Part shown: piece after piece, positions 1 through 64,000 of the stretch
How positions within the stretch are numbered: the first letter of the stretch is position 1
Layout: the number at the start of each line of letters is the position of its first letter
Source: an uncultured Clostridia bacterium
GTDB lineage: Bacteria; Bacillota; Clostridia; TANB77; CAG-508
Reading direction: 5' to 3'
DNA: 64,000 bases
NCBI GenBank assembly: GCA_944388605.1
Contig: CALXJJ010000003.1
Span: forward strand, 3,091 to 67,090
Notes under the pieces: model-generated
Told to the model about the DNA's origin: nothing
Seen by the model: only the letters and a program-made list of their open reading frames with translations
Databases searched by the model: none
Made by a program: the position numbers and the translations under genes

Positions 1-469
1 TTCTTTCCCGAAGTTCACTTTGAGTTAAATTTTCCTTAGTCTTTATTATTATATCTTCTCTATATTCAATATTTAATTTATATGCTAGATTCTTTGCTAT
101 TAAAGAACTTTGATTATATCCTCTTGTTTTTTTCTTTTTATTACTTATTGGTATTGGTAGAATTATATCATATTTTTTTATTTTTCTACATACTTTTTCG
201 TTTTTTAATAAAAAATTTACAAAAGTATTATATAAATATGCCTTATCATTAAATTTATATTCTAATATTTTATCTCTTATTAAGCCTTTATATTCAAATA
301 TTGAAATTAATTCCGTAAAATTTTTATTATAAATATCTATTATCTTTAATCTCTGCAAGTCTTTTAATCTTAAATAACATCTATTACATAAACTTTTTTC
401 ATTTATCTTTCCGCAAATTCCACATTTATATGGGTATACAATATCTAATATTCTTTTAAAAATGTTCAT
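1..469 (-). CDS. comFC: ComF-family phosphoribosyltransferase-like protein; 3' end lies outside the window
   Basis: Absent from the ORF track because there is no stop in the window. The minus-strand ATG at 469 reads MNIFKRILDIVYPYKCGICGKINEKSLCNRCYLRLK (double CxxC N-terminus), then ...KKYDIILPIPISNKKKKTRGYNQSSLIAKNLA, the ComF/GntX family pattern. The frame checked open where translated. Confidence 0.7.
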   Translation of the reverse strand, partial: MNIFKRILDIVYPYKCGICGKINEKSLCNRCYLRLKDLQRLKIIDIYNKNFTELISIFEYKGLIRDKILEYKFNDKAYLYNTFVNFLLKNEKVCRKIKKYDIILPIPISNKKKKTRGYNQSSLIAKNLAYKLNIEYREDIIIKTKENLTQSELRER

Positions 470-2721
470 TATAGCTCCTTTTCTAATTTATATTGTAGCC
501 CCGTATTTCTTTTTTTCCCATCAATATTATTTATCATAAAATTTATTATATTAGGATTTCCTACTATAATAAGCATTTTTTTAGCTCTGGTCATTCCTGT
601 ATACAATAAATTCCTAGTAAGTAGCATTGGCGCTGATTGTGTTATTGGCATAATTACAACATCAAATTCACTTCCTTGTGCCTTATGAATAGTTATACTA
701 TAACTATGTTCTATTTGATCCATTTCATTGTATGCATACCATGCATATTTATCGTCATCAAATTTAATTTTAACCGTTTTTGTTTCTTCATTAAAACTTT
801 CTATTTTCCCCATCTCACCATTAAATACTCCTGAACCTGATTCAAATTTTTCTCCTTTTTTCTCCCAATATATATCATAATTATTTTTTATTTGCATAAC
901 TCTGTCACCAGTTCTAAAAATTGTTTTTCCTATTCTTTTTTCTTTTGAAAAATCTGTTTCAGGATTTAATTTTTCTTGAAGTATAACATTCAACTCTTTT
1001 GTTCCTAATTTTCCTTTTTTAGTTGGTGTAATGATTTGTATATTCTCAAAAAAATCATAATTTGCATATTTTTTTAGCCTTCCTGTACATAATGATATAA
1101 CATTGCTTAGTATTTTTTCTTGATTTGTCTCTGGTATGAAAAAAAAGTCGTCTTTAATTTCTTTATCTTCGTATTTTACTCCTATAAAACTTTCACCTTC
1201 GTTTACTTTATGTGAATTTAATATTATTTTACTTTTTGCAGCTTGCCTGAAAATTTTATTAAGTACTATAACCTCAATTCTATTTGAATTTATTATATCT
1301 TTCAATACACTACCAGGTCCTACTGATGGTAACTGATCTACATCTCCTACCAATACTAATTTTGTTCCTTTATATAATGCTTTAATTAAGTTATTCATCA
1401 AAAACATATCTACCATAGAAACTTCGTCAACTATAACTACATCTCCATCAATTGGTGATACATTTATTTCTTCTGCATATTCATCATCAATTGTTTTTTG
1501 TATTTCTAATAATCTATGTAAAGTTTTTGCTTCTTCTCCTGTTGCTTCTGTCATTCTTTTTGCCGCTCTACCTGTAGGCGCACATAATACAACTTTTTTT
1601 TCTTCTTTTTTATATAATTCTATAATTGTTTTTATTATAGTTGTTTTTCCTGTACCAGGTCCTCCTGTAATAACACATACATTATTATTATTTATTGCTA
1701 ATATTGCTTCCTTTTGCTTTTCTGACAAATCTATTATAGATTCTTTTTCTATATTTTTTAGTTTTTTGTCTATATTATGTATTTTCTTTACATTACTTGC
1801 ATTTACTAAATTCATTAATCTGTCTGCTATGTTTTGTTCTATTCTATAATAATTTGCTAAATAAATCCAATTTATTTCTTTTCTTTTTTCTTCTTTTATT
1901 TCTTCTTTTGCTTTCATAGTTATCATTGTCTCATGGACATCGTCATATGTTATTTCTAACAAATCTGAAACATATTGCATCAAATTTTCTTTATTTACAC
2001 ATGAATGTCCATTGGTTGTTGCTCTTAAAAAAGCATATTTTATTCCACTTCTGACTCTTTTATAATTATTTTTTTCTATTCCATTTTTTATAGCTAAACT
2101 ATCTATTTGTTTAAAATCAATATTATTTATTATATCTAATAATATGTACGGATTTGTTTCTATTTCTTCTATTGCATTATTACCTAATCTCTTATATACA
2201 GTTTGTGCACTTTGTGGTCCTAGTCCAAATTTTTCTAAGAATCCCACTATTTGCCACAATTCCCAGTTTTCTACAAAAGAATTTGCTATTTCTATAGCCC
2301 TTTCTTTAGTTATTCCTTTTACTTTACTTAATTTTTCAGGTTCGAATTTAAAAATATGTATTGTCTCTTCTCCAAAGGATTGGACTATATTTCTTGCAAT
2401 TGCAGGACCTATTCCTTTTATTAATCCATTTCCTAAATATCTTTCTAATGCTTCTAATGTACGTGGCATTATTTTCTCAAAAGTTGAAACTTTAAACTGT
2501 ACTCCATATTCTATATGTTCAACAAAATCTCCATATAATTTTAAAGTATCACCTATATTAACAAAAGGTAAATAACCTACTATTATTGTTTCTTCTTTAT
2601 CTGTTTCCAAGACAGCAACTGTATAACTATTCATTTCATTATGATAAACTATTTCTTTTACTTCTCCTATTATCTCCAAAATTTGCCTCTTTCCTTTTTG
2701 TTTATATATTGGGAAAGTCAT
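469..2721 (-). CDS. recD2: ATP-dependent RecD-like DNA helicase (RecD2)
   Basis: Track ORF 469..2775. Contains Walker A GGPGTGKTT, motif DEVSMVD and the late SF1 motif TIHKAQGSEF. I moved the start to the ATG at 2721 (MTFPIYKQ), which has AGGAAGAG upstream. The 18-codon extension to 2775 overlaps a repeat element. Confidence 0.9.
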   Translation of the reverse strand: MTFPIYKQKGKRQILEIIGEVKEIVYHNEMNSYTVAVLETDKEETIIVGYLPFVNIGDTLKLYGDFVEHIEYGVQFKVSTFEKIMPRTLEALERYLGNGLIKGIGPAIARNIVQSFGEETIHIFKFEPEKLSKVKGITKERAIEIANSFVENWELWQIVGFLEKFGLGPQSAQTVYKRLGNNAIEEIETNPYILLDIINNIDFKQIDSLAIKNGIEKNNYKRVRSGIKYAFLRATTNGHSCVNKENLMQYVSDLLEITYDDVHETMITMKAKEEIKEEKRKEINWIYLANYYRIEQNIADRLMNLVNASNVKKIHNIDKKLKNIEKESIIDLSEKQKEAILAINNNNVCVITGGPGTGKTTIIKTIIELYKKEEKKVVLCAPTGRAAKRMTEATGEEAKTLHRLLEIQKTIDDEYAEEINVSPIDGDVVIVDEVSMVDMFLMNNLIKALYKGTKLVLVGDVDQLPSVGPGSVLKDIINSNRIEVIVLNKIFRQAAKSKIILNSHKVNEGESFIGVKYEDKEIKDDFFFIPETNQEKILSNVISLCTGRLKKYANYDFFENIQIITPTKKGKLGTKELNVILQEKLNPETDFSKEKRIGKTIFRTGDRVMQIKNNYDIYWEKKGEKFESGSGVFNGEMGKIESFNEETKTVKIKFDDDKYAWYAYNEMDQIEHSYSITIHKAQGSEFDVVIMPITQSAPMLLTRNLLYTGMTRAKKMLIIVGNPNIINFMINNIDGKKRNTGLQYKLEKEL

Positions 2722-2751
2722 ACTTACTCTTCCTAATATATAACATATACT

Positions 2752-2823
2752 GCGAACAAATTCACGGAAAGTCAAAGAAAAAAGTTGAAAATACTATAAA
2801 TTTCAATGCTTACCGATTTGTTC
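2752..2823 (-). repeat. GGAAAG/CTTTCC hairpin repeat family, copy R1
   Basis: The minus strand reads GAACAAATCGGTAAGCATTGAAATTTATAGTATTTT...CTTTGACTTTCCGTGAATTTGTTC. The first ~37 nt align with copies at 31215, 32405 and 22106 (reverse). The termini are inverted repeats. Confidence 0.6.
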
Positions 2824-2912
2824 TTTTATTATTTAACATTATTTCTAAACACAAAATAAGTATAGCATAATTTTATCAAAATTACTATAATTATACCATA
2901 CTTATTTTATTA

Positions 2913-3269
2913 CTAACACTTTTCTTCATATCTGTCTATCATTTCTTTACATTCTCTCCAATTGACTGTTTGTAAACAGTCATAATCTTTAGACAATTTT
3001 TCTAATATTTGCATTGTATCATCTTTTGAATCTAAATCTGTTACAATTATATCTTTAACTATATCCTCTTTTCCATATAAAATTCTGAAAATTAGACTTC
3101 TCATAAATCCTTCAATTTTCTTGCCTTGATTTTTTACTGCTATAATAAGATATATTCCATCAGACTTAAAATTATTATATGTACAAACATATACAATAGT
3201 CTTAATAATTTCAAAAACACCATATAGAGCAAATGTCCATAATATAGCTTGATAAATGAAATTTATCAT
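2913..3269 (-). CDS. Hypothetical 118-aa membrane-anchored protein with a GT-A-like fragment
   Basis: Track ORF. It has one N-terminal hydrophobic helix (ILWTFALYGVFEIIKTIVYV). The following stretch LIIAVKNQGKKIEGFMRSL...IIVTDLDSKDDT resembles the start of family-2 glycosyltransferases but is far too short to be one. Confidence 0.5.
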   Translation of the reverse strand: MINFIYQAILWTFALYGVFEIIKTIVYVCTYNNFKSDGIYLIIAVKNQGKKIEGFMRSLIFRILYGKEDIVKDIIVTDLDSKDDTMQILEKLSKDYDCLQTVNWRECKEMIDRYEEKC

Positions 3270-3349
3270 ATAAAGTCCCCCCTATAATATATTATGAAAT
3301 TTATGCATAAAAGTTCTTATCACCAAATTTTACTCTATAAGTATTTTTA

Positions 3350-3395
3350 ATGGCAGTTCTTAAAATTTATTTTCTTAAATTTTAAGAACTGCCAT
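3350..3395 (-). terminator. Perfect 20-bp hairpin directly after the rplQ stop; end of the r-protein supra-operon
   Basis: ATGGCAGTTCTTAAAATTTA (3350-3369) and TAAATTTTAAGAACTGCCAT (3376-3395) are exact reverse complements. The U-tract on the minus strand is weak. Confidence 0.55.
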
Positions 3396-3398
3396 ATT

Positions 3399-3923
3399 TT
3401 ATACTAATTCTAATATAGCTACCTCAGCTGAATCTCCTCTACGAGGTCCTACTTTTATTATTCTAGTATAACCTCCAACTCTTCCTTCATATTTTGTAGC
3501 TAATTCATCTAATAATTTTGAAGTTAAATCTATTTTATTTCCTTTTTCGTCTTTTACTTTGTTAATCTTTTTCATCATTTTTCTTCTTGCATTTAATCTT
3601 GATGGCTTGTCTTTCTTTCTCTTTTCAGTAGTTGTTTCTTTTACTACTTTTAAATATTCCTTGCCATTTTTGCTTTTTACTAATTCTGTTATTTTGTTTC
3701 CATTATTATCTAATTTTGCTTTTACTACTTTTACATCTACCATTTCAAAATTATCTTTTTCTTTAATTGCTAAAGCTATTAAACTATCTGCTATTTTCTT
3801 TACTTCTTTTGCTCTAGCTTCTGTTGTTTCAATTCTTCCATGTAATATAAAATCAGATGTTAAAGATTTTAGCATAGCAAGTCTTATGTCTGTTTTTCTG
3901 CCTAACTTTCTATTTATAGCCAA
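3399..3923 (-). CDS. rplQ: 50S ribosomal protein L17 (bL17) with a Lys-rich internal insertion
   Basis: N-terminus [21 protein letters not shown]...[10 protein letters not shown] and C-terminus [25 protein letters not shown] are L17 signatures. It is 174 aa, against roughly 115-130 aa in typical bacteria. Confidence 0.95.
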
Positions 3924-3938
3924 TTTATTTCCCTCCTT

Positions 3939-4886
3939 TTAGTCTTCCTCTTTAGCGAAGTCTAATCCTAAAGAATGTAATTTATTTGTAACTTCATCTA
4001 AAGATTTCTTTCCTAGATTTCTTACTTTCATCATATCTTCTTCTGTCTTTGTTGCTAAATCTTCTACTGTTGAAATTCCAGCTCTTTTTAAACAATTGAA
4101 AGATCTTACTGATAATTCTAAATCTTCTATTGACATTTCAAGTACTTTTTCTTTCTTAGACTCCTCTTTTTCAACCATTACTTGAGTATTTCTTGCAGTT
4201 TCTGATAAATCAATAAATAATTCTAAATGTCCAACCATTACTTTAGCAGCTAAGCTTAAAGCTTCATATGGTTTTAAACTTCCATCTGTCCATACCTCTA
4301 TTGTTAATTTATCATAATCTACCATTTGACCAACTCTTGTGTTTTCAATTGAATAATTTACTTTCTTTACAGGTGTAAATATAGAATCTATTGGTAGAAC
4401 ATCTATAGCCTGATCTGGTTTTTTATTTTTTTCTGCCACATTATATCCTCTACCCATTTCGGCAGTCATTTCCATTTTCAATGAACCACCTTCTGCAATA
4501 GTAGCTATATGTAAGTCTGGATTCAATATTTCCACTGTTCCATCTGTTATAATATCACCTGCTGTCACTTCACCTTCACCTGAAAAGTCTATTCTTAAAA
4601 TTTTTTCTTCATTTTTATCAAGTTTTAACCTTACCATTTTTAAATTTATTATAATTTCTGGAACATCTTCTACAACATTTTCAATACTTGAAAATTCATG
4701 CATAACTCCATCTATTTTTACACTTGTTATAGCACTACCTGGTAATGAAGAAAGTAATATTCTTCTTAATGAGTTTCCTATTGTTACTCCATAACCACGC
4801 TCTAATGGCTCACATACAAATTTTCCATAATTTTTTTCATTGTCCATCTCTAAGCATTTTATATTTGGTTTTTCAAATTCTATCAT
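3939..4886 (-). CDS. rpoA: DNA-directed RNA polymerase subunit alpha
   Basis: 315 aa. [23 protein letters not shown] and [29 protein letters not shown]. Canonical position after rpsD. Confidence 0.97.
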
Positions 4887-4914
4887 TTTAACCTCCCTAA
4901 ATTATCTATAAACA

Positions 4915-5541
4915 TTATTTAGAGTATAATTCAACTATTAAATGTTCTTCTACTGGAATATCAATATCTTCTCTTGATGCTAATCTCACAACTTTGCCAC
5001 TTAATTTATCTACATCTTTTTCTAACCAAGTTGGAACTGGTCTTGCTGAATTCTCTTCAACATTTAATTTTATAGCTCCATTATCTTTTCTTATTTCTCT
5101 TACAGATATAATATCTCCTGCTTTTACTAGATATGATGGTATATCTACTTTGTGACCATTTACTTCAAATGCCCCATGTGTTACAAGCATTCTAGCTTGT
5201 GCTCTTGAAGCACCATATCCTAATCTATAAACAACATTGTCTAATCTACTTTCTAATATTTGAAGCAAAATTTCACCTGTTTTTCCTCTTGAATTAGAAG
5301 CCATATCAAAATATTTTCTAAATTGCTTCTCTCCTACCCCATAAAATGCTTTTGTTTTTTGTTTTTCTCTTAACTGAGTACCATATTCTGAAAGTTTTTT
5401 CTTTTTTTGTCCATTTTGACCTGGTGCGTAATTTCTTCTTGCAATACTACATTTATCTGTATAACATCTTGAACCTTTTAAGAATAACTTCTGTCCTTCT
5501 CTACGGCAAATTCTACATTGTTCATCTTTATATCTTGCCAT
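4915..5541 (-). CDS. rpsD: 30S ribosomal protein S4
   Basis: [23 protein letters not shown]..., with the S4 RNA-binding domain [13 protein letters not shown]. Confidence 0.97.
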
Positions 5542-5562
5542 TTTTTATTTCACCTTCCTTAA

Positions 5563-5961
5563 TTAAACTCTACGTCTTTTTGGTGGTCTACATCCATTAT
5601 GAGGAATTGGAGTTACATCTTTTATTGTACTTATTTCCAATCCTGCTGATTGAAGAGACCTAATTGCAGCTTCACGACCTGAACCTGGTCCTTTTACATA
5701 TACTTCCACTGATTTTAATCCATGTTCCATTGCAGCTTTTGCAGCTGTTTCTGCAGCTTGACCTGCTGCATAAGGTGTGCTTTTTCTTGAGCCTTTAAAT
5801 CCTAACTCACCAGCACTTGCCCAAGATATACTATTACCTTGAACATCTGTTATTGTAACAATTGTATTATTAAAACTAGAATGGATATGAACCATACCTT
5901 TATCGATATTCTTTCTATCTCTTCTTCTAGTTGTAGATCTTTTTGTTCCTTTAGTAGCCAT
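5563..5961 (-). CDS. rpsK: 30S ribosomal protein S11
   Basis: [18 protein letters not shown]...[13 protein letters not shown]. Confidence 0.97.
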
Positions 5962-5990
5962 TTTTCTACTCCCTTCTTAAAAGTTATATT

Positions 5991-6359
5991 TTATTTATTT
6001 TTTGCTCTGCTTACTAATTTTCTAGGACCTTTTCTTGTACGAGCATTAGTCTTTGTTCTTTGTCCTCTAACTGGAAGACCTCTTCTATGTCTTAATCCTC
6101 TATAACATCCTATTTCTGTCAATCTTTTTATATTTAGAGCAACTTCCCTACGTAAATCTCCTTCTGTCTTATAACCTTCCATTGCAGTTCTTATAGCTTT
6201 TACTTGATCATCTGTTAAATCTTTCACTCTAATATCTGGATTTACTCCAGCTTCTTTTAATATTTTTTGTGAGCTTGGTAATCCTATTCCATATATATAT
6301 GTTAATCCAATCTCTACTCTTTTTTCTCTAGGTAAATCTACTCCTGCTATACGAGCCAT
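5991..6359 (-). CDS. rpsM: 30S ribosomal protein S13
   Basis: [26 protein letters not shown]. Confidence 0.97.
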
Positions 6360-6468
6360 TTTTTAGCACCTCCAAAGTTTATTTTATTAATTATGTTGCT
6401 TTTTATTGCTAATGGTGAAATGCACTAAAAGGACCTTAGTCATTAACATTTCAAAGCATGTATATAAA

Positions 6469-6522
6469 CACAAATCCAAGTTTCGTTAATATTAACGAAT
6501 TCAGCCGCTACTTTGATTTGTG
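6469..6522 (-). other. Structured element in the 180-nt rpmJ-rpsM spacer
   Basis: The outer stem CACAAATCCAAGT (6469-6481) pairs with ACTTTGATTTGTG (6510-6522). It encloses the perfect palindrome TTCGTTAATATTAACGAA. On the minus strand it is followed by UUUAUAUAC. Confidence 0.45.
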
Positions 6523-6539
6523 CTTTTAACTTTTTTATA

Positions 6540-6653
6540 TTACCCTTGTCTTTGTTTATGTTTTGGGTTTTCACAAATTACTCTTATTACACCTTTTCTT
6601 TTTATAACTTTGCATTTTGGGCAAATTGGTTTTACTGATGGTCTTACCTTCAT
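6540..6653 (-). CDS. rpmJ: 50S ribosomal protein L36 (zinc-binding form)
   Basis: Absent from the ORF track (<60 aa). The minus-strand ATG at 6653 gives [37 protein letters not shown] followed by a stop at 6540-6542. Confidence 0.95.
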
Positions 6654-6703
6654 TTCAACTAGCACCTCCACTATTTTATATATTTGGGTTAATTACTTAC
6701 TTT

Positions 6704-6922
6704 TTATTTTGCTCTCCAAGTAATTCTTCCACGTGTCAAATCATATGGTGAAAGCTCTACTTTTACTTTGTCTCCAGGTAATATTTTTATATAATTCATT
6801 CTTAATTTACCTGAAATATGAGCTAGTATTTGATGTCCATTTTCAAGTTCTACTTTAAAATTAGTATTTGGTAAAGCTTCTACTACTGTACCTTCTACTT
6901 CTATAACATCTTCTTTTGCCAT
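6704..6922 (-). CDS. infA: Translation initiation factor IF-1
   Basis: [53 protein letters not shown]. Confidence 0.97.
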
Positions 6923-6979
6923 AATTTCCTCCTAATACCGTTAGATAAACAATATCTTTTATATTATACTATAGTTTTT

Positions 6980-7747
6980 TTACAATGTCAATATTTCAGG
7001 TTCTTTTTCTGTAATTAATATAGTATTTTCATAATGTGCAGCTAAACTTCCATCTTCAGTAATTATTGTCCATCCATCTTCTAATTCCAATATGTCTGGT
7101 TTGCCTTCTATAACCATTGGTTCAATTGCGAGTGTCATACCTGGTTCCAATTTAATTCCTCTACCAGGTTTGCCATAATTAGGTATTCCTGGATCTTCAT
7201 GCATACTTTGACCAATTCCATGTCCTTGAAATTCTCTTACCACACTATATCCATTTTTTCCTACAAATTCACCTATTGCATGTGAAATATCTCCTATTCT
7301 ATTTCCTACTTTAGCATATTTTATCCCTTCAAAAAAGGCTTGTTTTGTTATTTCTACTAATCTTGTAGCACTTTTACTTGCATTCCCTACAATATATGTT
7401 CTAGCTGCATCTCCATTATATCCATTCTTATATACAACTAAATCTATACTTACTAAATCTCCATCTTTTACTTTAACTTTATCAGATGGTATTCCATGTA
7501 TTACTTCATCATTTATAGAAACACATATTGTTGCTGGGAAATTTGGTACTCCTTTTATTCCACTTGGATAACCTTTTTGCGCTGGAATACCACCGTTTTT
7601 TCTTATAAAGTTTTCAGCTATTTTGTCTAATTCCAAAGTTGTAATTCCAGGTTTTATAGCTTTTTCAATTTCTTTATGAACTGCATTTGTTAATTTACAT
7701 GCCTCTTTCATAAGTTCAATTTCTCTTCTCGACTTTATCGTAACCAC
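6980..7747 (-). CDS. map: Type I methionine aminopeptidase
   Basis: 255 aa with a MetAP fold and motifs GDLVSIDL, FQGHGIG and TLAIEPM. Apparent GTG start. Canonical position between adk and infA. Confidence 0.93.
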   Translation of the reverse strand: MVTIKSRREIELMKEACKLTNAVHKEIEKAIKPGITTLELDKIAENFIRKNGGIPAQKGYPSGIKGVPNFPATICVSINDEVIHGIPSDKVKVKDGDLVSIDLVVYKNGYNGDAARTYIVGNASKSATRLVEITKQAFFEGIKYAKVGNRIGDISHAIGEFVGKNGYSVVREFQGHGIGQSMHEDPGIPNYGKPGRGIKLEPGMTLAIEPMVIEGKPDILELEDGWTIITEDGSLAAHYENTILITEKEPEILTL

Positions 7748-7773
7748 TTTATTTACTTCCTTTTATTAAATAA

Positions 7774-8454
7774 TTAAATTGTAGCTTTAAGCTCTTCTAC
7801 CAAAACTTTTCCAACATCATTTGATGTTAAATTAGTTTCACTACCTAATTTTATATTTTTCAATACATTTTGATTTTTATAATAATTTATTAGTTCATCA
7901 GCTGTACTATGATAAACCTCTAGCCTTCTTTTTATAGTTTCCTCTTTATCATCTTGTCTTTGTACTAATTTTGACCCACATTTATCACATAATCCATCTC
8001 TAATTGGAGGTTTAAAATCTAAATTGTAAATTTCTCCACATTCTTTATTTGGGCAACATCTTCTTCTAGATATTCTTGCTATAACTTCATTGTCAGGTAA
8101 AGACAAATTAATAGCAAGGTTTACTTTATTATTCCCTTTACTTAAAAGTTTGTCCAATTCTTTAGCTTGATTCTCAGTTCTAGGAAAACCATCTAATATT
8201 GCTCCATTTATTACATCTGATTCTTGTAACCTATTTCCAACTAATTGTACAACAAGTTCATCTGGAACTAATAATCCTTTACTCATATAATCTTCTATTT
8301 TTTTCCCAATTTCTTTATCCTTTTTTACATATGTTCTAAAAATATCTCCTGATGAAATTCTTACTATTCCCAATTCTTTTTCTAAAATTCCTCCTATTGT
8401 TCCTTTCCCTGTTCCTGGCGCTCCTAACATTACTATAAACATTTTGATATTCAT
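7774..8454 (-). CDS. adk: Adenylate kinase with a zinc-lid
   Basis: P-loop GAPGTGKGT and lid CCPNKECG...CDKCG. The start is ambiguous between the ATGs at 8454 and 8442. Confidence 0.93.
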   Translation of the reverse strand: MNIKMFIVMLGAPGTGKGTIGGILEKELGIVRISSGDIFRTYVKKDKEIGKKIEDYMSKGLLVPDELVVQLVGNRLQESDVINGAILDGFPRTENQAKELDKLLSKGNNKVNLAINLSLPDNEVIARISRRRCCPNKECGEIYNLDFKPPIRDGLCDKCGSKLVQRQDDKEETIKRRLEVYHSTADELINYYKNQNVLKNIKLGSETNLTSNDVGKVLVEELKATI

Positions 8455-8510
8455 TCCTTTCTAGGCATAACTATAGTTTTTATATAGTCCAAACTTTTTT
8501 ACAAACAAAC

Positions 8511-8588
8511 AAGAAGTCTTGAATTTTCGATATGTACACTAATCTAACAGGACGTTAGAATGTAGCATCGTCCTTTTCAGACTTCTTC
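8511..8588 (-). other. Structured element in the 155-nt secY-adk spacer
   Basis: The outer stem AAGAAGTCTTGAA (8511-8523) pairs with TTCAGACTTCTT (8577-8588). An inner hairpin is GGACG...CGTCC. On the minus strand it is followed by GUUUGUUUGU. Confidence 0.45.
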
Positions 8589-8609
8589 GCTTTGTATATA
8601 TTATTTTAT

Positions 8610-9935
8610 TTAATCTAAAAATCCTTTATAATGACGTACAGCTAATTGAGATTCCATTTGTTGCACTATTTCAATAGCAACACTAACTACAATAAGTATT
8701 GATGTTCCTCCAAATGCTAAATTTAAAGTTGTAAACCTTAAGAACATTGGAAGGATAGCAATTATTGCTAAGAATATTCCTCCATATAATGTTAATTTTG
8801 AAATTACATTTGATAAATATTCTGTTGTTGGTTTACCAGCTCTTATACCTGGTATAAATCCGCCATTTCTTTTAATATTATTTGATATATCTGCTGGATT
8901 AAATGTTGCATATGTATAAAAATATGTAAATCCTATAATTAATAACAAATATATTATTGCATTAGCAATTGTAAAACCTATTGCCACTTCTGAAGATGAT
9001 GTTGCAAGTGAGAAATTGTAAATTGTATACCAAAAACCTGATGTTCTTTCTGCTATATCTTTAATAAACAAAGGTATGATCATTGCAGGAAATGTCATAA
9101 ATGAAGAAGCAAATATTATTGGCATTACACCTGCCATTGCAAGTTTCAATGGTATATGTGTATTTTGTGCTCCTACCATCTTTCTTCCTACCACTCTTTT
9201 TGAATACTGTACAGGAATTCTTCTTTCTGCTTGTTGTACAAATACAACACCAGCAACTAATAATATAGCTCCTATAATAACTCCTATAGCTGTTAATAAT
9301 CCTGTAGTACTAAATGTTCCATTACCTGCAATCAAGTTCCAAATTGTAACTACAGCTGATGGAAGTCCTGCTATAATACCTACAAATATAATTAATGAAA
9401 TTCCATTACCTATTCCTTTATTTGTAATCTCTTCTCCTAACCACATTAAAATAGCTGTTCCTGCCATTAATGAAATTATAATTGTTATCGCTGTTCCAAT
9501 TCCTGTATCTAAGAATATTCCTGAATTTCTATAAGATAAATATATTCCTAATCCTTCTATTAAAGCTAATATTATAGTAAGAATCTTTGTATACAAACTC
9601 ATCTTTCTTCTTCCTACTTCTCCACCTTCTTTTGCTAATCTTTCTAATGCAGGAATTACAAATGTTAACAATTGAATTACAATTGATGCTGTAATATATG
9701 GAGTTATTGACATAGCAAATATTGAAAATCTAGAAAATGCTCCTCCTGATATTAAGTCAACAATTCCAGATAAACCACTTGCTGATGCATTCATAATTGT
9801 CGATAATTGAAATGTATCTACTCCAGGGATTGTTATATAACATCCTAAACGGAATATAACAATTAGTAACAATGTATATAATATTCTTTTTCTAACTTCA
9901 GGTGTTTTAATTGCATTTATTATCGTTTTAAACAA
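8610..9935 (-). CDS. secY: Preprotein translocase subunit SecY
   Basis: 441-aa polytopic membrane protein. Canonical position after rplO. Confidence 0.96.
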   Translation of the reverse strand: MFKTIINAIKTPEVRKRILYTLLLIVIFRLGCYITIPGVDTFQLSTIMNASASGLSGIVDLISGGAFSRFSIFAMSITPYITASIVIQLLTFVIPALERLAKEGGEVGRRKMSLYTKILTIILALIEGLGIYLSYRNSGIFLDTGIGTAITIIISLMAGTAILMWLGEEITNKGIGNGISLIIFVGIIAGLPSAVVTIWNLIAGNGTFSTTGLLTAIGVIIGAILLVAGVVFVQQAERRIPVQYSKRVVGRKMVGAQNTHIPLKLAMAGVMPIIFASSFMTFPAMIIPLFIKDIAERTSGFWYTIYNFSLATSSSEVAIGFTIANAIIYLLLIIGFTYFYTYATFNPADISNNIKRNGGFIPGIRAGKPTTEYLSNVISKLTLYGGIFLAIIAILPMFLRFTTLNLAFGGTSILIVVSVAIEIVQQMESQLAVRHYKGFLD

Positions 9936-10370
9936 TTATATCACCTCTGTCTTTCCACCTAAAGCTTCAATTTTTTCTTTTGCAGCTTTAGTAAATCTTA
10001 CAGCTTTAACTGTTAATTTCTTTTCAAGATTACCAGTAGCAAGAATAACTATTCCATCTTTCTTCTTACTAATGATACCATCTTTAATTAAACTTTCTGC
10101 TGTAACTTCTTCTGTAGTTGCTTTATTAAGCATTGTTAATGTTACTTCAACATAGTCTTTTGCATGTATATTAGTGAAACCTCTTTTTGGTAGTCTTCTA
10201 TATAATGGTGTTTGACCACCTTCGAAACCTCTTCTAACACCACCGCCAGATCTAGCCTTTTGACCTTTATGTCCTCTTCCAGAAGTCTTACCTAGTCCTG
10301 AACCTATTCCACGTCCAACTCTAGTCCTTGTTTTACTTACTTTAGCTGATCTTATTTCTCCTAGCTTCAT
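9936..10370 (-). CDS. rplO: 50S ribosomal protein L15
   Basis: [24 protein letters not shown]. The ATG at 10370 is preceded by AGGAGGTG; the track start at 10382 is a GTG inside that RBS. Confidence 0.95.
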
Positions 10371-10394
10371 GATGATTAGCACCTCCTATTTTAA

Positions 10395-10889
10395 TTATAA
10401 TATATCTTCTACTTTTTTATCTCTTTTTTTAGCCACTTGCTCTATTGTTTGCATACTTTTTAATCCTTCTATTGTAGCATAAACAACATTTCTTGGATTG
10501 TTAGTTCCTATAACTTTTGTTCTTATATCTCTATATCCTGCAAGTTCTAAAACTGGTCTAACGCTTCCTCCTGCTATAACTCCAGTACCTTCTGTAGCTG
10601 GTTTTAACATAACTTTAGCACTTCCAAACTTTCCAACATATTCGTGAGGAATTGTTGTTCCTACTAGTGGTACTTGTACTAAATTCTTTTTAGCTTCTTC
10701 TATAGCCTTTTTTATAGCATCTGGAACTTCTGCCGCTTTACCATTTCCTACACCTACACATCCAGCTCCATCTCCTACTACCACTACAGCACTAAATCTA
10801 AAAGTTCTACCACCTTTAACAACTTTAGCAACTCTATTTATAGCTACAACTTTCTCTTTTAATTCTGTTTGCTTTTCTTCGTTTTGCAC
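10395..10889 (-). CDS. rpsE: 30S ribosomal protein S5
   Basis: [25 protein letters not shown]. Confidence 0.97.
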
Positions 10890-10904
10890 TTACTTTCCCT
10901 CCTT

Positions 10905-11264
10905 TTAGAATTCTAATCCACCACTTCTTGCGGCTTCTGCTAACTCTTTTATTACACCATGGTAAATATATCCACCTCTATCAAATACTACAGTCTTAAT
11001 ATTTTTTTCGATGGCTTTTTTTGCAATTAATTCTCCTAATTCTTTTGCTGCTATTTTATTTGCATGCTTTTCCTTTATTTCATTATCTAAAGTACTTGCA
11101 CTTACTAGAGTATTTGCTACAACATCATCTATTATCTGTACATATAAAGCTTTATTACTTCTAAAAACACATAGTCTTGGACGTTCTGCAGTTCCTTTTA
11201 TTTTTCTACGTACTCTTATATGTCTTCTAACTCTTTGTGCTTTTCTGTCTATTTTCTTTATCAT
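10905..11264 (-). CDS. rplR: 50S ribosomal protein L18
   Basis: [20 protein letters not shown]...[27 protein letters not shown]. Confidence 0.97.
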
Positions 11265-11351
11265 TTTAATCTCCTTTCTAACTAATGTTTTTGCACTAGT
11301 TTATTTTAGATTTTCTTTTTATTACTAGACTAATTTTAATTAATACTAGGT

Positions 11352-11411
11352 GAACAAATAAAATTTTCGACATAGTACCAGTTGTACATTGAAACAATTT
11401 TTATTGAGTTC
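11352..11411 (-). other. Structured element in the 178-nt rplF-rplR spacer
   Basis: The outer stem GAACAAATAAAATT (11352-) pairs with AATTTTTATTGAGTTC (-11411). An inner hairpin is GTAC-CAGTT-GTAC. It contains TTCGACA. Confidence 0.4.
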
Positions 11412-11442
11412 TAATAACACAGTACTAAGTTTTTCATTAAAA

Positions 11443-11982
11443 TTATTTCTTACCTGCTTTACCTTCTTTACGTCTAATATGCTCTTCAGCATATTTAATA
11501 CCTTTACCTCTATAAACTTCAGGTGGTCTTTTAGTTCTTACAACAGCTGCTGTTTGACCAACAACTTCTTTATCAATTCCTCTTACTGTAATATGGTTAG
11601 CATCTGGAACATCAAAAGTAATTCCTGCAGGTGGATCCATTTCAACTGGATGAGAATATCCTAAATTCATTACCAATTTATTTCCTTTTTTCTGTGCTCT
11701 ATACCCAACTCCATTTATTTCTAAATCTCTTTTATATTCATTAAGAACTCCTTCAATCATATTATTTATTAAAGTTCTTGTTAGTCCATGTAAACTTTTA
11801 TTAAAAGGCTCATCATCAGGTCTTATTACAGTTATAGTTTTATCTTTTAATGAAACATTCATATTTTTGTGTAAATCTTTTTCTAAAGTTCCTTTTGGTC
11901 CTTTAACTGTAATATGATTACCATCTATTTTAACATCAACACCATCTGGCACTGTAATAGGCTTGTTTCCTATTCTTGACAT
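11443..11982 (-). CDS. rplF: 50S ribosomal protein L6
   Basis: MSRIGNKPITVPDGVDVKIDGNHITVKGPKG. Confidence 0.97.
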   Translation of the reverse strand: MSRIGNKPITVPDGVDVKIDGNHITVKGPKGTLEKDLHKNMNVSLKDKTITVIRPDDEPFNKSLHGLTRTLINNMIEGVLNEYKRDLEINGVGYRAQKKGNKLVMNLGYSHPVEMDPPAGITFDVPDANHITVRGIDKEVVGQTAAVVRTKRPPEVYRGKGIKYAEEHIRRKEGKAGKK

Positions 11983-12081
11983 AATTTTTCCCTCCTTTTT
12001 ATTTATTAAAATCTATATATCATTTATTTTATTCAAATACATTATATCTTTCAACATAATATCAAATTGGTTTATTATTTA

Positions 12082-12480
12082 TTACCAAACATAAGCTAAT
12101 ACTTCTCCACCTAAATTAGCTTCTCTTGCTTCTTTATCAGTTTTTAGCCCTTTAGATGTTGATACTATAGCAATTCCTAATCCATTTAATACTTTTGGTA
12201 ATTCATCTTTTGATGCATACACTCTTAAACCTGGTTTACTAATTCTTTTTATTCCAGAAATAACTCTTGCACCTTTATCATCATATTTTAAACTAATTCT
12301 TATAATACCTTGATTTTCATTTTTTATTTCTTCATAAGCTCTAATATATCCTTCTTTAAATAATATTTCAGCAATTGCTTTTTTCATATTAGATGCTGGT
12401 ACATCTACTGTTTTATGCTTAGAGCTGTTTGCATTTCTTATTCTTGTTAGCATATCTGCAATAGGATCTGTTATGTTCAA
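12082..12480 (-). CDS. rpsH: 30S ribosomal protein S8
   Basis: [22 protein letters not shown]. Confidence 0.97.
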
Positions 12481-12516
12481 ACTAATTCCCTCCTTTATGA
12501 TTTTCTATAGTTTATA

Positions 12517-12702
12517 TTACCAACTTGCTTTCTTAACACCAGGAATCTCACCTTTATGTGCTAACTCTCTAAAACAAACACGGCAAATTCCATATTTTCT
12601 TATATAAGCATGTGGTCTACCACAAATTTTACATCTATTATATTCTCTTGTTTTGTACTTTTGTGGTCTTGCTTGTTTTACTTTTAATGATTTTTTAGCC
12701 AT
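12517..12702 (-). CDS. rpsZ: 30S ribosomal protein S14, zinc-ribbon (type Z) form
   Basis: 61 aa: [61 protein letters not shown]. The ATG at 12702 has AAAGGAG upstream; the track start at 12720 is a TTG. Confidence 0.95.
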
Positions 12703-12772
12703 TTTTTTCTCCTTTCTCAATTTTTATCTTATATCAAATTACTATTTCACTATAATTATCTTTAAATTAATC

Positions 12773-12873
12773 AAAAGCGAGTATTGCTAGGAAATCTAGC
12801 AAAAAAGTTTGAAATAATACTTTGTGTATATTGAGAACTTTTTTGTGACTTGACAATGCAAGACGAAGCTTTT
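12773..12873 (-). other. Structured element in the 155-nt rplE-rpsZ spacer
   Basis: The ends AAAAGC (12773) and GCTTTT (12873) are complementary. An inner perfect hairpin is TTGCTAG-GAAAT-CTAGCAA. It shares the AAGCGAG...CAATGCAA...AGCT frame with the element at 22771-22894. Confidence 0.4.
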
Positions 12874-12875
12874 CA

Positions 12876-13415
12876 TTAATTTTTAAATGGCATTCCTAAT
12901 AGAGTAAGTAATTCTTTAGCTTCTTCATCTGTCTTTGCTGTTGTCACAAATATAATATCCATTCCTCTTATTTTATCTATTTTATCATATTCAATTTCTG
13001 GGAATATTAACTGCTCTTTAATACCCATTGAATAGTTTCCTCTTCCATCAAAAGAATTAACTGATACTCCTCTAAAATCTCTCACTCTTGGAAGTGCTAC
13101 ATTGAATAGTTTATATGCAAAATCATACATTTTTCCTTTTCTTAATGTTACTTTACATCCAATATTAACACCTTCTCTTAATTTGAATGCTGCTATAGCC
13201 TTTTTAGACTTTGTAATAACTGGTTTTTGTCCTGTTATTATTTTTAAATCATTTACAGCATTATCTAGTGATTTTGGATTGTCTTTAATATCTCCTAATC
13301 CTATATTTATAACTATTTTTTCTAATTTAGGAGCCTCCATCACAGATTTATATCCAAACTTTTTCATTAAAGCTGGAAGTACTTCTTTTTCATATTGCTC
13401 TTTTAGTATTTCCAT
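12876..13415 (-). CDS. rplE: 50S ribosomal protein L5
   Basis: 179 aa. [12 protein letters not shown]...RDFRGVS...[20 protein letters not shown]. Confidence 0.97.
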
Positions 13416-13448
13416 AAGTCTAAATAGACCTCCTTTCTTTTATTACTC

Positions 13449-13760
13449 TTATTTGATTTTTGTATTACATTTTTTACATACACGAATTTTCTCATCTTTT
13501 TCTATGCTAAATCCTATTCTTGTAGGTTTACCACATTTAGGGCATATAACAGCTACTTTACTTATATGTATAGGACATTCTGATGGTATAATTCCTGCTT
13601 GTTCACCTTGTTTTCTTTGTTTCACATGTTTCTTTCTTACATTTACACCTTTAACGATTATCTTTTCTGATTTAGGTATAACCTGTAAAACTTCTCCTGT
13701 TTTACCTTTGTCATTCCCTGATAAAATCATTACATTATCGCCTTTTTTTACCTTTAACAT
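13449..13760 (-). CDS. rplX: 50S ribosomal protein L24 with a C-terminal CxxC...CxxC
   Basis: MLKVKKGDNVMILSGNDKGKTGEVLQV (KOW motif); CPKCGKPTR...CKKCNTKI. Confidence 0.96.
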   Translation of the reverse strand: MLKVKKGDNVMILSGNDKGKTGEVLQVIPKSEKIIVKGVNVRKKHVKQRKQGEQAGIIPSECPIHISKVAVICPKCGKPTRIGFSIEKDEKIRVCKKCNTKIK

Positions 13761-13791
13761 TTATTTTTCGCCTCCTCTAGGTTTTAACATT

Positions 13792-14160
13792 TTATAAAAC
13801 TTCTGGTGCTAGAGAAAGTATTTTCATATAATCCTTATCTCTTAGCTCTCTTGCAACTGGTCCAAATATACGTGTGCCTCTTGGGTTTCCATCTTCTTTT
13901 ATAATAACAGCTGCATTTTCATCAAATCTAACATAAGAACCATCAGCTCTTCTTGTTGGTTTCTTTGTCCTAACAACAACGGCTTTTACTACGTCTCCTT
14001 TTTTTACAACTCCTCCTGGTGTTGCAGTCTTAACAGAAGCTACTATAATGTCACCGATTCTAGCATATTTTCTATATGAACCGCCTAAACATCTAATACA
14101 CATAATTTCTTTTGCTCCAGTGTTATCGGCTACTTTTAATATAGTTTGTTGCTGTACCAT
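13792..14160 (-). CDS. rplN: 50S ribosomal protein L14
   Basis: [23 protein letters not shown]. Confidence 0.97.
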
Positions 14161-14189
14161 TTTACGATTCCTCCTTTTTACATTGCTAT

Positions 14190-14453
14190 TTATTTAATAA
14201 CTGCCTTTTCTAAGATTTCAACTATTCTCCATCTTTTATCTTTTGACAAAGGTCTTGTTTCCATAACTTTAACCTTATCTCCAGTATGGCATTCATTCTT
14301 TTCGTCATGAGCTTTTAATTTATATGTTTTTTTCTGAATTTTTCCATAAGTTTTATTCATTTCGCTTGTTTCAACAGCTACTACTACTGTTTTATCCATT
14401 TTATCAGAAATAACTGTACCAATCATGACTTTACGAAGATTTCTTTCTTCCAT
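14190..14453 (-). CDS. rpsQ: 30S ribosomal protein S17
   Basis: 87 aa. [17 protein letters not shown]...[33 protein letters not shown]. Confidence 0.96.
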
Positions 14454-14471
14454 TAGAGTATCTCCTTTCTA

Positions 14472-14672
14472 TTATTTATTCTCTGCTAATTCTCTTTCTC
14501 TTAAAACTGTATTTATTCTTGCAATGTCTTTTTTCACTTCTTTTATTTTCATAGGATTATTTGAATTTCCTGATTTTAAACTAAATCTTAATTTAAAAAG
14601 TTCTTGTTTCAATTCTCCTAATTCTTTCTCTAAATCTGGTGAAGACATTTCCTTTATTTTATTTATCTTCAT
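14472..14672 (-). CDS. rpmC: 50S ribosomal protein L29
   Basis: [32 protein letters not shown]. The ATG at 14672 is preceded by AGGTGGTGA; the track start is an upstream GTG. Confidence 0.95.
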
Positions 14673-15102
14673 CTTTTTCACCACCTACTTCAGTTTCCTT
14701 CTTTACAAATTTACATTTTACTGATAATTTGTTAGCTGCAAGTCTTAGTGCTTCTTTTGCTGTTTCTTCTGAAACTCCAGCAATTTCAAACATAACTCTT
14801 CCAGGTTTTACTGGAGCTACCCAATATTCAACAGCACCCTTTCCTTTACCCATACGAGTTCCTATAGGTTTGCTTGTCATTGGCTTATCTGGAAAAATCT
14901 TAATCCAAACTTGACCTCCTCTTTTTATATAACGAGTCATAGCAATACGTGCAGCTTCTATTTGGTTTGATGTTATCAATCCTATTTCTAAAGATTGAAG
15001 ACCAAACTCACCATTTGTTACTTTGTTACCTCTTGTTGCCTTTCCTCTTATTCTACCTTTTTGCAATTTTCTATATTTTGTTCTTTTTGGCATTAATGGC
15101 AT
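14659..15102 (-). CDS. rplP: 50S ribosomal protein L16
   Basis: [25 protein letters not shown]. Confidence 0.97.
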
Positions 15103-15761
15103 TATTTGTCTCCTCCTTCCACTTTCTTTTTAGCTGGAAGAACTTCACCTTTATATATCCAAACTTTAACACCGATTTTTCCGTAAGTAGTATCTGCTTC
15201 TGCAAATCCATAATCGATATCTGCTCTCAATGTTTGAAGTGGTATTGTTCCTTCTTTATAGAATTCTGTTCTAGCCATATCAGCTCCACCTAATCTTCCT
15301 GAAACTGATGTTTTAATTCCTAATGCTCCTGCTTTCATTGTTTTTTGCATGCATTGTTTCATAGCACGTCTAAAAGAGATTCTTCTTTCTAATTGTCCTG
15401 CTATATTCTCAGCTACTAATTGAGCATCTATATCTACATTCTTTACTTCTATAATATTTAGGTTAACCTCTTTACCTATCATTTTCTCTATCTCAGCTTT
15501 TAAGCTTTCAGCAAAATTTCCACCTTTTCCTATTACTAATCCAGGTTTTGCTGTATAAACATTTACCTTAACAAATTTAGCTGTTCTTTCAATTTCAACT
15601 TTTGAAATACCGCTAGTGTATAACTTCTTTTTTACATATTCACGAATTTTATGGTCCTCTATCAAATAATCACTGAAATGCTTTTTATCAGCATACCATT
15701 TTGAGTTCCAATCTTTGATGATACCTACTCTTAATCCATGTGGATCCATTTTTTGTCCCAT
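15102..15761 (-). CDS. rpsC: 30S ribosomal protein S3
   Basis: [24 protein letters not shown], with a KH domain. Confidence 0.97.
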
Positions 15762-15781
15762 GTCTTAATCGTCCTCCTTCC

Positions 15782-16117
15782 TTATTCTCTCTCTCCTAAT
15801 ACTATTGTTATATGGCTTGTTCTTTTTCTTATTCTTACTGCAGAACCTTTTGCTGCTGGTCTTATTCTTTTTAAAGTAGGCCCTTGATTAGCATATATTT
15901 GTTCTACATATAATTTAGAATGTTCCATATTATGATTATTTTCAGCATTTGCAATTGCTGATTTTAATAACTTTTCTATAATCTCAGATGAAGCTTTTGG
16001 AGTAAATTTAACTATAGCTAATGCTTCATCAACATTTTTACCTCTTATTAAATCTGCAACTATTTTCACTTTTCTTGATGAAATCCTTGCAAATTTTAGT
16101 GTTGCTTGTGCTTCCAC
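15782..16117 (-). CDS. rplV: 50S ribosomal protein L22
   Basis: [32 protein letters not shown]. Confidence 0.97.
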
Positions 16118-16166
16118 TTTGTTATCCCTCCTTCTTTAATTTAGGAATTATTTAACTAAAATAATT

Positions 16167-16442
16167 CTAGCTCTTTGTTGTTTTTTCTCCTGCATGACCC
16201 TTAAATGTTCTTGTAGGAGCAAATTCACCTAATTTATGTCCTATCATTTCTTCAGTAATATATACTGGTACATGTTTTCTACCATCATGAACAGCTATTG
16301 TATGACCAACCATTTGAGGATAGATTGTAGAAGCTCTTGACCATGTCTTTAATACTTCTTTATTACCATTTTCATTCATAGCTTCAATTCTTTTTAATAA
16401 TTCTGGTGCTATAAATGGTTTCTTTTTGCTTGATCTTGACAT
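16167..16442 (-). CDS. rpsS: 30S ribosomal protein S19
   Basis: [19 protein letters not shown]...[38 protein letters not shown]. Confidence 0.97.
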
Positions 16443-16456
16443 ATTTTATTTCCTCC

Positions 16457-17284
16457 TTACTTTCTTCTCTTTACTATAAATTTATCAGATTTTTTATTTT
16501 TCTTTCTTGTTTTATATCCAAGTGCTGGTTTGCCCCAAGGTGTCATTGGTCCTGCATGACCGATAGGTGCTCTACCTTCACCACCACCATGTGGGTGATC
16601 TACTGGATTCATTACAGATCCTCTAACTTCTGGACGTTTACCCATATGTCTACTTCTTCCAGCCTTACCTAATTTTATGTTTTCATGATCTTGATTACCA
16701 ACTGTTCCAATTGTTGCTCTGCACACAACCATAATTAATCTCATTTCTCCTGAAGGAAGTCTAATATGTGCATATTTTCCTTCTTTTGCCATTAATTGAG
16801 CTTCCTGACCTGCTGCTCTTACTAATTTACCACCTTGCCCAGGATTTAACTCAATATTATGAATCATTGTACCAACTGGAATATTTTCTATTTTCATACA
16901 ATTTCCTGGTTTTATATCAGCTTTATCACCTGATACAACTTTATCTCCATCTTTCAAACCTAATGGTGCTAAAATATAGCTTAATGTTCCATCTTCATAT
17001 TTTATTAATGCTATATTTGCACTTCTATTTGGATCATATTCTATACCTACAACAGTAGCTACCATATCATCTTTTTTTCTCTTAAAATCAATTATTCTAT
17101 ATTTTTGTCTATTACCTCCACCTTGATGTCTTACAGTAATTCTACCATATGAATTTCTTCCTGAATTTTTCTTTTTTACATCCAATAAAGATTTTTCAGG
17201 TGTCTTTTTTGTTATTTCATCAAATGTAGAAACTGTCATGTTTCTTAATGATGGAGTAATTGGTCTAAATCTTTTTGTTCCCAT
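16457..17284 (-). CDS. rplB: 50S ribosomal protein L2
   Basis: 275 aa. [16 protein letters not shown]...[14 protein letters not shown]. Confidence 0.97.
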
Positions 17285-17338
17285 TTTTTTCTCTCCTTTA
17301 TAATTTATTTTCCTGGTTTATTTCCAGATAATTTTATT

Positions 17339-17686
17339 TTATGCTCCTATAAATTCATCTATTGAAGTCTTATATTTCTTTTGAGCTTTAACTTGTTTTC
17401 CACCTTTTGTTAAATAAGTACTTTCTCCTACATTAGTATCTATTTTAACAATTGCTTTTTTCCAGTCAGAAGTTTTTCCTACATATCTTCCAACTCTTTT
17501 TTCTTTTCCTTTAACCATCATTGTGTTAACTTTTAATACTTTAACATTAAATAGTTTTTCTACAGCTTTAGCTATATCAACTTTTGTAGCCTTTTTTGCT
17601 ACTTTAAAGGTATACTTTCCTTCCTGAATTTCTTCATTGCTTTTTTCAGTAACAACAGGTTCTATTATAATTTCCTCTGCTATCAT
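17339..17686 (-). CDS. rplW: 50S ribosomal protein L23
   Basis: EPVVTEKS...[27 protein letters not shown]. Canonical position between rplD and rplB. Confidence 0.93.
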
Positions 17687-18309
17687 TATGCGTACACCTC
17701 CTCTAATTTTTTAACTGTATCCATTGTTATAACTAAGTTTTTGTATTTTAATAAATCATATACATTAATAGTATTTACTAAAGTTGTTTTAACTCCTTCA
17801 ATATTTCTTGCTGATTTTTGCACTTTTTCTTCTCTTTCAGGAAGCATTATTAGTGTTTTTCCTTCAGCTTTAATATTTTCTAATATTCTTACCATTTCCT
17901 TAGTTTTAATTTCTTTTAATTGTATATTATCTATAACTATTAATTCATTTTCTAAAACTTTAGAACTCAATAAAGATTTTATTGCTAATCTTTTTTCTTT
18001 TTTATTAACAGTGTACTTATATGAACGTGGTTTTGGTCCTAATGCTATACCACCTTTTATCCATTGTGGTGCTCTTATAGAACCTTGTCTTGCTCTACCA
18101 GTTCCTTTTTGTCTCCATGGTTTTTTTCCTCCACCACGAACTTCTGCTCTTGTCTTTGTACTTTGTGTACCCTGTCTTTGATTTGCTAAATAATTAACTA
18201 ATACACTGTGTACAACTTTTTCATTTGGCTCTATGCCAAATATTTCGTCTTTTAATTCTATGCTTTTTACTTTTTTACCTTCTATATCGTATACATCTAT
18301 TTTTGGCAT
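17686..18309 (-). CDS. rplD: 50S ribosomal protein L4
   Basis: [39 protein letters not shown]. Confidence 0.97.
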
Positions 18310-18323
18310 CTTTTCTTCCCTCC

Positions 18324-18953
18324 TTATGCTTTAACACTTGATTTTATTTTTAAGATAGAACCTTTTGCTCCAGGTACACTACCTTTAACTAAAATTACAT
18401 TTTTATTTAAATCAACTTTTACAACATCCAAATTTTGTATTGTAACTGTTACTCTTCCCATATGACCTGGTAATCTTTTTCCTTTAAATACTCTACCTGG
18501 TGTTGAAGTTGGTCCCATTGATCCTGGTCTTCTATGATACATAGATCCATGTCCCATTGGTCCTCTTGATTGTCCATGACGTTTAATAACGCCTTGGAAT
18601 CCTTTTCCTTTTGATATTCCTTGTATGTCTACTTTATCACCAACTGAAAATACATCGGCTTTTAATTCATCTCCAACTTTTAATTCATTAATATCATCTA
18701 TTCTAAATTCTCTTAAATGTTTTTTTAATGTTAATCCCGCTTTTGTAAAATGACCTTTTTCAGGGTTTGTTAATTTACTTTCTTTAACTTCTCCATATCC
18801 TAATTGTATAGCATTATATCCATCTGTTTCCACAGTTTTTACTTGTGCTATAATACAAGGACCTGCTTCTATAACTGTTACTGGAATAACTTTTCCTGTT
18901 TCATCAAATACTTGAGTCATTCCAATTTTCTTTCCTACTAAAGTTTTATTCAT
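18324..18953 (-). CDS. rplC: 50S ribosomal protein L3
   Basis: [29 protein letters not shown]. Confidence 0.97.
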
Positions 18954-19026
18954 TTTTTCCTCCTAACTATTGGCTGATAAGGTTAAATTTACATGTCTAT
19001 GTACTATCAGCTTAGTTTTAAAAAAA

Positions 19027-19350
19027 CTATAATTTTATTTCTATATCAACACCTGCTGGCAAATCAATTTTCATTAAACTGTCAACTGTTTTTTGTGTTG
19101 GGTATAAGATATCTATAACTCTTTTATGTGTTCTCATTTCAAATTGCTCTCTTGAGTCTTTATCTTTATGTGGAGAACGTAAAATTGTTACTATCTCTTT
19201 TTCTGTTGGTAATGGAATAGGACCTGAAACTTTTGCTCCTGTCTTTTTAGCAGTATCTACTATCATTTCAGCAGACTGTTCTAAAACTCCATGGTCATAA
19301 GCTTTTAATCTTATTCTAATCTTCTCACTTTCTACTTTGTTTGTTTGCAT
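19027..19350 (-). CDS. rpsJ: 30S ribosomal protein S10
   Basis: [40 protein letters not shown]...[11 protein letters not shown]. Confidence 0.97.
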
Positions 19351-19566
19351 TTTGCATTTCCCTCCTTCTATATTTATGGTCGGAAGCTATAAACGCACCC
19401 TGGTGTTTCTTTTTTTACCAATATAAAATCCAAAGTCTGCATGATAACTTTGGGATAAGTGCTTTTTTTATTAAACTTACCGCCTGGTCTAAGCCATAAC
19501 ATACTCCATAGGAGTTCCCTCCAACCTCAGTTGTAGCCACATCCTACTTCATCGCTTTTTTCATGC
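19351..19566 (-). promoter_or_regulatory. About 215-nt G+C-enriched structured 5' leader of the S10 operon
   Basis: It lies between the predicted TSS (about 19566) and the rpsJ ATG. It contains the hairpin ATCCCAAAGU...ACUUUGGAU (19428-19456) followed by UUUAUAU, alternative GGAG-GGAA-CUCC and CUCC-UAU-GGAG hairpins (about 19503-19528), and a second copy of the SD-like octamer GGAGGGAA (19515-19522, versus the real SD at 19358-19365). Confidence 0.55.
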
Positions 19567-19572
19567 TTTTAT

Positions 19573-19601
19573 ATTATACAATGCTTTTAGACTTATGTCA
19601 A
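19573..19601 (-). promoter_or_regulatory. Sigma-A type promoter of the S10 operon
   Basis: On the minus strand: TTGACA (19601-19596), a 17-nt spacer, then TATAAT (19578-19573). Both hexamers match the consensus exactly. Confidence 0.7.
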
Positions 19602-19819
19602 TACAAAAAATAAGAAATTTTCATATTTATATTTACTATCACTGGTTTAATCTATTATATTTTATTTATTATAAAAATAAAATTTATCTCATCTACAAGT
19701 TTTGACATTTTTTTCAAATAGTACATGCTATAATTAAAAAAATAGTTCCATTATACTAACAAATCAATTAACAAATATGAAATAAAATTTATTCTTCATA
19801 CAAAATAGGAGTGATACAT

Positions 19820-19966
19820 ATGAGGATAGAATTATTAATTTTAAAAAACAGAGCAAAACTTGAGCATATGATAAAAATAGGAGCTCCCTATGAAAAAATA
19901 TTAAAACAAAGTCAACTGTTAGATAAATACATAAATGAAAAAATGAAAAGGTTAACTTCAAAATAG
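19820..19966 (+). CDS. Spo0E-like sporulation regulatory protein (aspartyl-phosphate phosphatase family), 48 aa
   Basis: Absent from the ORF track (<60 aa). AGGAG sits 8 nt upstream of the ATG. Sequence: MRIELLILKNRAKLEHMIKIGAPYEKILKQSQLLDKYINEKMKRLTSK. The ...SQxLDxxI... helix pair is the Spo0E-family pattern, and a terminator hairpin overlaps the stop. Confidence 0.65.
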   Translation: MRIELLILKNRAKLEHMIKIGAPYEKILKQSQLLDKYINEKMKRLTSK

Positions 19967-19977
19967 TTAGCCTTTTC
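19950..19977 (+). terminator. Intrinsic terminator of the Spo0E-like gene
   Basis: GGTTAACT (19950-57) pairs with AGTTAGCC (19965-72) and is followed by TTTTCT. Confidence 0.5.
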
Positions 19978-20057
19978 TAATATATAACATCTATTGAGCA
20001 TAAATTTACTAAACTGATAAATATAAAAGTATAAATTTTAATGCTTTCCCATTTGCT

Positions 20058-21650
20058 CTATTTAATTCTTTCAAATATTGGTTCTATATTTTCAATATCT
20101 TTACATTTTTTTACTTGTATATATTCCCAGCAACATTCTTCTATTTCTAAGAATCTCCTAACTTTTTTAGATGACTCAGGCATAAAAGGTTCATATAAAT
20201 TAGATAAATTAGCAATAAGGTTACAACATGTATATATAGTATTATTAAATTCTTGTATATTCTCTTTTTGCTGTTTCCATGGCTGTTTTTCCTCATAAAA
20301 TTTATTTCCTTCTTCAACTAAATCTCTAATTAATAAAACTGCCTTTTTAAATTCCAAATTTTCAATTGCATTTCCCACATCTTTATATGCTTTTTCTATT
20401 AATTCCTTCATATATTTATTCATAACACCATCAGGTATTTGTTTTAATCCTTTATATTTTAAAGTTCTATTTATGAGATTTCCATATTTATTAACAACTT
20501 CCGCATTACTTATAGCAACAAATTCTTCAATAGAAAAATTACTATCCTTCCTTTCTGGTCCATTTCCTATTAGATAATATCTAATCATATCAGAATTATA
20601 ATTATCTAGCATCTGTCTTATTGTTATACCATTTCCTTTGGATTTAGATATTTTCTCTGAATTTATATTTAAGTATTGTGTTGCGACCATATAATCTGGC
20701 AATTTATAATCTTCTTCCAACGCTAATAATAAAGCTGGTAATATTATAGTATGAAAGGTTATATTGTCTTTTCCATGTGCCATAAAAATCAAATTATTTC
20801 TGTCATTTTTCCAATAATTTTCCCAGTTTAAACCTTTTTCAATACAAATTTTTTGACATGCTGTAATATATCCTAAAACAGCCTCTATCCATACATACAT
20901 TTTTTTGTCTTCAAATCCTTTAATAGGTATATCGATTCCCCATTCAAGATTTCTGGTTACTGCTTTTTCTGGCAAACCTTCTCTTAAATACTTTTCAGTT
21001 TCATTTTGAGAACTAATTCTCCAATTTTTTTTATTTTTTTCAACATATTTTTCAATCTTATTTTGTAATTTTCCCAATGCTAAATATAAATTCATATTTT
21101 CTTTTTGAACTGTTTCACTTCCACATGTCTGACATTTAGCCCCAATTAAGTCTTCTAACTTAGGCTCATATCCACAATCACACATATCTCCTTTAGTTTC
21201 TTTTCCACAAGAAGGACAAGTTAAAATCAGCTCTCTGTCTGCCACAAACTTATTGCAATGTTCGCAAAAAGGTTGTAAATCTTTTTTAGCATAAATATAT
21301 CCATTATCATACATCTTTTTAAACAACTCTTGTACTTTCTTTTTATGAAATTCATCTTCTGTTTTAGTATATAAATCATATGAAAACTGCATGTCATTAA
21401 AGCAATCTGTAAATTCTTTGTGATATGATTCTGATATTTCTTTAGGAGTTTTGTTTTCTTTTTTTGCTCTAATTGTAATAGGAGTACCATGGCAATCCGT
21501 TCCAGAAACATAAAGTACATTATCTCCAATTTGTCTATAATATCTTGCAAGAACATCTCCAGAAATTAATCCTGCTACATGTCCAACATGTAAAGAATTA
21601 TTAGCATAAGGCCATGCTCCTCCTATTAATATATTTCTTTTATTATGCAT
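20058..21650 (-). CDS. metG: Methionine--tRNA ligase (short form, no C-terminal tRNA-binding domain)
   Basis: HIGH-type motif ANNSLHVGHVAG, zinc knuckles CEHCNKF...CPSCG...CDCG...CQTCG, and KMSKS-type KISKSKGNG. Confidence 0.93.
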   Translation of the reverse strand: MHNKRNILIGGAWPYANNSLHVGHVAGLISGDVLARYYRQIGDNVLYVSGTDCHGTPITIRAKKENKTPKEISESYHKEFTDCFNDMQFSYDLYTKTEDEFHKKKVQELFKKMYDNGYIYAKKDLQPFCEHCNKFVADRELILTCPSCGKETKGDMCDCGYEPKLEDLIGAKCQTCGSETVQKENMNLYLALGKLQNKIEKYVEKNKKNWRISSQNETEKYLREGLPEKAVTRNLEWGIDIPIKGFEDKKMYVWIEAVLGYITACQKICIEKGLNWENYWKNDRNNLIFMAHGKDNITFHTIILPALLLALEEDYKLPDYMVATQYLNINSEKISKSKGNGITIRQMLDNYNSDMIRYYLIGNGPERKDSNFSIEEFVAISNAEVVNKYGNLINRTLKYKGLKQIPDGVMNKYMKELIEKAYKDVGNAIENLEFKKAVLLIRDLVEEGNKFYEEKQPWKQQKENIQEFNNTIYTCCNLIANLSNLYEPFMPESSKKVRRFLEIEECCWEYIQVKKCKDIENIEPIFERIK

Positions 21651-21943
21651 TTTTATTCCCCCTTAATTATATATTATTACTTAAATGCAGTGCATTTTTA
21701 ATACACTACTATTTTTATATTTATTCTGTAATTTCTATATCTTACTATATAAAATTTCTCATCCATAAAATAATTCATTCTATTTAATATTATATTCAAT
21801 TATCTTAATTTTTTCAATAAATTTTTAAATTTGGCAAATATATATCACACTTTACTGATAAATATATGCTTTAAAATACCAAACTATAGTTTATAATTTA
21901 ACATAAATTTTTAAATTTGGCAATGCTAGTTGGCAAATTTTTA

Positions 21944-22106
21944 TTATACAATAGGAAAGTTATCCTTTCCTATTGTATAAAAGTCGCTACGCTCTAACGA
22001 CTGCACACAATTTTACTTGCGTAAAATTGGCTTAGGAACAAATTTACTAAAAAGCCAACGAGAAAATATTAAATTAGTACAAATTTTAAGGCTTTCCGAT
22101 TTGTTC
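21944..22106 (-). repeat. GGAAAG/CTTTCC hairpin repeat family, long copy R2
   Basis: The minus strand starts GAACAAATCGGAAAGCCTTAAAATTTGTACTAATTT and ends CTTTCCTATTGTATAA. The left end is a perfect 16-bp palindrome, TTATACAATAGGAAAG/CTTTCCTATTGTATAA (21944-21980). The interior carries three further hairpins. Confidence 0.65.
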
Positions 22107-22205
22107 TTTTATTGGATTGTTTTCTAATCCATAGTATAATTTATTTAATTTACATATCTCCTCCTTCATTCACCCCAAAAATCTGATGTGCAGATAGAGT
22201 AAAGT

Positions 22206-22255
22206 ATAAAGAGTATACCGAAAAGTTTACATAAACTTTTCGGTATACTCTTTAT
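22206..22255 (-). terminator. Perfect 24-bp palindrome downstream of the gene relic
   Basis: ATAAAGAGTATACCGAAAAGTTTA (22206-22229) and TAAACTTTTCGGTATACTCTTTAT (22232-22255) are exact reverse complements. Confidence 0.4.
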
Positions 22256-22293
22256 GATTTGACATTATAATTAATATTTACTCTTTTCTTCTA

Positions 22294-22712
22294 TCAGCTT
22301 ACAGTGTCACTTATTATTAAAGTGGCTCTCGCTGTAAGGAGTAAACTCCCACCGTATGGAAAGCTACCATTACGGTCTGAACCTGGATAACTTGAACCTG
22401 AACTGCTGAAGTGACCTCCGTTACCAAAACGATACAAACATCTCTTCTCTTGTTATTTCTCCTATCTCTTGTGGCTCTCCACTTCCTATTATTCCATCCA
22501 TTTCTGCTATTATTTCATTTATTGCTGTCTCATCCGCTGCCATCGCATTCTCCATATACTCCTTCGTCTCCTCTGCTTTCTTAAACAATCCATTCTCTCC
22601 TAATGCTACATTTATTGTTACTCCTGCTAATATTATTAATACTATTATTGTCACTGCTAATGCTATTAGTGTTATACCGCTTATTTTGTTTTAGTTTAAC
22701 TTTCACTAACAT
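22294..22712 (-). pseudogene. Decayed gene for a protein with a pilin-like hydrophobic N-terminus; at least two frameshifts
   Basis: The ATG at 22712 (after GAGAGGAGA) gives MLVKVKLKQNK. The sequence continues only in another frame as GITLIALAVTIIVLIILAGVTINVALGENGLFKKAEE... (track ORF 22421..22654), then in a third frame as FGNGGHFSSSGSSYPGSDRNGSFPYGG... to the stop at 22294. The region is visibly G+C-richer than its surroundings. Confidence 0.5.
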
Positions 22713-22770
22713 TCTCCTCTCTCATGTATTTAATTTATTATATCTATGCTTTAGGCTTTTCATCTATCTA

Positions 22771-22894
22771 GCAAGGCAAAGAATTGACCTTTTGGCTAGG
22801 CAAGCAAGCGAGAAAACCGGAGGTGTACTTTTGAACACCAAAGGATTTTCAATGCAAAGCTGCCACCAAGCCAAAAGTCAATTATTTGCCTTGC
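22771..22894. other. 124-nt element closed by a roughly 26-bp stem
   Basis: GCAAGGCAAAGAATTGACCTTTTGGCT (22771-22797) pairs with AGCCAAAAGTCAATTATTTGCCTTGC (22869-22894). The G+C-rich interior contains a GGTGT...ACACC hairpin. Confidence 0.45.
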
Positions 22895-22999
22895 GGTAAC
22901 TATGACGTATCAAAAGCATAGGCTATTTTACTATAAAATAACCTATGCTTTTGATTTATTCTATTTAATTTTCTTATTATTTTTCCTCTAAAGTTTACG

Positions 23000-23024
23000 A
23001 TATATATATATATATATATATATA
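23000..23024. repeat. (AT)12 dinucleotide microsatellite
   Basis: An uninterrupted atatat... run read directly from the sequence. Confidence 0.95.
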
Positions 23025-23486
23025 CAGCCCCAAGGCTTTCAGCCATTTTTCTCATTTCTTTTGTTCTCCTTTTGCTTGTTTTTTATTATCTTTTTTCCTA
23101 CAACTTTTATTTATTATATACTTATTTCTCCTATTTTTGCAATACTTTTTTCTTTTATTTTCCTTTTGTATATTAATTCCTAATTTACAAATTTGGCACT
23201 TCCCATAAAATGTTAAAAGAATTATTAATTGGAATAATGCGTTTTTTTGCAAACTTTTCGCGTCAACAAATTTTATAATCTTCTTGCTAAATTTTAATTT
23301 AACATATTTTATTGAATAGTTTATTGTTGTTCGCTATAAAGAACATTTTATTGTAAGATACTTTACTTTCTTGTCACACAAAAATCTCTATTCCTATTGA
23401 TACTGTTTACTCCAAATAGTAACCCTTAATTTCCACACTTTTTCAATTGACATAATTAAGGTTTTTTAATTTTTTTTCAAAACATG

Positions 23487-23515
23487 TTGCAAATTTTCAA
23501 TAATAATTGTATAAT
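23487..23515 (+). promoter_or_regulatory. Sigma-A type promoter of tRNA-Trp
   Basis: TTGCAA (23487-92), a 17-nt spacer, then TATAAT (23510-15), about 25 nt before the tRNA 5' end. Confidence 0.6.
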
Positions 23516-23540
23516 AAATAAGAATTGTTTTTTTAGATAT

Positions 23541-23615
23541 AGGGGTATGATGTTAATGGTAGCATACTGGTCTCCAAAACCAAGTGTGAGGGTTCGAATC
23601 CTTCTACCCCTGCCA
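23541..23615 (+). tRNA. trnW: tRNA-Trp (anticodon CCA), with encoded CCA end
   Basis: Acceptor AGGGGTA/TACCCCT, anticodon loop CTCCAAA, T arm GAGGG-TTCGAAT-CCTTC, discriminator G plus CCA. There is one C-A mismatch at the top of the anticodon stem. Confidence 0.9.
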
Positions 23616-23619
23616 AAAC

Positions 23620-23790
23620 GGACAAATCTCGCTTTGCGAGAACTTTTCTCTACTTTTCTAACTTAACTATATATATTTAAGTTCTCGAAGAAGAGTAAAG
23701 ATTTGTCGACGCGAAAAATTGCATAGCAATTTTTCTGTGCAATGTTGTTTTTTATTGAATAAGAAAACTCGATTTTTCCTATTCAATAAA
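23620..23790 (-). repeat. About 170-bp multi-hairpin repeat, copy A (inverted relative to copy B at 45003)
   Basis: The reverse complement aligns end to end with 45003-45163, with roughly 90% identity by manual alignment plus a 10-nt and a few 1-2-nt indels. It begins 5 nt after the tRNA-Trp CCA. Confidence 0.85.
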
Positions 23791-23794
23791 AACT

Positions 23795-23832
23795 AAAAAA
23801 GCCTTAAAATATTGATTATTTAAGGCTTTTTT
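23795..23832. terminator. Bidirectional terminator hairpin shared by tRNA-Trp and whiA
   Basis: AAAAAAGCCTTAAA...TTTAAGGCTTTTTT, with A- and T-runs on both sides. It overlaps the whiA stop. Confidence 0.6.
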
Positions 23833-24677
23833 AGTTTTTTTGTTATTTCTTCTGCTATTTTTTCTATAGATTTTAATCTATGATTTATTCCAGATTTTCC
23901 TATTTTTTCTGTTAACATATGTCCTAATTCAGCAAGTGTTGCTTCAGGATTTTCTAACCTTAATTTAGCTACTTCTTGTAATTGCTCTGGAATTTTATTA
24001 AACTCATTATATTTCTGTATTATTTTAATTGCTTGTATTTGTTTTGCTGAGGCTTGTGCAGTTTTATTTAAGTTTGCAGTTTCACAATTTACTATTCTAT
24101 TAACATTATTCCTCATATCTCTTAATGCTCTTGCTTCTTCAAATTTAAGTACTGAAGTGTTAGCTCCTATGAATGCTAAAAATTTTGATATTTCATCTCC
24201 ATCTTTTATATATACAGAATTACCATTACTTTTTCTTATTCTTTTTACTTCTATACCATATTTATTTAGTATTTTACTTATTTTGTCCACTAATACATCT
24301 TCTTTTATATTTATTTCTAAATGATAATTATTTTTTGGTTCATTTATAGAACCATTCCCCATAAAAACTCCTCTTATATATGCTTTTTCTAATACTTCTT
24401 TACTTAAATTTATACTTTCTATTTTCAAATTATTTTTAAAGGTAACTATATAATTATTTCCTTTCACTTGTATATTATACTTTTCTATACCTATATTTTT
24501 AAGCAATTTTATAAATCTGTTTATATTATATTCATTTTCTGTTGCATATTCTATATTTTTATTTGTTTCTATTCTTTTATTAATCATGTACCCTTTAAAT
24601 TCTGCTAATACTGACTCTTTGTCCTTCAAATTTTTAATTTTGCTAAGTTCCTCTTTTACATCAAAACTAAAAGACAT
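23820..24677 (-). CDS. whiA: DNA-binding sporulation/cell-division regulator WhiA
   Basis: N-terminus MSFSFDVKEELSKI, a degenerate LAGLIDADG-like middle (YIRGVFMGNGSI) and a C-terminal HTH (LAELGHMLTEKIGKSGINHRLKSIEKIA). Confidence 0.9.
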   Translation of the reverse strand: MSFSFDVKEELSKIKNLKDKESVLAEFKGYMINKRIETNKNIEYATENEYNINRFIKLLKNIGIEKYNIQVKGNNYIVTFKNNLKIESINLSKEVLEKAYIRGVFMGNGSINEPKNNYHLEINIKEDVLVDKISKILNKYGIEVKRIRKSNGNSVYIKDGDEISKFLAFIGANTSVLKFEEARALRDMRNNVNRIVNCETANLNKTAQASAKQIQAIKIIQKYNEFNKIPEQLQEVAKLRLENPEATLAELGHMLTEKIGKSGINHRLKSIEKIAEEITKKLKKP

Positions 24678-25510
24678 TAGTTCCCCCTATCTTTTGTTGC
24701 AATTATAATTCTGTCATTTCCAGAGATATCCTTCTTGCAATAAATATTTTTATAATTTTTTTCTTTTTTTAATAGTTCTATTACAGAATTTCTTTGATTA
24801 TAGCCTATTTCAAGTGCTAATATTCCATTTTCTTTTAAATATTTTACAGCATTTTTAGCTATTATTTTATAATAGTTTAGTCCATCTTTTCCGCCATATA
24901 ACGCAATTAAAGGTTCATGTTTTACTTCTAAATTCAAATTTTCCATATCTTTTTCATCAATATATGGTGGATTAGAAACTATTATATCGTATTTATCATT
25001 AATATTTTCAAACATATCTGATTTAACTATTCTTAAATTTTTTTCTAATATATTAATACTATTTTTTTTAGCTATTTTTAATGCTTTTTCACTTATATCT
25101 GACAAAGTAACATTTGCTCCTGTTATAGCACAAATACTTATACCTATAGCTCCGCTTCCAGTACATAAATCTAATATACTGTCACTTTTCTTAGCTAATT
25201 TAACTACCTCTTCTACTAATATTTCTGTATCTGGTTGGGGTATTAATACATTTTCATCCACAAAAAATTTACATTTCATAAATTCTTGAGTATTAGTAAT
25301 ATATTGAACAGGCATTCCATTTTTTAACTTTTCTAGATCTTTTATAAAGATTTCTTCTGTTTTTGGATCTATCTCTTTGTCTTGGTTTATTACAAGAAAG
25401 CTAGTATCTACATTTAATAGATATTTTAACAATATTTTTATTTTTATACTAGCTTCTTCTACATTTTTTAATTCTCTAATTCCATATGTTCTTAATTCTC
25501 TTAATTTCAT
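24677..25510 (-). CDS. prmC: Release-factor glutamine N5-methyltransferase PrmC/HemK
   Basis: SAM motif ILDLCTGSGAIG and catalytic NPPYI. Confidence 0.88.
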   Translation of the reverse strand: MKLRELRTYGIRELKNVEEASIKIKILLKYLLNVDTSFLVINQDKEIDPKTEEIFIKDLEKLKNGMPVQYITNTQEFMKCKFFVDENVLIPQPDTEILVEEVVKLAKKSDSILDLCTGSGAIGISICAITGANVTLSDISEKALKIAKKNSINILEKNLRIVKSDMFENINDKYDIIVSNPPYIDEKDMENLNLEVKHEPLIALYGGKDGLNYYKIIAKNAVKYLKENGILALEIGYNQRNSVIELLKKEKNYKNIYCKKDISGNDRIIIATKDRGN

Positions 25511-25516
25511 GTTTTA

Positions 25517-26953
25517 TTAATACTGCCTTCCCCATACAATCATTGTTTTAGCTGGTCTACCACAGCAAACACATACATCTGATAAATGTTCTTGTTCAAA
25601 AGGTATACATCTTGATGGTGCTCCTGTTATCTCTTTTACTTTATCTTCACATTCTTGATTACCACACCACATAGATTTTACAAATCCTTGATTTTCTTCT
25701 AAATTTTTCTTTAATTCTTCGATATTTGTAGCAATAGTGGTTTTTTCTTCCATTCTTTTTTTACATATATTAAACATATTTACTTGAATATTCTTTAACA
25801 TTTCATCTATTTTTGTTTCTATATCTTCCAACTTTACTTGTATTTTTTCTGATGTATCTCTTCTTACTAAAATTGCTTCTCTTTTTTCTATATCTTTAGG
25901 TCCTATTTCAATTCTAATTGGAACTCCTTTCATTTCCCATTCATTAAATTTATATCCAACTGAATAGTTATCCCTATCATCTAGTTTAATTCTTATTCTT
26001 TCATTTAGTCTATTTTTTAACTTGTATGCTTCATCCAGAACTCCTTCTTTTTGTTGAGCAATAGGAACAATTACAGCTTGAATTGGTGCAACAAGTGGTG
26101 GTAATTTTAATCCTCTATTATCTCCATGAGCCATTATAACAGCTCCTATTAACCTTGTACTTATTCCCCAAGAAGTTTGATATGCATATTCTTGTTCACC
26201 TTTTCTGTTTTGGAATTTAATATCAAAAGGTTTTGTAAAGTTTTGACCTAAATAGTGTGATGTTCCTCCTTGTAATGCTCTTCCATCATGCATTAATGTT
26301 TCTATTGTGTATGTTGATTCTGCTCCTGCAAACTTTTCTTTCTCTGTTTTTTTCCCTTTTAGTACTGGTATTGCTAACAGATTTTCTACAACATCTGCAT
26401 ATACATCTAACATATCTAATGTAAAATCCTTTGCTTCTTTTTCTGTTTCATGTATTGTATGTCCTTCTTGCCATAAAAACTCTCTTGAACGTAAAAAAGG
26501 TCTTGTTTCTTTTTCCCATCTTAGTACATTACACCATTGATTATATAGAAAAGGTAAATCTCTCCATGAATTTAACCATTTTGAATACATTGTTGAAAAT
26601 ATAGTTTCTGATGTAGGTCTTACACATAATCTTTCTTCTAATTCTTCTCCTCCTCCAATTGTAACCCAAGCTACTTCTGGTGCAAAACCTTCTACATGTT
26701 GTTTTTCTTTATTTAATAGCTTCTCTGGAATTAAAATCGGCATGGATATATTTTTCACTCCATGTTTCTTAAATTTTTCATCTACATATTTTTGTATATT
26801 TTCCCATATTTCATATCCATATGGTCTTATTGCAATAAATCCTTTCACATCAGTATAATCTGCAAGTTCTGCTTTTAATACAATATCTGTATACCATTGT
26901 GGGAAATTTTTATCTATATCTGTTATTTCTTTAACAAATTCCTTTTTTTCCAT
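25517..26953 (-). CDS. proS: Proline--tRNA ligase (478-aa archaeal/eukaryote-like type)
   Basis: [17 protein letters not shown]...[13 protein letters not shown], class II motifs, and a C-terminal zinc-binding domain CGNQECE...CVCCG. Confidence 0.92.
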
Positions 26954-27131
26954 TCTTACAATTCTTCCTTTCCAAGGTATAAATTTTCTTACCTTAATAT
27001 TTTTCAGTAATTATATTATCATATATATCTATTATTTTCAAGTTTTTCAGAGTATTTCACATAATTCATTTACAAATATATTTTTTTGTAGTAAAATAAC
27101 CTAAATAATTTATATAAATGCGAGGTAATTT

Positions 27132-27599
27132 ATGTTTACATATATTTCAAAATCTGAAAAAGATACAAAAAATTTTGCAAAATTAATTGCTGAAAAACTA
27201 AATTCAAAAGATATTATTGTATTAACAGGCGAATTAGGCTCTGGTAAGACTAAATTTGTTGAAGGCATTCTTTCATATTTCAATTTAGATGATGAAATTT
27301 CATCACCCACTTTTACTATAGTGAATGAACATTATACTAAAAAACTTAATTTATATCATTTTGATGTTTACAGGCTGGAAGATATTGATGAATTTTATGA
27401 AATGGGTGGAGAAGAATATTTTGATAAAGGTGCATGCATAATTGAATGGGGTGAAATCATTCAACAATCATTACCAATGCCATATATTCACATTATATTT
27501 AATAAAAATGAAGAAAATGAAAATTTAAGAACTTTAAATATTGAAATAATAGGTTCTAGTAAGAAATGGAGTGATTTTTTTGAAAATACTTGTCATTGA
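27132..27599 (+). CDS. tsaE: tRNA t6A37 biosynthesis ATPase TsaE
   Basis: LTGELGSGKTKFVEGI...SPTFTIVNEY-like...HFDVYRL. Confidence 0.9.
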   Translation: MFTYISKSEKDTKNFAKLIAEKLNSKDIIVLTGELGSGKTKFVEGILSYFNLDDEISSPTFTIVNEHYTKKLNLYHFDVYRLEDIDEFYEMGGEEYFDKGACIIEWGEIIQQSLPMPYIHIIFNKNEENENLRTLNIEIIGSSKKWSDFFENTCH

Positions 27600-28254
27600 T
27601 ACAGCTTCTCAATCTTGTTTAGTTGCTATATATGAAGATTTTAAATGCATATGCGAAAAAATTAATACTAATGAATTAACTCATTCTCAAAAATTAATGC
27701 CACTTATAGATTCTTGTCTCAAAGAATCTAACAATACTTTAAATGATATTAATTTAATTATATGTTCACAAGGTCCAGGCTCTTTTACAGGTATAAGAAT
27801 TGGTATTTCAACTGTAAAAGCATTTAATGATGTTAAAAATATTCCTTTAATTGGTGTTAGCTCTTTAGAATCACTTGCATACAATGTATCTAATTCTAAT
27901 GTTTGTAGTATTATAGATGCAAAACACAATAATGTGTATGCAGGTGTATTTGAGTTTACAAACTCTGTTTGTATAGGTTCTAAACTAATATCTTGTTCTA
28001 TATCTGAATTAAATAATTTTATAGATAAAAATAACATAACTTTTGTTGGAGATGGTTCCATTATATATAAAGATTTTTTAAAAACTAATTTCCCAAATTC
28101 TTGTTTTTCATTGACAAACAATTTTAAAAGTATATCTTATGTAAAAGCTGGATTAAACCATTATATTTCTGGAGATATAAGAGATTCTTCACAATTATCT
28201 CCTATATATTTAAAAAAATCTCAAGCTGAAAGAGCTTTGGAAGGTGAAAAATAG
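27580..28254 (+). CDS. tsaB: tRNA t6A37 biosynthesis protein TsaB
   Basis: (M)KILVIDTASQSC...GPGSFTGIRIG. The probable TTG start at 27580 follows GGAG; the track start at 27571 is a GTG. Confidence 0.88.
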   Translation: MKILVIDTASQSCLVAIYEDFKCICEKINTNELTHSQKLMPLIDSCLKESNNTLNDINLIICSQGPGSFTGIRIGISTVKAFNDVKNIPLIGVSSLESLAYNVSNSNVCSIIDAKHNNVYAGVFEFTNSVCIGSKLISCSISELNNFIDKNNITFVGDGSIIYKDFLKTNFPNSCFSLTNNFKSISYVKAGLNHYISGDIRDSSQLSPIYLKKSQAERALEGEK

Positions 28255-28691
28255 TGTTTAAATTTACTAAAATGACTAATGAACATTTTAAAAAGATTAA
28301 AGATGTACTATATTCTGATTTTGATGATTTTTGGAGTTTGAATACTTTTGAATCAGAATTATCTAACCCTAATTCTCTATACTTTGTTTGTATTGATGGT
28401 GATAAAATAATTGGTTTTGTTGGAATCTGGCAAGCAATTGATACAATTCATATAATGAATATAGTAACAAGAAAAGATTTTAGAAATATTGGAGTTGCAA
28501 ATTTTATGCTAAAAAATATCATTAATTTTTCTCAATCCATTTCTGAAGTAACTTCTATCACTTTAGAAGTTAATGAAAAAAATATTTATGCTATAAAACT
28601 CTATGAAAGTTTTAATTTTAAAAAATTAGGTATTAGGAAAAAATACTACAATAATTCTGATAATGCAATAATTTATACATTATTTTTATAA
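28254..28691 (+). CDS. rimI: Ribosomal-protein-alanine N-acetyltransferase RimI (GNAT)
   Basis: GNAT motif VTRKDFRNIGVANFML. Sits in the canonical tsaE-tsaB-rimI order. Confidence 0.8.
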   Translation: MFKFTKMTNEHFKKIKDVLYSDFDDFWSLNTFESELSNPNSLYFVCIDGDKIIGFVGIWQAIDTIHIMNIVTRKDFRNIGVANFMLKNIINFSQSISEVTSITLEVNEKNIYAIKLYESFNFKKLGIRKKYYNNSDNAIIYTLFL

Positions 28692-28792
28692 TAATTTGTA
28701 ATTAATTTTTTTAGTTTTTTCTATTAATATCTTTACTATTTCTATTTTTTATAATATACTTATCACATACTATAGAGATAGGAGAGATACAG

Positions 28793-31186
28793 ATGAAAAA
28801 CAAATTAGAATTATCTTATAAAGATTTAAAGATGACTTGCAATCCTGATGTTTTTGAACATGATTCAACAGAAGAGTACACTTCTATTGATACAGGTATA
28901 GGTCAAGACAGAGGCATTAAAGCACTAGAATTTGGAATTAATGTTGATATAAAAGGATATAACATTTATCTTGAAGGACCTGATGGTGTTGGAAAAACAA
29001 TGTACACCAAACATTACTTAGATAAAATATCAAAAAAGAAAAAAACTCCTTCTGATTGGTGTTATATCTATAATTTTGATAATCCAAATGAACCTATATC
29101 TCTTTCTTTACCTGCTGGTCAAGGGAAAGAATTTAGAGATACAATGAATAGCTTTATAAAAGATATTAGAAATGATATTAGAAATACTTTCGATAATGAA
29201 GACTTCGAAAAAGAAAAAACTCTAATAAGACAAGAATATCAAGAAAAGCGTAATATTTTAATGGATAAATTAAATTCTAATTCTATTAAATATGGTTTTC
29301 AAGTTAAATCTGCCCAAAATGGAATATATATGATGCCAGTTATTGATGGCAGAACTATAGCTGAAGAAGAATTTGATAAATTAGATGAACAAACCAAAAA
29401 AGAATTCGAAGATAAATCAACAATAGTGCAAGAACAAATAATGCAAGTTATTGCACAAATAAAAGCAATTGAAAGAGAAGCAGAACAAAAAATTGATGAA
29501 TGGCAATCTAATATTGCACTTCTTACAATTAGTGGTCATATAAATCTTATTAAAGCTAAATTTAAGAGAAATAAAAAAATTAATAAATTTTTAGATAATG
29601 TTAAAAATGATATTCTAAAAAATATTTCACTATTTGCAACACATGAAGAAAAACAGCAACCAACTGTTGTTAATACTCCAAGACCTGAACAACCAAAGCC
29701 TTGGGAAAATTATAGAATTAATTTATTTATAGATAATAGCAATGTTGAGGGAGCTCCTGTTATAATGGATTCAAATTACTCATATCCTAATGTGTTTGGT
29801 AAATTAGAATATGAAAATTATTATGGTTCTTTAAAAACAAACTATATGATGTTAAAACCTGGTTTACTTCATATTGCTAATGGTGGTTATATAATATTTC
29901 AGGCAAAAGATTTATTATCAAATCCTATGAGTTATGAAGCTTTAAAAAAAGCATTAAGAATGAAAGAATTACTTATAGAAAACACTATAGATCAACGTTC
30001 ATCAATGGTAATGGTCTCTTTAAAACCTGAATCAATCCCTTTAGATGTTAAAGTTATTTTAATAGGAAGTGATAATATTTACCAAACATTACTTGCTATG
30101 GATAGTGATTTTAGAAAATTGTTTAAAATAAAAGTAGAATTTGAAGATGATGCCCCTATTACACCTGAAAACATGAATAAATTAGCTCGTTTTGTTCATG
30201 GCTTTTGTGAACAAGAAGATTTGCTACCTTTAGATAGAACAGCAATGGCAAAAGTAGTAGAATATTCATCTAAACTTGCAGATGATCAAACAAAACTATC
30301 AACTAGATTTAATGATTTAGCTCAAATTGTTGGTGAAGCATCAACATGGGCAAAAATGAATAGAAAGAAAATTGTTACAGATGAATTTATAGAAAAATCT
30401 TTGTCAGAAAGAATAGAAAGAGTTAAGAAATATGATAGCAAATATCTTGAAATGATAAAAGAAAACACTTTACTTATATCTACATCTGGTTATGAAATAG
30501 GACAAATAAATGGCTTAACAGTAATGAGTATAGGAGATTATTCTTTTGGTAAACCTGTAAAAATAACTGCAAATACTTATGTTGGTAGTAAAAGTGGTGT
30601 TGTTAATATTGAAAGAGAAGTTTCTATGTCTGGTTCTTCACATTCAAAAGGTGTTCTAATTTTAACTGGTTACATAGGTAAATTATTTGCCCAAGATATT
30701 CCACTTTCATTAACAGCTAGTATTTGTTTTGAACAATTATATAATGGTGTAGATGGTGATAGTGCTTCTAGTACAGAAGCATATGCTATACTTTCAGAAC
30801 TTTCTGGAGTTCCTATTAATCAGTCACTTGCTGTTACTGGCTCTGTTAATCAAAAGGGTGAAATACAACCTATTGGTGGAGTTAACGACAAAATTGAGGG
30901 ATTTTTTCAAATATGTAAAATGAGAGGATTAAATGGCTCTCATGGTGTAATTATTCCTGTTCAAAATGTTAGAAATCTAAATCTTTCTACAGAGGTTATT
31001 GAAGCAGTTAAAAAACATTTATTTCACATATATGCAATATCAACCATTGATGAGGGTATAGAATTATTAACTGGTGTACCAGCTGGAAAAAAAGATAAAG
31101 ATGGACATTTTCCTGCAGGTAGTATAAACTATTTAGCATATGAAAAATTAAAAAAATATTCAAAAATAAGTGAAGGAAAAAAATAA
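28793..31186 (+). CDS. Lon-like ATP-dependent protease (COG1067-type, 797 aa)
   Basis: N-terminal P-loop GPDGVGKTMY and a C-terminal Lon S16 domain with DGDSASS (catalytic Ser context). Confidence 0.8.
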   Translation: MKNKLELSYKDLKMTCNPDVFEHDSTEEYTSIDTGIGQDRGIKALEFGINVDIKGYNIYLEGPDGVGKTMYTKHYLDKISKKKKTPSDWCYIYNFDNPNEPISLSLPAGQGKEFRDTMNSFIKDIRNDIRNTFDNEDFEKEKTLIRQEYQEKRNILMDKLNSNSIKYGFQVKSAQNGIYMMPVIDGRTIAEEEFDKLDEQTKKEFEDKSTIVQEQIMQVIAQIKAIEREAEQKIDEWQSNIALLTISGHINLIKAKFKRNKKINKFLDNVKNDILKNISLFATHEEKQQPTVVNTPRPEQPKPWENYRINLFIDNSNVEGAPVIMDSNYSYPNVFGKLEYENYYGSLKTNYMMLKPGLLHIANGGYIIFQAKDLLSNPMSYEALKKALRMKELLIENTIDQRSSMVMVSLKPESIPLDVKVILIGSDNIYQTLLAMDSDFRKLFKIKVEFEDDAPITPENMNKLARFVHGFCEQEDLLPLDRTAMAKVVEYSSKLADDQTKLSTRFNDLAQIVGEASTWAKMNRKKIVTDEFIEKSLSERIERVKKYDSKYLEMIKENTLLISTSGYEIGQINGLTVMSIGDYSFGKPVKITANTYVGSKSGVVNIEREVSMSGSSHSKGVLILTGYIGKLFAQDIPLSLTASICFEQLYNGVDGDSASSTEAYAILSELSGVPINQSLAVTGSVNQKGEIQPIGGVNDKIEGFFQICKMRGLNGSHGVIIPVQNVRNLNLSTEVIEAVKKHLFHIYAISTIDEGIELLTGVPAGKKDKDGHFPAGSINYLAYEKLKKYSKISEGKK

Positions 31187-31214
31187 GAATACATATAATA
31201 TTTATTAGAATATA

Positions 31215-31268
31215 GAACAAATCGGAAAGCCTTAAAATTTATATTAATTTTATCTTTCCTATTGTATA
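31215..31268 (+). repeat. GGAAAG/CTTTCC hairpin repeat family, short copy R3
   Basis: GAACAAATCGGAAAGCCTTAAAATTTATATTAATTTTATCTTTCCTATTGTAT. ACAAATCGGAAAG pairs with CTTTCCTATTGT. Confidence 0.65.
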
Positions 31269-31312
31269 AAATAAATATTTGTATATTCTAACTATTATTA
31301 AGGAGTGACTTT

Positions 31313-32314
31313 ATGAAAAGTTATAAATTTGCTTTAGTAGGTGCAACTGGAATTGTTGGTCAAACAGCATGTAAAGTTTTAGAAGAAAAAAAACTGCCTA
31401 TTTCTAAATATGCCTTTTTTGCTTCTTCAAAATCTGTTGGTAAAACTATTCATTTCTTAGGTAATGAATACCATGTTGAAGAATTAACAGAACATTCTTT
31501 TGATGAAGGTTTTGATTTTGCTATTTTTTCAGCTGGTGCAGATATTGCTAGAAAATTTGCACCAATTGCTGTTTCAAAGGGATGTATTGTTATTGATAAC
31601 AGCAGTGCTTTTAGAATGGATCCTAATATACCTTTAGTAGTTCCAGAAGTTAATTCTAATGAATTAAAGAATCATAATGGAATTATAGCAAACCCAAATT
31701 GTTCTACAATACAAGCTGTTGTAGCATTAAAACCATTAGATGAAAAATATGATATAAAAAGAATTGTTTATTCTACATATCAAGCTGTATCTGGTGCTGG
31801 AAGTAAAGGAATTTTAGATTTAGAAAATGGTATAAAAAACTATCATAAACATAATGATTATTCACTACAAAAATTTCCTTACCCTATTTTTAATAACTGT
31901 CTTCCACATATAGATGTATTTATGGAAAATGGATATACAAAAGAAGAAGAAAAAATGATAAATGAAACAAGAAAAATATTAAATAAACCAGATTTGAAAA
32001 TTACAGCAACTACTGTTAGAGTTCCTGTTTCTAACTCTCATAGTGAATCTATAAATATTGAATTTAATAAAGATTTTGATTTGTCTGAATTGAAAGATAT
32101 TTTGAAAAATTCACCTGGTATTATATTACAAGATGATATGACCTCTAATATTTATCCACTAGCAATTAATGCAAGTGGTCATGATGAAGTATTTGTTGGT
32201 AGAATTCGAAAAGATTTTAGTGTTCCTTATGGAATCAACTTATGGGTGGTAGCAGACAATATAAGAAAAGGAGCTGCAACTAATGCTATCCAAATAATGC
32301 AAAATTTAATGTAA
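31313..32314 (+). CDS. asd: Aspartate-semialdehyde dehydrogenase
   Basis: VGATGIVGQ (NAD-binding) and the active-site context IANPNCSTIQ. Confidence 0.93.
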   Translation: MKSYKFALVGATGIVGQTACKVLEEKKLPISKYAFFASSKSVGKTIHFLGNEYHVEELTEHSFDEGFDFAIFSAGADIARKFAPIAVSKGCIVIDNSSAFRMDPNIPLVVPEVNSNELKNHNGIIANPNCSTIQAVVALKPLDEKYDIKRIVYSTYQAVSGAGSKGILDLENGIKNYHKHNDYSLQKFPYPIFNNCLPHIDVFMENGYTKEEEKMINETRKILNKPDLKITATTVRVPVSNSHSESINIEFNKDFDLSELKDILKNSPGIILQDDMTSNIYPLAINASGHDEVFVGRIRKDFSVPYGINLWVVADNIRKGAATNAIQIMQNLM

Positions 32315-32404
32315 ATAGTATTCCATTTTTTGCATTTTTATCATATAATGTATGTAGAGAAATATAAATATATTTTCTAATTATCTTATTTTACGACAAC
32401 AATA

Positions 32405-32470
32405 GAGCAAATTGGAAAGTCTTAAAACTTGTACTAATTTTATTTTTACTCTTTGACTTTCCTATTGTAT
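32405..32470 (+). repeat. GGAAAG/CTTTCC hairpin repeat family, copy R4
   Basis: GAGCAAATTGGAAAGTCTTAAAACTTGTACTAATTTTATTTTTACTCTTTGACTTTCCTATTGTAT. Confidence 0.65.
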
Positions 32471-32580
32471 GAAAAAATTATGTTGCAATTTTTCTGCTCA
32501 AAAATAACCTCTAATATTTTAATAATTTTAGAGGCTATTTTTGAAATTGTTTACATATGTCGGTAAAGGAATGATATTTT

Positions 32581-33468
32581 ATGACTAAAAAAATTTTATT
32601 TAAAGGATGTGGTACTGCCATCTCCACACCATTTACAAATGATGGCGTTAATTTTGAAGCTTTAGGAAAATTACTTGAAAATCAAATACAAAATAATGTA
32701 GATGCTATAATTGTATGTGGCACTACTGGAGAAGCTTCTACAATGACCACAAAAGAAAAACATGATACTATTAAATTTACTGTTGATACAGTTGCCAAAA
32801 GAGTTCCTGTTATTGCAGGAACAGGTGGAAATAATACTGCAAATGCAATCGAAATGTGTAAAATGGCTGAAGAGCTGGGAGTTGATGGACTTTTAATTGT
32901 AACTCCTTATTATAATAAAACAACTCAAAATGGTCTTATTGCCCATTATACTGAAATTGCAAAAAATACAACTCTGCCTATAATTATGTATAATGTTCCT
33001 AGTAGAACTGGAGTAAATATACTTCCAGAGACCTGTTTTGAATTATCTAAAATAGAAAATATAATAGCTATTAAAGAAGCAAGTGGTAATCTTTCTCAAG
33101 TAGCAAAAATAGCTTCTTTATGTAAAGAAAATCTTTGCATTTATTCAGGTAATGATGATCAAATATTACCTTTATTATCACTTGGAGGATATGGTGTAAT
33201 ATCTGTTCTTTCTAATATTGCTCCAAAATATACTCATGATATGGTACAAAATTTTTTAGATAATAATATAGAAAAAGCAAAAGAAATGCAATTAAATTGT
33301 TTAAATTTAGTTGATGCTTTGTTTTGTGAAGTAAACCCTATTCCTGTTAAAGAAGCTTTAAATATATTGGGATATAATTATGGAACTCCAAGACTTCCTT
33401 TAATTGAACTTTCTGAAAAAGGTAAAAACAAACTAATATCAGCTATGAAAGATTTTGGACTTATTTAA
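32581..33468 (+). CDS. dapA: 4-hydroxy-tetrahydrodipicolinate synthase
   Basis: GTAISTPF...CGTTGEASTMT...PYYNK...YNVPSRTG. Confidence 0.93.
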   Translation: MTKKILFKGCGTAISTPFTNDGVNFEALGKLLENQIQNNVDAIIVCGTTGEASTMTTKEKHDTIKFTVDTVAKRVPVIAGTGGNNTANAIEMCKMAEELGVDGLLIVTPYYNKTTQNGLIAHYTEIAKNTTLPIIMYNVPSRTGVNILPETCFELSKIENIIAIKEASGNLSQVAKIASLCKENLCIYSGNDDQILPLLSLGGYGVISVLSNIAPKYTHDMVQNFLDNNIEKAKEMQLNCLNLVDALFCEVNPIPVKEALNILGYNYGTPRLPLIELSEKGKNKLISAMKDFGLI

Positions 33469-33593
33469 TCTTTTCATCTATATATACAAAAAAATTAATA
33501 TTTTATGAATTTTATTTTATTTATGAAATTTTTATGCTATAATTTTTATATAAGCTTCACTAATGTTTTTAGTGATTAAAAAAGGGGTTTCTA

Positions 33594-34136
33594 ATGAAAA
33601 GTGTAGAAAAAAGAAAAGAACTTATTAATGATTTTGAAGAAATTATACAAGACTTAATAATAAATGAAAAAGTTCTAAAAATGCAAGAATTTAATCAACA
33701 TTATAATACAACGTGTTTTGAACATTGTCATAATGTTGCATTTTATTCATATATTATATGTCGCAAATTAAATTTAGATTATATATCTGCTTCACGTGCT
33801 GGTATGTTACATGACCTATTTTTATATAATTGGCGAAACAGTAGGAAAACAATACCTTTAGATGGATATCATGCTTTTGTTCATCCTAAAATTGCTTTAA
33901 AAAATGCAATGGATCAATTTAATTTAAATGAAAAAGAACAAGATATAATACTAAAACATATGTGGCCTCTAACAATACGTTTGCCTAGATACATAGAATC
34001 TTACATTGTTAGTTTCGTAGATAAATATTGTGCAATTTTAGAATCTCGTAATTATTATATTGAATGGCTTAGAAGCAAAAAAATATATAAGTATGCTTAT
34101 ATATTTCTTACAATGTTCTTTTTTAGAATTTTTTGA
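33594..34136 (+). CDS. HD-domain phosphohydrolase family protein
   Basis: HCHNVAFYS...AGMLHDLFLY (the HD motif). Confidence 0.7.
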   Translation: MKSVEKRKELINDFEEIIQDLIINEKVLKMQEFNQHYNTTCFEHCHNVAFYSYIICRKLNLDYISASRAGMLHDLFLYNWRNSRKTIPLDGYHAFVHPKIALKNAMDQFNLNEKEQDIILKHMWPLTIRLPRYIESYIVSFVDKYCAILESRNYYIEWLRSKKIYKYAYIFLTMFFFRIF

Positions 34137-34159
34137 TAATTTAGTAAAATTTGGCATGT

Positions 34160-34230
34160 GAACAATAAACGCGGGCTTTAAAATGTTATCAACAGAGAAA
34201 AAAATCTAAAAAGCCCGCTATTGTTTTTAA
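34160..34230 (+). terminator. Hairpin variant of the repeat family with a G+C-rich stem and a T-run
   Basis: GAACAATAAACGCGGGCTTT...AAAGCCCGCTATTGTTTTT. It lies between the HD gene and dapB. Confidence 0.45.
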
Positions 34231-34259
34231 TCTATATTTTATTTCTAGGAGGTATTAAA

Positions 34260-35042
34260 TTGATAAATATTTTAGTTAATGGTTGTAATGGCAAAATGGG
34301 ACAAGAAGTCGTTAAACAAATTGATAAAGTTGATGATATGAATTTGATTGGTGGTTTTGATAAAGAAAATACAGGAATTTTCACTTTCCCTGTATATACT
34401 TCTTGGGAAGAAGTATATAATGTTATATATAGCAAATGTAATAAATTTTCAGAAAAACCTGATGCTATTATAGATTTTTCAGTTCCAGTTGCTACTTTTG
34501 CTATGCTAGATTTTGCAAAAGAGCATAAAATCCCTGTAGTTATTGCTACAACTGGCTTCACAAATGACGAATTAAATAAAATAAAAAAATATAGTGAATA
34601 TATTCCTATATTTCGTTCTTCAAATATGTCTTTTGATATTAATTTGATGTGTAAAATTGTTTCTTGGATTGCTCCACTTCTAAGTGATACTGATATAGAA
34701 ATTACAGAAACTCATCATAACAGGAAAATAGATAGTCCAAGTGGAACAGCACTCATGTTAGCTGATAAGATTAATCAAGCTTTAAATAATAAATTACACT
34801 ATGAATTTAATAGGCATGATAAACGCTCGAAAAGAGATAAAAATGAAATTGGATTTTCTTCAATTAGAGGTGGCAATATTGTTGGTGAACATATTGTACA
34901 ATTCTTTGGTGAATATGAATCTTTTGAAATAAAACATACTTCTTATTCAAGAAATGTATTTGCAGAAGGTGCTTTAAAAGCTACTAAGTTCCTAATTAAT
35001 AAGCCATCTGGTTTATATAATATGGATGATATATTAAAATAA
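34260..35042 (+). CDS. dapB: 4-hydroxy-tetrahydrodipicolinate reductase
   Basis: (M)INILVNGCNGKMGQEV...ETHHNRKIDSPSGTA. TTG start at 34260, 7 nt after AGGAGG; the track start at 34221 lies inside the upstream hairpin. Confidence 0.9.
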   Translation: MINILVNGCNGKMGQEVVKQIDKVDDMNLIGGFDKENTGIFTFPVYTSWEEVYNVIYSKCNKFSEKPDAIIDFSVPVATFAMLDFAKEHKIPVVIATTGFTNDELNKIKKYSEYIPIFRSSNMSFDINLMCKIVSWIAPLLSDTDIEITETHHNRKIDSPSGTALMLADKINQALNNKLHYEFNRHDKRSKRDKNEIGFSSIRGGNIVGEHIVQFFGEYESFEIKHTSYSRNVFAEGALKATKFLINKPSGLYNMDDILK

Positions 35043-35185
35043 TTACAAATTTAAAATCCTAAAAATTTGTAATTATTTTAACTTTTTCCTTTACTTTTTA
35101 GTTAACTTGCATGCAATGCTAAAATATATCTACTTTTATATAATAGAGAAGATTACTTTTCTATTATATAATTATTTTGTATTTT

Positions 35186-35596
35186 TTAAAATATATTTTG
35201 TATTGTCAATGCTGTTTTATCTCTTATATGTTCTAATATAAATTTACATTTTTCTATTCCAGATATAGCTTGTTTATAATCTTTTACTTCTATATTTCCA
35301 TTTATAGCAACTATTTCTGTTTTAACTTTTTCCAATTCATCATGTTCTATATAATATGCCATTTTTTTATACATATCACTCCAATTATTATTAATCTCTT
35401 TCATAATTTCTTCTGCTTCATAATTTTCTTCCTCTTCTTCTTTATTTATTAAATATTGCTTTAAATCTTCAATATTTTTATTCAATACTTCTACACATTT
35501 CTTTGTATAGTTTTGAGTTACAATATTACCTATAACTACTAATCCTACTATTAATATCGTAATTACAATTTCTTTTTTAAAAGTACTTTTCATCAT
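35186..35596 (-). CDS. DUF4363-like small membrane-anchored protein
   Basis: The start MMKSTFKKEIVITILIVG follows AAGGAG. It has one TM helix plus a helical Glu-rich domain, and it is paired with a DUF421 gene as in other spore formers. Confidence 0.6.
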   Translation of the reverse strand: MMKSTFKKEIVITILIVGLVVIGNIVTQNYTKKCVEVLNKNIEDLKQYLINKEEEEENYEAEEIMKEINNNWSDMYKKMAYYIEHDELEKVKTEIVAINGNIEVKDYKQAISGIEKCKFILEHIRDKTALTIQNIF

Positions 35597-35603
35597 ATTC
35601 TCC

Positions 35604-36290
35604 TTACATTTCTTTTTCTTGGCAAAACATTTGCTTTTTTCCATCATAAGTTACAATAAGTGCCTTATCAGGAGTTATTTTAAATTTTGCGACTTGACTT
35701 CTTAACCATTCTTCATCTTTTCCTATTCTTTTTAAATTTTCATGCATAATTTTTCCATCTACTATTAAGTCATATGGTATTCCTTCATATTCTGGCATTA
35801 TATTTAAGTCTTCTGGAGTAACATTTCTTTTGTTTGGTTTTTGTATTACAGTTACCTGTCCACTAGTCTCCAATATAGCATATTCCACATCTCCTATATT
35901 AAATACATTATTTGTTCTTAATCTTTCTTGCAACTCATTTATTGTAAATCTTTCTTTTTTTAATTCATTTTCCTGAATTCTTCCTCTATATATTAATATA
36001 CTTGGTTTTCCACACATCATTTCTCTTATTCTTATACTTTTTAAATTAAAATATGAAATTAATAAATGCATTACTAATAATCCTAAAATTGCTATAATTC
36101 CATTTGATATAGGAATACCAGGATCAGACATCGGAATTGAAGCCAAATCTGCTATCATTATAGATATCGCAAGTTCAAACGGTTGTAACTGACCTATCTC
36201 TCTCTTCCCCATTAATCTCATTATAATTAAAACTAATATATATAATAAAATTGCTCTAAAAAAAGTTATTATCAAATACTTCATCTCCAT
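35604..36290 (-). CDS. DUF421 (YetF/YdfS-like) membrane protein
   Basis: ILLYILVLIIMRLMGKREIGQLQPFELAISIMIADLAS is the DUF421 N-terminal pattern. Confidence 0.75.
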   Translation of the reverse strand: MEMKYLIITFFRAILLYILVLIIMRLMGKREIGQLQPFELAISIMIADLASIPMSDPGIPISNGIIAILGLLVMHLLISYFNLKSIRIREMMCGKPSILIYRGRIQENELKKERFTINELQERLRTNNVFNIGDVEYAILETSGQVTVIQKPNKRNVTPEDLNIMPEYEGIPYDLIVDGKIMHENLKRIGKDEEWLRSQVAKFKITPDKALIVTYDGKKQMFCQEKEM

Positions 36291-36457
36291 TCAGCCTAGA
36301 TTTAATTTTACAAAAATTTACTTTTATTATATTTTGCCTTTTTTTTATAAATTTATTCAAAATAAGAATATTTTTTTTCAAATAGTTAATAATAAATATA
36401 GGAAAATTGCAAATTTTATTTTGCTTTATTTCCTATGGTTATTTAAAGGGAGGTATA

Positions 36458-36835
36458 AATATGACAGACAATCAAGCAAGTAGCCAATCAAAAGGTAAAA
36501 GTACAGTATTACAAATAGTAGGACGTTTAGTAGTTGCTGCTATTGTCCTTGGTATTACAGCTTTTTTTACACCTGGTTTCAGTATTAATAATCTTTGGTC
36601 TTTAGTAGCTGCAGCAATTGTTCTTTCTATTATAGATTACTTAATTGTAAAGTTTACAGGTTTACATGCAAGTAGCTTTGGAAAAGGATTCGTAGGATTT
36701 GTTCTTTCTGCAATCGTTTTATATGTTACTCAATTTTTTGTAGCTGGTTATTCTATATCTTGGATGGCTGCAATAATAGGCGCTTTAGTCTATGGTATTG
36801 TTGATTATTTCTTGCCAGGTGAACAACAGGTTTAA
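36458..36835 (+). CDS. Small integral membrane protein (about 4 TM), function unknown
   Basis: The ATG at 36458 follows GGGAGG. Sequence: MTDNQASSQSKGKS... followed by four hydrophobic segments. Confidence 0.6.
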   Translation, partial: NMTDNQASSQSKGKSTVLQIVGRLVVAAIVLGITAFFTPGFSINNLWSLVAAAIVLSIIDYLIVKFTGLHASSFGKGFVGFVLSAIVLYVTQFFVAGYSISWMAAIIGALVYGIVDYFLPGEQQV

Positions 36836-36901
36836 TTATAATAAATTGCCATAATGTATATATACACGTATTTCAAAACCTTGTTGTCTAAGAAAAAATA
36901 T

Positions 36902-36952
36902 AAGCTTTATTGCACACAAATTTAATCACTAAATCTGTGTGCAATAAAGCTT
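36902..36952. terminator. Bidirectional terminator between convergent genes
   Basis: A 17-bp perfect stem: AAGCTTTATTGCACACA / TGTGTGCAATAAAGCTT. Confidence 0.6.
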
Positions 36953-36982
36953 ACATATTTAAAATTTAATATACAATACATT

Positions 36983-37687
36983 TTATTTTAAAATTGTTTT
37001 TTCATTTTCTTCGAACTGTATTATACATTTGTTATACACTCTTTTTTGTGCTGGTACAAAACCTTTTACAGATGTTAATGGATAAATCCAACTATATGGT
37101 CCTATAAATGTTCCTGGTATTAATGCACTATTTGCCCCAACTCTTGAATAATCTCCTAAAATACAGCCAAAGAAATCATCTCCAGTATCTATTCTTCTTC
37201 CATCTTGTAATTTTACAGTTATATTTTTTTGGTCAAATCTTCTATTTGCTGTAATTACTCCTGAACCTATTCTTGCACTTTTTCCAAGTATACTATCCCC
37301 TACAAATGCAAGTGATGCAACTTTTGATCCATTTTGCATAATAGAATTTTTTACTTCAGAATTAAATCCAACACTACATTTATTTCCTAAAATTGTCCCT
37401 GGTCTAATATAAGCTCCTGGTTTTATTTCACAATTTTCTCCTATATATACAGGTCCTTCTATTGTTGCACCATTATATATTTTGGTTCCTTTCCCAATAT
37501 AATAGTTTCCAATAAGAGTAACATTTCCTATTGCGTCTCCTCTATTTTCTTGACTTGTTACATTTTCTTCAATAAATTTTTTTGCATTCTTTTTTAAATC
37601 CCATACATTTTTTACATCTTTAGTTAATTTTTTAAAAATTTCGTTATCTTCATAATTACTAAAATAATAATCTAATCCTAATTCCAT
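36983..37687 (-). CDS. Left-handed beta-helix (hexapeptide-repeat) transferase
   Basis: Repeated [LIV]G-x4 hexapeptides throughout (IGKGTKIYNGATIEGPVYIGENCEIKPGAYIRPGTILGNKCSVG...). Confidence 0.7.
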   Translation of the reverse strand: MELGLDYYFSNYEDNEIFKKLTKDVKNVWDLKKNAKKFIEENVTSQENRGDAIGNVTLIGNYYIGKGTKIYNGATIEGPVYIGENCEIKPGAYIRPGTILGNKCSVGFNSEVKNSIMQNGSKVASLAFVGDSILGKSARIGSGVITANRRFDQKNITVKLQDGRRIDTGDDFFGCILGDYSRVGANSALIPGTFIGPYSWIYPLTSVKGFVPAQKRVYNKCIIQFEENEKTILK

Positions 37688-37720
37688 TACTTATCACATT
37701 CCTTTCATAAATGACAAATA

Positions 37721-38947
37721 TTATATTAGATTCCTTTTCATAAAATTATTATATAATTTTGTTGCTGTTTCTGGGCTGTCATTACCTTCTTTATTTTTGA
37801 TTGGAGCAAATTCATTTTCTCTTTTTACACGTAAAAGTGTCATATCTTCAAATTCTTCAAATGCATCAAATATAAAACTTTCAAATTTATATGCATTTGG
37901 TGTATCAGGTTTTATTAAATTTCCACTTTCATCTAAATACTCTGCTTTTTTATGTGCTACATGATATGGCATATTTTTATTTGCTATTTTTTCAAGTGCT
38001 TTTATATTAAATAAATGACTAATAATATTAGTATCTCCATATACGAAGTCTCCGTTTTCATCAACTTCTTCTGCTAGATCCTTTGGTGTTTCTGTATACT
38101 CAATTACTTTTGGTCTTCCATTTACTTTACAAAATACTCCAACTTTTTCATATGCATCTCTTTTTATTATTGATTTAGATGCAATAATATTTCCTTCTTC
38201 TATTGTAAGTCCAGTTAATAGTGGATCTATAAATTTTAATAAAACATTGTCTACTCCTCCTATAAAAATCCACTCTATTTCTCTTTTCCTCATATCTTCT
38301 AGAATTCCGTCTCTATCTAGTGACGCATATATACTTCCATTTCCATCAGAAGCTTCTTTTATTATTTTATGTTCATTTATAAGAAGTTTTCCATCATCTG
38401 ATATTAATGGCATTTCTCCTTGTTTAAAGAATTTAACTTTATCGCTTGGATATCCAAAGAAATTATGTATTTTTAAAAAATTTTCTGTTTCATCATTATT
38501 CTCTTTTGAAGTCATTATATACCACATAATTGTAGTACCATATTTCTCTTGTGCTTTTTTTAATTCATCTATTATTATTTCAAACAAATATTTTGGTCCA
38601 TTTACAGTATTTATTTTATATGTACCTTTTGGACCTGTATGCCCTAGTCTTGTTCCTTGCCCACCTGCCATAGTTATAACAGCATATTTATTTTGTTTAA
38701 TTATTTTCTCACCTATATCTTCTAATTCTTTAGTCTCTTTTTCTGAAAGCTTTTCTTTATTAGTATATGGCATATGTTCTATTATACTAGCTTCTAAGTT
38801 TTTCCTATTTTTCACACTATTATATAAATTAATTATTGTATCAAAGTCAAAACTTAATATTTGTTCTTCTAATTTTGGATTATTTTCTAAAAATTTTATA
38901 ATATGTTCTTGTTTATATCTTTTTAATAGTTCTTCTGCAACCAACAT
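37721..38947 (-). CDS. UDPGP-family (eukaryote-type UAP-like) UDP-sugar pyrophosphorylase
   Basis: MAGGQGTRLGHTGPKGTYKI nucleotide-binding loop, 408 aa. Immediately upstream of the hexapeptide transferase. Confidence 0.75.
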   Translation of the reverse strand: MLVAEELLKRYKQEHIIKFLENNPKLEEQILSFDFDTIINLYNSVKNRKNLEASIIEHMPYTNKEKLSEKETKELEDIGEKIIKQNKYAVITMAGGQGTRLGHTGPKGTYKINTVNGPKYLFEIIIDELKKAQEKYGTTIMWYIMTSKENNDETENFLKIHNFFGYPSDKVKFFKQGEMPLISDDGKLLINEHKIIKEASDGNGSIYASLDRDGILEDMRKREIEWIFIGGVDNVLLKFIDPLLTGLTIEEGNIIASKSIIKRDAYEKVGVFCKVNGRPKVIEYTETPKDLAEEVDENGDFVYGDTNIISHLFNIKALEKIANKNMPYHVAHKKAEYLDESGNLIKPDTPNAYKFESFIFDAFEEFEDMTLLRVKRENEFAPIKNKEGNDSPETATKLYNNFMKRNLI

Positions 38948-39182
38948 ATGTTTTCATCCTTTCTTCTTTATACTATGCTATTTTATCACAATGAGAAAAA
39001 TATATCAAGTTTTATTAGATTTTATGCATAAGTATTTTAAATTGTTAATATACATTAATAAAGTTTATTGTACAAACGTATTCTCAAACTTAGTTAGAAT
39101 TGGAGGTTTTTATAGTGTGAAAATAAAATAGAAATACTTAATAATTTTTTATAAGAGCTAAAAATCGCTCGAGGAGGTTAAA

Positions 39183-40664
39183 ATGGAGGAAAATTTAAAA
39201 TTATATCAAGATATAGCTAATCGTACTGATGGTGACATTTATGTTGGAGTTGTTGGTCCTGTCAGAACTGGTAAATCTACTTTTATTAAAAGATTCATGG
39301 ATTTATTAGTAATTCCTAATATTGACAATGAATTTAAAAAGCAAAGGGCTTTGGATGAATTACCTCAAAGTGCGTCAGGTAGAACAATAATGACAACAGA
39401 ACCTAAATTCATCCCTAATGAAGCTGTAGAAATTACAGTTGGTAATAATATAAAGTTAAAAACAAGAATGGTTGATTGTGTTGGATATTTAGTAAATAAT
39501 GCTATAGGATATTTAGAAAATGATATGCCTAGAATGGTAAAAACTCCTTGGTCAGATGAAGAAATTCCTTTTGAAAAAGCTGCTGAAATTGGCACTAAAA
39601 AAGTAATAGAAGAACATTCTACAATTGGAATTTTAATAACAACTGATGGTAGCATTACAGATATTCCTAGAGAAGATTACATAGAAGCTGAGGAAAGAGT
39701 TGTAAGAGAACTAAAAGAAATAAATAAACCTTTTATAATTCTATTAAATTCTAATAATCCTTCTTCTGAATATACAAGAGCATTATCAATAAAGTTGGAA
39801 GAAAAATATCAAACTTCAGTTATTGCTACTGATTGCTCTAATTTAACAATAGAAGATATCAATTCAATATTTTCTAAAATACTATATGAATTTCCTATTG
39901 AAAGAGTTAATATAAAATTACCAAAATGGGTTGATGCTCTTTCAAATGAGCATTGGTTGAAACAAGAAATATTTACAGAAATAAAAAATGCATTTAATGA
40001 TATTAAAATCTTAAAACAAGTAGATAATGCAATAGATCTATTGCAAAAAACAGAAGTTATTGAAAGATCTATATTAGATGAAATTATTTTAGGAAGTGGA
40101 TTTGTTAATATTTCTATAGAATTAATTGATACTTTATTCTATAAAGTATTAACAGAAATTTCTGGAGTTGAAGTAACTAATGAAGGAGATTTATTCTCTA
40201 CTATAACTTCTTTGGCACAAACTAAAAAAGAGTATGATAAAATATCATATGCATTAAATCAAGCAAAATCTGTAGGCTATGGAATTGTTACTCCTTCTAT
40301 GGATGAATTGATATTAGATGAACCAGAAATGGTAAAACAAGGAACTCGCTATGGAGTAAAATTAAAGGCTCGTGCTCCAAGTTTACACATTATTAAAGCA
40401 GATATTGAAACTGAAGTCTCTCCTATTGTAGGTTCAGAAAAGCAATCTGAAGAATTAGTTAATTATTTACTTTCTGAGTTTGAAAGTGATCCTAAAAAGA
40501 TCTGGGAATCAAACATATTTGGAAAAAGTTTGCATGAATTAGTAAATGAAGGTCTTCAAAATAAATTATGTAAAATGCCAGAAGATGCACAATATAAATT
40601 GCAAGAAACATTAGAAAGAATTGTAAATGAAGGTAGTGGTGGCTTAATCTGTATAATACTTTAA
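39183..40664 (+). CDS. spoIVA: Stage IV sporulation protein A (spore coat basement-layer ATPase)
   Basis: IYQDIANRTDGDIYVGVVGPVRTGKSTFIKRFMDLLVIPNI, with the conserved C-terminus GSGGLICIIL. Confidence 0.95.
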   Translation: MEENLKLYQDIANRTDGDIYVGVVGPVRTGKSTFIKRFMDLLVIPNIDNEFKKQRALDELPQSASGRTIMTTEPKFIPNEAVEITVGNNIKLKTRMVDCVGYLVNNAIGYLENDMPRMVKTPWSDEEIPFEKAAEIGTKKVIEEHSTIGILITTDGSITDIPREDYIEAEERVVRELKEINKPFIILLNSNNPSSEYTRALSIKLEEKYQTSVIATDCSNLTIEDINSIFSKILYEFPIERVNIKLPKWVDALSNEHWLKQEIFTEIKNAFNDIKILKQVDNAIDLLQKTEVIERSILDEIILGSGFVNISIELIDTLFYKVLTEISGVEVTNEGDLFSTITSLAQTKKEYDKISYALNQAKSVGYGIVTPSMDELILDEPEMVKQGTRYGVKLKARAPSLHIIKADIETEVSPIVGSEKQSEELVNYLLSEFESDPKKIWESNIFGKSLHELVNEGLQNKLCKMPEDAQYKLQETLERIVNEGSGGLICIIL

Positions 40665-40733
40665 TCATTAAATTTCGCTCCTTAAATAACTTCTCACTAT
40701 TCTTATGGTTTAAGTTTTCTCTTTTAATTTTAT

Positions 40734-40780
40734 AATAGTAAAATAAATCTCAATTTGCAAGATTTATTTTACTATTTTTG
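40734..40780 (+). terminator. Intrinsic terminator after spoIVA
   Basis: A 17-bp stem, AATAGTAAAATAAATCT / AGATTTATTTTACTATT, followed by TTTGT. Confidence 0.6.
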
Positions 40781-40830
40781 TATATTTTTTCTTTTTACGG
40801 GAAAAATTATTTTAAAAGGAGATTTATACT

Positions 40831-42559
40831 ATGAATATAAAAAACTTTTTAAAACAAGTATTCTATCCCCAGGATTCTAAAGATTATGATTTTACTTTAC
40901 CAGAAACAACAAATCCTAGGCAAAATTTAGAAATTGATGATGAAAAAGTCAAAACAAATTATGATTCTCAAAGTGTTGATGAAGATATCTACAAAAATAC
41001 ACAAGAAATATTTCCAAGTGTAGATGTAAATTATGAATATATTAAAGTAAAATACAACACATTAATAAATAGTGATATTGTAACTAGAAAGTTTATTTTA
41101 AATATAAGGAACAAACAATATAAAGCTTTTATACTATACATCGACGGTATGGTTAATACTACAACTATTAATGATTTTATTCTAAAACCACTAATGCTTA
41201 AAAATTCTTCTAATAGCTTTGATGGTGAACAAAACAGAGTAGTTTCTGAAGCAATTAGTAATAATATAACTGTTCGCAGAATAAAAAAATTTGATATATC
41301 TGAATATGTCTCAAATTGTTTAATACCTCAAAACAATGTTACTGAATGTAAAGATTTTCAAAAAGCTATATCTGGTACAAATTCTGGTGATTGTATTCTT
41401 TTTATAGATACACTTAATATTGCATTTGATATTGAAGTAAAAGGTTTTGAAAAAAGGTCTCTTGGCGAACCTAACAATGAAATTGTAGTACGTGGTGCTC
41501 AAGTAGCTTTTACAGAAACAATTCGTACTAATACTTCTCTTTTAAGAAGATTTGTAAATAATGAAAATTTAATTATAGAAAATGTAGATGTTGGTAAAAT
41601 TAGTAAAACAAAATGTGCTATTTGTTATATTAAAAATATTGCAAATTCAGATTTAGTAGCAGAAGTAAAGTATAGAATTAATAATCTTAATATAGATTAT
41701 TTAATTTCTTCTGGTAAACTAGAACAATTAATTGAAGATAAAAATTCTACACTTCCACAATTAATAGCAACTGAAAGACCTGATAAAGCTACAAATTATC
41801 TAATAGAAGGTCGTGTTGTTATAATAGTAAATGGTAGTCCATATGTCTTAATTGCTCCAGCTGTGTTTACAGATTTTTTAAATTCACCTGAAGATCTTAA
41901 TTTAAAATATCAGTTTTCTAATTTGTTAAAATTTATTAGAATTATAGCTTTTATATTAACTCTATTATTACCTGGTATATATATTGCAATTACAAACTTT
42001 CACCAAGAATTTATACCTACAGAATTATTATTTGCTATTGTTGCTTCAAGAGAAGCAGTACCATTTCCTATAATATTTGAAATTTTTCTTATGGAATTTT
42101 CTTTTGAATTAATAAGAGAGGCAGGACTTAGAGTTCCATCACCTATAGGTCCTACTGTTCGGAATTGTTGGTGCTCTAATTTTAGGACAAGCAGCAGTGG
42201 AAGCAACAATTGTTAGTCCTATACTAATAATTATTGTCGCTATAACAGGAATAGCATCATTTGCTATACCAGACTTTTCATTGAGTTTTCATGCAAGAAT
42301 CTCTAGATTTATTTATATTATTTTTGGTTATATTGGTGGATTTTTGGGAATTGGAACAGCTATATGTATTCACATATTTATTTTAGCCAATATGAAGTCA
42401 TTTGGTGTAGAATATCTCTCTCCTTATTTTTCTAAAGCAAATAGTCTTAATAAAGGTATGATATTATCTCCTATATGGAAAAGACAATTCAGAGCTAATT
42501 TTTTGAATACAAAACGTAAAGAAAAACAAGATGATATTAGTATGAAATGGAAAGCATAA
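40831..42559 (+). pseudogene. gerAA: Spore germination protein, GerAA family, interrupted by a +1 frameshift at 42160
   Basis: Track ORFs 40831..42216 and 42197..42559 are the two halves. ...EAGLRVPSPIGPTV then continues out of frame. Removing C42160 restores [38 protein letters not shown], the conserved GerA core. Confidence 0.75.
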
Positions 42560-42584
42560 TTTTTAAGAAAGGATCGATTTTTTC

Positions 42585-43688
42585 ATGAATTATTCCAAAA
42601 TTGGTACTTTAGAAGCTATTGGTATTGTTTTTATAGTATTATGTAATCATTTAGTTTTAAATATGCCTCAAAGCATTATAAGTTCAACAGGTTCTGCTTC
42701 TATATTAAATATAGCATATGTATTTTTATTAGCTCTTTTATTTATATTATTAGTAATTAAACTTTTTAAAAATTTTTCTACTTATGACATTATAGATGTT
42801 TCTGAATTTTTAGGTGGAAAATTTTTAAAAGTACTAATATCTATTATTATATTATTATATTTTATACTTACATCTTCTACTCTAATTAGAAACTTTAGTG
42901 AAGGACTAAAAATAATATATTTTACTAACTATCCTATTTATGCTATATTATTATTTTTTATAGTCTCTGCTACAATATGTAACTATTTTGGTAGTAAAAC
43001 TGTTATAAGAGCTAATTTGCTTATTATTCCAATTATTTTTATAAGTTTATTGTTAGTGTTTATCGCTTCTTTTAATAATATTATACCACAGAGGGCACTA
43101 CCAATTCTAGGATATGGTAGCTATGAAACTTTTATACAGGGTATATCTAACATATTTTCTTTTAATGGCTTATTTTACTTATTTTTTATACTCCCTATGC
43201 TTGACAAAAAAGAAAATTTTTCAAAAATATCTCTAATTTCTATTATAATTATAGGAGCAATAATATTAATTTGTATAACTTGCCTACTATTAGCATTTCC
43301 TTTTATAACTAGTTTTAAAGAACTCTCACCATTATATTTAACTATAAGATATACTCATTTTGGAGATTTTTTTCAAAGACCTGAATCTTTATTCATATTA
43401 ACATGGATAATTTCAATGATATCATATATAAGTGTATCATTAATGTTTTCGATAAAAATATTTAAAAAATTAACTAATATAGAACATGAAAAATATATGA
43501 TATTACCTTTTAGTGCTATTTTATTTATTTTTTCTTTAGCTCCAAAAGGTATGGCTGAAATTAGCTTTTTAGAAAATACAGTATATAAATGGTTAACGAT
43601 TTTTATTACTTTTGTTTTGTTTTTATTTATTTTAATATTTGCAAATATCAAATATAGAAGAAAAAAATCTAAGGAGGCTCAAACTTAA
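42585..43688 (+). CDS. gerAB: Spore germination protein, GerAB family (spore permease)
   Basis: 367-aa polytopic protein of about 10 TM helices. Second position in the A-B-C receptor operon. Confidence 0.85.
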   Translation: MNYSKIGTLEAIGIVFIVLCNHLVLNMPQSIISSTGSASILNIAYVFLLALLFILLVIKLFKNFSTYDIIDVSEFLGGKFLKVLISIIILLYFILTSSTLIRNFSEGLKIIYFTNYPIYAILLFFIVSATICNYFGSKTVIRANLLIIPIIFISLLLVFIASFNNIIPQRALPILGYGSYETFIQGISNIFSFNGLFYLFFILPMLDKKENFSKISLISIIIIGAIILICITCLLLAFPFITSFKELSPLYLTIRYTHFGDFFQRPESLFILTWIISMISYISVSLMFSIKIFKKLTNIEHEKYMILPFSAILFIFSLAPKGMAEISFLENTVYKWLTIFITFVLFLFILIFANIKYRRKKSKEAQT

Positions 43689-43689
43689 T

Positions 43690-44988
43690 ATGCAAACTTT
43701 TAAAAAAATTTTAGTATCTATTATATTATTACTTTTGTTTATATTTATTTTTACTAATCCATATTTAAGTTTTCATAATATAGATAGCTTAGCATATGTA
43801 GTTGCACTTGGTTTAGACGTAGGAGAAACTAATAATCTTAAATTAAGTTTACAATTATATAAGCCTACTGAATCTTCTGGTAGTTCGAGTGGTTCTTCTC
43901 AAAGTTCAAATTCGTTAATAAATTCTGTTGATTGTTCATCTATTAGTTCTGGTATTAATTTATTTAATAGTTATATTAGTAAACAAATATCGCTTTCTCA
44001 TTGTAAAGTCATAGTAATCTCTGAAGAATTAGCAAAACAAGGTATTTCGAAATATCTATATACTCTTGTAAATAATGTGCAAATTGGTTCAGATTGTAAT
44101 ATAATAATTTCTAAATCTGATTCATATTCATTTTTAGAAAATTCAAAACCTACAGTTGAAAAATTGATTGCTAGATATTATGAGTCTGCTCCTATGTCTA
44201 GCTTATATACGGGTTTTACAGAAGATGTTACACTTGGAGATTTCTTTTCAGATTATACTGATTCTTTTAAACAACCTCACGCAATCCTAGGTTCTATAAA
44301 CACTTCTCAAACTCAAGATAATGTAACATCTTCTAATAATGCTAAAACAAATACTAGTTCTTCTACCGCTTCTATTACTGATAACACCAATTATGAAAAT
44401 GACAATAAAGATAGTGATTATATTGCCGGTGAAACACCTATAACCTCTGAAAATAATATAGAAAGCATGGGACTTGCGGTTTTTTACTCAGATAAACTTG
44501 TTGGTGAATTAAATGCTCTCGAAACATTATGTCATATGATAGTAGTAAATAAAATTCAAACAGCAGAAATTCAGATTTCTAGCCCTGTTAACCTTAATGA
44601 AAAAATAGATATCTCTTTAAAACAAAATCTTGCTCCTAAAATATCTTTAAAAATCATTAATAATACTCCATATATTAAAATAAATCTTAATATTAATGCC
44701 CGAATACGATCTATGGATGAAAACTCTGAACATTTAAATGAAGACAATATTTTAAAAATAGAAGAATCGGTTAATAAATATTTAGAAGAAAACATTTCTG
44801 CTTACTTGTATAAAACAGCTAAGCAATTTAATTCAGATATTGTTGGCTTTGGCAAATATGCTGTTGGATATTTTAAAACACTAGATGAATGGCAAGATTA
44901 TAATTGGCTATACAATTATAGAAATTCATTTTTTGATGTAACAGTAAACTCTGATATTAAGTCTACTTATCTTTTAATGGATAATTAA
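43690..44988 (+). CDS. gerAC: Spore germination protein, GerAC family, with no lipobox cysteine
   Basis: The ATG at 43690 follows AAGGAGG. Sequence MQTFKKILVSIILLLLFIFIFTNPYLSFHNIDSLAYVVALGLDVGE, matching the GerC pattern ...AxGxD. It contains Ser/Thr/Asn-rich inserts. Confidence 0.8.
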   Translation: MQTFKKILVSIILLLLFIFIFTNPYLSFHNIDSLAYVVALGLDVGETNNLKLSLQLYKPTESSGSSSGSSQSSNSLINSVDCSSISSGINLFNSYISKQISLSHCKVIVISEELAKQGISKYLYTLVNNVQIGSDCNIIISKSDSYSFLENSKPTVEKLIARYYESAPMSSLYTGFTEDVTLGDFFSDYTDSFKQPHAILGSINTSQTQDNVTSSNNAKTNTSSSTASITDNTNYENDNKDSDYIAGETPITSENNIESMGLAVFYSDKLVGELNALETLCHMIVVNKIQTAEIQISSPVNLNEKIDISLKQNLAPKISLKIINNTPYIKINLNINARIRSMDENSEHLNEDNILKIEESVNKYLEENISAYLYKTAKQFNSDIVGFGKYAVGYFKTLDEWQDYNWLYNYRNSFFDVTVNSDIKSTYLLMDN

Positions 44989-45002
44989 TTTATTCTTTTT
45001 TA

Positions 45003-45163
45003 TTGAATAGGAAAAATCGAATTTTTCTTATTCAACAAAAAACAACATTGCGCAGAAAAATTGCTATGCAATTTTTCTGTGTCGACAAATCTTTACTCTT
45101 CTTCGAGAACTTAAATATATATAGTGTTAAGTTAGAAAAGTCCTCGCGAAGCGAGATTTGTCC
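45003..45163 (+). repeat. About 165-bp multi-hairpin repeat, copy B
   Basis: TTGAATAGGAAAAATCGAATTTTTCTTATTCAA hairpin, CAGAAAAATTGC-TAT-GCAATTTTTCTG hairpin, and GACAAATCT...AGATTTGTC outer stem. It is the inverted partner of 23620-23790. Confidence 0.85.
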
Positions 45164-45214
45164 ATTTCAAATACATGTCATTATATAAATTCTTTTATGA
45201 AAGGAAAATTTTTT

Positions 45215-45379
45215 ATGAAAACTATAATATTCATTTTATCTTTATATATTTTTTTACAAACCTCTATATATGGAATTTATGAAATAAAACAAAATAAAAA
45301 AAAGCTAGTTGGAGCAGTTATTATAATAATATCAACTATTTGCTTATTTGCTCCAACTATACTTTTACAATTTAGATAA
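45215..45379 (+). CDS. Hypothetical 54-aa two-TM peptide
   Basis: MKTIIFILSLYIFLQTSIYGIYEIKQNKKKLVGAVIIIISTICLFAPTILLQFR. A-rich upstream region with AAAGGAAAA. No homology recognised. Confidence 0.35.
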   Translation: MKTIIFILSLYIFLQTSIYGIYEIKQNKKKLVGAVIIIISTICLFAPTILLQFR

Positions 45380-45415
45380 TATTATTAATTTATAGCAATT
45401 ATACAGACCCTAGAT

Positions 45416-45979
45416 TTATTTTAATGAAATACCTCTTTTTGCTACAATTTTATCTGCTACCATGTATTTGTCTCCTGCATAAAGTAAAGTTTCTACATTA
45501 GAAAAATCTATTAGTTTATTTCCATTATTTAATATATTTATATAATTATCATCACAATGTACACTTACTACTTCTCCTATAAACATATCATGTGAACCTA
45601 AATCTCTAATTTCTTTTACTCTACACTCTAAATTTATTGGGCACTCTTTTATTAAAGGTGCCTTTATTTCATTTGATTTTTCTTTTGTTAAACCTGCTTC
45701 CTTAAATTTATCAATATCTTTTCCTGTTTTCGTTCCACAGAAATCGACTTGCCATACTAAATTTTTATTTGGTATATTTACTGCGAACTCACCTGTTTCT
45801 TTTATTATATTATATGAATATCTATTTTTTCTAATAGACACATAAACAGTTGGTGGTTCTGAACTTGCAATCCCAGTCCATGCTATTGTAATAATATTAG
45901 ATTTTTCTTCATTCCCACAAGATACCATTACAACTGGTACAGGTGCCATACTTGTATTTGGATTTAATATTTCTTTCAT
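45416..45979 (-). CDS. Flavin reductase-like (FMN-binding split barrel) protein
   Basis: PVPVVMVSCG...NIITIAWTG...SIRKNRYSYNIIKETGEFAVNIP. Confidence 0.8.
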   Translation of the reverse strand: MKEILNPNTSMAPVPVVMVSCGNEEKSNIITIAWTGIASSEPPTVYVSIRKNRYSYNIIKETGEFAVNIPNKNLVWQVDFCGTKTGKDIDKFKEAGLTKEKSNEIKAPLIKECPINLECRVKEIRDLGSHDMFIGEVVSVHCDDNYINILNNGNKLIDFSNVETLLYAGDKYMVADKIVAKRGISLK

Positions 45980-46002
45980 TGTTTATTCCTCCTTAATTAA
46001 TT

Positions 46003-47916
46003 TTATTCACAATATGCAAAGTCTATTCTTCTTGTTTCTTTATCTGCACTAATAACTTTTATTTTCATTTTATCTCCCATTTTATATATTTTATTAGATC
46101 TTTCTCCAATTAGTTGTTTTCTTTCATCATCATATAAAAAGTATTCATTACCTAGATTTTCAAACCTTACTAACCCTTCTACCGTATTTTCCAATTGTAC
46201 AAATATACCAAATTGTGTAACTCCAGATATAATTCCTTCATACTCTTCTCCTATTTTTGTAGACATATATTCTGCTTTCTTTATATCTTCACTATCCCTT
46301 TCTACCTTCTGAGCTACTTTTTCTCTTTCAGATGATGTTTGTGCATATTTAGTTGCTTGATCATAATACTTTTCTAATTTATCTACTTTATAATTATTTT
46401 CTAAATACTTTGATATAATTCTATGTATAAAAAGGTCTGGATATCTACGTATAGGAGATGTAAAATGGCAATAATATTTACTAGCTATACCAAAATGTCC
46501 CTTATTTTCACTCTCATATCTTGCAACTTTTAAAGTTCTTAATATTAAATTAGATACAATCATTTCTTCTTGCTTTCCTTTTACGTCTTTCAAAACTTTT
46601 GCAAATTCTGTTGGATAAACCTTTTCGTTTACTATTTTTATTTTGTATCCAAAATTATATAAAAATTTATTAAGTTCTTTTATTTTATCTATATCTGGTA
46701 CTTCATGTACACGATATATAAATGGAGCATGCAACCAATAAAATTTTTCTGCTATTGTTTCATTTGCTATTAACATAAATTGCTCTATTATTTCATTTGC
46801 AAAATTAAGTTCATATTTTTTTACATCTACTGCTATTCCGTTTTTATTTAAAATTATTTTACTTTCTGGAATATCTAAATTTAAGCTTCCTGATTTATCT
46901 CTTCTTTCTTTTAGTATATTTGCCAATTCAGCCATTAATTTAAAGTGATTAACATATTCCTTATTTTCTTCCACAGATTTTTCGTCATTTTCTAATATAG
47001 CATATACTTCATTATAGCTCATTCTTTTTGTCACATTTATAATACTTTTTTTTACTTCAGATGAAACTACTCTTCCTTTTTTATCTATCTCCATTATGAC
47101 AGAAATAGTAAGTCTATCTTCTCCTACATTCAAACTACATATTCCATTTGAGAGCTCTCTTGGAAGCATTGGAATTACCCTATCCATCATATATATACTT
47201 GTTCCTCTTAATCTTGCTTCTTTATCAAGTTTTGAATTTTCTGCTACATAATAACTAACATCTGCTATATGAACACCCAAGTAATAATTTCCATTTTTTA
47301 ATTTTCTCACACAAACTGCATCATCTAAATCTTTAGCATCTTCCCCGTCAATCGTAAAAATTTGTTCATTTCTTAAATCAAGTCTATTAGGTATATCTTT
47401 TTTATCTATTTTACTTACAATCTGTGCTTCTTTTACAACAGGCTCTGGAAATGTGTATGGAAGCTTGTACTCTTTTATTAAAGATAACATATCAACTCCA
47501 GCCTCATTTACATTCCCAATAACCTCTATTACTTTTCCTTCTGCATTTTTATTTTTTTCTGGATATTTTAATATTTTAACTAAAACTTTACTATTATTTC
47601 TTGCTTTACCAAAATTCTTTTTAGATATAAATATATCAGTTCCAAATTTCCTATCATCTGGTACAACAAATCCAAAATTATTATTTTTTGTAAATGTTCC
47701 CACTATAGTGTCTCTTTCACGTTTTAATACTTTCTTTATTTTGCCTTCTCTATGTAGATCATTTTTTACATTTAAAATTTCTATTAATACTCTATCTCCA
47801 TTTAAAGAGTTCATCGTATTTTCTTTAGAAATATATATTTCTTCATCTGATTCCTCTAGCTTAACAAATCCAAACCCTTTTTCTGAACCTCTAAATATCC
47901 CAATATTATTTTTCAT
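46003..47916 (-). CDS. rnr: Ribonuclease R
   Basis: N-terminal cold-shock-like GFGFV, an RNB domain (FTIDGEDAKDLDDAV...HFGIASKYYCHFTSPIRRYPDL) and a C-terminal S1 domain. Confidence 0.92.
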   Translation of the reverse strand: MKNNIGIFRGSEKGFGFVKLEESDEEIYISKENTMNSLNGDRVLIEILNVKNDLHREGKIKKVLKRERDTIVGTFTKNNNFGFVVPDDRKFGTDIFISKKNFGKARNNSKVLVKILKYPEKNKNAEGKVIEVIGNVNEAGVDMLSLIKEYKLPYTFPEPVVKEAQIVSKIDKKDIPNRLDLRNEQIFTIDGEDAKDLDDAVCVRKLKNGNYYLGVHIADVSYYVAENSKLDKEARLRGTSIYMMDRVIPMLPRELSNGICSLNVGEDRLTISVIMEIDKKGRVVSSEVKKSIINVTKRMSYNEVYAILENDEKSVEENKEYVNHFKLMAELANILKERRDKSGSLNLDIPESKIILNKNGIAVDVKKYELNFANEIIEQFMLIANETIAEKFYWLHAPFIYRVHEVPDIDKIKELNKFLYNFGYKIKIVNEKVYPTEFAKVLKDVKGKQEEMIVSNLILRTLKVARYESENKGHFGIASKYYCHFTSPIRRYPDLFIHRIISKYLENNYKVDKLEKYYDQATKYAQTSSEREKVAQKVERDSEDIKKAEYMSTKIGEEYEGIISGVTQFGIFVQLENTVEGLVRFENLGNEYFLYDDERKQLIGERSNKIYKMGDKMKIKVISADKETRRIDFAYCE

Positions 47917-47983
47917 ATTATCACACCCTATAATTGGTCAAATTTTAAAAAGCACTATCTCCATATGATTAGTGCTTCTTCAT

Positions 47984-48232
47984 CTATATTACATATAATA
48001 TACTTAGTGCTATAGCTAATACTACAAAAACTATTCCTAGAATAATAGTCCATCTTTTCATTTTGCCTTCTTTTGTTCTACCTTTATTTTTTTCATAAAA
48101 ATTATTTGTTGTAGAGCCTGTAATTGCTGCTGAAGCTCCAGATTGCTCTTTACTTTGTAATGTAGCTATAATTATTAGTGCAACACATACAATAAGGTAT
48201 ATTACCCATATAATATTTTTTGCTATTTCCAT
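47984..48232 (-). CDS. secG: Preprotein translocase subunit SecG
   Basis: The ATG at 48232 follows GGAGGT. It has two TM helices flanking the loop LQSKEQSGASAAITGS. Shows the secG-rnr synteny typical of Firmicutes. Confidence 0.8.
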   Translation of the reverse strand: MEIAKNIIWVIYLIVCVALIIIATLQSKEQSGASAAITGSTTNNFYEKNKGRTKEGKMKRWTIILGIVFVVLAIALSILYVI

Positions 48233-48494
48233 TTTTACCTCCATTCGAGCCTTTTTGCTCTAACAAAAATTTGCTAGATATCTTCTTACCGCAATTATTG
48301 TACCACATATACCAAAAAAAAGCAAATAAATTTTACAATTTTGTTTAATATATAGTCTCTTATAATCGTATATTACTTGATCGGTATAATACAATATTAT
48401 TGGTATAAAATTATTCCTTTGTTACATATTATAACATATTTTTCTTGAAACTTCCCCATTGACAATATATGATATAATTTATTAGGTGATATTA

Positions 48495-50819
48495 ATGAAC
48501 AAATACTTAAAAATATTAGAATTTGATAAAATATTGCAAATACTTTCTTCTTTTTGTTATAGTGATATTGGTAAAAATCTTGCATTAAATTTAAAACCTA
48601 GTTTTAATAAGTCTGATGTAGAATATTTGCAATTGGAAACCTCAGAAATGTATGATTTTATAATAAAAAAAGGAAACTTACCAATGTTTAATTTTCCAGA
48701 TGTTTCTGTATATTTTAAGGAGCTAGAAAGTGGGTATTCACTTAGTATTAAGGCTATTTTAGAAATCCTTCAAATACTAAAGCTATCATATAATTTAAAA
48801 AAAATATATGCTGAAGAAAATTTTTCTTCATTAAATATTTTATTTAATGAATTGTACTCTAACATTGGAATTATTGAAAAAATAAATTCTTGTATTATAG
48901 ATGAGAATACTATTAATGATTCCGCTTCTTCAGAATTAAAACATATAAGGATTGAACTACGTTCTTGTATTGGTTCTATTCGTAATAAATTAAACTCATA
49001 TATTCATTCTCATAGTAAATATATTATGGAACCAATAATTACTATTAGGAATAATAGATTCGTAATTCCTGTTAAAGAAGAATATAAACATGAAATAAAA
49101 GGTTTTATACATGATATTTCATCTAGTGGTTCTACTGTATTTATAGAACCTACAGATGTTTTTGAAATAAATAATAAAATTAGTTCTTTGAAAATAAATG
49201 AACAAACTGAAATTGAAAAAATTCTTTTTGACCTTTCTAAATTGTTCTTTCCTATAATTCAAGAACTAAAAAAAGACTTAAATTTATTAAGTACTATTGA
49301 TTTATTGCAAGCTAAAGTTCAATATAGTAAATTCATTTCTGGTGAGAAACCTATTATAACAGAGAAAAAAGTAATTTCTTTAATAGGTGCTAGACATCCT
49401 CTTATTGATAGGAATAAGGCTGTTCCAATTGACTTAGAAATAGGTAAAGATTTTTCTACATTACTAATAACTGGTCCAAATACTGGAGGTAAAACTGTAA
49501 CTTTAAAAACTGTAGGTCTTTTATGCCTAATGACTTATATAGGATTGCAAATTCCTTCAAGTGAAAATAGTGTAATTTATGTTTTTGACAATATATTTGC
49601 AGATATTGGAGATGAACAAAGTATTTCCGAATCATTAAGTACTTTTTCATCACATATTAAAAATATAATTGAAATACTAAATACTGCTACAACTAATAGC
49701 CTAGTACTCTTAGATGAATTAGGTTCTGGAACAGATCCAATAGAAGGTGCTAGTCTTGGAATAAGTATATTAGAAAAATTACATTCCATTCAAATTATTA
49801 CACTTGTTACAACACATTATCCTGAAATAAAAAATTATGCTCTTGTTACAAATGGGTTTGAAAATGCTTCTTGTGAATTTGATATAGAAAATTTGAAACC
49901 TACATACAAACTACTTCTTGGTGTTCCTGGAAAAAGCAATGCATTTTCTATAAGTAAACGTTTAGGTTTATCAGATGATATTTTAAAAAGAGCCAAATAT
50001 TTTTTAAAAGATGAACATATTAGAACTGAAGAATTATTAAAAAATATATATGATAACAAAATTATAATAGAAAAAGAGAAAGAAAATATAGAAAAAAATT
50101 CTACTCAAATAGAATTACTTAGAAAATCTTTGGAAAATGATAAAAAGTTATTATTTGAAAAAGAAAATGAAATTATAAATAAAGCTAAACAGCAAGCTAG
50201 AAATATTATCATTAATGCACAAGATGATGTAAATAAAATTTTAAAAGAACTTAATAATAGTAATGATTTAAAAAAAGCCAATAAACTTAGGAAAGAATTA
50301 CATTCATCACTAGCTGAATTACATGATGATAATATTAGTAGCACTACTAATTCATCTATTATTGATCCTAAAAACATTAAAATTGGTAATTTAGTTTTTA
50401 TAAAAACTTTAAATAAAGAAGGAAAAGTTCTAACTCTACCTAATCGCTCTAATGAAGTTCAAGTACAAATTGGTAATGCTAAAATGAATGTTAAAATTGA
50501 AAATCTAAGCATTATAGAAAATCATATTAATATTTCAAAGACTTCATTTACTAGTATAAAGAAAATCAAAAAATGTCCTAAACTAGAAATTAATGTAATT
50601 GGTCTTAATGTAGAAGAAGCCAATTTTGTAATTGATAAATATTTAGATGATAGTTATTTATCTGGTCTTACATCTGTTAGAATTGTGCATGGAAAAGGTA
50701 GTGGAAAATTAAGAGAAGGAATTCATAAATTTTTAAGAAATCATCCTCATGTAAAAAATTTTCGACTTGGAACCTTTGGTGAAGGAGAAATGGGAGTAAC
50801 TGTTGTAGAATTAAAATAA
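48495..50819 (+). CDS. mutS2: Endonuclease MutS2 (MutS domain V plus Smr)
   Basis: Walker A GPNTGGKT, DELGSGTDP, and a C-terminal Smr domain (VRIVHGKGSGKLREGIHKFL). Confidence 0.93.
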   Translation: MNKYLKILEFDKILQILSSFCYSDIGKNLALNLKPSFNKSDVEYLQLETSEMYDFIIKKGNLPMFNFPDVSVYFKELESGYSLSIKAILEILQILKLSYNLKKIYAEENFSSLNILFNELYSNIGIIEKINSCIIDENTINDSASSELKHIRIELRSCIGSIRNKLNSYIHSHSKYIMEPIITIRNNRFVIPVKEEYKHEIKGFIHDISSSGSTVFIEPTDVFEINNKISSLKINEQTEIEKILFDLSKLFFPIIQELKKDLNLLSTIDLLQAKVQYSKFISGEKPIITEKKVISLIGARHPLIDRNKAVPIDLEIGKDFSTLLITGPNTGGKTVTLKTVGLLCLMTYIGLQIPSSENSVIYVFDNIFADIGDEQSISESLSTFSSHIKNIIEILNTATTNSLVLLDELGSGTDPIEGASLGISILEKLHSIQIITLVTTHYPEIKNYALVTNGFENASCEFDIENLKPTYKLLLGVPGKSNAFSISKRLGLSDDILKRAKYFLKDEHIRTEELLKNIYDNKIIIEKEKENIEKNSTQIELLRKSLENDKKLLFEKENEIINKAKQQARNIIINAQDDVNKILKELNNSNDLKKANKLRKELHSSLAELHDDNISSTTNSSIIDPKNIKIGNLVFIKTLNKEGKVLTLPNRSNEVQVQIGNAKMNVKIENLSIIENHINISKTSFTSIKKIKKCPKLEINVIGLNVEEANFVIDKYLDDSYLSGLTSVRIVHGKGSGKLREGIHKFLRNHPHVKNFRLGTFGEGEMGVTVVELK

Positions 50820-50850
50820 TGTTAAGAACAAAAGCGACATGATTAATTTA

Positions 50851-50969
50851 TATATTAGGAAAAGTTAACATAACTTTCCTAATATATAATAAATTACACT
50901 TCTTAGAAAACTTAAATATATACAGTTTAATTATATACTAGAAAAAGTTCTCTAAGAAGTGTAAAGTTT
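50851..50969 (+). repeat. Related multi-hairpin cassette that also serves as the mutS2 terminator
   Basis: TATATTAGGAAAAGTT-AACAT-AACTTTCCTAATATA hairpin, then ACACTTCTTAGA...TCTAAGAAGTGT followed by a T7 run. The core CTTCTTAGAAAACTTAAATATATACAG matches CTTCTTCGAGAACTTAAATATATATAG in copies A and B. Confidence 0.6.
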
Positions 50970-50987
50970 TTTTGTATTATATATTTT

Positions 50988-51764
50988 TTATTCTACTGGC
51001 ATTGCTGAACCATAATTTTCTGTAATCCATGAATTATAATCAAATGGTTCTACTGTTTCAGGCACACCATAATCTACTCCAAAAGTATCTACTGTTAAAC
51101 TTTTTATTACTGGTGGATTTACTGGTTTGTCTACACCCTCTTCAGCATTTTGATCTCTTGTTACAACTTCTACATTTTCAATTTGTTCTACTATATCCAT
51201 ACCTTCTATTACTTTACCAAATGCAGCATATAATCCATCTAAAGATTCATTATCTTCTGTCATAATAAAGAATTGTGAACCTCCTGAATTATATCCTTTT
51301 GTTGTTAATGTAGAACTTAAAGAACTATAATCAGCTCTTGCCATTGATATAACCCCTTTTTCATGTTTTAATGTGTTTTGATTAAATCCATTAGCAATAA
51401 ATTCTCCTTTTATATTATATTCTTCACTTCCACCATTATCTTTAATATCATTTAATGTTGGCGAACCTGTACCATCACCATTTTTATCTCCACCTTGGAT
51501 CATAAAATCTGGTATTGTCCTATGAAACACTTTTCCATTATAAAATCCTCTATTTGCTAAGCATATAAAATTTGCAACTGTATTAGGTGCCATATCTGGA
51601 TATAATTTTATTTTTATAGTTCCAAAATTTTCCACTTCCATTGTAGCTATCGGATTTTTTACTTCTTCTGTTAATTTTTTATAATAACCGTACCCTAAAT
51701 ACCCTAATGCACCTATAATAATTATTATTCCTATTATAATTAATATATTTTTTAAAATTTTCAT
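50988..51764 (-). CDS. Cyclophilin-type peptidyl-prolyl isomerase with an N-terminal membrane anchor
   Basis: APNTVANFICLANRGFYNGKVFHRTIPDFMIQGGD. Confidence 0.9.
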   Translation of the reverse strand: MKILKNILIIIGIIIIIGALGYLGYGYYKKLTEEVKNPIATMEVENFGTIKIKLYPDMAPNTVANFICLANRGFYNGKVFHRTIPDFMIQGGDKNGDGTGSPTLNDIKDNGGSEEYNIKGEFIANGFNQNTLKHEKGVISMARADYSSLSSTLTTKGYNSGGSQFFIMTEDNESLDGLYAAFGKVIEGMDIVEQIENVEVVTRDQNAEEGVDKPVNPPVIKSLTVDTFGVDYGVPETVEPFDYNSWITENYGSAMPVE

Positions 51765-51782
51765 ATTTAATCACATTCCTTT

Positions 51783-52859
51783 CTATAACATTACATTATC
51801 AAACACAAATTGTTCTTGCATTCTTTTTAAAGATTGTTTTATAGTTCTTGCTCTAATTTCACCTATTCCATCCACATCATCTAAAGCTTGTATATCTGCT
51901 ACTAATATATGTTGGAACGATTTAAAAGATTTTACTAGATTTACTACTATATTACTTGGCATTCTTGGAACTTTACTTAATATTCTGTATCCTCTTGTAT
52001 ATACTCCAACATCATCATAATTGTCAAAATCTTCATATCCTAATAATTTTGCTATTACTTGTGGTTTATTTAATTCCTCTAATTCTAACTGACTTATTTC
52101 TTCTAGCACCTTTTCTGTAGTGCGTTTTTTGCCTGTTGCAATATAATCTTTTATTATAAGTAGTTCCTCTTTTTCAAGTCCTCCAACTAATTCTTCTAAT
52201 TGCATTTCTACTAATCTTCCTTCTACTCCTAATTCATATATTGCTTTTTGCACTTCATTTACAACTTTCATTACCATCTCAGCTCTTTGAATAGCACTTA
52301 CTACATTTTCTAATGTAACTATATCATTAAATTCATATTCATTTAACAAACTTAATTTTCCATCAAATACTTTTTTATATTTTTCAACAGTTTGCAATGC
52401 TTGATTTGCTCTTGTTAATACTTTTGATGTATCTTCTAAAACATATCTGTAATTACCTTTAAATATTGTAATTATATTTCTCCTTTGAGATATACTTACA
52501 ACTAGTTCTCCTGTTTGTTTTGCTGTACGTTCTGCTGTTCTATGTCTTGTTCCAGTTTCTGCAGTTGAAATATCTGATGATGGAATAAGTTGTGCATTTG
52601 CATATAATATTTTCTTAAAATCTTTACTTAATATAATAGCACCATCCATTTTTGCTAATTCATATAATCTTGCAGGTGTATACTCTACATCTAAGCTAAA
52701 TCCACCATCTACTAAATCTAATACTTCTTTTGAATCACTAAATACTAATAGTCCCCCTGTTTTTGCCTTTAATATACTTTCTAATCCATCTCTTATAGCT
52801 GTTCCTGGTGCAATTAATTTTAAAACATCTGTAATAACATCGTTTTTACTATTTCTCAC
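51783..52859 (-). CDS. disA: DNA integrity scanning protein DisA (diadenylate cyclase)
   Basis: LKLIAPGTAIRDGLESILKAKTGGLLV...DGAIILS...GTRHRTAERTAKQTG, with a C-terminal HhH. Confidence 0.93.
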   Translation of the reverse strand: MRNSKNDVITDVLKLIAPGTAIRDGLESILKAKTGGLLVFSDSKEVLDLVDGGFSLDVEYTPARLYELAKMDGAIILSKDFKKILYANAQLIPSSDISTAETGTRHRTAERTAKQTGELVVSISQRRNIITIFKGNYRYVLEDTSKVLTRANQALQTVEKYKKVFDGKLSLLNEYEFNDIVTLENVVSAIQRAEMVMKVVNEVQKAIYELGVEGRLVEMQLEELVGGLEKEELLIIKDYIATGKKRTTEKVLEEISQLELEELNKPQVIAKLLGYEDFDNYDDVGVYTRGYRILSKVPRMPSNIVVNLVKSFKSFQHILVADIQALDDVDGIGEIRARTIKQSLKRMQEQFVFDNVML

Positions 52860-52875
52860 AATCAGGCCTCCTTAC

Positions 52876-54228
52876 CTATAATCCCAATTTATTAATTGCT
52901 TCCCCTATATTTCTAACGCTTATTATATCTAATTTATACTTTTCTTTCAAGAGTTTTTTATTATTTTCTGGAATTATACATTTTTTAAATCCCATTTTTT
53001 CACATTCCTTCAATCTTTTATCTATCATATTAATAGTTCTTATCTCACCTGTTAACCCTATTTCTCCCATAGCTACAACATCTTTTGGTATGCTTTTATT
53101 TTTAAAACTAGAAACCAATGCTAATGCAACTCCTAAATCAACTGCTGGTTCTGTTATTTTTATTCCACTTACTACATTAACATAGGCATCTTGATTACTA
53201 ATTGACATTTTTGCATGTTTTTCAAGAACTGCTATTAATAATGTAACTTTATTATAATCAATTCCATTTGCCACTCTTCTTGGTACTCCATAAACTGCAA
53301 ATGATGTTAATGCTTGTATTTCTATAAGTAATGGCCTAGTACCTTCCATACTAGCAACTATTATTGAGCCTGCTGGATTATCTTCTCTTTCTGAAATTAA
53401 AATAGAGGATGGGTTTGTAATTTCCACCATTCCTTCGTTTTGCATTTCAAACATACCTATCTCGTTTGTTGAACCAAAACGATTTTTCACACTTCGTATT
53501 ACTCTATATGAAAAATATCTTTCTCCTTCTATGTATAAAACTGCATCTACCATATGTTCTAAAACTCTTGGTCCTGCTATATTTCCATCTTTAGTAACAT
53601 GTCCTATTATTATTGTGGTAATAGCATTTGCTTTACATATTCTCATTATCCTTGCTGTTATTTCTCTTACTTGGCTTACAGTACCAGCTACTGATGTAAT
53701 TTCACTACTATACATTGTCTGTATTGAATCTATAATAACAAGCTTAGGATTCATATTTAGAATATTTTCTTCTATTATATCAATATCTGTTTCTGCTAAA
53801 AACATTATATTTTCATTTTTTATTTTCATCCTATCTGCTCTTATTTTTACTTGTTCTGCAGATTCTTCTCCAGAAACATATAATACTTTTCCATTTCCTT
53901 CAATTTTATCACATACTTCTAATATTAAAGTTGATTTCCCTATGCCAGGTTCTCCACCGATTAAAATAAGTGAGCCTTTTACTATCCCACCTCCCAAAAC
54001 TCTATCTAATTCTCCTATTTTTGTGCTTGTTCTTGCAATTTCCTTTCCCTCAATATTATTAAGTAAAGTTGGAACAGATTTAACTTTACTACTTGCTGTT
54101 TTTGTTGTATTTACTACTTTTTCTTCGTAAAAACTATTCCATTCATTACATGCAGGACATTTTCCTAACCATTTTGCAGATTCGTACCCACACTGATTAC
54201 AAACAAACACAGTCTTTGTTTTTGCCAT
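52876..54228 (-). CDS. radA: DNA repair protein RadA/Sms
   Basis: Zinc finger CNQCGYESAKWLGKCPACNEW, Walker A GGEPGIGKST, the KNRFG motif, and a Lon-like C-terminus. Confidence 0.95.
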   Translation of the reverse strand: MAKTKTVFVCNQCGYESAKWLGKCPACNEWNSFYEEKVVNTTKTASSKVKSVPTLLNNIEGKEIARTSTKIGELDRVLGGGIVKGSLILIGGEPGIGKSTLILEVCDKIEGNGKVLYVSGEESAEQVKIRADRMKIKNENIMFLAETDIDIIEENILNMNPKLVIIDSIQTMYSSEITSVAGTVSQVREITARIMRICKANAITTIIIGHVTKDGNIAGPRVLEHMVDAVLYIEGERYFSYRVIRSVKNRFGSTNEIGMFEMQNEGMVEITNPSSILISEREDNPAGSIIVASMEGTRPLLIEIQALTSFAVYGVPRRVANGIDYNKVTLLIAVLEKHAKMSISNQDAYVNVVSGIKITEPAVDLGVALALVSSFKNKSIPKDVVAMGEIGLTGEIRTINMIDKRLKECEKMGFKKCIIPENNKKLLKEKYKLDIISVRNIGEAINKLGL

Positions 54229-54467
54229 TTTTAATAATTAGCCTCCTTTTTTTGTATAATTGTTCAAAATATTCTCCACTTTTATTATCATTTTATCTAA
54301 ATATATAATGTTCATCTTTTTAAGCATTAAAATTATAATTGTTTAATTTTGATAACATTATAACACAGTTTTTTAAACAATTCTAGTTTATCTGTAGCTT
54401 TTCTCTACTTTTTAATATTTGCAATATTAAATTAATATATGGTAAGAAAAGTATAAAATTATAATAC

Positions 54468-54683
54468 AAAAAAATACCCCACGTTTAAGCCGTAAGATGA
54501 ATGAAATTTTAAGGACCTGCTTGCACAGGTGGGTGTCTTGTTGAATGCTTATGGGCTTCTTACTACTAAATAGTGTAAGCTTGCACGCCACATTCAAAGT
54601 CGGACTCCCTTTTAATATTTGTTGGTTCTAAAATTCCAGTCTACACGCACTTCGTAGGGAAATTAATAACTTATTTAATTGTT
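54468..54683 (-). ncRNA. Candidate stand-alone structured sRNA of about 200 nt (rod-shaped, 6S-like architecture)
   Basis: A G+C-rich island at 54477-54659 whose ends and successive inner segments pair. The minus strand has a promoter-like TTGAAA-17-TGTTAATAT (54718-54690) and a U7 tract directly 3' of the closing stem. The family is not confirmed. Confidence 0.4.
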
Positions 54684-54865
54684 GTTTATATATTAACATA
54701 TATAAAATATATTTTCAAGTCTTATTTTATCCATTTTATTTAATTATATTCGTTTTGTTCTATTTTTCTTATCCTTTTACTACTTTATTTAATTTTTTCA
54801 TTGTTTGATTTTTTATTAATTTTATGCTATAATATTTTTAATTATTGAGTATAAGGAGATTACTT

Positions 54866-55705
54866 ATGAAAAAAACAAATGATAACAATAATAACAAAAA
54901 AATTTATTTTAAAGAAATTGTAAAATCTATTTTTTTGTTGTTATTTTTTTTCGCTCTATGCTATATTATTTTTTCTGTAATAAACACACATATTTTAGCT
55001 AAAGATTTTGCTTATGATATGACTAATAAATATAATTTTTATTCTGAAAATATTTTTAGTATTGATAAAATATATTTTTTCAGTAGTGCAACTGCTGATA
55101 ATAATGAACAAAATAAAGCTTTATGGGATTTAAATATTCACCAATTTACAGATATAGCATTATATATTAATAATAACAATTCTCAGAATAATTTCACATC
55201 TGAAAATACAATCAACTCATTATCAATAGAAAACATTAATTTTAATAATATATCAATTGGAGAGCCAAATTTGTATTTTAAAAGTATAACTAATTTTGGC
55301 AAATATATTAAAGATGATAATAATTTAATAAACAATAATTTATCTTTTGAAATACTAGATAATACAAATGAAATAAATTATGAACTTCCTCAAATTCACA
55401 ATACATGTGATGAACCAATTACCTTATCATATATCAATTCAAGTATAGTAAAAAATAAAATCATTACAGATATTTCTGAACCTTTAACTTTCAATGGTAG
55501 CTTATTGAAAAAATCTGGAATTACTATTTCAAGTATATCTGGGGTTGTATCTTTTGATATTCGTATTAAAACAAATTCTAACAAAACATTTGTTGCTAAT
55601 GTATATTTTAGTGTTCCTCTTGGACAAAATGATTCTAATAATGTTTATTCAGGTCAGTATATATATGAAACTAATCCTAATATTCGTTTTATAAGACAAG
55701 AATAA
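54866..55705 (+). CDS. Hypothetical Asn-rich, membrane-anchored protein (279 aa)
   Basis: The ATG at 54866 follows AAGGAG. It has an N-terminal anchor IVKSIFLLLFFFALCYIIFSVI followed by a beta-rich Asn/Ser/Ile domain. No family recognised. Confidence 0.6.
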   Translation: MKKTNDNNNNKKIYFKEIVKSIFLLLFFFALCYIIFSVINTHILAKDFAYDMTNKYNFYSENIFSIDKIYFFSSATADNNEQNKALWDLNIHQFTDIALYINNNNSQNNFTSENTINSLSIENINFNNISIGEPNLYFKSITNFGKYIKDDNNLINNNLSFEILDNTNEINYELPQIHNTCDEPITLSYINSSIVKNKIITDISEPLTFNGSLLKKSGITISSISGVVSFDIRIKTNSNKTFVANVYFSVPLGQNDSNNVYSGQYIYETNPNIRFIRQE

Positions 55706-55732
55706 AGACAGATAATAAATAATTTTCTGTCT

Positions 55733-56617
55733 TTATTCTTTTAAAATTATATCCCTTTTTATAAATCCATTTTCCATTATTCCTGTTCCTATAAAAATTT
55801 TTCTACTATATATTTTATATACTCCATCTACACTCTTTTCTGCTAAAATTCCTTTTTCTTTATAGTTTAACTTTACACCATTTAATAAAAGTTTTATCTT
55901 ATTTTCATTCATATACACTGAATATTTATCATTAAAAAACTCTTCTATACTTATAATGTGATTTTCTATTTCACTTAAATTTTCTATTGCTTGTTCTATA
56001 CTAAATTTTCCAACTGTTAATCTTCGCAATTCTTTCATATAGCCAATAGTTCCTAGTTTTACTGCTATATCTTCACATAATGACCTAATATATGTACCTT
56101 TTGAGCAATGAACTTTAAATACTATTATTTCATTGTATTCATCTATTTGTTTTAATTCTATACTATATATTTCAATATTTCTCTTTTTATCAGCAATATT
56201 TATTTTTTGATTTTTTCTTGCATACTCATATAATTTCTTACCATTTATTTTTAATGCAGAGTAAATTGGTGGTATTTGTTCTTGTACACCTATAAAACTA
56301 TTTAAAATACTAATTACATTTTTTTGTTTAAATATTTCTTTACTAACCGTTTTTTCTTCTAAAATCCTACCTTCACTATCCATAGTATCTGTTTTTATTC
56401 CTAGCTGTAATGTAGCAATATATGTTTTATCATGCTCTATTAAATATTTACTCAATTTAGTACCTTTATTTATTAATAATGGTAATAATCCTGTTGCATT
56501 CGGATCTAAAGTTCCTGTATGTCCTACTGTTTTTGTATTTAAAATTTTTTTTACTTTTCTTACAATATCATAAGAAGTAACTCCTTTAGGTTTATCAACT
56601 AATAAAATTCCATCCAT
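55733..56617 (-). CDS. truB: tRNA pseudouridine(55) synthase TruB
   Basis: MDGILLVDKPKGVTSYDIV...GHTGTLDPNATGLL. Confidence 0.93.
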   Translation of the reverse strand: MDGILLVDKPKGVTSYDIVRKVKKILNTKTVGHTGTLDPNATGLLPLLINKGTKLSKYLIEHDKTYIATLQLGIKTDTMDSEGRILEEKTVSKEIFKQKNVISILNSFIGVQEQIPPIYSALKINGKKLYEYARKNQKINIADKKRNIEIYSIELKQIDEYNEIIVFKVHCSKGTYIRSLCEDIAVKLGTIGYMKELRRLTVGKFSIEQAIENLSEIENHIISIEEFFNDKYSVYMNENKIKLLLNGVKLNYKEKGILAEKSVDGVYKIYSRKIFIGTGIMENGFIKRDIILKE

Positions 56618-56632
56618 ACTTAATAGCATTCC

Positions 56633-57589
56633 TTATTTTAATTGTAATTTAATTTGGGTTACTAATTTTTCTTTTATTTGATTAATATCTCCCTGCATCA
56701 TACATCCTGCTGCTTTTGTGTGACCTCCACCACCATATATTAGACACACATCAGATACATTAACATAATCATTTGATCTTAAAGATGCTTTTATTCCTTT
56801 ATCAGTATCTCTTAGGAAAATAGAAACTTCTACTCCTTCAACACTTCTACCTATTTCAACAATACCTTCATGATCTCCACTTTTTGCTTCATATTTTTCT
56901 TCATCCTCTTTTGTTATATATGTAAAGGCAATTTTTCCATCACATAAAAATTCTATTCTATCTATAGCTATTCTTGTCAATTCAAAATTTGCTCTCGTTT
57001 TTGTATTCATAGCTTTTTTATATATGTCTGATACTAATACCCCTTTATTCAATAACCATGCAACAAATTCAAATGTCTCTGCTGTAACACTAGAATATTG
57101 GAATCCACCAGTATCTGTAATTATGCCAGTTAATATACAAGTTCCTATATCCTTTGTTACTTCCATTCTCCAACTTTCTAATAAAACTAATATTACTTGT
57201 GTGCAAGATGGAGCATTTGGAATTACATAATTATAATCTCCAAACATTGTATTTGTACTATGATGATCAATAACAACTTTAGATTTTGCATTTTCAAAAT
57301 ATTTTCCAAAACCATTAAGCATTTTTATTGTTGCTGAATCAACTGAAATAGCTAAATCATATTGTTTAATATCAGATTCTACTTTTATATTATTTATTTC
57401 TGGTAAAAATTCAAATGTTTTTGAATATTCTGGTATTATTATATCGGGATTTTTTCCATAATTTTTTAGTGCTATATACATAGCAATAGCACTACCCATT
57501 GCATCTCCATCTGGGTTTTCATGAGTCAGTATAATGATAGAATTAGCCTTATCTATCTCTTCTAATATTTTATCCATTGTCATATACAT
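56633..57589 (-). CDS. nrnA: DHH/DHHA1 phosphoesterase (NrnA-like nanoRNase/pAp phosphatase)
   Basis: HENPDGDAMGS, DHH in VIDHHSTN, and GGGH near the C-terminus. Confidence 0.85.
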   Translation of the reverse strand: MYMTMDKILEEIDKANSIIILTHENPDGDAMGSAIAMYIALKNYGKNPDIIIPEYSKTFEFLPEINNIKVESDIKQYDLAISVDSATIKMLNGFGKYFENAKSKVVIDHHSTNTMFGDYNYVIPNAPSCTQVILVLLESWRMEVTKDIGTCILTGIITDTGGFQYSSVTAETFEFVAWLLNKGVLVSDIYKKAMNTKTRANFELTRIAIDRIEFLCDGKIAFTYITKEDEEKYEAKSGDHEGIVEIGRSVEGVEVSIFLRDTDKGIKASLRSNDYVNVSDVCLIYGGGGHTKAAGCMMQGDINQIKEKLVTQIKLQLK

Positions 57590-57594
57590 TCCCC

Positions 57595-57960
57595 CTATTC
57601 TTCACTTTTTTTCAAGTCTTCTATAACTTTTTCTATTCTTGCTCCATATTCCATAGAATCATCTTTTTCAAATATTAGTTCTGGTGTGATTCTTAAATTT
57701 ATTCTTTTTGCTATTAAAGTTCTTACAAAACCTGCAGATCTCTTCAAAGTATCTATAGTATCTTTTTCACTCTTTGAATTCAAAATACTAACATATACTT
57801 TTGCATATTTTAAATCTGGAGTAATTTTTACTTTAGTTACACTTATTAATCCTGTTAGATTAGGATCTTTTATTTCATAACTAATTATTTGACTTAATTC
57901 TTTTCTAAGCTCTTCATCAATACGTCCTAGCCTAGCTTGGTTTTTCCCCATATTAATCAC
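57595..57960 (-). CDS. rbfA: Ribosome-binding factor A
   Basis: RIDEELRKELSQIISYEIKDPNLTGLISVTKVKITPDLKYAKVYVS. Confidence 0.93.
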   Translation of the reverse strand: MINMGKNQARLGRIDEELRKELSQIISYEIKDPNLTGLISVTKVKITPDLKYAKVYVSILNSKSEKDTIDTLKRSAGFVRTLIAKRINLRITPELIFEKDDSMEYGARIEKVIEDLKKSEE

Positions 57961-58080
57961 ATTTCCTTCCTTTTTAATTTTTTGTTAATTGTGTTCAATG
58001 TTAGAGCATAGTGAATTTTAATATTAGAAACAAAATTGCGGATATTAACTATATATTTTATCCGCATTTTGTTAATTAAT

Positions 58081-60981
58081 TTATTTTTTTACTTCTTCCA
58101 TAACAAATACTTCTATGATGTCTCCTTCTTTTATATCATTATAATTTTCTATTTGCATACCACATTCAAAACCTTTGGTTACTTCTTTTACATCATCTTT
58201 AAATCTTTTTAATGACGCCAATTTTCCTTCATGAATAACTACATCATCTCTTATTACTCTTACTTCTGCATTTCTTTCTACTTTTCCAGAAAGTACATAA
58301 CCACCTGCTATTGTTCCTACATTTGAAACTTTAAATACTTGTCTAATTTCAACATTTCCAATAACTTTTTCTTCAAACACAGGATCTAAAAGTCCTTTCA
58401 TTGCAAGTTTTATGTCTTCTAATGCTTGATATATAACTGAATATTGTTTAATTTCAACATTTTCTTTTTCGGCAACTTCTTTAGCTATTGAAACAGGTCT
58501 TACATTAAATGCTAATATTATTGCATTTGCAACATTTGCCAAATTTACATCAGACTCATTTACTGCCCCTACAGCTGCATGTATTACTTTTACTCTTACT
58601 GATTCATCTGATAATTTTTCAATAGATTGTTTTAAAGCTTCTGCTGTTCCTTGTACATCTGCTTTAACTATAATATTTAATTGTTTAATATTTCCTTGTT
58701 CCATTTGACTAAATAGATTATCTAATGTAACTTTATTTATATTATTTATTGATTTCTCTCTTTGAGTTCTTTTTCTTCTTTCTATTAGATGTTTTGCCAT
58801 TTTTTCATTCTTTACTTCATAGAATGTATCTCCTGCTTCTGGCACTTCTGTTAATCCCATAATTTCAACTGGAGTCGATGGACCTGCACTTTTTACTTTT
58901 TGACCCTTATCATTTTTCATAGCTCTTATTCTACCAATTGCAGACCCTACTACTATTGTATCTCCTACATCTAATTTTCCTCTTTGAACTAACATTGATG
59001 CAATTGGTCCTCTTGATTTGTCAAGTCTTGCTTCTATTACAACACCTTTTGCTTGCTTATTTGGATTTACTTTTAAATCTTGCATATCTGCTACTAATAG
59101 TACCATTTCTAATAAATTTTCTATATTAATATGTTTTTTAGCAGAAATTGGAACAAATATAGTATCTCCTCCCCATTCTTCTGGAACTAAATCATATTTC
59201 ATTAATTCTTGTTTTATTTTTTCTACATCTGCTCCTGGGAGATCTATTTTATTCACTGCTACTATTATTGGTATTTCTGCTGCTTTTGCATGATTTATAG
59301 CTTCTACTGTTTGTGGCATAACACCATCATCTGCTGCTACAACTAAAATAGCAATATCTGTTATTTGTGCTCCTCTTGCTCTCATTGATGTAAATGCTTC
59401 ATGTCCAGGAGTATCTAAAAATGTTATTTCTCTTCCATTTACATTTACTTTATATGCACCAATATGTTGTGTAATACCTCCTGCTTCTCCTTCTATTACA
59501 TTTGTACTTCTTACTGCATCAAGAAGTGAAGTCTTACCATGGTCAACATGCCCCATTACTACTACTACTGGTGGTCTAGCAACTAATTCTTCCTCTTTAT
59601 CTTCAGATTCATCAAACAATATATCTTCTTCTTTTACAACCTCTTTTTTGTGTGCTGTAACTCCAAATTCCTCTGCTACTAAAAATGCTGTATCAAAATC
59701 TATTTCATTATTTATAGTAGCCATTACTCCATATCCTAATAATTTTTTTATTACTTCACTGCTAGTCTTTTTCAATTCTGTTGCTAAATCTTTTACTGTT
59801 ATAGTTTCTGGTATGGTTATTTCAGTTAATTTAAATATTTTTTGTTTGTTTCTTTCTTCATTATTTTTTTGCTTTTTCTTAGAACGTCTTCCTCTTTCTG
59901 TTGTCAAATCATAATAATCTAACATTCCACCTTCTTGATCATCAAACATATGTGACAATTTATCTACTTGTTTCAAATTTTTTAGTTTTCCTTCATCTAC
60001 TTCATCAAATCTTCCGTTTTTTCTGCCTCTATTAGTTTTCTTTGCCTTTTCTTCATACATCCTATTATTTTTTTCTTTATCTATAGCTCTTGTACTAAAA
60101 TCTCTTTGATTTTCTCTTTCTGGCATATCTGCAGACATTATATTCTTTATATTTTTGTCTATTCCTTTTTCATCTAATGGTCTATTTTTACTATATCCAT
60201 TTTTATTATTTCCATAGTTATTATTTCTATTAAAATTGCGTTGTCCATTTTGATTATTATCTTGTCTATTTCTATTATACCCTTGATTTTGATTATTTTT
60301 ATGGAAATTATTTTTTTGCCCATTTTGTTGATTATTTTGGTAATTATTATAACGGCTCTTATTTTGATTACTTTGATTTTTGTTAAACCTATTATTATTA
60401 TTATATCCATTATTTTGATTATTATTTCTGTTATTAACTAGTTTATTTTCTTTTTTCTCAACTTCTTGCTTTTCCACTTCTTTTTTATTTTCTTCTATAC
60501 TATTCTTTATTTCATCTTCTGCTTTTACTTCTTTTAGTTCATTTTTATTAATTTTCACTTTATCCTCTTTCTCATCTTTTTTATTTATTCCAAATAGTTC
60601 GTCAACTGTTAGTGGTTTTGCTGTCCTATTTCTATAAACTATATTGAAATCTTTATTTTTACTTCTCTCTACAAAACCTACATTTTCTCTTCTTTTGTTT
60701 TCTTGTTGTTTCTTTTCTTCTTGTTTATTCTCATCAGCAATAATTACTTCTCTACGAATTATAACTGGCGCTTCTTTTTTTATTTCTTTTTTCTTCTTAG
60801 GTTCTTCTTCTTTTACTTTTCCAATATTTTTATATAATTTTCTTATTTGGTTTGCTTGCTCTTCTTCTACACCACTTAAATGGCTTTTTACCTCAAAACC
60901 TAATTCTTGTGCTTTTTCTAATATTTCTTTACTGGTTAAGCCTAATTCTTTCGCTATTTCATGTATTTTAATCTTACCCAA
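58081..60981 (-). CDS. infB: Translation initiation factor IF-2 with an Asn/Gln-rich low-complexity insert
   Basis: G domain [12 protein letters not shown]...DTPGHEAF...NKID. The probable TTG start at 60981 follows GGGGGTGA; the track GTG start is at 60996. Confidence 0.95.
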
Positions 60982-61291
60982 TAACTTCACCCCCACTAAT
61001 TAATTCTTGTATTTTTCTTGAAAAATTAACATCTGTAATTCCCACCATTTTCTTATTTTTCTTTCCTATTGATAAACTTATTTCTTCCATATTAGAATAC
61101 TCAATATATTGAACATTATTTATATTACATAAAAACTTGATATTTGACTTAGTCTTTTCTGATGCATCTTTAGCTATTATTAAAAGATATATTTTCTTTT
61201 TACTTATATATTGTTTGCATGCTTCATATCCAAATACAATCTTACCTGCTTTTGTAGCTAATCCCATCATTCCTAATACTTTATTTGTCAA
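60974..61291 (-). CDS. ylxQ: L7Ae-family RNA-binding protein YlxQ
   Basis: [38 protein letters not shown]. The start is uncertain: TTG at 61291 or ATG at 61270/61267. Confidence 0.8.
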
Positions 61292-61550
61292 TTATTACAC
61301 CTCTCAAATTTTCATATATTTCTTCACTTATTTTAGTTTCAAAAGTTCGTTCCAATCTTTTTGTTTTAATTGCTTTTTCTAAACATTCTACATTATCGCA
61401 AATATATGCTCCTCTTCCATTAGCTTTACCTGTTCTATCTATAAAAATTTGGCTTTCTTTATTTTTTACAATCCTTATTAAATCTTTTTTATCTTTTTTT
61501 TCATTGCACCCTATACATGTTCTTTGAGGTATTTTTCTCAAGCTTTTCAC
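61281..61550 (-). CDS. ylxR: YlxR/RnpM (DUF448) RNA-binding protein
   Basis: KIPQRTCIGCNEKKDKKDLIRIV...GRGAYIC. Confidence 0.88.
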   Translation of the reverse strand: MKSLRKIPQRTCIGCNEKKDKKDLIRIVKNKESQIFIDRTGKANGRGAYICDNVECLEKAIKTKRLERTFETKISEEIYENLRGVIIDK

Positions 61551-61562
61551 TCCCCTTAATTA

Positions 61563-62693
61563 TTATTCTTCTTCAAGTTTGTCTTCAGAATTATTTTTTC
61601 TTTCTTCTAATAATTTTCTAAATTGAGTTTCACTTTTAATATCAATTTTCCAATTAGTTAATTTTGCAGCTAGTCTTGCATTTTGTCCTGATTTACCAAT
61701 TGCTAAAGATAATTGGTCATCTGGAACTATTACTTGTGCAAATTTTTCATTTTCTTTAATATCTACTGCTAGAACCTTTGCTGGAAGTAATGCTTCTGAT
61801 ATATATATACTAGGATCACTATTCCACTCTATTACATCTATTTTTTCTCCTGATAATTCATTTATAATATTTTGTATTCTTATTCCTTTTTGCCCAACAC
61901 ATGAACCTACAGGATCTATATTTTCATCTGGTGAATAAACTGCTACTTTACTTCTATATCCTGGATCTCTTGCTATACTCTTTATTTCAATTACACCTTC
62001 ATAAATTTCTGGTATTTCCAATTCAAATAATTTCCTTACAAAATCATTTGCAGTTCTTGATACCATAACTTGTGGTGAACCTTTAAGTCCTTTTTCTACA
62101 TCTAATACATATGCTCTTATTTTATCATTTACATGATATTTTTCTGTTGGCATTTGTTCTTTCTGAGGCATTATTCCTTCTAGTCTCCCTAAATCTATTA
62201 CCACTATATTACCATCTGCTTTTTGTACAATACCAGAAACTATTTCACCTTTTCTTTCATTAAATTCATTATATAGAAAATTTCTTGAAGCTTCTCTTAT
62301 TTTTTGTATAATAACTTGTTTAGCTGTTCCTGCAGCAATTCTTCCAAAATCCCTTGGTATTATTTCTATTTGAACAATATCTCCAACTTCATATTTTTTA
62401 TCTATTTCTTTTGCTTCTTTTAAAGAAATTTGTACTTTTTCATCTGTCAATTCATCTACAACTTCTTTTTCAGCATAAACATGTATCTCACCTGTTCCTC
62501 TATCCATTACAACTTTTACATTATCTGCTGTAGAATCAAAATTTCTTTTATATGCTGTAATCAGTGCTGTTTCTATGGTTTGTAACATTTCTTCTTTATC
62601 AACACCGTTTTCTTTTTCTAAATCATCAATTGCTTCAATTAATTCTTTATAATTTATTAACTTGCTAGTCACCTTATTTTCCTTTTTTTTCAT
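61563..62693 (-). CDS. nusA: Transcription termination/antitermination factor NusA
   Basis: S1 domain followed by two KH domains (GSCVGQKGIRIQNI...AIGKSGQNARLAAKLT). The ATG at 62693 is preferred; the track TTG at 62720 overlaps the rimP stop. Confidence 0.93.
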   Translation of the reverse strand: MKKKENKVTSKLINYKELIEAIDDLEKENGVDKEEMLQTIETALITAYKRNFDSTADNVKVVMDRGTGEIHVYAEKEVVDELTDEKVQISLKEAKEIDKKYEVGDIVQIEIIPRDFGRIAAGTAKQVIIQKIREASRNFLYNEFNERKGEIVSGIVQKADGNIVVIDLGRLEGIMPQKEQMPTEKYHVNDKIRAYVLDVEKGLKGSPQVMVSRTANDFVRKLFELEIPEIYEGVIEIKSIARDPGYRSKVAVYSPDENIDPVGSCVGQKGIRIQNIINELSGEKIDVIEWNSDPSIYISEALLPAKVLAVDIKENEKFAQVIVPDDQLSLAIGKSGQNARLAAKLTNWKIDIKSETQFRKLLEERKNNSEDKLEEE

Positions 62694-62713
62694 TTTTTCA
62701 TCATTCCCTTCTT

Positions 62714-63169
62714 TTACCAATCATATTTCAACTTTATAAGTGATATATTATTCCTTTCTAAAATGATTTCTCTATCTTTACATTTAATTACTATATTATT
62801 TTCAGTAAATCCCTTAAGTATGCCATTTATCTGTTTCCTTTCATTTACTGGCTTAAACAAATTGATTTGTATTTCACTTCCAATATTATCTTTTAAATGT
62901 TTATCTTTCCTTAGTATTCTTTCAATTCCTGGTGATGATACTTCTAAAAAATATTGTTCTTTTATATAATTCGCATCATCTAGAATATCATTTATACCAT
63001 TGTTTACTTTTTCGCAATCTTCTAAACTTATACCTGTTTTATTATCAATATATATCCTAAGGAAGTAATCTTTTCCTTCTTTCAAATATATACAATCATA
63101 AAGTTCATATCCAAGGCTTTCGATTATAGGTTTTATTAATTTTTCTACTTTATCTTCTATATTTGACAA
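62714..63169 (-). CDS. rimP: Ribosome maturation factor RimP
   Basis: IIESLGYELYDCIYLKEGKDYFLRIYID...ISLEDCEKV...LEVSSPGIERIL. Confidence 0.92.
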   Translation of the reverse strand: MSNIEDKVEKLIKPIIESLGYELYDCIYLKEGKDYFLRIYIDNKTGISLEDCEKVNNGINDILDDANYIKEQYFLEVSSPGIERILRKDKHLKDNIGSEIQINLFKPVNERKQINGILKGFTENNIVIKCKDREIILERNNISLIKLKYDW

Positions 63170-63256
63170 TTTTTTCCTCCTTACTTGAGATTTCTTATTA
63201 ATTACAGAACTTTTACATACTATATATAATTTTTTCTAACTACAACTTAAAAGTTA

Positions 63257-63277
63257 AGAGTGGGATTTTCCCACTCT
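63257..63277 (-). terminator. Short G+C-rich hairpin between the rlmB-like gene and rimP
   Basis: AGAGTGGG-ATTTT-CCCACTCT. On the minus strand it is followed by UAACUUUU. Confidence 0.45.
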
Positions 63278-63342
63278 CTTGTGTTTCTATTAAATTGCTA
63301 TACATATTATACTACCAATATTAGTAAAAATCAACCCTTTTT

Positions 63343-64000
63343 TTATAATTTCTTGCCTCTCCTTGCCTCTACAACTTTATACATTATTATTCCTGCTGAT
63401 ACTGATGCATTTAGTGATGTTATCTTCCCATTCATAGGTATTTTTACTAAGAAGTCACAATTATTTTTTACTCTATTTGATATTCCTCTTCCTTCATTTC
63501 CTATAACTATTGCTATTGGCATATTATAATCTTGTTTGTCATAACATGTATTAGTATTTATATCTGTTCCAATTATCCAAAGTCCTTCTTTTTTTATCAT
63601 TTCTATTGTATCAGAAATATTTGTTACTCGTGCTATTTTCATATATTCTACTGCACCTGCTGAAGTTTTATTTACTGTACTATTTACACTTGCTGATCTC
63701 CTTTTTGGTATTATAATTCCATGAACTCCCGCTGTTTCTGCAGTTCTTATAATTGATCCTAAATTATGCGGATCTTCTATACCATCTAATATTAGTATAA
63801 ATGGTATCTCATTTCTTTCTTTTGCAACTTTTAATATATCCTCAACATCACAATATTCATAAGGTGGAACTATAGCAATTACTCCTTGATAATTAGTATT
63901 TTCTGCTATTTTATCCATTTGCCTTCTATCTTTTTCTATTATTATAACTTTCTTATCTTTTGCTTTTTGTATTATTTTATTTATTGAACCATGTTTTTCT
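63343..64000 (-). CDS. rlmB: SpoU/TrmH-family rRNA 2'-O-methyltransferase (RlmB-like); 5' end lies outside the window
   Basis: HQGVIAIV...ILDGIEDPHNLGSIIRTAETAGVHGIIIP...IPMNGKITSLNASVSAG. The frame stays open upstream of the track start (…EKHGSINKIIQKAKDKKVIIIEKDRRQ-MDK) to position 64000. Confidence 0.75.
   Translation of the reverse strand, partial: EKHGSINKIIQKAKDKKVIIIEKDRRQMDKIAENTNYQGVIAIVPPYEYCDVEDILKVAKERNEIPFILILDGIEDPHNLGSIIRTAETAGVHGIIIPKRRSASVNSTVNKTSAGAVEYMKIARVTNISDTIEMIKKEGLWIIGTDINTNTCYDKQDYNMPIAIVIGNEGRGISNRVKNNCDFLVKIPMNGKITSLNASVSAGIIMYKVVEARRGKKL

Follow-up and report, generated by a model that had tools for sequence, protein, structure and literature searches.

The rpsJ locus and its predicted transcript start

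The window analyzed here is a stretch of 64,000 nucleotides from an uncultured Clostridia bacterium, and it carries genes of the S10 operon on its minus strand. The rpsJ gene (19027..19350, minus strand, ATG at 19350) matches PF00338 at 8.6e-40, and is followed downstream by rplC, rplD, rplW, and rplB, in that order. The gap between metG and rpsJ is 707 nt long, and inside it lies a perfect TTGACA-17-TATAAT promoter. The features that delimit the leader are

19596..19601, minus strand: -35 hexamer TTGACA, found by sequence scan; its position is kept in 25 of 27 relatives.
19573..19578, minus strand: -10 hexamer TATAAT, 17 nt from the -35 hexamer; predicted transcription start at ~19566.
19358..19365, minus strand: Shine-Dalgarno GGAGGGAA, assigned from the sequence; Bacilli rpsJ genes carry an identical one.

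The initial annotation of this region had started from the consensus promoter, and the promoter is indeed there. It agrees with the consensus at 12 of 12 positions, which no other site in the region does, and the 64 kb hold only one further perfect site. At the equivalent position, 25 of the 27 related species have TTGAC(A/T)-17/18-TATAAT, and the distance from the end of the -10 hexamer to a conserved GCG(A/U)UGA is 14-22 nt. We infer a transcription start near 19566, that is, ~10 nt 5′ of the segment GCGAUGAAG characteristic of the leader family discussed below. The leader that had been described as G+C-enriched and about 215 nt long measures 216 nt from this predicted start to the rpsJ ATG, and it has 38.9% G+C, in comparison with 20.2% in the upstream spacer and 27.2% in the whole window. 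Only 0.9% of all 216-nt intervals reach the G+C level of the leader.

A divergent member of the S10 leader family

Using the curated Rfam thresholds, the window reports only 6S RNA and tRNA, and there is no match to RF03136, the S10-Clostridia r-protein leader, at its gathering score of 35.1 bits. A permissive search of the 1.1 kb at 19000-20100 does find RF03136, with a match that covers the complete 81-nt model.

19477..19560, minus strand: full-length RF03136 match (model positions 1-81), the leader core; 26.4 bits versus a gathering score of 35.1, E 0.005.

No other Rfam r-leader or riboswitch family matches 19000-20100 at E-values up to 10. With RF03136 as the only r-leader family found at that cutoff, the search agrees with the earlier view that this RNA is unrelated to the L4-controlled leader of E. 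coli. The same annotation had also considered the leader possibly undescribed, which does not hold. The S10 leader of Firmicutes was first predicted as a putative r-protein leader by Yao et al. in 2007 (PMC1913097), and was extended to Clostridia by Eckert & Weinberg in 2020 (PMC7247131). In the literature it counts as a candidate for autoregulation with an undetermined ligand, and we found no report in which the Firmicutes S10 leader was tested by experiment.

The comparative data are 80 rpsJ loci, on contigs taken from one genome per species. The nearest loci come from uncultured Clostridia of the gut, Candidatus Merdicola and Scatovivens among them. The whole leader is common to the window and 24 loci (nhmmer E-values 1e-12 to 3e-40), with weak nhmmer sharing in two further loci, L037 and L057. 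None of the 20 closest relatives reaches the curated RF03136 threshold, and the permissive search places a full-length match directly upstream of rpsJ in 12 of 14 close relatives, at 20.8-31 bits. Among distant Clostridia, we observe RF03136 scores of 43.1 (L033), 41.5 (L045), 39.2 (L034), 38.2 (L041), 37.8 (L074), and 35.8 bits (L057); among Bacilli, of 45.4 (L078), 36.8 (L075), and 36.2 bits (L048), with the remaining Bacilli and the Negativicutes at 23.7-35.0 bits. L057 is the instructive case, since it scores above the threshold and, in nhmmer, also aligns with the leader of the window along 175 nt (E 2.7e-7). An accepted member is in this way directly connected to the window, which places the window leader inside a Bacillota-wide continuum. 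The highest-scoring of the distant Clostridia, L033, is also linked to the window leader by nhmmer (E 3.8e-4).

The features by which the family is recognized can be found one after another in the window. The core lies 5′ of rpsJ, on the sense strand, and in the 5′-UTR; GCGAUGAAG is present at its 5′ side (model positions 6-14); a covarying P1 encloses an internal loop and a P2 of variable length; GGAGUAUGU, an instance of GGAG(N)AUGU (in the family GGAG(U/C/A)AUGU), is present at model positions ~51-60; and the second hairpin, at 19482-19500, ends in GGCG. The differences are of detail. For the internal loop, the window clade has UGUGGCUAC / GGAGGGAAC where RF03136 has (G)GUUGC / GGUAAC, and hairpin 2 reads UGG-CUUAGA-CCA in the window versus CCG-AUUCAAGAAAC-CGG in RF03136. 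The published motif alignment lacks the string UGUGGC, and therefore the variant of this clade is not represented there. The 81-nt model also ends before the helices P4 and P5, the ACACC-NGG module, and the closing helix described below.

On these sequence comparisons, the window leader very probably belongs, as a divergent member, to RF03136, the S10 r-protein leader family of Bacillota. A practical consequence is that in at least 24 species of AT-rich uncultured gut Clostridia, all of them below the RF03136 cutoff as the window is, the S10 leader is missed by the curated Rfam threshold. A seed enlarged by these sequences would remove a systematic false negative of the family.

Covariation in the core

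Helices were evaluated on a MAFFT alignment of 26 species (A1), using RNAalifold and then an explicit count of paired cells and double changes against shuffled alignments. The elements of the core, all on the minus strand, are

19561..19566, minus strand: predicted 5′ end GCAUGA, complementary to UCAUGC (19439-19444) in the loop of P5.
19547..19555, minus strand: GCGAUGAAG, the most conserved single-stranded segment of the family, as seen in the Rfam alignment, the published seed, and the invariant columns of A1.
19542..19547, minus strand: P1 5′ strand GUAGGA, with double changes in 8-12 sequences at each of four consecutive pairs out of six.
19534..19541, minus strand: 5′ side of the internal loop, UGUGGCUA, the clade-invariant version of the (G)GUUGC of the family.
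19522..19533, minus strand: P2 hairpin CAAC-UGAG-GUUG (19533-19530 with 19525-19522), of variable length in relatives; 10-11 double changes at alignment pairs 45/66 and 46/65.
19514..19521, minus strand: 3′ side of the internal loop, GAGGGAAC (in the family GG(U/G)AAC); together with G19522, it makes up the internal copy of the octamer GGAGGGAA.
19508..19513, minus strand: P1 3′ strand UCCUAU, pairing with GUAGGA (19547-19542).
19482..19500, minus strand: hairpin 2, GUU.UGG ... CCA.GGC, paired in 96-98% of the cells; in L037, L043, and L057, AU pairs take the place of GC pairs; the family-conserved GGAGUAUGU is at 19499-19507, on its 5′ side.

In the core helices (P1, P2, and hairpin 2), 98.4% of the cells are paired, and eight pairs have double changes in a total of 67 cells, while the shuffled alignments, a control that ignores the kinship among species, produce 18.7 +/- 4.9 such cells and reach 67 in none of 500 cases. 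Sliding the partner columns of the core by 1-3 positions reduces the pairing to only 37-46%. For P1 and P2 together, the fraction of paired cells is 99.2%, not equaled by any of 500 shuffles.

The folding energy of the leader as a single sequence does not show any excess stability over dinucleotide shuffles (z-scores -0.66 and -0.77). A single-sequence minimum free energy (MFE) at the level of the shuffles is not evidence either way, and the structure rests on the comparison with relatives. In that comparison, the proposal of a conserved, structured, and promoter-proximal leader of the S10 operon is borne out by homologs and covariation in 26-28 species. The covariation is found in P1, P2, and hairpin 2, and further downstream in P4 and P5; the hairpins and the long-range pairing that had been named along with that proposal do not show it, and we return to them below.

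We also observe that long segments, GCGAUGAAG, UGUGGCUAC, GGAGGGAAC, and GGAGUAUGU, are invariant and single-stranded within these covarying helices, and we read that combination as the signature of a specific binding site.

P4, P5, and a terminator-like hairpin

Along the predicted transcript, the first ~90 nt are the core, the next ~60 nt hold P4 stacked on P5, and after those come the module, a pairing strand, and the Shine-Dalgarno. For the part of the leader beyond the published motif, we built a covariance model (R1), which has exactly one match in the window and 27 among the rpsJ loci. The pairing frequencies given for P4 and P5 come from the R1-based alignment (A3), which leans towards the model.

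19454..19481, minus strand: P4, GGUAAGU (19475-19481) with ACUUAUC (19454-19460), 88% paired in A3, stacking directly on P5.
19430..19453, minus strand: P5, the terminator-like hairpin CCAAAGUU-loop-GACUUUGG, 93% paired in A3; double changes affect four of the six pairs.
19420..19429, minus strand: U-rich tract AUUUUAUAUU, 3′ of P5.

In A3, the 3′ helices are 86.4% paired, which none of 500 shuffles equals, and hairpin 2 is 98% paired. In P4, three species have C-G, and one has A-U, in place of a U-A pair.

A hairpin with arms AUCCCAAAGU (19456-19447) and ACUUUGGAU (19436-19428), with one C bulged and followed by UUUAUAU, had been noticed before as resembling an attenuator. As a terminator-like element it is well supported, being conserved and covarying, and having a run of four or more Us after P5 in 23 of 28 species; the run is absent in L004, L012, and L057. 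It is not a strong element, and in this it resembles terminators that are stimulated by a factor. The P5 stem in the window has eight pairs, three of them G-C, and a free energy of -8.1 kcal/mol (clade median -7.1 kcal/mol), and a scan of 1.6 kb reports one terminator-like site where 0.4 are expected. Stronger hairpins with a U run of at least four occupy the equivalent position in distant leaders of the long form (L029, L034, L037, L040, L043, L045, L054, and L076). The short-form leaders L035, L061, and L074 do not have a P5-like hairpin, so that attenuation is not the universal mechanism of the family. In the alignments of relatives that we inspected, no conserved sequence upstream of P5 complements its 5′ arm, as an antiterminator would. 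We put the odds of attenuation being the main regulatory route in this leader at slightly below even.

The predicted 5′ end GCAUGA and the UCAUGC of the P5 loop could also pair with each other (-8.8 kcal/mol), and the possibility is kept in ~13 species, within a subclade. We have discarded this pairing as a conserved element, given that the 14 species that differ do not support it and that a permutation control equals it in 1100 of 5000 cases.

A conserved module and a closing helix

Between the U-rich tract and the Shine-Dalgarno there are two more elements.

19392..19409, minus strand: module GAAACACCAGGGUGCGUU (ACACC-NGG), near-invariant in the clade.
19378..19388, minus strand: distal strand AGCUUCCGACC, which can pair with GG(U)AAGUU (19474-19481) and close the 3′ domain.

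The module occurs once in the window, versus 0.17 occurrences expected. Its own pairing is not clear-cut. The module may form a helix P6, UGGU (19417-19420) with ACCA (19401-19404), which is only 62% paired in A3. A second option, GGGUGC (19395-19400) with GCACUU (19457-19462), is 91.6% paired and has single compensations in L013, L016, L020, and L022, and it does not rise above the shuffles (28 of 500). A local ACAC/G(C/U)GU hairpin was tried for the clade in two registers and rejected; it is 67-71% paired, without covariation, and 25-26 of 28 species have a mismatch at its middle or its closing pair. That same local hairpin does form in distant members of the family.

Elements of the type ACAC(AC)C-NGG...GUGU are found 50-145 nt 3′ of the core in other Clostridia. 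The regions flanking the published alignment are rich in related elements (69 + 94 strings), which in some members are located 5′ of the core. In Bacilli, the decamer is the distal half of P2, as GACACACC(C/A)GGC in L062, L063, L064, L067, L075, and L078. From its distribution over these sequences, the module seems to have accompanied the core for a long time, in a position that differs between lineages.

The closing helix joins the strand just 3′ of hairpin 2 to a strand 10-30 nt 5′ of the Shine-Dalgarno. In the window it pairs GG(U)AAGUU with AGCUUCC at -10.9 kcal/mol. Elsewhere, the partners are CGACAAG/CUUGUUG, CGACAGG/CUUGUCG, GACCAU/AUGGUC, and CGACCUGAUC/GAUCAAGUUG. For 19 representatives, the strands have a mean energy of -11.7 kcal/mol with their own partners, as opposed to -9.45 +/- 0.55 kcal/mol with permuted partners (reached in 1 of 5000 permutations). 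The short-form leaders of Bacilli and Negativicutes have the Shine-Dalgarno directly 3′ of hairpin 2, and in the long forms the closing helix would restore that proximity between the Shine-Dalgarno and hairpin 2.

A more speculative reading, towards which we are rather skeptical, is that the S10 leader is a two-part RNA with a composite protein site, in which the module is as old as the core, the connectivity of the two has been permuted, and the 81-nt model holds just one of the parts. The module would then sit inside P2 in Bacilli, 5′ of the core in some Clostridia, and 60-145 nt 3′ of it in the window and many other Clostridia. In this last arrangement, the covarying long-range helix would loop out what lies between, in many cases including a terminator, and return the module and the Shine-Dalgarno to a place beside the core. 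If this were true, the long forms would combine attenuation with translational repression, as a convergent analog of what L4 does in E. coli. What may be new in our description is limited to the closing helix and to the lineage-dependent place of the module. In any case, the conserved elements beyond the published motif (P4/P5, the module, and the closing helix) define which RNA to use in binding and termination assays, and the 81-nt core alone is perhaps an incomplete binding site.

Comparison with other leaders

A 2024 survey reported an "rpsJ motif" (RLC-47-1), a candidate r-leader in the 5′-UTR of rpsJ in Peptostreptococcaceae (PMC11109978). It resembles the window leader in its equivalent location and in its Clostridia hosts, and it is by location that we liken the two. 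The Peptostreptococcaceae locus in our set, L074, has the RF03136 core (37.8 bits) and a ACACACCCGG module, but it lacks a P5-like hairpin.

In the S10 leader of E. coli, L4 and NusA make a poor terminator efficient, and the control is dual, on transcription and on translation (PMC10931766). That leader is described in the literature as confined to Gammaproteobacteria. Both leaders precede the same operon, and both are long and structured with a hairpin and a U run; on the other hand, there is no homology of sequence or structure between them, and the E. coli helices HA-HE, including the L4-responsive HD/HE, are unmatched in the window. For a weak terminator without an antiterminator, it is the best functional analogy, and the regulation in the window is a prediction.

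The L20 leader of infC-rpmI-rplT and the L10 leader of rplJ in B. subtilis act by transcription attenuation. Like the window leader, with its putative protein-binding core and terminator-like hairpin, they belong to low-G+C Gram-positive bacteria and have a promoter-proximal protein-binding structure followed by an intrinsic terminator. They differ in being other RNA families with other ligands, and in having defined antiterminator/terminator alternatives, none of which was found in the window leader. Compared with all of these, the window element is not a new kind, since the family of r-protein operon leaders to which it belongs has already been described.

A possible mechanism

The leader probably serves a ribosomal protein as a brake on the operon that encodes it. 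At times when ribosomes are assembled too slowly, one of the proteins of the operon would be free to bind the core, L4 and S10 itself being the obvious candidates. The bound protein would favor premature termination at P5 and its U run, ~19421-19429. Without an antiterminator switch, the protein, possibly together with NusA, would turn a weak terminator into an efficient one, as happens at the S10 attenuator of E. coli. In the transcripts that read through, the long-range helix would bring the bound core beside the Shine-Dalgarno, for a second layer of repression at translation. The points against our explanation as a whole, family assignment included, are the sub-threshold Rfam score, the weak P5, the short U run, the lack of a conserved antiterminator, the family members that have no P5-like hairpin, and a single-sequence folding energy at the level of the shuffles.

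The alternative that survives best is that the leader is a conserved structural 5′-UTR, a stabilizer, RNase site, or folding insulator of the very abundant S10-operon mRNA without any feedback from an r-protein, in which P5 would be merely structural. No ligand has been reported for the family, the U run is weak and three relatives lack it, we found no antiterminator, and the possible pairing of GCAUGA with the P5 loop would protect the 5′ end, all of which such a function would accommodate. However, the invariant single-stranded segments framed by covarying helices look like a binding site, the core is kept across Bacillota and always before rpsJ, and most characterized leaders of r-protein operons are autoregulatory (reviewed in PMC10931766). 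We consider a purely structural role unlikely. Autoregulation is the function that we regard as likely, and an autoregulatory r-protein leader that is a divergent member of RF03136 is the explanation that we favor overall, with good though not complete confidence.

Other readings of the leader

The initial annotation had a mechanism of its own, with three components: a switch between two mutually exclusive hairpins, GGAG-GGAA-CUCC and CUCC-UAU-GGAG; an internal copy of GGAGGGAA as a mimic of the Shine-Dalgarno; and a long-range pairing that would couple the switch to translation, between GGUUGGAGG and CUUCCGACC, the latter just 5′ of the Shine-Dalgarno. Every one of these pairings exists in the window, and the long-range helix and CUCC-UAU-GGAG are both present in the full-length MFE structure. 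The two hairpins (19522-19504) are pairable in every relative and in 97-98% of the cells, and P1 positions 78 and 79 are only C or U, which keeps the pairing option. However, what keeps the hairpins pairable is an invariant GGAG whose partners are always either C or U, and their covariation is at the level of the shuffles (219 and 331 of 500). Both hairpins also need the 3′ strand of P1, which covaries with another partner.

The octamer GGAGGGAA is really present twice, at 19522-19515 in the leader and at 19365-19358 as the Shine-Dalgarno, and that much of the claim is correct; the mimicry is not supported. The internal copy overlaps the conserved GG(G/U)AAC loop of the family, and rpsJ in Bacilli has an identical Shine-Dalgarno, so the repetition is probably a coincidence of sequence. 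The leaders of Bacilli have the Shine-Dalgarno GGAGGGAA but do not have the internal octamer.

As for the long-range pairing, GGUUGGAGG and CUUCCGACC form 9 bp, including two G-U pairs, in the single-sequence MFE. The proposed interaction of GAGGUUGGAG with GCUUCCGACC finds no support in covariation. On its 5′ side, the 9-bp helix would use the covarying P2, whose sequence changes freely among relatives, against a constant distal strand; in ~20 of 26 relatives, that distal strand is CUUGCC or CUUUCC, and the CUUGCC of most relatives cannot pair with GGAGG. As a whole, this model of a GGAG switch with Shine-Dalgarno mimicry is very unlikely to describe the leader.

A terminated leader of ~140 nt (19566 to ~19425) might also act as a small RNA that titrates an r-protein or another factor in trans. 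The strong promoter and the conserved hairpin with its U run would suit such an RNA, and abundant short leader transcripts are common at attenuators. But there is no copy away from rpsJ, and conservation extends past the terminator to the module and the closing helix, which points to a function in the full-length mRNA and makes a trans-acting RNA quite improbable. The leader is not a dispersed repeat either, a possibility raised earlier: by covariance model, blastn, nhmmer, and regular expression it is single-copy in the window, and in relatives it is conserved and covarying.

The least probable reading, and one to which we give hardly any weight, is a metabolite or alarmone riboswitch, or an attenuator based on a uORF or leader peptide: the length, conservation, and structure of the leader, its terminator-like hairpin, and the overlapping ORFs of 41-42 codons could suggest it, but no Rfam riboswitch family matches at E-values up to 10, the ORFs have no Pfam match and are broken in relatives by changes of loop length that are not multiples of three, the first AUG is 1 nt after GGAG, and the sole well-spaced AUG reads AUG-GCU-UAG.

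Finally, mimicry of rRNA was examined using E. coli 23S rRNA and rejected. The leader and the rRNA have four 9-mers in common where ~2.3 are expected, and their longest match is 9 nt; both values are typical of shuffles. The shared strings include GCGAUGAAG, at positions 46-54 of the 23S rRNA, and UGGCUUAGA, at 1061-1069; ACACACGG, at position 943, is in the 23S rRNA the 5′ strand of a different helix.

Genes and promoters around the rpsJ leader

The immediate surroundings of the leader (the approximately 216-nt 5′ UTR of rpsJ) include the following genes.

20058-21650, minus strand: methionyl-tRNA synthetase gene (metG), the upstream neighbour of rpsJ (PF09334, 8.9e-127)
19811-19966, plus strand: ORF of 51 codons resembling a Spo0E-like sporulation regulator (PF09388, 20.3 bits, slightly below the cutoff of 23)

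In many bacteria, the gene upstream of rpsJ is tuf. Here it is metG, not tuf. The S10 operon is thus served by a promoter of its own, which lies in the 707-nt gap between metG and rpsJ. The 51-codon ORF and the rpsJ promoter are divergently transcribed.

Only one other perfect match to TTGACA-17-TATAAT is found in the window besides the rpsJ promoter.

6963-6991, minus strand: perfect TTGACA-17-TATAAT

The two promoters have GTATAATATAAAAG in common. The second one overlaps the end of an ORF (6980-7747) resembling methionine aminopeptidase, and an infA-like ORF starts about 34 nt downstream of it, at 6922; both names are putative and come from the translations. This second promoter is probably internal to the r-protein cluster, and its leader would be short and unstructured.

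Variation of the leader and of the rpsJ start among relatives

The G+C-rich Bacillota leaders L029-L031, L044, and L072 retain GAUGAAG, the P1 helix, GGUUGCC, the P2 helix, and GGGUAAU, and they carry CGCAGACCAG... in the place of GGAG.AUGU and hairpin 2. Their scores with the S10-Clostridia model RF03136 are low or none (22.7 bits for L031), and they may constitute an additional sub-threshold variant.

The distance from the conserved leader to the Shine-Dalgarno (SD) is variable, because four loci (L005, L008, L009, and L020) have an additional AU-rich hairpin, for instance GAUAGCAAAUAUGCUAUC, between the distal strand and the SD, 20-40 nt upstream of the latter, and because L009 and L011 have even bigger inserts between those same two elements. 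In the rpsJ start regions of L012, L018, L022, and L037, S10 appears to carry a Lys/Thr/Ala-rich N-terminal extension of about 35-45 residues, which is absent from the S10 of the window.

Short matches to 23S rRNA, and other structured RNAs in the window

Two short stretches of the leader are identical to E. coli 23S rRNA (rrlB): GCGAUGAAG (19547-19555, minus strand) to positions 46-54, and UGGCUUAGA (19487-19495, minus strand), in the hairpin 2 loop, to positions 1061-1069, which are within the L11-binding hairpin. By k-mer counts, the sharing between the leader and this rRNA is no greater than chance.

Two other structured RNAs are present in the window.

54472-54663, minus strand: 6S RNA (RF00013, 104.1 bits, full-length match to the model)
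23541-23612, plus strand: tRNA gene (RF00005, 54 bits)

The tRNA gene and the r-protein cluster lie on opposite strands.

What the first reader, a model, noticed from the sequence alone, without database searches (positions are those of the whole stretch)
21944..22106. Dispersed hairpin repeat family with conserved termini GAACAAATCGGAAAG ... CTTTCCTATTGTAT
I could align four copies by eye: 2752-2823 (-), 21944-22106 (-), 31215-31268 (+) and 32405-32470 (+). A looser variant lies at 34160-34225. The first ~37 nt (GAACAAATCGGAAAGCCTTAAAATTTGTACTAATTT) and the last ~16 nt are conserved, and the two termini are imperfect inverted repeats (ACAAATCGGAAAG / CTTTCC-TATTGT). The interior ranges from about 25 nt to about 130 nt; the long copy carries three extra hairpins plus a perfect 16-bp palindrome. 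Every copy lies in a spacer between co-oriented genes and points the same way as those genes: Lon-like to asd, asd to dapA, the relic to metG, and the 118-aa ORF to recD2. That bias suggests a function at the RNA level (terminator, processing site or leader), or insertion and selection tied to transcription, rather than random MITE insertion. None is followed by a clear U-tract. A TAGGAAA(A)G-loop-CTTTCCTA hairpin module also occurs in the ~170-bp repeat family (23751-23790, 45003-45036, 50851-50886).
Basis: seen in the sequence. Interest (0 to 1): 0.55.

Follow-up and report, generated by a model that had tools for sequence, protein, structure and literature searches.

The report
Modular hairpin repeat of gut Clostridia
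The finding is a real, previously uncatalogued family of about 150-base, hairpin-rich selfish repeats scattered through the genomes of a group of uncultured gut Clostridia; most copies in this window are decayed relics, and none shows evidence of being a gene regulator or a terminator.

Summary
The repeat is real. A 26-nt 5' motif matches 4 times in the window against 0 expected. The long copy (21946-22106, minus strand) is the canonical element. It has three to four hairpin modules: M1, M2, an optional M2b, and M3. The short copies are internal deletions between CTTTCC microhomologies.

The family occurs in 17 species-level MAGs of low-GC uncultured Clostridia, often as tandem arrays. It has no match in Rfam, phage, plasmid or viral collections. 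It is absent from orthologous spacers (asd-dapA, ffh-rpsP) in related species. It varies by whole modules between strains. Copies from different species are more alike than the neighbouring housekeeping genes.

Outside the window, copies between co-oriented genes are 19 antisense to 3 sense. The 34160 variant is also antisense. The consistent feature is that the M3 end abuts the A-tract of a host terminator hairpin (61% against 6%).

Best reading: a non-autonomous BIME/BOX/PATE-like mobile repeat, possibly moved as single-stranded DNA. No mobilising enzyme was found. An RNA-level role is unsupported but not excluded.

The parts
21946..22106 (-). Full-length canonical element. M1 long hairpin 22036-22106; M2 hairpin 22002-22035; M2b hairpin 21983-22001; TTTT linker 21979-21982; M3 perfect hairpin 21946-21978.
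   Evidence: R1 134 bits, model 1-156. Folds at -51.4 kcal/mol, z = -6.2. Aligns end to end with 28 copies from other MAGs. Contigs of other strains break inside it at 22055, and positions 21979-23153 are absent from strains L049 and L050.
2705..2823 (-). Copy with M1 (2754-2823) and M3 (2705-2745); M2 deleted. Lies upstream of recD2. The called recD2 start codon (ATG at 2721) lies in the M3 loop.
   Evidence: nhmmer 1e-15; R1 90 bits; sequence; gene call.
19994..20058 (-). It begins at the metG stop codon. The M1 base shows a compensatory change (GAGCAAAT..ATTTATGCTC).
   Evidence: Motif with 3 mismatches; sequence; R1 14 bits, E = 0.18 with filters off. A weak hit.
31215..31268 (+). Internal-deletion derivative. 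The M1 5' part is joined at a CTTTCC microhomology to the M3 3' arm. Lies between lonC-like and asd.
   Evidence: Exact 26-nt motif; comparison with full-length copies; same gene spacing in all 10 strain contigs read; absent upstream of asd in relatives.
32405..32470 (+). Independent internal-deletion derivative. M1 through GACTTTCC is joined to the M3 3' arm TATTGTAT. Lies between asd and dapA.
   Evidence: R1 44 bits; sequence; the asd-dapA spacer of relatives L059 and L060 lacks it. A weak TTGACT-17-AATTAT promoter-like match overlaps it, no better than chance.
34151..34230 (-). Sister family 3: an M1 hairpin plus the start of M2. It is antisense to the flanking plus-strand genes (HD-domain gene, dapB).
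   Evidence: Matches the L037 family-3 element in minus orientation, with the pyrimidine tract on the minus strand; R1 15 bits on the minus strand only.
35046..35166 (+). Degenerate copy (M1-like plus M3) in the convergent spacer after dapB.
   Evidence: R1 31 bits; sequence.
23620..23791 (+). Family 2 full-length element (M1 GGACAAATC..GATTTGTC, M2, M3). It starts 5 nt after tRNA-Trp and is followed by a terminator hairpin.
   Evidence: Sequence; R1 36.7 bits; tRNA.
44998..45167 (-). Family 2 full-length element in a convergent spacer.
   Evidence: Sequence; R1 33.5 bits; same gene spacing in all 10 strain contigs read.
50847..50975 (-). Family 2-like copy with M3 and part of M1; M2 missing. 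Convergent spacer.
   Evidence: Sequence; R1 25.7 bits for M3.

Best explanation
The finding is one full-length copy and several decayed copies of a non-autonomous, modular, hairpin-rich interspersed repeat. It behaves as selfish DNA of the BIME/BOX/PATE kind and is specific to a clade of uncultured low-GC gut Clostridia.

The unit is about 147-160 nt. It consists of M1 (a 70-nt hairpin closed by GAACAAAT/ATTTGTTC), M2 (a 14-bp hairpin with a conserved G.U pair and a bulged U at its base), an optional M2b, a GTGTTTTAT linker, and M3 (TCTATTAGGAAAGTCA-loop-TGACTTTCCTAATAGA).

Shown: it is multi-copy in many species; it forms head-to-tail arrays, including arrays that mix families; it is absent from orthologous sites in relatives; it differs by whole modules between strains; its hairpins are maintained by compensatory changes; and its M3 end sits directly against the A-tract of host terminator hairpins in a preferred orientation.

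Inferred: copies spread by insertion rather than descent. They are mobilised in trans, most plausibly as single-stranded hairpin DNA by a HUH-type enzyme of the IS200/IS605 or RAYT kind, and they land next to the T-tract of terminators. They then decay by deletions driven by microhomology and by the hairpins themselves. The window copies upstream of asd, dapA, metG and recD2 are such relics, fixed in the species. When co-transcribed they add stem-loops to the mRNA but are not dedicated regulators.
For: Reality and breadth:
- The motif gives 4 matches against 0 expected.
- 44 true loci in 17 MAG species, with further copies in four metagenome contigs.
- About 10 copies in the 64-kb window.
- Tandem arrays in L034 (three copies), L002 and L040; a family-3 plus family-1 hetero-tandem in L037.

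Structure:
- 97.6% of cells paired; 12 of 45 pairs carry compensatory changes; 0 of 500 shuffles reach this; slid controls give 35-48% paired.
- Sister families keep the architecture with different stem sequences.

Not a conserved cis-element:
- Absent from the asd-dapA and ffh-rpsP spacers of relatives.
- No Rfam hit.
- No promoter or terminator consensus inside the element.

Dynamics:
- A 1175-nt indel with a breakpoint at the foot of M3.
- Three alleles downstream of clpX that differ by whole modules, among strains with 97-99% identical ClpX.
- A 203-nt deletion at the M3 foot with TTAT microhomology.
- Contigs break inside the repeat.
- Identical copies at two loci of one MAG, L001 and L012.
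- Non-orthologous copies from different species are 82-92% identical, against 73-82% for orthologous coding DNA.

Placement:
- 20 of 33 copies have a hairpin of -10 kcal/mol or better within 60 nt 3' of M3. The figure is 2 of 33 on the 5' side and 6% in background (Wilcoxon p = 6e-4).
- The downstream neighbour is convergent in 34 of 43 cases. There are 12 convergent spacers against 1 divergent.
- Among co-oriented gene pairs outside the window, 19 copies are antisense and 3 sense (binomial p about 9e-4, computed by hand).

ssDNA idea:
- No target-site duplication and only weak terminal inverted repeats.
- The base before GAAC is A in 48 of 55 copies, and the flank after M3 is T(A/G)AAA.
- The M2 hairpin is asymmetric, with 34 G.T cells against 3 A.C cells.
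- IS200-type TnpA is common in Clostridia (PMC6006769).
- Strand and orientation bias is a hallmark of IS200/IS605 elements (PMC5027513).
Against: - No transposase or other recurrent neighbouring gene was found in about 0.55 Mb of sampled sequence.
- No clean empty-versus-filled site pair was recovered, so the exact ends and target are not established. The clpX site shows layered rearrangements rather than a simple insertion.
- The TAAAA flank may belong to the element, because it extends the M3 stem.
- The five family-1 copies between co-oriented genes in the window are all sense to their genes, opposite to the family trend (hypergeometric p about 7e-4, computed by hand). This is unexplained.
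- High cross-species conservation and the conserved G.U pair could equally reflect a functional RNA.
- Most window copies have the same gene spacing in every strain contig read, so current mobility in this species is low.
Confidence: 0.68

Rival explanations
1. A multi-copy structured non-coding RNA. This could be an sRNA, or a guide or scaffold RNA for a mobile-element nuclease or recombinase, transcribed in the reader's orientation and ended by the host terminator just downstream.
For: - The element followed by a terminator hairpin is the usual layout of an sRNA gene.
- The fold is strong, z = -6.2.
- Compensatory changes are present.
- A G.U pair and bulged U are conserved at the base of M2 across families.
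- Sequence is more conserved than the neighbouring coding DNA.
Against: - The 5' flank has no conserved promoter or any conserved sequence beyond one base.
- The opposite strand folds equally well, z = -6.3.
- M3 shows more A.C than G.T cells on this strand.
- The terminators differ at every locus, so they are host sequences and not part of the unit.
- Modules occur alone and in many deleted forms.
- Tandem arrays have no spacing between units.
- No Rfam match.
- No associated protein gene.
Confidence: 0.12
2. One reading: a cis-acting RNA element (terminator, attenuator, leader or processing site) serving the flanking genes, which would explain co-orientation with them.
For: - The five window copies between co-oriented genes are all sense to their genes.
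- Some copies are certainly co-transcribed, for example the family-2 copy between tRNA-Trp and its terminator.
- The called recD2 start codon lies in the M3 loop.
Against: - No U-tract or terminator-like site.
- Absent at orthologous positions in relatives.
- The flanking genes share no function across loci.
- The family-wide orientation is mostly antisense.
- Three antisense copies sit inside what I read, from one small ORF's sequence, as a spoIIIA-like operon.
- The 34160 variant is antisense.
Confidence: 0.06
3. A host-domesticated DNA or mRNA structural element of the REP type, for example a binding site for a nucleoid protein or gyrase, or a 3'-end stabiliser, kept by selection next to terminators rather than spread selfishly.
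For: - Location at the 3' ends of genes next to terminators.
- High conservation between species.
- Most window copies have the same gene spacing in every strain contig read.
Against: - Presence or absence differs between related species at housekeeping loci.
- Heavy decay and module loss without apparent cost.
- Most copies lie antisense and beyond the terminator, so they are outside the mRNA they would stabilise.
Confidence: 0.1

Closest known systems
BOX elements (and SPRITE and RUP) of Streptococcus pneumoniae
   Same: These are modular, highly structured intergenic repeats of 100-200 nt with no coding capacity. They are over-represented between convergent genes and near 3' ends. About half the insertions are fixed in the species, length varies by gain and loss of modules, and no linked transposase is known. 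They are judged parasitic but can affect co-transcribed genes (PMC3049150).
   Different: No sequence relationship was established and the host clade is different. BOX varies by the number of boxB units. Here there are three distinct hairpin modules in fixed order, which vary mainly by deletion. Direct abutment to a separate host terminator and a strong antisense bias are not reported for BOX. SPRITE itself resembles a terminator, whereas this element does not.
REP / BIME / REPIN sequences mobilised by RAYT (TnpA-REP), and IS200/IS605-derived palindrome-associated elements (PATEs)
   Same: They share imperfect hairpins with asymmetric features (a bulge, G.T pairs), no terminal inverted repeats of the classical kind, no target duplication, an extragenic position after genes, clustering into mosaics and tandems, and orientation bias. 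The proposed single-strand HUH chemistry is the same (PMC3333891, PMC3116915, PMC6006769, PMC5027513).
   Different: REPs are 20-40 nt with a conserved 5' tetranucleotide and occur as inverted pairs. This unit is about 150 nt with three unlike hairpins. No RAYT or TnpA gene flanked by the modules was found, and no defined target tetranucleotide was shown.
bcr1-type repeats of the Bacillus cereus group (from my own knowledge, not checked here)
   Same: About 150-nt AT-rich intergenic repeats in a Firmicute. They are predicted to fold with compensatory changes, are mobile without an identified enzyme, and are often transcribed with neighbouring genes.
   Different: bcr1 is reported with a TTTAT target duplication. 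No duplication is seen here. Sequences were not compared.
Class C (IIC) group II introns, compared for choice of insertion site only (from my own knowledge)
   Same: They insert just after the stem-loop and T-tract of intrinsic terminators, in a fixed orientation relative to the terminator.
   Different: This element is far too small, shows none of the conserved intron end motifs by eye, encodes no reverse transcriptase, and gives no Rfam intron match.

Membership tests
Classical MITE (terminal inverted repeats plus target-site duplication) | Terminal inverted repeats matching those of a parent IS | tested here: inconclusive
   In subfamily B the ends GAACAAATCGGAAAG and CTTTCCTATTGTAT share about 12 of 13 bases with one indel. 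In subfamily A the match is only about 8 of 14, mostly the GGAAAG core. No parent IS is known.
Classical MITE (terminal inverted repeats plus target-site duplication) | Direct duplication of the target at both ends | tested here: not met
   The flank profiles show only A at position -1 (48 of 55) and T(A/G)AAA after M3. There is no matching duplication, and TA precedes the element in only about one third of copies.
REP/REPIN with RAYT | A short (20-40 nt) imperfect palindrome with a conserved 5' tetranucleotide, commonly in inverted pairs | tested here: not met
   The unit is 147-160 nt with three different hairpins in fixed order. Arrays are head-to-tail, not inverted.
REP/REPIN with RAYT | A RAYT (TnpA-REP) gene flanked by the repeats in the same genome | not testable with these tools
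   Only about 8-kb stretches around copies could be read. No Y1-like ORF was found in about 0.55 Mb using from-memory queries, and no recurrent neighbour was found. Whole MAGs could not be scanned.
IS200/IS605-derived non-autonomous element (PATE) | Subterminal hairpins, no inverted repeats, no duplication | tested here: met
   Hairpins lie at both ends (M1, M3) and no duplication is present.
IS200/IS605-derived non-autonomous element (PATE) | Insertion 3' of a fixed tetra- or pentanucleotide on one side only | tested here: inconclusive
   On the complementary strand the element is preceded by TTTTA or TTTCA in most copies. That string also pairs with the internal TTTTA linker and may be part of the element. 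No clean empty site was recovered.
IS200/IS605-derived non-autonomous element (PATE) | Active strand lies on the lagging-strand template | not testable with these tools
   Only orientation relative to genes could be measured (19 to 3 outside the window). Replication direction is unknown for these contigs.
Any Rfam RNA family (riboswitch, leader, sRNA, ribozyme, IS-associated RNA) | A score at or above the family's gathering threshold | tested here: not met
   The window has only 6S RNA and tRNA at gathering threshold. The E <= 10 scan of 19300-23600, which includes the full-length copy, gave nothing relevant.
Intrinsic terminator | A GC-rich stem-loop followed directly by a U-tract | tested here: not met
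   No terminator-like site lies inside any element scanned. M3 is followed by A's. The sites found are separate host hairpins.
Pneumococcal BOX | boxA-boxB(n)-boxC module order and sequence | not tested
   No BOX sequence was available for comparison. The resemblance is architectural only (PMC3049150).

The most novel reading that the evidence does not exclude
The element may be a new type of non-autonomous mobile DNA that homes, in a fixed orientation, to the end of the T-tract of intrinsic terminators. It would be recognised through its asymmetric M2 and M3 hairpins by an as yet unidentified single-strand DNA (HUH-type) or RNA-guided enzyme. Alternatively, the conserved three-hairpin unit may be the scaffold of a guide-type RNA that uses the neighbouring terminator. 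Either reading would add a terminator-targeting insertion mechanism outside group IIC introns.
Probability: 0.15. Interest if true: 0.7.

Novelty: new member of a known kind. Interest (0 to 1): 0.4.

Why it matters
The family is dense, about one copy per 6 kb in this window. It breaks metagenome assemblies and generates strain-level indels, so cataloguing it would improve assembly, annotation and strain typing of a poorly known gut Clostridia clade. Gene callers are already misled by it: the called recD2 start codon lies in an M3 hairpin. Its tight and oriented association with terminators, and its unusually high conservation between species, make it a tractable case for asking how REP-, BOX- and PATE-like repeats choose their sites and persist. 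It does not explain regulation of asd, dapA, metG or recD2.

Tried and rejected
- Rfam scans at gathering threshold and at E <= 10 gave nothing for the element.
- blastn of the consensus against plasmid and phage collections found no match.
- The motif scan of viral contigs gave 7 chance matches, none confirmed by the covariance model.
- The metagenome scan added copies in only four contigs, too few to replicate the statistics.
- All-against-all clustering of ORFs from 44 loci, looking for a recurrent partner gene, returned only syntenic housekeeping genes.
- tblastn with from-memory Y1 and RAYT sequences found nothing; this is a weak negative.
- Promoter and terminator consensus scans found nothing in the element above chance.
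- The search for clean empty and filled sites showed that most window copies have the same gene spacing in every strain contig read. The clpX site is polymorphic but rearranged in layers, so the ends and any duplication remain undefined.
- A TA duplication of the IS630 or RUP type was rejected.
- A lysine riboswitch or T-box upstream of asd, dapA or metG was rejected.
- An ssoA-like origin, suggested by the TAGCGA string in M2b, was rejected because that string lies in the stem and not the loop.
- One look-up failed because the protein at 63343-63918 is not on record.

Full report
**1. What is in the window**

The 26-nt 5' motif occurs 4 times with at most 3 mismatches, against 0 in 100 shuffles. 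It starts at the metG stop codon at 20058 on the minus strand. The window is 25-30% G+C and carries housekeeping genes: ribosomal operons, metG, whiA, proS, lonC-like, asd, dapA, dapB, spoIVA and gerA. Rfam finds only 6S RNA and tRNA-Trp at gathering threshold, and nothing relevant at E <= 10 around the long copy.

**2. The long copy is the canonical element**

A degenerate form of the 5' motif was scanned against one genome per species and returned 48 stretches. Of these, 44 are true copies, from 17 MAGs labelled uncultured Clostridia, Clostridium sp. or Bacillota. The other four are chance matches in unrelated phyla.

In these MAGs the motif is nearly always followed by the same 147-160 nt that the window has at 21946-22106. 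The modules are:
- M1: GAACAAATCGGAAAGCC ... GGCTTTCCG(taa)ATTTGTTC, about 70 nt, with an apical small hairpin and a pyrimidine tract.
- M2: TGCGCC-stem-loop-stem-T-GTGCA.
- M2b: present in one subfamily only (GTTGGAGCGTAGCGAC).
- A GTGTTTTAT linker.
- M3: TCTATTAGGAAAGTCA-GTA-TGACTTTCCTAATAGA, or ATACAATAGGAAAG-loop-CTTTCCTATTGTAT in the window's subfamily.

The short window copies are deletion products. At 31215 the sequence jumps from ATCTTTCC in the M1 apex to TATTGTAT of the M3 3' arm. At 32405 it jumps from GACTTTCC in the M1 3' arm to the same point. Both jumps occur across the CTTTCC repeat. The copy at 2705-2823 has lost M2 only.

This explains the "conserved termini, variable interior" and the apparent pairing of the two ends.

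**3. One superfamily, about ten copies in 64 kb**

A covariance model (R1), built from 29 family-1 copies, recovers it at 33-37 bits. It also finds a degenerate copy at 35039-35173.

The 34160 variant matches the M1 of a third family, seen in full in L037. It matches only in minus orientation: its pyrimidine tract and the start of M2 are on the minus strand, and R1 scores only that strand. A fourth family appears in L029 and L035.

**4. Structure**

The full copy folds at -51.4 kcal/mol (z = -6.2). Its complement folds at -45.2 kcal/mol (z = -6.3).

On the 29-sequence alignment, 97.6% of cells form pairs and 12 of 45 pairs show changes on both sides. None of 500 shuffles reaches these values, and slid registers give only 35-48% paired.

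Within family 1 the covariation lies in M2 and M3, and M1 is almost invariant. Between families, M1 is rebuilt with entirely different stems.

The base of M2 keeps a G.U pair and a bulged U in families 1-4, while the inner stem changes (CAAATTTAT, CAATTTTAC, GAAAAATTGC). Counts of G.T against A.C cells are 9/4 in M1, 34/3 in M2 and 6/11 in M3. Strand asymmetry therefore rests on one conserved wobble pair and does not decide between RNA and single-stranded DNA.

**5. Not a conserved regulator or terminator**

In relatives with 77% identical Asd, the asd-dapA spacer is 127-133 nt and lacks the element, and the region upstream of asd is unrelated. The ffh-rpsP spacer carries a copy in one MAG and none in another. 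No promoter-like or terminator-like consensus lies inside the element above chance.

**6. Placement and orientation**

ORF neighbours were called for every 5'-complete copy.
- The downstream neighbour is convergent in 34 cases and co-directional in 9.
- There are 12 convergent spacers against 1 divergent.
- Between co-oriented genes there are 19 antisense and 7 sense copies, and 4 of the 7 sense copies are the window's own. Outside the window the count is 19 to 3 (binomial p about 9e-4 by hand; 17 to 3 if the three L014 copies count once).
- The four extra metagenome loci do not change this.
- In L014, three antisense copies sit in consecutive spacers of what I read, from one small ORF's sequence, as a spoIIIA-like operon.

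A second full-length copy of the window's own species lies just outside the window, 87 nt from the start of a divergently oriented gene. The window's five-out-of-five sense pattern differs from the family trend (hypergeometric p about 7e-4 by hand) and remains unexplained.

The consistent feature is at the 3' end. Of 33 copies with M3, 20 have a hairpin of -10 kcal/mol or better within 60 nt downstream. This compares with 2 of 33 upstream and 6% of random windows (Wilcoxon p = 6e-4). These hairpins differ from locus to locus and begin within about 1-10 nt of the element behind an A-run, so they are host terminators.

**7. Evidence for mobility and decay**

- Head-to-tail arrays have no spacer (L034 with three copies, L002, L040), and a family-3 unit is followed directly by a family-1 unit in L037.
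- Two loci of one MAG carry identical copies.
- Non-orthologous copies from different species are 82-92% identical, where orthologous coding DNA is 73-82%.
- A copy in the same spacer in two species is about 95% identical, while the adjoining spacer is about 70-75% and carries an indel at the boundary.
- Strains of the window's species differ by a 1175-nt segment (21979-23153). Its breakpoint lies exactly at the foot of M3, and contigs of other strains end inside M1.
- L018 and L044 differ by a 203-nt deletion at the M3 foot with TTAT microhomology.
- Downstream of clpX, strains with 97-99% identical ClpX carry three alleles of 194, 281 and 354 nt, made of different module sets. The intact copy lies next to the terminator and a decayed copy lies further away.
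- The other window copies have the same gene spacing in all ten strain contigs read.

**8. Mechanism**

There is no target duplication and only a weak inverted repeat. The base before GAAC is A in 48 of 55 copies, and M3 is followed by T(A/G)AAA. On the complementary strand this reads as a T-rich pentanucleotide, then a hairpin, and so on to a terminal GTTC. That is the layout of IS200/IS605-type and REP-type single-strand elements. On that strand the element would be co-oriented with most genes, as such elements are when their active strand lies on the lagging-strand template (PMC5027513, PMC6006769).

This inference is weak. No enzyme was found. The flank may belong to the element. Replication direction is unknown.

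**9. Comparison with known repeats and verdict**

The nearest functional analogues are pneumococcal BOX, RUP and SPRITE. These are also enriched in convergent spacers, about half fixed in the species, and structured (PMC3049150). The REP/BIME/REPIN elements are the other close analogue. The element is absent from phage, plasmid and viral collections.

Verdict: this is a real and previously uncatalogued member of the class of structured interspersed bacterial repeats. The window copies are mostly relics. The oriented association with terminators is the one feature worth following up.

Noticed in passing
window 21979-23153: A strain-variable 1175-nt segment. It is present here and in strains whose contigs break at 22055, and absent in L049 and L050. 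It holds M1-M2-M2b of the element, a strong bidirectional terminator hairpin (22209-22252), and a GC-richer relic whose minus strand reads a broken prepilin-like N-terminus.
   Followed up: partly
window 36882-36962: A long perfect palindrome, AAGCTTTATTGCACACA..TGTGTGCAATAAAGCTT, whose arms contain the M2 3'-arm string AAATTTGTGTGCAAT (R1 17.8 bits). It may be a solo M2 derivative now acting as a terminator.
   Followed up: no
window 2705-2745 and 2721: The gene caller starts RecD2 at the ATG in the loop of the M3 hairpin, with an SD-like AGGAAGAG in the 5' arm. A TTG about 50 nt downstream, with a better ribosome-binding site, is an alternative start. M3 in general carries an SD-5nt-ATG string.
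   Followed up: partly
window 23541-23840: tRNA-Trp is followed 5 nt later by a full family-2 element and then a terminator hairpin. This copy should therefore be part of the tRNA 3' trailer and be removed during processing.
   Followed up: no
window 19477-19560 (-): A match to the S10-Clostridia ribosomal leader (RF03136) at 26.4 bits, below the gathering score of 35.1, lying upstream of the S10 operon.
   Followed up: no
window 23000-23025: An (AT)13 microsatellite inside the strain-variable region.
   Followed up: no
L036 2430-2510; also the 5' flanks of the L020 and L037 elements: A different repeat in the related MAGs (GGGACGTTTCTGTTTGGGACATTTTTGTCCAATTGG, tandem in L036), found next to copies of the element.
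   Followed up: no
L117 20128-20296 (+), about 7 kb beyond the left end of the window: A second full-length copy in the window's own species (R1 110.6 bits), 87 nt from the start of a divergently oriented ytxC-like gene. It is not co-oriented with that gene.
   Followed up: partly
L059 7725-7800, L060 2830-2915, L061 7970-8060: In relatives, the spacer before dapB holds a different long hairpin (GACGGGG..AAATTT..CCCCGTTTTT) at the position where the window has the family-3 M1. The site appears prone to hairpin elements or terminators.
   Followed up: no

Follow-up and report, generated by a model that had tools for sequence, protein, structure and literature searches.

The window, by which we mean the whole 64,000-nucleotide stretch of DNA analysed here, carries the same structured sequence twice, in inverted orientation and 21 kb apart. 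The segment between the copies, from whiA to the gerA-type operon, holds housekeeping and sporulation genes encoding WhiA, PrmC, ProS, TsaE, a TsaB/D-like protein, GNAT, a Lon-like protease, Asd, DapA, DapB, SpoIVA and GerA-type proteins. This arrangement raises the question of what the two copies are: a pair that acts on the DNA between them, structures that serve the ends of the neighbouring genes, or separate insertions of a mobile repeat.

Two copies of one structured element

Aligning the reverse complement of positions 23600-23810 with positions 44985-45185 in MAFFT gave a single continuous match, running from the T-run and first hairpin (M1) to ...GAGATTTGTCC (that is, ...GCGAGATTTGTCC). 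The inverted pair described in the first-pass annotation is therefore real from end to end. The two copies, A and B, are ~93% identical and differ by ~7 substitutions, where about nine had been counted before, and by one 10-nt and three 1-2-nt indels, as previously described; the longest identical run is ~45 nt, and the 10-nt segment AGAAAAGTAG is missing from copy B. A BLASTN search of the window with copy B returned E = 1e-54 over 145 nt, with the last 30 nt matching separately at 6e-07. All four strands of the two copies fold with z-scores of -6.5 to -7.2 relative to dinucleotide shuffles, and the three hairpin modules claimed earlier were recovered in the folds of both strands. No notable ORF and no promoter-like site was seen in either copy. 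The coordinates of the copies, their parts and related features are collected in Table 1.

Table 1. Copies A and B, their parts, neighbouring features and partial relatives in the window (parts of copy A in plus-strand coordinates)
Feature	Coordinates	Strand	Remarks
Sister family 2a unit	21941-22119		same module order as family 1
Weak remnant	23249-23274	+	M2 right arm/M3 left arm junction (GCAAACTTTTCGCGTCAACAAATTTT); 22/25 nt, 8.8 bits
tRNA-Trp (CCA anticodon)	23541-23615	+	3' end faces antisense side of copy A
Copy A, family-1 element	23620-23792	-	sense to whiA; nhmmer core match 23750-23620, 144 bits
Copy A, M3	23620-23707		
Copy A, M2	23712-23737		
Copy A, linker	23738-23747		
Copy A, A-run (as T6)	23748-23753		
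Copy A, M1 hairpin	23754-23787		
Copy A, shared T-run (as A5)	23788-23792		
whiA-end terminator-like hairpin	23797-23833	-	GCCTTAAA...TTTAAGGC then T6; copy A starts just past it
whiA	23820-24677	-	upstream gene of copy A
Copy B, family-1 element	44996-45163	+	sense to gerAC; nhmmer core match 45040-45163, 111 bits
Copy B, T-run	44996-45001		
Copy B, M1	45002-45036		
Copy B, A-run	45037-45042		
Copy B, linker			contains TTGCGCAG
Copy B, M2	45053-45079		
Copy B, M3	45084-45163		
M1-like hairpin	50848-50889		directly before the following palindrome
Stand-alone palindrome	50894-50964		TTACACTTCTTAGAAAACTT...AAGTTCTCTAAGAAGTGTAA; like inner M3; core positions 54-115, 21.7 bits

Both copies sit at the gene ends where the first-pass annotation had placed them. 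The GGAC end of copy A starts 4 spacer nt after tRNA-Trp, and copy B is directly preceded by the stop codon of gerAC (44986-44988), its T-run starting at 44996 and its M1 stem at 45002/45003. The gerA-type operon ends at 44988 and is followed by flavin reductase and RNase R genes on the minus strand. On the other side of copy A, the 38 nt upstream of its T-run fold at -11.9 kcal/mol, compared with -1.9 kcal/mol for shuffles. The copies lie on opposite strands of one replichore, each sense to its own upstream gene, and it is because whiA and gerAC are oppositely transcribed that they face each other as an inverted pair across 21 kb. The window species is itself represented by metagenomic DNA alone, and contigs 99.7% identical to the window are present in ENA samples; copy A was unchanged in two of these other contigs, and copy B was found at the same site in the 10 contigs shown. 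In addition, A and B have in common TTACTC-type states seen in none of the other aligned copies, and these exclusive states make them each other's closest relatives, arisen within the window lineage.

The family to which they belong also accounts for several odd hairpin clusters nearby (Table 1). A degenerate partial copy that had been proposed at 23249-23295 shrank to a weakly supported match at 23249-23274 (E = 3.5e-4 in a 271-nt search space).

A dispersed repeat family of gut Clostridia

To look for further copies, we used 24 nt from the middle of the element (CTTCTTMGARAACTTAAATATATA) as a search pattern in a one-genome-per-species collection. Among the matches listed there were at least 80 loci in 26 MAG species representatives, with up to at least 12 exact-pattern copies per MAG, so that the element is a generic repeat, an outcome the first-pass annotation had allowed for, and not a dedicated pair. 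The host MAGs of these loci are titled uncultured Clostridia, Eubacteriales or Bacillota and come from human, chicken and mouse gut-type projects. When the window and 575 kb of loci were scanned with a core profile in nhmmer, 83 strong matches were obtained, of which 5-6 had not been seeded by the pattern. One metagenome sample held 15 contigs with the element, many of them with a contig end inside the repeat, which is expected because repeats break assemblies. For a clade that metagenomes alone have revealed, the family is a record of mobile repeats between genes, which break assemblies and mark synteny breakpoints.

Nearly every listed match has the same module order. The unit of this family (family 1) is ~170 nt long and consists of a T-tract, M1, an A-run and a 131-nt near-invariant core formed by a second hairpin (M2) and a long imperfect palindrome (M3). 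In M1 the inner stem (ATAGGAAAA/TTTTCCTAT) is conserved and the outer stem variable. The core reads CAACGTTGCACAG, M2 (AAAAATTGC-NNN-GCAATTTTT), CGCGTC, M3 (GACAAATCTTTACGCTTCTTCGAGAACTT...AAGTTCTCGCGAAGCGAGATTTGTC) and a closing C; the linker after the A-run contains TTGCACAG, the M2 stem is 10-12 bp and M3 is ~90 nt. M3 has a REPIN-like layout (GACAAATCT..CGAGAACTT / AAGTTCTCG..AGATTTGTC) with putative stems that do not vary, and it is always accompanied by M1 and M2; imperfect arms, of ~26 nt, are confined to this internal module. Its 3' part carries a GCGAAGC mini-hairpin, a sequence known as an ultra-stable DNA mini-hairpin (PMC13037366), followed by ATTTGTCC, and the final hairpin of the unit closes 8 nt before the 3' end. 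The two ends of the unit, M1 RTKGWATAGGAAAA... on the left and ...GCGAAGCGAGATTTGTCC on the right, are not inverted copies of each other.

The pairing of M1 is supported by strong covariation: at pair 32/66, 20 copies have GC and 16 have AU, UA (25 copies) and GC (18) alternate at pair 34/64, and pair 36/62 is split between AU (25) and UA (24). None of 500 shuffles scored as high. The core helices are uninformative on structure because the core stems never vary. None of the 26 MAGs is conspecific with the window; the best DNA identity over genes reaches 66-79%, and proteins orthologous between the window and these MAGs are only ~40-75% identical. Between species, the median pairwise identity of core copies is 92%, although orthologous genes of these MAGs share only 66-76% at the DNA level. 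At orthologous sites in sister species, the copies are, for example, 91% identical where the flanks are 91%, and 97% where the flanks are 91-93%; individual copies drift about like their flanks and are thus under no strong constraint. These comparisons leave recent copying from a conserved master sequence, horizontal spread, or a combination of the two as the source of the resemblance across the family. A host function that depends on sequence would likewise be compatible with a core that is nearly identical across genera.

Rfam searches at gathering and permissive thresholds returned only chance hairpin matches to the element, BLAST searches of plasmid and phage collections with the core found no match, as did a scan of viral contigs, and in the literature searched we met no account of a comparable repeat from Clostridia. 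Family 1 is apparently an undescribed multi-copy, small, non-coding mobile repeat of uncultured gut Clostridia. It has sister families, 2a and 2b, which differ in sequence and keep the same order of M1, a TGCACA linker, an M2 hairpin and an M3 palindrome; the ends of the sister-family palindrome are ATTGTTC or ATTTGTTC.

Landing site, mobility and competing explanations

Using long ORFs as a proxy for genes in this DNA of 27% G+C, we found the upstream gene co-oriented with the element in 61 of 73 cases. Among the 64 fully scored gene contexts, 44 were (+,+), 10 (+,-), 8 (-,-) and 2 (-,+), and the distance from the upstream stop codon to the core start was usually 50-150 nt. The mean folding energy of the 38 nt preceding the T-tract is -8.2 kcal/mol (-2.7 kcal/mol for shuffles), and a hairpin closes within 3 nt of the T-tract in 24 of the 39 copies scored automatically. 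In total, ~40 of 63 copies (the 24 automatic calls plus copies read by eye) are abutted by a terminator-like hairpin with a common T-tract. Since these hairpins are unique in sequence, they are the neighbours' own terminators, and since the tract is only 5-8 nt long, terminator and element have it in common. The element thus lies downstream of a pre-existing terminator and does not supply one. On its sense strand the T-run precedes M1 rather than following it, and no terminator-like site was called inside the element; such sites occur on the antisense strand only, where the GCGAAGC hairpin is followed by ACTTTTCT and M2 by GTTGTTTTTT. The terminator-cassette role suggested in the first-pass annotation accordingly stands as far as the strong tie to gene 3' ends is concerned, but not as to termination, with the element following the terminator and having none on its sense strand. 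Insertion in sense orientation at the T-tract of an intrinsic terminator makes for an unusually exact landing site. A bias of the active strand towards the lagging-strand template is a mark of IS200/IS605-derived elements; the orientation of copies relative to replication, estimated from per-locus GC skew, was leading-like for 44, lagging-like for 5 and ambiguous for 32, a noisy measure that is confounded with gene orientation.

The position behind genes invites the explanation that the element is a host-serving RNA or DNA structure, whether a cassette for termination or insulation, a barrier against 3' exonucleases or a site bound by a protein, which selection has spread and retained. Host roles of such kinds have been proposed for REP/BIME and BOX sequences. 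The sense orientation just after genes, the very stable folds of both strands and the compensatory changes that keep M1 paired are all in line with such a role, and the antisense hairpins with their T-rich tracts could terminate convergent transcripts. At copy A, the antisense hairpin facing tRNA-Trp (TCTCGCTTTGCGAGA followed by ACTTTTCTCT) looks terminator-like and begins 11 nt past the CCA end of the tRNA; this GCGAAGC hairpin may stop the tRNA-Trp transcript, and the antisense hairpins of copy B could likewise stop convergent transcription from the flavin-reductase side. However, an element placed in sense direction after a complete terminator should rarely be transcribed, and convergent contexts make up only 10 of the 64 that were fully scored. 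In addition, orthologous copies drift about like their flanks, many copies are truncated, internally deleted or nested, and the element is absent from the same intergenic sites in related species. We therefore consider a host-serving origin of the family unlikely, while individual copies may have been co-opted by the host.

The explanation we favour is that copies A and B are independent insertions of one ~170-nt non-coding, non-autonomous mobile repeat that lands 3' of a hairpin and T-rich tract, and on the sequence comparisons we regard this as probably correct. The unit would insert whole and in one orientation, immediately 3' of an existing hairpin and T-rich tract. The target hairpin would usually be the upstream gene's own intrinsic terminator; in some cases it would be the last hairpin of an element already in place, and tandem arrays would result; landing behind a gene would be a safe site for the element.

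Several observations bear on this mobility. In another species (locus L066), an element was inserted independently behind gerAB-gerAC, between gerAC and the RNase R gene, in the opposite orientation and sense to RNase R. At two intergenic sites (L027/L047 and L086/L013), one MAG carries the element and another has its genes tightly packed without it, in comparisons between distant species in which the terminator is absent as well and boundaries are not definable; a precise filled/empty pair for family 1 was not found among the loci compared. Such a pair exists for family 2b in two sister species (L064/L066), where the whole M1-to-M3 unit has been precisely inserted: GTCC-unit-TTTCAC in one stands against GTCCTTTCAC in the other, leaving a TT duplication at most, and the insertion point is directly after the ...GATTTGTCC end of a family-1 copy. 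This polymorphism shows that the composites are moved whole and that their landing site is 3' of a hairpin, and it illustrates the origin of tandem arrays. Family-1 copies also occur in truncated, internally deleted and nested forms, with a sister-family M3 within the loop of a family-1 M3 and another small repeat within M1 loops. No direct repeats flank the 53 aligned family-1 copies.

The element would move as single-stranded DNA through a Y1/HUH enzyme of the RAYT or IS200-IS605 type acting in trans, a route that we infer from the lack of terminal inverted repeats, the subterminal hairpins, the stable GCGAAGC mini-hairpin, loop flips, M1 covariation, flank complementarity and the RAYT-like gene of element-bearing relatives. 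The loops of M1 and M2 occur in both orientations across copies. Within the window species, two samples have a copy B with a flipped loop, ATA instead of TAT, and in another sample a stem pair of copy B has undergone a compensatory change from A-T to G-C; the flips and the compensatory change point to events templated by DNA hairpins. In family 1, the A6 after M1 is complementary to the T6 before M1, with 42-50 of 53 copies paired at each position. In family 2b (n=5), GAAC follows M1 and the flanks are GTCC, GTCC, TTTC, GTTC and GTTC, the flank facing GAAC having pre-existed the insertion in the filled/empty pair. The 4-6 nt after M1 (A6, or GAAC in the sister family) would thus pair with the target (T6, or KTYC) across the foot of M1. 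This complementarity is a possible case of guide-target pairing, but it could instead be no more than the outer end of the M1 palindrome.

A candidate for the enzyme emerged from a tblastn search with a RAYT-like query, which found a Y1_Tnp ORF 2.4 kb from an element copy (L076, BRZ_GP bin29). This ORF scores 46 bits against Pfam PF01797 (cutoff 23); in NCBIfam it comes closest to the model for REP-associated tyrosine transposases, with 67.8 bits where the cutoff is 80. Its relatives are 46-99% identical, and one each occurs at the same syntenic place in every relative examined, in the order signal peptidase, holB, PSP1, ferredoxin, Y1 gene; in sample BRZ_D, a RAYT-like gene and an element-bearing MAG are both present. 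In loci L093-L098 and L102, the RAYT-like gene lies between inverted repeats whose core is GGGGACG ('REP-G'); these repeats are multi-copy in some MAGs, absent from the window and different from the family-1 element. None of these loci contains a family-1 core match; one flank of the L102 bracket has TTTTTTCCCTATTCAAAAA iterons like the M1 arm, which we regard as a lead only. The RAYT-like gene is a candidate enzyme for family 1, but the repeats that bracket it are of a different sequence, and no transposase could be tied to the family. No recurrent protein family was found beside copies among 638 clustered flanking ORFs, and an approximate IS608-like TnpA query had no tblastn match in the window and the 80 loci. 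A metagenome scan for M2 joined to foreign sequence found no autonomous parent, in a collection that holds few copies and offers low power. An IS110-family insertion seen in one strain (L012) proved unrelated to the repeat.

Going further, one could propose that the element represents an undescribed class of composite miniature elements mobilised as single-stranded DNA, choosing the T-tract behind a terminator hairpin by base pairing with a short internal guide next to their 5' hairpin and driven by a domesticated, single-copy RAYT-like Y1 enzyme, an idea we put forward as doubtful at present. If the guided reading is true, uncultured gut Clostridia would share, across genera, a targeting system that acts next to hairpins and is naturally re-programmable. 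REP/RAYT systems have so far been studied mainly in Proteobacteria; should guide pairing and a Y1/HUH enzyme hold, the family would connect REP/RAYT biology to Firmicutes and provide a compact natural case of target choice by structure plus base pairing.

Some of the same features could be explained at the level of RNA, with the element as a multi-copy small-RNA gene or the RNA of a mobile system (a guide, scaffold or retroelement) copied via RNA onto T-tracts. Conservation of the core across genera, orientation-specific insertion after terminators as in class C group II introns, and an A-run complementary to the target T-tract would suit such an origin. Against this, the copies lack an internal promoter-like site, no Rfam family reaches even a tenth of the threshold margin, group II intron domains are absent, and 170 nt is far too small for a ribozyme intron. 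Neither a reverse transcriptase nor any other protein family recurs beside the copies, and the loop flips point to events in DNA, so that we give an RNA route little chance.

Least credible of all, and to our minds barely tenable, is the first-pass suggestion that recombination between the inverted copies flips the 21-kb whiA-to-gerA segment as a substrate or switch: although ~93% identity with a ~45-nt identical run is enough for occasional RecA-dependent exchange, so that inversion may happen rarely, and although the synteny of another species breaks between prmC and the 6S RNA region at the site of a copy (L024), all 22 same-species contigs, from independent metagenomes, show the junctions of the window. 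Two of these contigs cross copy A and 20 cross copy B (10 shown and 10 grouped as similar), and in the spanning contigs each copy retains its own diagnostic differences, with no chimeric A/B copies seen. When GC skew was split into coding and replication parts, the replication-linked value inside 23.8-45.0 kb (r = -0.116) had the same polarity as that outside (r = -0.137), no recombinase gene lies in or beside the segment, and the repeat is dispersed genome-wide and oriented by its neighbouring gene. For the window, this removes the unsupported idea of an invertible 21-kb segment containing whiA and the germinant-receptor operon. The inverted pair itself is ordinary, and the family behind it is moderately interesting.

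Comparison with known systems

The element resembles REPIN/RAYT systems in being short, extragenic, hairpin-forming and multi-copy (PMC3116915, PMC3337134, PMC3333891). As in REPINs, M3 has two inverted arms around a spacer, and the copies form a population around a conserved master sequence; as in RAYT systems, a RAYT-like gene sits once, in a syntenic position and between inverted repeats, in relatives that carry the element. In contrast, that gene is bracketed by the GGGGACG repeat and not by family 1 (L093-L098, L102), which is why we do not assign the element to a REPIN-RAYT system proper. It also differs from a simple inverted REP doublet as a three-module, polar composite of ~170 nt, it lacks a GTAG-type 5' motif, and its core is near-identical across genera, whereas RAYT-flanking repeats change between species.

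With IS200/IS605 elements and PATEs, family 1 has in common the absence of terminal inverted repeats and of a clear target duplication (PMC3201880, PMC5027513). Each end has a hairpin close by; the last one stops 8 nt short of the 3' end, against 10 nt for the right end of IS608 (PMC3201880). Insertion is in one orientation, 3' of a short target that is left outside the element and is complementary to an internal tract beside the left hairpin. The element thus displays the hallmarks of the PATE type, namely subterminal hairpins, no terminal inverted repeats, no duplication and oriented insertion 3' of a fixed short target. Unlike IS200/IS605 elements, its putative guide lies 3' and not 5' of the hairpin, its left hairpin abuts the target instead of standing 19 nt away, and the target is a hairpin plus T-tract rather than a bare tetranucleotide. 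No autonomous parent or IS200-type tnpA was found in ~640 kb of element-rich DNA, and having found no autonomous insertion sequence of the same ends we do not class family 1 as a full member of the IS200/IS605-derived PATEs.

The landing site of the element equals that of class C group II introns, which enter the DNA directly behind intrinsic terminator hairpins and sense to the upstream gene. Group II introns are at least 600 nt long, have ribozyme domains and usually carry a reverse-transcriptase ORF; the unit of 170 nt matched no intron model even at E = 10, and we rejected this assignment. A classical MITE derived from a DDE element would fit the size, the non-coding content and the dispersed copies, but terminal inverted repeats are absent and no clear target-site duplication was seen. 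Nor do the data support an inverton (one orientation in 22 contigs, unreversed skew, no recombinase found) or an intrinsic terminator (no hairpin-then-U-tract on the sense strand), and we rejected a dif/Xer site, an integron attC site and a sigma-H promoter, whose motifs do not fit.

Like BIME, BOX and bcr1 repeats, family 1 is modular, post-genic and strongly structured, has tens of copies and occurs in tandem or nested with other repeats. BIMEs belong to E. coli and BOX elements to the pneumococcus, and bcr1 of Bacillus cereus duplicates a TTTAT target. In contrast, the hosts of family 1 are uncultured low-GC gut Clostridia, and no sequence relationship to these repeats was detected (no Rfam, plasmid or phage match). 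Abutment on the T-tract of a terminator and strict polarity are not known as features of BIME, BOX or bcr1.

Taken together, these comparisons place family 1 among the small non-autonomous intergenic repeats, where it fails one defining test for each known system; it functions most like REPIN/RAYT and IS200/IS605-derived miniature elements, and its mosaic build is like that of BIME and BOX.

Synteny and strand asymmetry

In loci L024 and L034, from another species, a copy of the ~170-nt hairpin repeat (family 1) lies directly 3' of the 6S RNA region and adjoins prmC. Synteny with the window breaks at this point: in the window, proS and 29 kb lie between the 6S region and prmC. As a side observation, comparison of L012:1-1124 with L003 revealed strain polymorphism in the region matching window 54-55 kb, with a 279-aa gene replaced in one metagenome's version (L012) by an IS110-family transposase (DEDD_Tnp_IS110 / Transposase_20); the hairpin repeats have no connection with this junction.

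Strand asymmetry is very strong across the whole window, with plus-strand GC skew of about -0.35 in minus-strand genes and about +0.08 in plus-strand genes, which places the window on a single replichore whose leading strand is the minus strand. For the GerA-family germination protein, gene calling gives two ORFs that overlap (461 aa and 120 aa), each with a PF03323 match. Since this call recurs in 10 of the 10 same-region contigs shown, an assembly error seems less likely than a split gene or a fixed frameshift.

Sister repeats and M1-type hairpins

A second repeat family, 2a, shares the M1 / TGCACA linker / M2 / M3 layout of family 1 with a different sequence, and its unit ends 3' in ...CCGATTTGTTC. 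Hairpins of M1 type also occur alone. In family-1 copies of five loci (L018, L051, L055, L074, L089), the M1 loop holds another small repeat of ~85 nt (CAATAYGAAAC...ATTTTCAAAA), the insertion splitting the M1 hairpin; this repeat sequence recurs at several loci. Upstream of tRNA-Trp, a good match to a sigma-70-type promoter lies 26 nt from the tRNA gene, and the sequence farther upstream (23200-23340) resembles decayed repeat debris.

Features in the window and in related loci
Feature	Position	Strand	Remarks
Family 2a repeat	21941-22119	+	sole full copy in window
Family 2a repeat, further sites	2766-2830, 20028-20062, 31212-31260, 32397-32462		several partial copies
Solitary M1-like hairpins	2702-2743, 50848-50889		no core attached; TTATATATTRGGAAA...TTCCTAATATATAA
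Predicted sigma-70-type promoter	23487-23515	+	TTGCAA, 17 nt, TATAAT
GerA-family gene	40831-42559	+	
6S RNA gene	54472-54663	-	Rfam RF00013, 104 bits
RAYT-like Y1_Tnp loci	L076:7276-7998; L093-L098 and L102/L103 around 4001-4800 or 10001-10768		

A RAYT-like gene and its flanking repeats

Several related species carry a single-copy RAYT-like Y1_Tnp gene at a conserved site, in the order signal peptidase, holB, PSP1, ferredoxin, Y1. Inverted repeats with a GGGGACG core lie on both sides of this gene, the L102 pair being 60 nt long and 92% complementary. Elsewhere, the GGGGACG repeat forms REPIN-like doublets, for example between whiA and prmC (L024:5777-5915).

Follow-up and report, generated by a model that had tools for sequence, protein, structure and literature searches.

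The G+C-rich island in the spacer upstream of radA is almost certainly the gene for 6S RNA (ssrS) in an uncultured Clostridia bacterium, a low-G+C gut organism. An Rfam scan of the 64-kb window (the whole stretch of DNA analysed here, 64,000 nucleotides) matched RF00013 (6S/SsrS) to minus-strand positions 54663-54472. The match scores 104.1 bits (E = 6.8e-20), where 46.4 is the gathering score. The score is thus more than twice the gathering threshold, and the match is full-length (model positions 1-187 of 187) and found on the minus strand only. When 4227 Rfam families were run against the whole window, just two matches reached the gathering threshold, this one and a distant tRNA. The annotated E. 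coli K-12 ssrS locus, used as a positive control, scored 139.8 bits in the same Rfam search. The original prediction, made from the letters of the DNA alone, had suspected a 6S-like architecture and left the family unconfirmed; the full-length RF00013 match now supplies the family. It had also described an island richer in G+C than its flanks, lying between the radA start at 54228 and an ORF beginning at 54866. All three are present, and the G+C fraction is 0.35-0.41 over approximately 54450-54650 vs 0.15-0.20 in both flanks.

The 6S family has been known since the 1960s-70s. The element reported here is an ordinary member of it and can be found by routine annotation, nothing argues against its membership of RF00013, and the current understanding of 6S RNA is unchallenged by these results. 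Their value lies chiefly in annotation, by placing a 6S gene, and not a novel sRNA, in the spacer upstream of radA; 6S RNA is a global regulator of sigma-A-dependent transcription. The features of the locus are collected in Table 1.

Table 1. Features of the 6S locus and of its neighbouring genes, in window coordinates.
Feature	Position	Strand	Basis or remark
6S RNA (SsrS), 192 nt by Rfam limits	54472..54663	-	RF00013 match, MFE rod, covariation in 31 sequences
-35 hexamer TTGAAA	54713..54718	-	Consensus scan; conserved in related loci
Extended -10 TGT-TAATAT	54690..54698	-	Consensus scan, TG flagged; conserved in relatives
Spacer from -10 to Rfam 5' boundary; predicted start near 54683	54664..54689	-	-10 distance class
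Closing stem, 5' strand; partner 54477-54493	54645..54659	-	Rfam-structure pairs; RNAalifold recovery
Bubble-bordering helix (P2, "downstream" helix), 5' strand UUUUAGAACC; partner 54507-54517	54624..54633	-	Rfam structure
Central bubble, 5' strand, nt 41-54; inferred pRNA start C43 (54621), A44 adjacent	54610..54623	-	Rfam alignment to E. coli
Hairpin (A)CCUGU-GCAA-GCAGG(U) in bubble 3' strand	54515..54530	-	Free-RNA MFE; RNAalifold; constrained folds
Internal and apical stem: GGG/CCC clamp, UUGAAUG/CAUUCAA, CUUAC/GUAAG, terminal loop 54564-54574	54531..54609	-	Rfam, MFE
U7 tract just past closing stem; probable intrinsic termination or 3'-end site	54468..54474	-	Sequence; terminator-like site in scan
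radA	52876-54228	-	Zn-ribbon, KaiC/AAA_25 ATPase, Lon_C/ChlI domains
disA	51783-52859		Downstream of radA
Cyclophilin-type isomerase (PPIase)	50988-51764		Downstream of radA
orf279, 279 aa, hydrophobic N-terminal segment	54866-55705	+	

Secondary structure and covariation

Members of the 6S family are approximately 160-200 nt long and form a rod composed of a closing stem, a large central bubble and an apical stem (PMC8414754), the bubble being closed at either end by conserved G-C pairs (PMC3879012). The window RNA measures 192 nt, and its minimum free energy (MFE) structure is a rod of -52.3 kcal/mol (z = -3.25) that none of 200 dinucleotide shuffles folded as well as; RNAalifold gives the same helices from 31 sequences. 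We checked individual pairings against two structures, the MFE fold and the Rfam consensus mapped onto the sequence. Both contain the closing pairing that had been proposed for this island (CCCUACG at 54659-54653 with CGUGGGG at 54483-54477), as well as the pairing of UUGAAUG (54597-54591) with CAUUCAA (54547-54541) and the CUUAC/GUAAG apical stem that closes a loop at 54574-54564. The proposed inward helix is likewise found in both as UUUUAGAACC (54633-54624) with GGUCCUUAAAA (54517-54507), and the MFE fold lengthens it outward to GGAAUUUUAG / CUUAAAAUUUC. A small CCUG-N6-CAGG hairpin, at 54529-54516, is present in the MFE fold.

Relatives of the RNA were collected by scanning a metagenome collection with a 6S core pattern (GTGCAAGC, gap 30-60, CACCCACCTG, gap 3-9, CAGG), which returned 120 metagenomic loci. 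Searching these loci by nhmmer with the window RNA gave 43 relatives, 30 of them distinct and full-length at approximately 65-84% identity. Rfam was run on 16 of the 30, and every one was a full-length 6S RNA (16/16, 74-114 bits). We then built a structure-blind MAFFT alignment of the window RNA and the 30 relatives (A1, 31 sequences). Applied to A1, RNAalifold again yields the closing and apical stems, the internal helix, the GGG/CCC clamp and the bubble hairpin of the 3' strand. Of the 31 pairs it predicts, 14 show compensatory double changes; those in the closing stem fall at alignment columns 9/198, 12/194 and 13/193.

The Rfam structure fits the same alignment closely. Standard pairs occupy 78.6% of cells, a share that drops to 38.8-45.2% once the 3' partners are shifted by 1-3 columns, and the covariation score is 0.218 vs at most 0.081 for the shifted versions. 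Changes on both sides occur at 28 of 51 pairs, and the observed value was attained by none of 500 shuffles on any of five measures. Among individual helices, the bubble-bordering helix (helix 4) is paired in 88% of cells over the 31 sequences, helix 5 has both-side changes at 10 of its 17 pairs, and helix 7 is paired in 95% of cells. The invariance of GUGCAAGC, CACCCACCUG and CAGG in A1 was imposed by the search pattern, yet the partners that lie outside it (C39, C40, G55-57 and the fifth pair of the bubble hairpin) are still invariant or covarying. C39 and C40, in the UUUUAGAACC helix, are invariant, and the fifth hairpin pair is formed in 31/31 sequences as U-G, C-G, U-A or G-C. The pairs that close the bubble (C39-G148, C40-G147 and G55-57/C131-133) are likewise formed in 31/31, their 3' partners being fixed by the search pattern and their 5' partners free of it. 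The pair counts on the Rfam structure and the RNAalifold result, both over 31 sequences, bear out the rod of the original prediction and support its maintenance by covariation in relatives.

Promoter and 5' leader

The promoter that had been proposed for the island, TTGAAA followed by a 17-nt spacer and TGT-TAATAT, was found again by a consensus scan. By itself the match does not exceed chance expectation for an AT-rich spacer such as this (9 promoter-like sites vs 5.8 +/- 2.1 in shuffles), and it is significant only because it is conserved in relatives. TTGnnn, a spacing of exactly 17 nt and TGn with TAATAT, TATTAT or TATAAT precede the RNA in 23 of 31 loci, and the mean best promoter score over the 31 loci is 9.9 vs 8.3 +/- 1.0 in shuffles. 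Because the promoter is conserved despite differing neighbour genes, it appears to travel with the RNA gene, which supports reading the 6S gene as a predicted independent transcription unit. The earlier idea of an independent minus-strand sRNA gene of approximately 200 nt with its own promoter and U-tract thus gains support from the conservation of both signals across differing gene contexts. In the family at large, 6S RNA is an abundant, stable species that builds up in stationary phase; for the window RNA, expression is suggested by the conserved promoter and U-tract.

The promoters fall into two distance classes, in which the -10 element ends either 8 nt or 20-32 nt before the CCC of the closing stem. 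Transcription in the 8-nt class would start at about the mature 5' end. The 20-32 nt class, to which the window and its closest relatives belong, implies an A-rich leader of approximately 20 nt with semi-conserved sequence. The leader resembles ACAAnUAAAUAAGUUAnUAA. The two classes were noted by comparing the window (54664-54689) with the upstream flanks of the relatives L091, L108, L099, L159 and L168. The 6S promoter of this clade is therefore characterized by a well-conserved TGn-extended -10 and by two distinct leader lengths.

The start predicted for the window RNA lies approximately 20 nt upstream of the Rfam 5' boundary, and the leader is probably trimmed. For comparison, RNase J1 matures the 5' end of 6S-1 in B. 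subtilis (PMC10578484); for the 6S RNA of C. acetobutylicum, Northern blots reveal several processed bands (PMC3879012). Less probably, the A-rich leader of the window-type clade might be kept and pair with the U-tail. Leader and 3' U-tract do pair in the MFE structure of the precursor, through weak A-U pairs in which both strands are homopolymer-like, so that covariation is uninformative there.

3' end and read-through

Seven U residues had been placed directly behind the closing stem. The U7 tract is present (the A7 run on the plus strand) and its placement is nearly exact, with just two nucleotides, UA, between it and the last stem G. The consensus scan reports a terminator-like site followed by AUUUUUUUGU, and such sites are above chance (2 vs 0.1 +/- 0.3 in shuffles). 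The sole local hairpin before the U7 (54498-54476) is weak, at -7.9 kcal/mol (z = -3.0) with three G-U pairs. With the U7 lying behind a long-range stem and this weak local hairpin, termination may be leaky. Relatives carry a comparable tract, with 7.9 T on average in the 12 nt past the closing stem against a background T fraction of 0.30.

Five relatives have a co-directional gene with a ribosome-binding site only 20-48 nt past the 6S RNA. In four of the five this gene is prmC, and in the fifth it is dnaE-like. These close-set downstream genes occur in L091 (4240 region), L094 (4410 region), L116, L161 and L202, and the dnaE-like product begins MSEFVHLH. A gap of 20-48 nt leaves no room for a separate promoter, which implies co-transcription with the 6S RNA; read-through followed by processing, like that of E. 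coli ssrS-fau, therefore probably takes place in this clade. It is a less favoured, rather unlikely proposal that in the window species, where a rearrangement put the 6S gene 243 nt before radA-disA with no strong promoter in between, a leaky terminator after the 6S gene lets part of radA-disA expression come from the 6S promoter. If true, it would couple radA-disA (DNA repair and the c-di-AMP checkpoint) to 6S synthesis, in a manner comparable to the co-transcription of E. coli ssrS and fau.

Genomic context and alternative readings

The island does lie upstream of radA, as originally described, but the link to radA reflects a species-specific gene order and not a functional one. We compared radA loci from 80 related species-level genomes of uncultured Clostridia, including "Clostridium sp. 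CAG:492", CAG:245 and CAG:273, whose RadA proteins are 72-78% identical. The order radA-disA-isomerase (PPIase) is kept in 80/80 of them, and no 6S RNA was detected within 3 kb of radA in any of the 80 by nhmmer or in 20 of them by Rfam. Four contigs of the same species as the window show the identical arrangement, each with a full-length nhmmer match at the same position. The 6S gene is not tied to radA, and their adjacency is species-specific and without evident functional meaning. The window radA has a GGAGG 13 nt from its ATG at 54228 (54229-54246, minus strand), an unusually long spacing; homology to the radA genes of relatives begins at this ATG, and the start therefore seems right.

The two closest relatives show the order infB-rbfA-nrnA-truB-6S-prmC-whiA on one strand (L091:2498-9445 and L094:23-5049). 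In the window, infB (58081-60996), rbfA, nrnA and truB (55733-56629) still precede the 6S gene on the minus strand (54472-60996), but orf279 lies between truB and 6S, and radA-disA-PPIase comes after 6S. Homologues of prmC and whiA lie approximately 29 kb from the 6S gene (24677-25510 and 23820-24677, minus strand). This changed order points to a rearrangement breakpoint at the 6S gene. When the 243-nt spacer between radA and 6S was compared with the sequence upstream of radA in relatives, homology stopped at the ribosome-binding site, and the breakpoint was not located by this comparison. The 6S gene thus changes context (between truB and prmC, before a dnaE-like gene, before radA) yet keeps its own transcription signals.

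orf279, on the opposite strand from truB and 6S, occupies this place in the window species only; in L091 and L094 truB is followed directly by 6S. It matched no Pfam, NCBIfam or PHROG family. truB (minus) and orf279 (plus) converge with 27 nt between their stop codons (55705-55733), and the scan gave no terminator-like hairpin between them. On another contig, a SAM (S-box) riboswitch at L148:26-187(+) lies approximately 1.4 kb upstream of the 6S gene of that contig and is unrelated.

This distribution of contexts bears on the reading of the structure as a cis-acting 5' leader, or riboswitch-like element, of the radA-disA operon instead of a separate RNA gene. Such a leader is suggested by the short distance of 243 nt to radA, which lies downstream of the RNA and on its strand, by the weakness of the sole promoter-like match between the two (TAGAGA-16-TAGAAT, 9/12), and by the genes found directly past the 6S RNA in some relatives. 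It is nonetheless very improbable: no 6S RNA was detected within 3 kb of radA in the 80 relatives searched, the same RNA stands elsewhere upstream of prmC, a dnaE-like gene and other genes, it matches the 6S model and no cis-regulatory family, and a U7 tract lies between it and radA.

A mobile repeat (a MITE or REP-like palindrome) resembling a structured RNA would agree with a long imperfect inverted repeat whose G+C lies above its surroundings and with the location at a synteny breakpoint. The extra copies by which such a repeat might betray itself were sought in the window, where core segments of 21 and 25 nt are each single-copy with up to three mismatches allowed. Compensatory changes that keep pairing, together with conservation of the unpaired bubble, are not expected of a MITE, and the match to the 6S model is full-length; the chance that the island is a mobile repeat is accordingly negligible. 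We consider it just as far-fetched that the locus encodes a small protein, from a 56-aa ORF with a TTG start at 54427-54597 on the minus strand. This ORF is present in the window, but in most of the aligned relatives its frame contains stops or frameshifts. The start codon is not conserved, and substitutions preserve base pairs, not codons.

Predicted product RNA and proposed mechanism

6S RNA mimics an open promoter and competes with DNA promoters for the housekeeping holoenzyme. Its release comes with synthesis of a short product RNA (pRNA), for which the polymerase uses the 6S RNA as template (PMC8414754, PMC8876501). Using the published pRNA start sites U44 (E. coli) and C40 (B. subtilis 6S-1) (PMC8876501), we found by alignment through RF00013 that E. 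coli U44 corresponds to model position 45 and to C43 of the window RNA (coordinate 54621). In A1, conservation is complete at A42 and at least 90% at C43 and A44. The predicted pRNA, starting opposite C43, is 5'-GUUGGUUCUAAAAU. Hallmarks of Firmicutes pRNAs are an adenine beside the start, a GG and an A-run (PMC8414754); the predicted pRNA is compatible with them, having GG at positions 4/5 and A at positions 10-13, and template A44 lies beside C43. Its duplex with the template amounts to -18.6 kcal/mol. When template nt 30-43 were blocked in a constrained fold, the bubble-side helix was lost and the 6-bp hairpin of the 3' strand stayed intact. The "central bubble collapse helix" of B. subtilis 6S-1 had no clear counterpart by inspection, the complementarity being weak, or in constrained folds. 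This low-G+C gut Clostridia clade would have a B. subtilis-type 6S RNA with GUUGGUUCUAAAAU as its predicted pRNA.

From these elements a working cycle can be proposed, largely by analogy with characterized 6S RNAs. Transcription would start on the minus strand at the RNA's own putative sigma-A-type promoter, TTGAAA-17-TGTTAATAT, and the transcript would end, or be trimmed, at the U7, giving a precursor of approximately 215 nt that probably loses its A-rich leader, about 20 nt long. The mature RNA, of approximately 190 nt, is predicted to adopt the canonical rod, with a closing stem, an apical stem and, between invariant G-C pairs, a large central bubble. This rod may occupy the active site of the sigma-A RNA polymerase holoenzyme and so lower housekeeping transcription under nutrient scarcity. 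When NTPs return, the polymerase would template the pRNA from C43, and the growing pRNA would unzip the UUUUAGAACC/GGUCCUUAAAA helix beside the bubble, whose 5' strand would be the template for most of the pRNA, and the polymerase may thereby be released.

Comparison with known 6S RNAs

The window RNA shares its Rfam family, its rod and its large central bubble with B. subtilis 6S-1 (BsrA) and other RNAs of the Firmicutes 6S-1 type. Like B. subtilis 6S-1, it has a small preformed hairpin of 5-6 bp in the 3' strand of the bubble of the free RNA, and its predicted pRNA begins with G on a template C (PMC8876501). As predicted, the pRNA would also share two traits of the Firmicutes 6S-1 type, the adenine adjacent to its start and the GG close to its 5' end (PMC8414754), and a putative sigma-A-type promoter of its own with a 5' leader that is likely trimmed is again a likeness to B. 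subtilis 6S-1 (PMC10578484). The window RNA differs from these RNAs in having GG at positions 4/5 of the predicted pRNA instead of 5/6, in an A-run at 10-13 instead of one from position 9, and in being without a clear collapse helix.

E. coli ssrS belongs to the same family and has the same overall architecture, and the two RNAs both cover the Rfam model from end to end. In some relatives of the window RNA a co-directional gene follows directly, as fau follows ssrS. In free E. coli 6S RNA, the 3' strand of the bubble is unstructured, and an extended 9-bp hairpin forms there only after pRNA synthesis (PMC8876501); unlike it, the 6-bp hairpin of the window RNA is preformed and undergoes no extension in constrained folds. 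This preformed hairpin points to the B. subtilis 6S-1 type and not to the E. coli type. The E. coli pRNA starts with A on U44, whereas for the window RNA the predicted start is a G on C43. Among clostridial 6S RNAs, that of C. acetobutylicum (sCAC1377) is described with a predicted promoter and a rho-independent terminator, and Northern blots show it in several processed forms (PMC3879012). Compared by this published description, its layout is matched by the promoter, leader and U-tract of the window RNA.
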